Below the pieces are notes generated by a model. The model saw only the letters and a list, made by a program, of their open reading frames with translations, made no database searches and was not told where the DNA came from. DNA of 13,324 nucleotides from Fidelibacterota bacterium (GTDB lineage: Bacteria > Fidelibacterota > Marinisomatia > Marinisomatales > TCS56). Positions 1 to 13,324 of the stretch are shown here, piece after piece. The stretch spans positions 1 to 13,324 of the forward strand of contig JBDRBK010000071.1 of assembly GCA_043822705.1 (NCBI GenBank), written 5' to 3'. The first letter of the stretch is position 1, and every line of letters starts with the position of its first letter. Made by a program: the position numbers and the translations under genes.

Positions 1-60
1 GGCCGCGGACCATTCTCGGTCAGTTCTCTCAATAGTTCTGCTGTGGAACTCTTTTTTCAT
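1..60 (-). CDS. Possible 5' end of a gene running off the left edge (MKKEFHSRTIERTDREWSAA...); could instead be a 5' UTR
   Basis: ATG at 60-58 preceded by AGGTG; frame open to position 1; directly downstream of a sigma28-like promoter. Only 20 codons visible and no family recognised. Confidence 0.3.
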   Translation of the reverse strand, partial: MKKEFHSRTIERTDREWSAA

Positions 61-70
61 TACACCTACA

Positions 71-97
71 ATATCGGCTACTTTTCAGCAATCTTTA
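71..97 (-). promoter_or_regulatory. Sigma28 (FliA/SigD)-type promoter
   Basis: Minus strand reads TAAA(97-94)-gattgctgaaaagta (15 nt)-GCCGATAT(78-71), against consensus TAAA-N15-GCCGATAA; intergenic position. Confidence 0.8.
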
Positions 98-192
98 GCG
101 CTATTCAACAATATCTGATAAAATTTCACTAAACTCAGGAAAGAAAAACAATTTGCCGGGGTGGAGCGTTGCAGGCGGTAATACAGTTATAT

Positions 193-201
193 ATTATAGC
201 A
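193..201 (-). promoter_or_regulatory. Possible sigma70 extended -10 element
   Basis: Minus strand TGcTATAAT in AT-rich intergenic DNA; no convincing -35. Confidence 0.4.
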
Positions 202-233
202 AATCGACAGGTCAGCGAAGGATATACGCGAAT

Positions 234-2018
234 CTACTGGACGTCGCGGGGAAACTCGGTCAGCAGTTCCTCGGCCACCTGCTCCAGGACCGCGTCCCAG
301 CGGCAGTCAGCCACCTGCCGGAACAAACGCGCCGTCGGATACCAGTAACTGTCCTCCCGGTCATACTGCCAGCGCCAGTCCGATTGATAAGCCAGCAGAA
401 TCCAGACCGGCTGGCCGAGGGCTCCCGCCAGGTGCGCCACGGCTGAATCCACGGTGATCACCAGATCCAGTTCTCCGATCGCGGCGGCAGTATCGGCGAA
501 ATCTCCCAACGAACCGGCGATATCGACGATATTCGACCCGGCATCCGCCTCTGCCAATTCAGCAGATTGGGGGCCTTTCTGCAGACTGAAAAACCGGAAC
601 CGGTCCGATTCCAGCAGCGGCTTCCAGTCCCGCAGGTGCGTGGAACGGTTGTGGTCATTCTCATGGTCGGGGTTACCGGCCCAGCAGATTCCGATGCGCG
701 GCCGGCTGGGGTCTGCGGCAGCCAGGCTTGGGGTCACGCTCCGGCCTTCCGGAACCGCCAGGTAGGGGATTTCCCGGGCGACTGGACGGTCATTAGCGAT
801 GAAGAATTGCGGCAGGCTGAGCAGCGGCAGGTGATAGTCAAAATCAGGAGCGCTACCATCACTGGTGCACAGCAGATCGACCCCGGCCAGCGTTTCCAGC
901 AGTCCCCGCAGCGGGTTCGGCACCTTCAGTACCACCCGGCCGAAATACCGGTGCAGACCCGGTACAAACCGGCAGAACTGAATTGTATCGCCGAATCCCT
1001 GCTCGGCCCAGATCAGAATCGTTTTACCCGGTTGCGTCGCGCCGTCCCAGCGCGGCTGGGTGTAATCCCGCCGGATATTCCGGAAATCATTTTTCCGCCA
1101 GCGCCAGTCGTACAGGCGGAACCCTTCCGCCAGGCGGCCAGCGAACAACGCCACCAGCGCCAGGCTCCAGTTGGCATCGACATCGTCCGGCTGAGCGGAC
1201 AGGATGATCCGCAGGTAGTAACCGGCCTGGTCCGGATCATGCCGGGCCAGGCAGACCGCCGCCAGGTTAAGCAGCGTCGTCCGCCCATGGGGATCCACCG
1301 CCAGGGCCTGCTCCAGAACCGTCTGCGCCTCGGCCAGTCGGTTCAGTTTCAGCAGCAGATTCCCGTGATTATTCAGATAAACAGTGTTCTCCGGATCGGC
1401 GACCAACGCCCGCGTCGTACATTCCAGGCCTTCGGCATAGCGCCCCAATTCCCGGTAAATTCCGCCGAGATTGCCCAAAACCTGCGGAAAATCCAGACGC
1501 AGTTCCAGGGCCGAACAGTAATATTTCACCGCCTCCTCACGCCGATCAGTCGCCTGACAGATAATACCGAGGTTGGCCAACACCACCGGGTCATCCGGCC
1601 GGCGTTGCAGGGCCTGCCGAAAACAATCGACGGCCGAGTCGAAATCACCCAGCGCCTTGAATGCCATTCCTAACTGGCGGAACGGTTCTGACCGCCGGGG
1701 ATCGCGGTCGCGGGCCCGGGCCAGATACTCCACCGCCGGACCGTAATCACCTCCCAGCCGAAAAATTTCTCCCAGTAAATAACAGGCTTCATAATGGTCC
1801 GGCTCAATTTCCAGGGCCCGCAGGAAATATTTTTTTGCCGATTCGCGACCGTTCCGGTCCTGGGCAATCCGCCCCAGATTCAGCCAGGCCTCCGCGCATT
1901 GCGGTGCCTGGCGCAGGATAGCCCGGTAGTTGGCTTCCGCGGCGTCCAGCCGACCGGCCTGCTGGCAGGCCAGGCCCAGATTCAGTTGTTCGGTGACGGC
2001 TGAACGGTGGTCGCTCAC
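234..2018 (-). CDS. TPR-repeat protein with C-terminal GT9-like (GT-B) glycosyltransferase domain
   Basis: Multiple TPRs (e.g. AEAWLNLG...YFLRALEIEPD, VVLANLG...SALELRLD) followed by family motifs WAEQGFGDTIQFCRF, RIGICWAGNPDHENDHNRS, LDLVITVDSAVAHLAGALG, WRW..R.DS.WYPTARLFRQ. Start moved from 2099 to GTG at 2018: GTGA overlap with the upstream stop and a GAGGG RBS. Confidence 0.9.
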   Translation of the reverse strand: MSDHRSAVTEQLNLGLACQQAGRLDAAEANYRAILRQAPQCAEAWLNLGRIAQDRNGRESAKKYFLRALEIEPDHYEACYLLGEIFRLGGDYGPAVEYLARARDRDPRRSEPFRQLGMAFKALGDFDSAVDCFRQALQRRPDDPVVLANLGIICQATDRREEAVKYYCSALELRLDFPQVLGNLGGIYRELGRYAEGLECTTRALVADPENTVYLNNHGNLLLKLNRLAEAQTVLEQALAVDPHGRTTLLNLAAVCLARHDPDQAGYYLRIILSAQPDDVDANWSLALVALFAGRLAEGFRLYDWRWRKNDFRNIRRDYTQPRWDGATQPGKTILIWAEQGFGDTIQFCRFVPGLHRYFGRVVLKVPNPLRGLLETLAGVDLLCTSDGSAPDFDYHLPLLSLPQFFIANDRPVAREIPYLAVPEGRSVTPSLAAADPSRPRIGICWAGNPDHENDHNRSTHLRDWKPLLESDRFRFFSLQKGPQSAELAEADAGSNIVDIAGSLGDFADTAAAIGELDLVITVDSAVAHLAGALGQPVWILLAYQSDWRWQYDREDSYWYPTARLFRQVADCRWDAVLEQVAEELLTEFPRDVQ

Positions 2019-3556
2019 AGGGAACCCTCGTTCAAGTAGATCAAACCGTTTTTCAGGGCCAGCGATGGCACGATCGGATTGATACCGGCCCGGAGACATT
2101 CCCCAACCGCCACACCAGTCCGAACCAAACGCAGAAATTCATTGACAGCGGTCGAATCCACCGATTTCATTAACAAGGCCTGCTGCGGCAGCAGCCAGGG
2201 GGTATTCAGGAACTGTTCCCCGGCCGGGGTCAGCCCGACGACCTGGTCGTCCCAGACCGCCGTGGGATGGCCGGCGAACAGGTCGAGAAAATTCCAGTGC
2301 CCGGGATAACTTTCGGTCGATGGAGCCGGAGCGAACGGAACGGCAGGGACCTGTTCCGCCAGCAGTTCACCGAGGCGTTGCCCAATCTTCAGCGGCGTGT
2401 AGTCGGTTACCGAAACGCGGGCGGCGGCGCTCATTTGCCGCCATAGTGAACGATCATCCGCCAGACGCCGAATCTGCATCGCCGCCTGCCGGGGATCGAT
2501 GCTGACCCCGGCGGCCCACCAGCCATGATATACCGCCTCACTGACAATCGTCTGCACCCGGAACAGTTCTTCGGGAATCGCCGCCGCCACTGTCGGCAGC
2601 AGAATGCCGTCGACATCATTGGTCACCAGTGAGCGAAAGCCATCGAAATCGGCAACCACCGGAACACAGCCGTAATGCTTGGACTCCAGCAGCGCCAGGC
2701 CGAATGTTTCCTGGTAATTGTCCGACGGCAGAAACAGAACATGGCTGTCCCGGTATAATTGGGCTTTTTGCTTTTCGTCCACCGCGACCAGCACTTCCAC
2801 GCCCAGCGGCACCAGCAGCTGCTGCAACAGTTTCACATAGCTCTGATTATCGCCGGCCCCGGCCACCACAAAGCGGATGCCTGACGACGCCGGCAACTCC
2901 CGGATGATGGCCGCCAGCACCAGCAGGTCGGCCTTGGTCTGCCAGTCCAGCCGGCCCAGCGAAAGGACCTGAAAGGGTTGCTCCGGTTTCCCGATCGTCG
3001 GGGTCGCCTCCGGCGCTTCGTAGGCCAGCGGCAACAGGAACAGCGACGGTCCGGCCGGCACGGCCTTGAGCGTTGCCACCACCATGCCTAACAGTTTGCT
3101 CACCACCGCCACCGCGCTGGGCGAGGTACAGATGATCCCGTCCCGGGCGGTGGCCCCAGCGGTCAGAATCCGGTAGAGCGCCGCCGTGTAGCGCTGGTAA
3201 CTGAGGCTGTGGGTCCAGCCGAATACCGGCCAGTCCAATCTCTGCCGGTTGCGAAAGTCGACCCAGTCCGGATAACCGGCGACAAAGTCGGAACAAAAGA
3301 TCGCGCCATTACAATAGCGGCCGACCGCCGCCACCAGCTCCGGCAGCGATTGCAGTGTCACCAGTTTCCGCCGGACCGGCTCCGGCAGTTCCAGCGGCAG
3401 GAAAAATTTTGCCGGTGTCGTAGTCAATACGTACTCCACCTGCTCGCTGAGGAACAACGCTTTCAGCAGGCTGCGGTTGGCAAAGGCGCGGCCGAAATAA
3501 CCCTGTTCGTCCAGCGAAAAGGCATCACCCAGCAGAACGGCGAAACGTTCGGTCAT
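2015..3556 (-). CDS. Glycosyltransferase family 4 (GT-B, retaining)
   Basis: 513 aa; VLSLGRLDWQTKADL, LFLPSDNYQETFGLALLE (E-x7-E motif), GCVPVVADFDGFRSLV..DVDGIL are typical of Glycos_transf_1/GT4. Confidence 0.88.
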   Translation of the reverse strand: MTERFAVLLGDAFSLDEQGYFGRAFANRSLLKALFLSEQVEYVLTTTPAKFFLPLELPEPVRRKLVTLQSLPELVAAVGRYCNGAIFCSDFVAGYPDWVDFRNRQRLDWPVFGWTHSLSYQRYTAALYRILTAGATARDGIICTSPSAVAVVSKLLGMVVATLKAVPAGPSLFLLPLAYEAPEATPTIGKPEQPFQVLSLGRLDWQTKADLLVLAAIIRELPASSGIRFVVAGAGDNQSYVKLLQQLLVPLGVEVLVAVDEKQKAQLYRDSHVLFLPSDNYQETFGLALLESKHYGCVPVVADFDGFRSLVTNDVDGILLPTVAAAIPEELFRVQTIVSEAVYHGWWAAGVSIDPRQAAMQIRRLADDRSLWRQMSAAARVSVTDYTPLKIGQRLGELLAEQVPAVPFAPAPSTESYPGHWNFLDLFAGHPTAVWDDQVVGLTPAGEQFLNTPWLLPQQALLMKSVDSTAVNEFLRLVRTGVAVGECLRAGINPIVPSLALKNGLIYLNEGSL

Positions 3557-3607
3557 CGGCGCTACCCGCTGGACCAGTCCGTGGTTGGTTTCATCACTGC
3601 CGAAACG

Positions 3608-3623
3608 AGCAAGATTCGTGCCT
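3608..3623 (-). promoter_or_regulatory. Sigma54 (RpoN) -24/-12 promoter for the glycosyltransferase operon
   Basis: Minus strand AGGCACGAATCTTGCT: GG-N10-GC, matching TGGCACG-N4-TTGCW at all but the first base; about 50 nt upstream of the ATG at 3556. Confidence 0.75.
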
Positions 3624-3723
3624 GCGTCGCGGTCAGCCGTTCACCGGGCGCTTCCGGTTTTCAACCAAACCGGGAAAAATGTTAGATTGCGGTCTGCTTA
3701 AAACTCAATTACGGGATAACAGG

Positions 3724-4125
3724 ATGAAATACAAGGAAGGGGAACTGTTGATCCGGATCGTCGATCTGGACCGGACCGCCGGCGAACTGGGGTTGGATTC
3801 GTTGGATAAGCTGCAGACCGTCGACGTCATGCAGCACGTCAATCGCCTGACCGCCCTGCTGGAAGACATCGGCATTGCCTTCGATGACCTGCAGGTTTTT
3901 TACGATGATTTCACCATTCAGTTGCGGGATGAGTATCGCCAACTGCCGCTGGCGGACCAGTACCCGGTGCTGACCCTGGTGGAATATGACCGCTGGTTCC
4001 GGGAAATTCTGGAGGCGGTCCAGATCGCCCACACGATTTACCATGACCAGCAATTGGAGCGGTTGCGGGCGCTGGAGACCAGCGCCGGCGTTTTCATTAA
4101 CAGTGTCATCCGGGCCGGCGACTGA
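3724..4125 (+). CDS. Hypothetical acidic protein (133 aa)
   Basis: ORF with genome-typical GC3-rich codons; ATG at 3724 preferred to 3679; stop lies 14 nt before the next gene. No family recognised. Confidence 0.7.
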   Translation: MKYKEGELLIRIVDLDRTAGELGLDSLDKLQTVDVMQHVNRLTALLEDIGIAFDDLQVFYDDFTIQLRDEYRQLPLADQYPVLTLVEYDRWFREILEAVQIAHTIYHDQQLERLRALETSAGVFINSVIRAGD

Positions 4126-4139
4126 ATCCGGGGGGTAAA

Positions 4140-4655
4140 GTGGACAATTACGACGCACTAAGCCGCGAGCAACTGCTGGGCGTGATCGACGACTTCGCTA
4201 AAAACTGGCTGGCACATGACGGCCTGTGGTTCCAGGCGGTGGAGCAAGTCCACGGAATGGCGGCCGCCATCGACGCCGACCGCGAGGCCTGGCGGCGGTT
4301 TACCGTAATCGAGGCCCGGCGGATCATGAAACGCCACCACATCCCCGCCGGCAGCGGTCTGGCCGGACTGAAAAAAGCGCTGGGCTACCGCCTCTACGCC
4401 CGGCTGAATCAGCAGAGTATCGTCGATGAAACCGCAACTTCCTTTGTATTTCAGATGAACGCCTGCCGCGTTCAGGCCGCCCGGGAGCGCCAGGGGCTGG
4501 CGGACTTCCCCTGCCGGAGCGTCGGCCTGGTGGAATACAGCGAATTCGCCCGCACCATCGATGAACGCATCACCACCGCGTGCGTGGCCTGCCCGCCGGA
4601 CGAGCACCCGGCTGAATTCCACTGCGCCTGGAAATTCAGCCTGGAACAGCCTTAG
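4140..4655 (+). CDS. DUF6125 family protein
   Basis: NWLAHDGLWFQAVE, CRVQ.AR.R.GL.DFPC.SVG.VEY..FA..ID.RI...C..CPPD.HP....CAWKF pattern recognised as DUF6125; GTG start after a GGGGG RBS. Confidence 0.8.
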   Translation: MDNYDALSREQLLGVIDDFAKNWLAHDGLWFQAVEQVHGMAAAIDADREAWRRFTVIEARRIMKRHHIPAGSGLAGLKKALGYRLYARLNQQSIVDETATSFVFQMNACRVQAARERQGLADFPCRSVGLVEYSEFARTIDERITTACVACPPDEHPAEFHCAWKFSLEQP

Positions 4656-4703
4656 GCCAGGACCGGTCGGTGAATGCCTGACCAATCAGCACAGGAGGTT
4701 GTA

Positions 4704-5189
4704 ATGGAATTAAAAAATACCATGAGCATTAAAAATTTGTCAGCCGCCGTAATAATCTGCCTGCTGATCGGACTAAGTTCCTGTGATAAAAACGAGCCCG
4801 AGAATGGCAGCTTAAAATTGGATGCAATCGACTATACAGGGTGTTTTGTTGATCATCCTGAATACACATTCAAGATGGCGCAAGCCATTACGGACACCCT
4901 GTTTTTTTCGATCGAGCAGAATACTTTGTGCCTGAATATGATTATTAACTACAATTGCTGCGGGCTGTTGAGCGATTCCGTAGTAACTGACAACCGCGAA
5001 GTGAATATTTTTATTGCCGACACCTGCCGTGAATTTTGTGAGTGCTGGTGTATCTGCGATTATGGATTTGAATATAAGTTTACCGGTTTTCAGGGGGGGA
5101 ATACCCATTTTTCCATTTACCTGAAACCGTTGAATGACAGCCAATATCAATTCTGGAACGATATAATCTTCATTGACGGGTCGGATTGA
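4704..5189 (+). CDS. Cys-rich predicted lipoprotein, function unknown
   Basis: AGGAGG at 4693-4698 before ATG 4704; signal peptide with lipobox LSS-C; Cys pattern YTGC...NCC...CREFCECWCIC; more AT-rich than its neighbours. Confidence 0.8.
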   Translation: MELKNTMSIKNLSAAVIICLLIGLSSCDKNEPENGSLKLDAIDYTGCFVDHPEYTFKMAQAITDTLFFSIEQNTLCLNMIINYNCCGLLSDSVVTDNREVNIFIADTCREFCECWCICDYGFEYKFTGFQGGNTHFSIYLKPLNDSQYQFWNDIIFIDGSD

Positions 5190-5197
5190 AACCAAAA

Positions 5198-5461
5198 CGG
5201 GCGCAGGCCTCCGGGACGCACCGTCCACTCCCCTTCACTGCCCGTTCGCACCTGCCGGACCAGCCGTTCCCGCCCCCCGGATCACGCGGCCTGCACCCCC
5301 GGAACACCCGTTCCCTACCGGTGGAACGGTCGTTCCACACCCCCTGACCGTGCGGTCGCGCCCCCCGGAACATACCTTCCCTGCCCCCGGAACTACCGTT
5401 CCAGACCGGCGGATCGCCTGGTCAACACCTGCGGACTGCCCTTTCCCACCCCTTGGAACGA
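5198..5461. repeat. Degenerate tandem array of 22-bp palindromic units (about 12 copies), consensus ccGTTCC-N8-GGAACnn
   Basis: Units start exactly every 22 nt with no indels, e.g. 5264 ccgttcccgccccccggatcac, 5308 ccgttccctaccggtggaacgg, 5374 accttccctgcccccggaacta, 5396 ccgttccagaccggcggatcgc, 5440 cctttcccaccccttggaacga. The first two units (5198, 5220) are weak. Confidence 0.9.
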
Positions 5462-5532
5462 CTGGTTAAAAGCCTGGGAAGGCAGGCGGCAATGCCGTTA
5501 AATTTCCCATTATGCAGCAGCAGGGGTAAGCG

Positions 5533-5898
5533 ATGGTAAATCAAGTCGTCAATTTTGCAGACAAATTCCGTCAGTTCAGCGACCGCTGGTCGCCCAAAAT
5601 CATTGCCCGAATGAATGATTACCATTTCAAGCTGGTCCGGGTGGCCGGCGATTTCACCTGGCACGAACACCGGGATACCGATGAAGTGTTCATCGTGCTG
5701 GAAGGGCAACTGGGAATCGATTTCCGGGACCGGCGCATTATACTCGGAGCCGGGGAGTTACTGGTGGTGCCCAAGGGCGTCGCCCATAAACCGTTTGCCG
5801 AACAGGAATGCAAACTCCTGCTGGTCGAACCGGCGGGCACGGTCAATACCGGCGACGCCGGCGGACCGCAAACCGCCGCCAACGATGCCTGGATATAA
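5533..5898 (+). CDS. Cupin domain protein
   Basis: WSPKIIARMNDY, FTWHEHRDTDEVFIVLEG (cupin motif 1) and GELLVVPKGVAHKP (motif 2). Confidence 0.92.
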   Translation: MVNQVVNFADKFRQFSDRWSPKIIARMNDYHFKLVRVAGDFTWHEHRDTDEVFIVLEGQLGIDFRDRRIILGAGELLVVPKGVAHKPFAEQECKLLLVEPAGTVNTGDAGGPQTAANDAWI

Positions 5899-5976
5899 AC
5901 GGGTCGCGGATCATGGACTCCGGCTTTTACGGCAATTGCCGGTAACCGCAAACAGCAATTTTCCGGATAATTGGCA

Positions 5977-6558
5977 ATGAAAAAAGTCTTATTACTGCTG
6001 GCTGACGGATTTGAAACCTACGAGGCCAGTGTATTCATCGATGTGATCGGCTGGAATCTGATCGACGGCGACCACTCCACCGAGCTGTTTTCCAGCGGCT
6101 TGAAAAAGGAAATCAGCAGCTCGTTCAATCAAAGATTCATCGTCGATTATCTGATCGATGAAATCGCTGCGGCCGACTTTGACGCGCTGGCGATACCCGG
6201 CGGATTCGAGGAATATGATTTTTATCAGGGGGCCTATTCCACCGCTTTCCTGAACCTGATCCGGGAATTCCACCGCCAAAACAAGCTGATCGCTACGATC
6301 TGCGTAGCCGCCCTACCGTTAGGCAAGAGCGGCGTGCTCGCCGGCAGGCAGGGTACGACCTACAACCTGAAGGCGGTGCGGCAGGATGCCCTGCGAACCT
6401 TCGGGGTCACGGTGCTGAACCAGCCGATCGTGCGGGACGGCAACCTGATCACCTCCTGGAACCCGGCGACGGCGATCGACGTCGCCCTGCTCCTGCTGGA
6501 ATTGCTGACCACCCGCCAAAATGCGGATCACATCCGGAAAATAATGGGCTTTGAATAA
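5977..6558 (+). CDS. DJ-1/PfpI family protein
   Basis: MKKVLLLLADGFETYE, FDALAIPGG, nucleophile elbow IATICVAA, IVRDGNLITS..PATA; ATG at 5977. Confidence 0.92.
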   Translation: MKKVLLLLADGFETYEASVFIDVIGWNLIDGDHSTELFSSGLKKEISSSFNQRFIVDYLIDEIAAADFDALAIPGGFEEYDFYQGAYSTAFLNLIREFHRQNKLIATICVAALPLGKSGVLAGRQGTTYNLKAVRQDALRTFGVTVLNQPIVRDGNLITSWNPATAIDVALLLLELLTTRQNADHIRKIMGFE

Positions 6559-6563
6559 CAATT

Positions 6564-6594
6564 ACCGGACCGCAGGCGGTCGGACCGGTTTGTT
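6564..6594 (+). terminator. Possible terminator hairpin after the DJ-1 gene
   Basis: GACCG-cagg-CGGTC stem, extendable with ACCGG/CCGGT, followed by tttgtt; weak U tract. Confidence 0.25.
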
Positions 6595-6778
6595 GCCGTC
6601 TCGCGCAAAAACTTCTTTCAAAATCAACCATTTCCGGTGTAGAATTCGTCGAATCGGTAAATGGGTAACTACGAGTCTTCGAATTAAAAATTACAATTTT
6701 AGTGAAATACTCCGGTTAAAACGCAGTTGTAAGTGTGTCGAGTGTTGGAGCACGTGGCAAAATTTGGTGAGCAAATAA

Positions 6779-8284
6779 ATGTTGAAAAAGAAAGATTCAA
6801 GAAAAGACCCAAAAGAGTACATGGAACTAGCCGTTGAGGTTATGAAAGAATCAATTCCTGAACGGAAGAAAAACGATCCAAGCCCTTATGTTGGAGCAGT
6901 ACTTGTTTTTCCAGACGGAACAGTGGAAACTGCTTACAGAGGGGAACTACGGGAAGGTGATCATGCCGAATATACCCTGCTCGATAAAAAGAACCAACAT
7001 AAGGAACTTTCTGATTGCTGGCTTTTTGTTACACTGGAACCCTGCGCCCCCGGAGCCAGGAACGAACCTAAAGTAAGCTGTGCTGAACGAATTGTCAACG
7101 CAAGAATTTCAGAGGTGTGGTTTGGTATTGAAGATAAAAACCCCACTATTGATCATGCAGGAATTGAACACCTGATTGAAAACGGAGCAAAGGTACATCA
7201 ATTTTCCCCCGAGTTTCATAAGGAGATCGAAGAAATAAACAAGGAATTCATGAAATGGGCTAACATAAAAAACAATGAAGCTAAAGCAAAGATACAAGCC
7301 CCTGACCATTTAGATAAGCGTGCAATAGCCACCAACATGGACAGCTTATCAGAAGAAGCCCTTCAAAAATTCATAACTGAATCTGGAAGAAACAGCACTC
7401 CGAGATCCAAAGAATTCCTGCAGGAACTCAAGGAAATGGATTTATTAGAGTATAGTGAAAAAACTAAAAACTATTTACCTACAGGAAATGCCATACTTCT
7501 CTTTGGCAAAAACCCAAGAAATAAATTCCCACAATCATCTGTAAAAGCAAAAGTCCAGTATCCTGACGGGAAAACGGGTACTGCAACTTTTGATGATGCG
7601 CTGGTATTAGTTCCTGATAAAGTTGAGGAATGGTTACTTAAAGTGTTGCCGGCAAGTATTGACCGTAAACAGTTTAAAGCTAGGCAGGTCCCTTCCTTCC
7701 CGGTTGAGGTAGTCAGAGAAGCTATAATTAATGCCATTGCCCACCGAGATTATGCCAAAGGCGGTGCAAAAGTACAGTTGGATATATTCAACGATAGAAT
7801 TTCAGTTAAAAGCCCTGGTGAACCAGTTCCACCGATTACTATTGAGGCAATGAAGAACTTTACAGCTACTTCCTACAGCCGTAATAAAAAACTAACCTAT
7901 ATTTTCAATGAAATGGATTACATGGAGGAAACAGCTATTGGCATGGAAACTTATAAATCAATCCGTGAAAAATACCAATTACCCCTTCCGATTATTGATT
8001 TTGATGGGCTTAATGTAGTGGTAACATTTCCGAGAACTATTGAGGCTGTTAAAAAAATTGGCGGCGAGGCTATCAGTATGCTTACAGAGGCTCAAATAAT
8101 AGGGTATGAGTGGCTCAATGCAATTGGTGAAGCGAGTACCCGTGAATATTCTGCTCATTTCAATATCGGGTATAAAACAGCTCAAAGACACTTGGCAAGA
8201 ATGAAAGAACTTCACCTCATTAGCGATAATGGAGAAAATAGTAATTCGCCTAATTACAGGTACGTTGTTATTAACGTTAAATAG
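6779..8284 (+). CDS. Fusion: RibD-like Zn-dependent deaminase + HATPase_c_4 ('RecG C-terminal') domain + winged HTH
   Basis: N-terminal PSPYVGAVLV, HAE (aa 62-64), VTLEPC-x11-C; central NAILLFGKNP, FPVEVVREAIINAIAHRDY, IFNDRISVKSPG, SYSRN; C-terminal STREYSAHFNIGYKTAQRHLARMKELHLI...YRY wHTH. Confidence 0.88.
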   Translation: MLKKKDSRKDPKEYMELAVEVMKESIPERKKNDPSPYVGAVLVFPDGTVETAYRGELREGDHAEYTLLDKKNQHKELSDCWLFVTLEPCAPGARNEPKVSCAERIVNARISEVWFGIEDKNPTIDHAGIEHLIENGAKVHQFSPEFHKEIEEINKEFMKWANIKNNEAKAKIQAPDHLDKRAIATNMDSLSEEALQKFITESGRNSTPRSKEFLQELKEMDLLEYSEKTKNYLPTGNAILLFGKNPRNKFPQSSVKAKVQYPDGKTGTATFDDALVLVPDKVEEWLLKVLPASIDRKQFKARQVPSFPVEVVREAIINAIAHRDYAKGGAKVQLDIFNDRISVKSPGEPVPPITIEAMKNFTATSYSRNKKLTYIFNEMDYMEETAIGMETYKSIREKYQLPLPIIDFDGLNVVVTFPRTIEAVKKIGGEAISMLTEAQIIGYEWLNAIGEASTREYSAHFNIGYKTAQRHLARMKELHLISDNGENSNSPNYRYVVINVK

Positions 8285-8286
8285 CA

Positions 8287-8377
8287 TGGACAGGCACATG
8301 GACAAGATGTCCAAGCTGTTGATTATATATAAAAGGACATAGCAAGGTTGGACATAGAGTTGGACATTGTGTCCAAG
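8287..8377. repeat. Duplicated module TGGACA-N6-TGGACA-N3-TGTCCAAG (2 copies 62 bp apart) plus one extra GGACAT
   Basis: TGGACA at 8287, 8299, 8349, 8361; TGTCCAAG at 8308, 8370; GGACAT at 8335. Confidence 0.9.
8312..8324 (-). promoter_or_regulatory. IHF-consensus binding site
   Basis: Minus strand AATCAA-CAGC-TTG exactly matches WATCAA-N4-TTR, next to an AT tract (atatataaaa), at the end of the first repeat module. Confidence 0.55.
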
Positions 8378-8400
8378 TACAAATAATAAAAAGCACAATA

Positions 8401-8462
8401 CTCCAACAATGGCTATGAATCACAGTGCTATGCACCGCACTTCAAAGCCAGGTCTTTTAGCA
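8401..8462 (+). other. Degenerate attC-like imperfect hairpin
   Basis: CTCCAAC-aat-GGCTATGAA ... GTGC-tat-GCAC ... TTCAAAGCC-aggtct-TTTAGCA; outer arms pair 8/9; the expected terminal GTT reads TTT. Confidence 0.4.
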
Positions 8463-8514
8463 ACTGCTCTCACTCAAATATAATCGTCTTCTTGACATAT
8501 ATCAGTATCCGGTG

Positions 8515-8856
8515 TCAGCGGTACCTGCCGTATTGCCGGGTCCAGCCGTCGGCAATCGCCAGAAATTCAGCATAGCCGTTGGTGCGGATGAACTCCAGCG
8601 CCTGGCGGTATTTTTGGTACTTGTAGCCGTTCTTCCCCAGAAAGCTGTTCAGCGCCGCGCAGGACTGGTATTCGCCGCAATCGGCGCAGGAAGCCAACGC
8701 TTTGGTCAGACAGCAGACCTTCATCCGACAGCGTGCCTTGGACAGGTCGCGGCTGCCGTCGGCATAGCCCAGCTTGCAACCCCGGCAGCGGCCCTCCCGC
8801 AGTTCGGGGCAGCGGCCGCAATAGGCGCCGCAGCAGCCGATGGCTTCGATACTCAT
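8515..8856 (-). CDS. DUF3795 domain-containing Cys-rich protein
   Basis: GCCGAYCGRC, CRGCK, CRMKVCC, SCADCGEY..C pattern typical of DUF3795. Confidence 0.85.
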   Translation of the reverse strand: MSIEAIGCCGAYCGRCPELREGRCRGCKLGYADGSRDLSKARCRMKVCCLTKALASCADCGEYQSCAALNSFLGKNGYKYQKYRQALEFIRTNGYAEFLAIADGWTRQYGRYR

Positions 8857-8866
8857 CTCAACACCC

Positions 8867-9205
8867 CTAATAAGTGTTCCCGGCCCCCAGTTTTTCCTGC
8901 CAGATTGCCTGCAGTTCCTTCAGGTCGTCGCCGAACCGGCTGGCGCTCTGGTCGTCCTTCATTTCCAGCTCTTCCAGGATTTCGAAGGTAAAGGCCTGCG
9001 GGCCGTGCTGCTTCCAGTCGTTGCGCAGTTTGAAATACAGGCAGGTGCCGGTTTCCACCGAGAATTTGAAGCGGTTCTGCAGCCCGGCCAGATTGCTGCC
9101 GTTGCCCAGCAGGTATTTGCCGTTGGCGGTATTGGTGATCCGGTAGACGCCGCCGGAAATTTTGCGCTGCTTGTATTCATTGATCAGTTGTCGTTTACGG
9201 TCCAT
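8867..9205 (-). CDS. Small GIY-YIG nuclease-family protein (LuxR-associated-like subtype)
   Basis: MDRKRQLINEYKQ...GGVYRITNTANGKYLLG...NRFKF...L.NDWKQHG..AFTFEILEEL. Confidence 0.85.
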   Translation of the reverse strand: MDRKRQLINEYKQRKISGGVYRITNTANGKYLLGNGSNLAGLQNRFKFSVETGTCLYFKLRNDWKQHGPQAFTFEILEELEMKDDQSASRFGDDLKELQAIWQEKLGAGNTY

Positions 9206-9220
9206 ATTTTTAAGTGCCGC

Positions 9221-11587
9221 TTATTTCAGGTACAACAGTTTGCCGCTGCGCACCGTCGTCACATCCGCGCTGCGGAATTCGGCCCGGTACAGGTAAACGC
9301 CGGCGGCGGCTCCCCGGGCCTCCCAGGTGATGGTTTTCTGCTGGGGAAATTCACTGGTCCAGTCGAACGCCTGCAGCTCACGCCCCCGAACATCGAAAAT
9401 ACGCAGGCGGACCGCGCCCGCCCGGGGCAGGTCCAGCGCCAGGCTGACCCGGCCGTTAAAGGGATTGGGCCAGGCCGTGACCTGGAACGCCCGCGGCAGG
9501 ATTGCATCGGTCACCCCCAAACTGCTGTTGGCGGCCCCCGGCGAGGGCGTCATGAACTGCCAGTCGTCGCCGCCGTCGGGGTAGCGGCCGAAGGCCACAT
9601 CAGTGGTCTGCTCCCCGAACGACAGGCTGTCGATGACGGTGACGCCGTCGCTGTCCACCAGGGCGATATATTCGCCGCTGGCCCCCAGCTTGAAGGTGGC
9701 GTGCAGCGGCCCCTCCGTCGGTTCATCGTCGGCCCAGATCACCAGGTAACCGCCGGCCGCCAGTCCCACCCCACCAAAAGGAAATCGCCATTTGGTCAGC
9801 GACCCGGCATTATCGGTCAGGTACATGCCGCTGAGAAAAACCTCTTGGTCGCCGGCATTATAAATCTCGATCCAGTCGTCGTAGTCGCCAACTTCGTCGG
9901 CGTGGATATTGTCATTATCGGCCATGAATTCGTTGATCACCAGTCCGCTGGTGCTGCTGCCGGAGGCCTGCAGCACGATCGGCGCCAGCCGCGGACTGCT
10001 GTCGGTGAGGTTGTTGACATCGCGGGCCTGAACGCTGAAACAGCCGTTGCCGCCGGGGCCCAGGGGCGGTAGCTTACCGACCCAGCGATCGGCCTGCTCC
10101 ACCAGGCTGGTGCCGGCCACGGGCAGGAATTCCATGGGGTAAACTTCCTGGAAGCCGCAGAAGTCATGCTGGTAGTAAAGGGCCACCTCGCTGATCGGCA
10201 GGGCACCGCTGACGGCGGCGGTCACGGTGATCGAGTCGGCGGGTCCGGGCTGGCGCGGCTGCCAGTCGATGGCATAGACCAGCGGCGGCGCGGTGTGCCA
10301 AGTCAACTGGGTTTTCAAACTGTTGTAGCGCAGATTGACGAATTCTTTTAAACCATATTCAACGTGGGGGTTGTTTATATGACTGTCATCGTAATGATCG
10401 GCGGTATAAGAATTATTAAAATCATCCATCGTATAACCCCAATCATAGGTCCGGTATAAATCCTCCTCGACAGCAGTATAAATCCGATTTTTCAAAGTAT
10501 CAATACGGTCTTCCCAGATACTGAGTTTGAAAACACTCTCATTGTAGAATTTCAGATAATGAGTAAACAGGTTGCGATACTGAGCGTTGTTCAACAGACG
10601 CGTAGTCAGGGGTCGTAGTCCATCATCATTGCGGGGAAAATCATAGGGATCAACATTTGCCCAATCCGGGCCAACCCAATCAACGCCCAGGGTGTTGTCA
10701 TAATCGTAGGGGATCAGGTGCATTTTACCGCTACCCGGATCGTTGTAGAGATAATAATTATTCTTCAGGTAGCGGTAATCGTCCCAGCTGCCGAACAGAA
10801 TGTTGAGGGCGAAATATTTCAGCGCCGCCGGCACGTCCAGCAGCGTTTCCAGGGAATCGGCCAGCTGGTTGTCGGGGGTAAATTCCAATACACTGATCAG
10901 CCGCGCCAGGGCGGAAAAATCATTTTCGGTTTCGTTGGTCTTCAGTTCGTACACCGGCCGGTCGCCGCTGTACAGCTTGTACAGGTCCGGGTCGGCGCCC
11001 AGGTAAGCCAGGTCCGCCGGCCACAGGCATTTCCAGAGATTGCCCGAGTCGTCGGTGAAATTCTTCTCCAGGAATTCGTCGTCCACATGTTCCACGGAAA
11101 TATACAGGCCGTAATATTCGCCATTGATGTAAACCCGGGCATGGGCGGCGCGGCTGGCGGTGACGCCGGCATCCTGAAACAGATCCCAGCACAATTTGGA
11201 GCGGATGATCGACGGATCGTTGTGCTCGCCATTCAGGTTGAGCTTGTCAACGCCGTGGAATTCCCGGCCCGACACAAAATAATTGAATGACACTTTGAAT
11301 GATTTCTTAGCCGATACCCGCGATGTATTTCCGCGAATTCGGAAGCCGATCGAATCCACCATTTCGTCGATCCAGGCATTCACGAAGCGGAAAGTGGCAT
11401 AGTGCAGGGAATCGCTCTGTAGATTTTCAGTGGCGTAAATCCAATCCAGCTTCTGCTGGTCGATGGTGATATATACTTCCGCCATCTGCGAATCATCGTA
11501 CAGCATCCAGCTATCGTCGGCTGGTAACAGGCCGGCCGTCAGCAGCAGCACCGTAACTGCGATGCGATTATTCCACGACTGTCTCAT
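9221..11587 (-). CDS. Secreted CotH kinase-family protein with lamin tail domain and PNPFN-type (T9SS/FlgD-like) C-terminal domain
   Basis: Signal peptide; IGFRIRGNTSR...KKSFKVSF, NGEHNDPSIIR, YYGLYISVEHVD, SWDDY..KNNYYLY, IPYDYDNTLG (CotH); LVINEFMADN..DDWIEIYN (LTD); AWPNPFN...IFDVRGR...AGVYLYR..KLLYLK (CTD). Start set at ATG 11587 after an AAGGAG RBS. Confidence 0.92.
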   Translation of the reverse strand: MRQSWNNRIAVTVLLLTAGLLPADDSWMLYDDSQMAEVYITIDQQKLDWIYATENLQSDSLHYATFRFVNAWIDEMVDSIGFRIRGNTSRVSAKKSFKVSFNYFVSGREFHGVDKLNLNGEHNDPSIIRSKLCWDLFQDAGVTASRAAHARVYINGEYYGLYISVEHVDDEFLEKNFTDDSGNLWKCLWPADLAYLGADPDLYKLYSGDRPVYELKTNETENDFSALARLISVLEFTPDNQLADSLETLLDVPAALKYFALNILFGSWDDYRYLKNNYYLYNDPGSGKMHLIPYDYDNTLGVDWVGPDWANVDPYDFPRNDDGLRPLTTRLLNNAQYRNLFTHYLKFYNESVFKLSIWEDRIDTLKNRIYTAVEEDLYRTYDWGYTMDDFNNSYTADHYDDSHINNPHVEYGLKEFVNLRYNSLKTQLTWHTAPPLVYAIDWQPRQPGPADSITVTAAVSGALPISEVALYYQHDFCGFQEVYPMEFLPVAGTSLVEQADRWVGKLPPLGPGGNGCFSVQARDVNNLTDSSPRLAPIVLQASGSSTSGLVINEFMADNDNIHADEVGDYDDWIEIYNAGDQEVFLSGMYLTDNAGSLTKWRFPFGGVGLAAGGYLVIWADDEPTEGPLHATFKLGASGEYIALVDSDGVTVIDSLSFGEQTTDVAFGRYPDGGDDWQFMTPSPGAANSSLGVTDAILPRAFQVTAWPNPFNGRVSLALDLPRAGAVRLRIFDVRGRELQAFDWTSEFPQQKTITWEARGAAAGVYLYRAEFRSADVTTVRSGKLLYLK

Positions 11588-11631
11588 ACCCGAAGCTCCT
11601 TCCCTGCTGGCCCGGCCGCAACCGGTCCGGT

Positions 11632-13324
11632 TCAATTCAAAATAACAATGCGATGTCCGTAAGCCGGTAGCGTCAATTCCAGTTGCCGGTTCGCAATCTG
11701 CATCGTTTCATCATTCAGCAGATCGACGGCTCCGGTTGCCGGGAACGGCAAATCAACAGTCACGGTCCGCTCCCCGGCGCTCTGGTTGAAGGCGACGATT
11801 ATCCGCTCATCAAAATAAATCCGGCCGAAAACCAGCAGCGGTCCATCCACCAACAGCGGTATGTAATCGCCGATCGACAACGCCGGGTACTGACGGCGCA
11901 GCCGGGTAAGGGCGGCGATCCGGGCCAGGGTGATTTTTTCCGGGGCGGTCAATTCACCGGCGAAGCGCAGCGGCCGGCGGTTATCGGGGTCGGCGGCGCC
12001 CATCAGGCCGATCTCCTCGCCGTAGTAAATCACCGGCACACCGGGAATAGCCAGATTGAAAGCGGTGAAATTCACCAGTTTGTCATAACTGCTGCCGTTC
12101 CGCACCGCGCCCGGCGGATCGTTGAAAGCCCGTTCGGTGCCGTTGTCGCCGAAGGACATCTGGCCGTCGGCAAAGCCCATGAAGCGCACCTGGTCGTGGC
12201 TGGAGGTCAGGTTGCCCATCAGATTCACCGGACCGAAAATATCGCGGTTATCCTGGAGGATATTTGCCAGGTAGCCGAAGTCGGCCTGGTCGGCGCTGAA
12301 GGGTCCGCGGGCGTTGAAATAGATCGCGAAATTGAACTGGGAATTCAGTTCGCCAGGATTGACATAGCTCTTGATCAGTTCATCGGAACCAAAACTCTCG
12401 CCGATCTGGTAAAAGTCCCGCTCCGGGAAGCGGGTTTTCATGGCCGCCGTCAGTTTTTTCCAGAATGTGTGGGGCACGTGCTTGACCGCATCCTGGCGGA
12501 AGCCGTCGAAATTGAAAGTCTCCAGCCACCACAGGGCGTCTTCTACGACCTGGTCCTCGGCCGCCGGCGCCGCCGGATAATCGAAAGAGGGGATGAATTC
12601 ATCGAACCAGGTCGTCAGGCGGGTCTCATTGCTCCAGTTGCGGATATTGACCGTGCCGTCCGGCAAATACATCGAGCCAAACCACTCGGGATGGCTCTGG
12701 CAGTACTCGTGCTCCTCATGGACATGGTTGGACACGAAATCAAGGATCACCCTGATGTCCTGCTCATGGGCCAGTTCCACCAGCCGGCGCAGTTCACCGG
12801 CGCTGCCGAAGCGGGGATCGACTTCCCGCGCCCGGACCGGCCAGTAGCCGTGGTAACCAGTAAATTTGCGGTTGGGCGGGATCGATTCCACGTAGGCCCC
12901 TTCGGGCTGGCGGGAAACCGGCGATATCCAGATCGCGTTGATCCCCAGATCGCGGAAGTAGCCCTCTTCCAGTTTGGCGTTGATCCCGGCGATGTCGCCA
13001 CCGTGAAAATCAGCCAGCGGATGCAGATCGGCATCGCCGGCTTTGCTGGTATTGACCGGATCGCCGTCCAGGAAACGATCGACCATCAGGCTGTACAGCA
13101 CCGCGAAGTGCCAGTCATCCGGTTCAGCGTTGCAGTCAAGCAGTCGGCCGTTTTTAATAATGGTCTGGTTTTCCGGAATCACCCGGCCGGCGCCATCCAG
13201 GCCGCTGATGCGCAGCAGACCCTGCTCCCAGCCGGACACATTCACTACCACGCTGCCATCCGGTTTTTGATCCACTTCCTGGTCGGTGAGCAACGTGTTG
13301 TCCACCAGCACCTGCAGCAGGGCC
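11632..13324 (-). CDS. Alpha-amylase family glycoside hydrolase (GH13); 5' end lies outside the window
   Basis: FHGGDIAGI, GINAIWISP, YHGYW, conserved regions DFVSNH, GFRQDAVKHV, IGE, SSHDQVR, PGVPVIYYGEEIG; frame is open to the window edge. Confidence 0.95.
   Translation of the reverse strand, partial: ALLQVLVDNTLLTDQEVDQKPDGSVVVNVSGWEQGLLRISGLDGAGRVIPENQTIIKNGRLLDCNAEPDDWHFAVLYSLMVDRFLDGDPVNTSKAGDADLHPLADFHGGDIAGINAKLEEGYFRDLGINAIWISPVSRQPEGAYVESIPPNRKFTGYHGYWPVRAREVDPRFGSAGELRRLVELAHEQDIRVILDFVSNHVHEEHEYCQSHPEWFGSMYLPDGTVNIRNWSNETRLTTWFDEFIPSFDYPAAPAAEDQVVEDALWWLETFNFDGFRQDAVKHVPHTFWKKLTAAMKTRFPERDFYQIGESFGSDELIKSYVNPGELNSQFNFAIYFNARGPFSADQADFGYLANILQDNRDIFGPVNLMGNLTSSHDQVRFMGFADGQMSFGDNGTERAFNDPPGAVRNGSSYDKLVNFTAFNLAIPGVPVIYYGEEIGLMGAADPDNRRPLRFAGELTAPEKITLARIAALTRLRRQYPALSIGDYIPLLVDGPLLVFGRIYFDERIIVAFNQSAGERTVTVDLPFPATGAVDLLNDETMQIANRQLELTLPAYGHRIVILN

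Follow-up and report, generated by a model that had tools for sequence, protein, structure and literature searches.

What is a deaminase doing on the same polypeptide as an ATP-binding module and a winged helix-turn-helix (wHTH), and what could hold such an enzyme in check? The question is raised by a 501-aa open reading frame (P0001) at 6779..8284, on the forward strand of the window (by which we mean the whole stretch of DNA analysed, 13,324 nucleotides long). The earlier note on this DNA had recognised an intact Zn-deaminase site, an HATPase_c_4 module and a C-terminal wHTH, and all three were recovered. The Zn-dependent deaminase domain covers aa about 11-165 (6809..7273, forward strand; Pfam and PDB matches and conservation), with dCMP_cyt_deam_1 matched at aa 11-116 (E 2.5e-12) and an active site formed by H62-A63-E64 and P88-C89-x11-C101, as had been read from the letters. 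The GHKL-type ATPase core (7718..8029, forward strand) comprises the E314/N318 motif, SPG at 345-347 and HATPase_c_4 (PF13749) at aa 329-417 (E 2.7e-17), the REAIINAIAHRDY motif lying at aa 313-325. No Pfam model matches the wHTH of the 501-aa protein (aa 437-497; 8087..8269, forward strand); its presence rests on an AlphaFold2 model and on the best Foldseek match of that model, 3LMM/DIP2311 (followed by RibD/RibG), together with the covariation with DNA sequence described below. In the model, helices at 437-449, 454-461 and 465-477, the last being the recognition helix, are followed by a strand pair, with the wing at 482-496 and a pLDDT of 82-94 over aa 431-500. The model as a whole is moderate (pLDDT 67.9, pTM 0.46) and the packing of the domains is therefore not interpreted; a homodimer prediction scored 0.00, which is evidence neither for nor against a dimer.

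The gene sits, as the note had it, alone in an AT-rich island. The GC content of the inserted patch at 6651..8450, which contains the box array described below as well as the gene, is 0.397, against 0.585 and 0.58 in its flanks and 0.527 in the genome, and its neighbours within the window are ordinary ones (DJ-1/PfpI, cupin, DUF3795 and a GIY-YIG-like ORF), the downstream gene being convergent. Pfam finds no rib gene among these neighbours, in agreement with the note, and neither Pfam nor PADLOC finds a defence system beside the fusion gene within the window. The same genome carries a second deaminase-GHKL-wHTH gene, 40% identical, on contig C82 (L010:10426-11955), in a lower-GC patch at the contig end that adjoins panB/panC-like genes.

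The best sequence and fold matches of the deaminase domain are RibD/RibG, and an unusual RibD-type riboflavin deaminase has therefore to be considered. RibD models cover aa 14-162 only, with TIGR00326 scoring 52.8 bits against a cut-off of 156, and Pfam finds no C-terminal DHFR-like reductase (RibD_C) in the 501-aa protein, which bears out the earlier description of a RibD-like deaminase lacking its reductase. Neither ribA, ribE nor ribH turned up in the assembly, which is 93% complete and has two copies of the fusion, and a separate full RibD scores above cut-off in 21/28 other hosts. No rib gene occurs among the 125 of 128 neighbours scanned at homologue loci, so that the riboflavin operons proposed as a refutation of the effector idea did not appear. 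In a quick tree, 34 deaminase domains of the family and one prophage domain form a clade with support 100, apart from 27 RibD sequences. The base pocket differs as well: the Asn of the RibD NP motif (27/27) is replaced by Ser or Asp in the family (S35 here), and the strand-2 His of RibD (27/27) is Arg in 34/34 family domains (R54 here). The CxxC insert of the 501-aa protein has no His, the residue conserved there in RibD/RibG deaminases (PMC3239186 Table 1). The fusion thus shares with RibD/RibG the helix-4-division CDA fold and the HxE and PC-xn-C motifs, and differs from them in reductase, clade, base pocket, basic residues and context. A riboflavin role is rejected on the host, clade and separate-RibD evidence, and we regard it as extremely unlikely.

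Family-specific basic residues may indicate what the enzyme acts on instead. Besides R54 they include R58 (31/34), K98 (30/34) and R94 (33/34), which lies five residues past the first Cys like K79 of RibG, and D119 (34/34) is equivalent to D101 of RibG. In the accessible part of the RibG study, K79 contacts phosphate and D101/N103 contact the ribose hydroxyls (PMC8256712). With the K79 and D101 equivalents kept and R54, R58 and K98 added, we infer by analogy that the substrate would be phosphate-rich and ribose-bearing, namely an NTP or RNA.

The remainder of the protein is best understood from its Schlafen-bearing relatives. As described in the available part of the RzAgo report, PF13749 is a GHKL ATPase in which E314 and N318 bind the ATP gamma-phosphate and Mg, and ATP binding drives formation of tetramers that assemble the Schlafen nuclease; the same source counts 60,692 SLFN-GHKL proteins, most of them small or with a short HTH (10.64898/2026.05.29.728809). 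HisKinase-HTH proteins make up 19.2% of prokaryotic Schlafens according to the accessible part of a second survey (PMC13056530). The 501-aa protein carries the same E314/N318 motif as RzAgo (the numbering is identical by chance), unchanged in 120/120 listed best homologues and in 66/66 of a second set, and ATP-driven assembly is therefore proposed for it as an analogy. Pfam finds no N-terminal SLFN/AlbA_2 (PF04326) match, the deaminase standing in its place. An intact deaminase of its own clade thus replaces the Schlafen RNase on a GHKL-wHTH chassis, which lends comparative support to the effector swap suggested earlier, PF13749 and the wHTH having been kept. The likeness to Schlatpase/Schlafen-HisKinase-HTH proteins (AlbA_2, PF13749 and wHTH; DIP2311, 3LMM; RzAgo) lies in the GHKL E..N motif and the C-terminal HTH, as well as in spread by transfer and in lodging in RM and BREX islands, which both do; the fusion differs in having a deaminase for the Schlafen tRNase and in lacking an Argonaute sensor. 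The fusion would then work like a Schlatpase-HTH effector, yet it is not a member of that group as it has no Schlafen domain. One locus (L035:4604-8146) has a deaminase fusion next to a canonical AlbA_2-HATPase_c_4 gene in a tandem arrangement, and the boxes after each of the two genes are of a type of their own. The annotation of some plasmids pairs the GHKL chassis with DUF4062, which is probably a further swapped effector (hits H23-H25).

The fusion is not peculiar to this genome. Among the matches listed, each of the 120 best homologues is a full-length fusion (65-88% identity), with H62, E64, C89, C101, E314 and N318 conserved in 120/120 and P88 in 119/120. At least 77 clusters at 50% identity have this architecture, full-length proteins with both domains making up 77 of the 150 best cluster representatives; 73/77 keep the deaminase motifs. 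Loci from GTDB genomes come from Bacteroidota, Balneolaceae, Ignavibacteria, Planctomycetota, Clostridia, Calditrichota, Desulfobacteraceae and a Thermoplasmatota archaeon, and a full-length copy was found in 1/40 relatives of the source genome, which itself has two. The family is widespread, patchy and horizontally spread. No full-length copy occurs among 72,556 plasmids or 50,697 phage records; IMG/VR yielded one deaminase-only gene, and in the ESM Atlas there were only deaminase clusters of a generic kind, below 0.9. Database names for the homologues are 'RecG' or 'ATP-binding protein'.

The same deaminase clade also occurs on other proteins. It forms the N-terminus of NACHT/STAND NTPases of ~1,210 aa (P0270-P0280), a position that is the usual effector slot of NACHT proteins in the available part of a survey that does not mention deaminases there (10.1101/2022.07.19.500537), and in one case (P0281) it is joined to a PIG-L deacetylase. 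On a viral contig (L142:4282-5316) it makes up the end of a 344-aa protein whose neighbours, judged by eye, are cell-wall-hydrolase-like and SMI1-like ORFs. Four members of the fusion family (P0125, P0153, P0160 and P0256) are extended at the N-terminus by a further domain of 135-185 aa, which Pfam does not match in those scanned, and P0160 and P0256 begin with a CxxC...CxxC ribbon.

Immediately after the fusion gene lies an array of short boxes (8284-8378). It consists of two units on the forward strand, 62 bp apart, each made of two direct 9-bp boxes and an inverted one at a 12-bp period: unit 1 (8284..8316) has boxes at 8284-8292, 8296-8304 and, inverted, 8308-8316, and unit 2 (8346..8378) has them at 8346-8354, 8358-8366 and, inverted, 8370-8378. 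The first base of unit 1 is also the final one of the stop codon. Arrays scoring at least 52/72, a threshold set after the first scores had been seen and above the control peak of 49, follow 76/89 distinct homologue 3' ends having enough downstream DNA, against 0/83 homologue 5' ends, 0/280 other gene ends and 0/89 shuffles. The two units are 60-64 bp apart in 73/76 arrays. At up to 3 mismatches, the 9-3-9 palindrome is found at only these two sites in the 3.3-Mb assembly; the window copy having no further cognate palindrome, there is therefore no regulon, and a global one is rejected. A generic repeat finder did not have the array among the repeat families listed. The C82 paralogue has its own array of another box type, so the two paralogues of the genome carry different boxes; the GC-rich palindrome of that copy has a few near matches elsewhere, which are presumed to be chance.

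To what does this array correspond in the protein? We calculated corrected mutual information between box bases and all protein columns for 75 proteins (about 49 effective). The best partners are wing residue 491 for base 1 (z 7.3), wing residue 493 for base 2 (7.2), helix residue 469 for base 5 (6.2) and helix residue 470 for base 8 (6.4), with no clear partner for bases 3 and 4. This agrees with the usual wHTH geometry, in which the wing reads outer bases and the helix inner ones. Among the pairings, E469 goes with C5 (15/15), S469 with A5 (8/9), R470 with C8 (64/64), P491 with A1 (53/53) and N491 with G1 (6/6). Part of this covariation is linkage, because the box and the wHTH codons are adjacent. 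On a tree of the core, where the pairs are cassette swaps, they go in the right direction with sign-test p 0.001-0.06 for four rules and 0.5 for residue 470, a further rule having two pairs only; a tree of the wHTH offers 1-3 independent pairs only and no test on it is significant. Most likely the wHTH recognises, at the 3' end of its own gene, a cognate DNA array that travels with it. The note's idea that the ATP-binding/wHTH part senses or regulates is to that extent incomplete, the array having gone unnoticed there.

The wHTH and its array are exchanged as one cassette, independently of the core. The window protein and that of L034 are 76% identical in the core and 20% in the wHTH, with different boxes; relative to L093 the values are 54% and 73%, with the same box. 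In FastTree phylogenies, the core tree requires 14 changes of wing type and the wHTH tree two. Identity to L013, L034 and L037 is 64-88% before the aa 426-450 bin and 12-48% from there on, which places the exchange junction at approximately aa 425-440 (8051..8098, forward strand). In 10/69 loci there are, beyond the array, leftover palindromes of a different type, against 1/495 control windows. Such leftover arrays are found for instance at L014, L037, L038, L104 and L109, and at L038 an older allele survives downstream of the gene as its 3' tail, boxes included.

Related boxes are found on the chassis in the absence of the deaminase. Three boxes at an 11-12-bp period lie near the gene end in 10/21 PF13749 genes without a deaminase (control gene ends, 0/137); in 9 of the 10 they are in frame before the wHTH, 8 of these as four-residue repeats. 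Loci with PF13749-wHTH genes of this kind, repeats just before the wHTH, are L045, L048, L049, L050, L051, L209, L231 and L232. A four-residue repeat is a 12-bp repeat in the DNA, and these may be boxes within the gene; they could alternatively be plain linkers. The accessible parts of the RzAgo report and of the second Schlafen survey (PMC13056530) make no mention of a cognate DNA array.

Does the family keep company with defence genes? A named system was scored on a PADLOC match to one of its components at E<=1e-20, housekeeping look-alikes being removed by the author's judgement. By this rule 12/28 GTDB loci have a named system within three genes (RM I/II/IIG, SIR2-HerA, AbiE, Gabija or Hma; Wadjet at L037, seen by Pfam only, was left out of the count) and 16/28 have none. 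A named system lies within one or two genes at 22/50 mostly divergent metagenome loci (134 of 142 neighbours scanned) and at 2/28 loci picked arbitrarily, as a control, in the same 28 genomes (140 of 141 proteins scanned). Fisher tests against the control give p 0.004 for 12/28 and 0.0007 for 22/50, loci being non-independent. If all PADLOC matches at E<=1e-20 are counted, look-alikes included, the difference is 14/28 against 7/28 loci (p 0.097), or 28/125 against 12/140 by protein (p 0.002). The enrichment near defence islands for which the note had proposed a test is therefore seen for named systems. At 9 loci the fusion gene immediately precedes hsdR, at 3 it is placed between pglX and pglZ, and Schlafen-kinase-wHTH back-up effectors occur in such BREX loci according to the available part of one study (PMC12839542). 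Other copies, including that of the window, are solo insertions among housekeeping genes, and PADLOC gives no system match for the 501-aa protein beyond partial chassis matches to pAgo-associated models. The defence context suggested earlier thus holds for homologue loci, in comparative tests, and not for the window copy, which has no defence neighbour.

It seems rather probable that the fusion is a stand-alone, horizontally spread back-up module for abortive defence against phage, consisting of a single protein and a DNA element in cis. From architecture, context, array, covariation and swapping, all compared by sequence, we infer binding, restraint, trigger, oligomer and substrate as follows. 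The effector would bind its own 3' array, and this would limit or idle it; infection would lift the restraint, the trigger being a guess by analogy; ATP-driven assembly, by analogy with RzAgo, would turn on the deaminase, which might spoil the ribonucleotide pool or tRNA (again a guess by analogy). The diversity of boxes would prevent cross-binding between paralogues in one cell. The pairing of box and wHTH points to an undescribed restraint of a toxic defence enzyme. A more specific version, which we put forward tentatively and would sooner doubt than adopt, makes the array a DNA-encoded antitoxin and infection sensor, such that loss or displacement of the site by phage would activate an ATP-driven deaminase oligomer and swaps of wHTH plus array would reprogram specificity.

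Much of this evidence could be read in other ways. The array might be the antitoxin of a selfish addiction module, the protein being idle while bound to its own site, loss of the locus freeing the toxin and defence islands being merely convenient landing sites. A single gene with no obligate partner, a cognate site in cis only, leftover boxes of other types (10/69 loci) and solo insertions among housekeeping genes, such as that of L014 between folP and cdaA or of L028 inside a polyketide cluster, are all in keeping with this; enrichment next to, and within, operons of RM, BREX, Gabija, Hma and Wadjet is not, nor is the absence of full-length copies from the plasmid and phage records, where addiction modules would be expected, and we judge this reading unlikely. 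The question of a partner arises from a DprA/SLOG-like (PsyrA-like) ORF or fragment of ~150 aa located just downstream of the array in 19/79 loci (among them L021, L022, L030, L031 and L037) and absent from the window, numbers on which an obligate two-gene system is rejected. The boxes also resemble a classical operator (a palindrome plus a direct repeat) and the genes that follow are often defence genes read in the same direction (hsdR, pglZ, SLOG), as they would be if the wHTH controlled transcription of the next gene with the deaminase and ATPase domains as nucleotide sensors. Against such a regulator stand the invariant catalytic Glu and Zn ligands; moreover, which gene comes next differs freely between loci, that of the window being convergent, there is no second site in the genome, and boxes lie near the gene end in 10/21 non-deaminase chassis genes, mostly in frame before the wHTH. 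This role is unlikely.

The preferred reading, restraint of a defence effector by its own array, has also to be set against two explanations that start from the DNA. That the array is mainly a site of recombination or mobility driving exchange of wHTH tails, without control of the enzyme, would account for the sharp exchange junction, the stacked leftover arrays (10/69 against 1/495) and the older tail kept at L038. The junction lies in the linker, though, about 200 bp upstream of the array rather than at the boxes, no recombinase is a regular neighbour, and the residue-to-base matching fits readout by the wHTH, so this is quite improbable. A deaminase fused to a site-specific DNA-binding domain might also be a tethered mutator acting on bases near its own locus, the more so as the Pfam Inv-AAD model (AID/APOBEC-like) scores above cut-off for several family members, if below it for the 501-aa protein. 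In coarse tests the box deviations are not enriched in C>T/G>A or A>G changes, the G-over-C skew does not differ between spacer, downstream and upstream DNA, and the Asp that binds the ribose hydroxyl is kept; a mutator is very unlikely.

How does this module compare with known ones? Deaminase defence effectors include dCTP deaminase, AvcID and RADAR, the chemistry of the last being better described as ATP-to-ITP deamination than as RNA editing. Kongming KomA and CRISPR-linked ATP deamination are likewise described, in the accessible part of their report, as base deamination against phage (PMC13434031). The fusion would resemble dCTP deaminase, AvcID, RADAR and KomA in base deamination against phage, mostly on nucleotide pools, and differs from them in partners and architecture, none having a GHKL switch with a wHTH and none being known to have a cis DNA element. 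PrrC-type effectors are back-ups for type I RM, C-boxes and AbiEi sites sit at promoters, and lacI offers a case of roadblock autoregulation. The fusion is like PrrC in its position just upstream of hsdR at nine loci, like C-proteins and AbiEi in pairing a DNA-binding protein with a site of its own that has diversified in specificity, and like lacI in a possible roadblock at its own gene end; it differs from C-proteins and AbiEi in that the site is 3', belongs to the effector itself and is exchanged together with the wHTH.

A search of the full-text literature, with supplements and most subscription papers outside its reach, returned no description of the fusion or of the array, although the architecture could be listed in comparative-genomics tables. 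The accessible parts of PMC3710099, PMC13552941, 10.64898/2026.10.19.760177 and 10.1101/2022.07.19.500537 contain nothing on the fusion family. These data add what would be a new clade of deaminase effectors on GHKL-wHTH and NACHT chassis, and a naturally occurring library of paired wHTHs and boxes that apparently follow a residue-to-base code. They also provide a candidate, testable answer to the role of the HTH in Schlafen-kinase-HTH proteins, which are very common. Restraint of an immune effector by a DNA site of its own would be a control principle that we have not found described for defence systems; DNA acting as antitoxin would, if true, be categorically new, and its logic would extend to many of the ~60,000 Schlafen-GHKL proteins, the four-residue repeats being in-gene boxes.

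Some smaller observations concern the ends of the patch and its surroundings. A scan for promoters and terminators gave results at chance level, and no integron integrase (IntI) was found above cut-off. Matches in sequencing runs are short low-depth pieces only, none of them informative about expression or the array. A GC-rich intergenic stretch with short repeated words lies at 5173-5469, between the lipoprotein-like and cupin genes. A weak, possible decayed attC-like hairpin at 8401..8455 on the reverse strand, single-copy in the genome, has a fold z of -2.5 (4/200 shuffles being equally good), and 7 bases of it (8401-8407) are complementary, again weakly, to 6744-6750 upstream of the gene. 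In an integron cassette, the R'' of attC is complementary to the R' site at the 5' end of that cassette. An exact 8-base integron-cassette-like signature is present in 5/81 homologues against 0/81 crossed pairs, and integron-cassette-like ends flank some copies, for example those of L018, L067 and L070.
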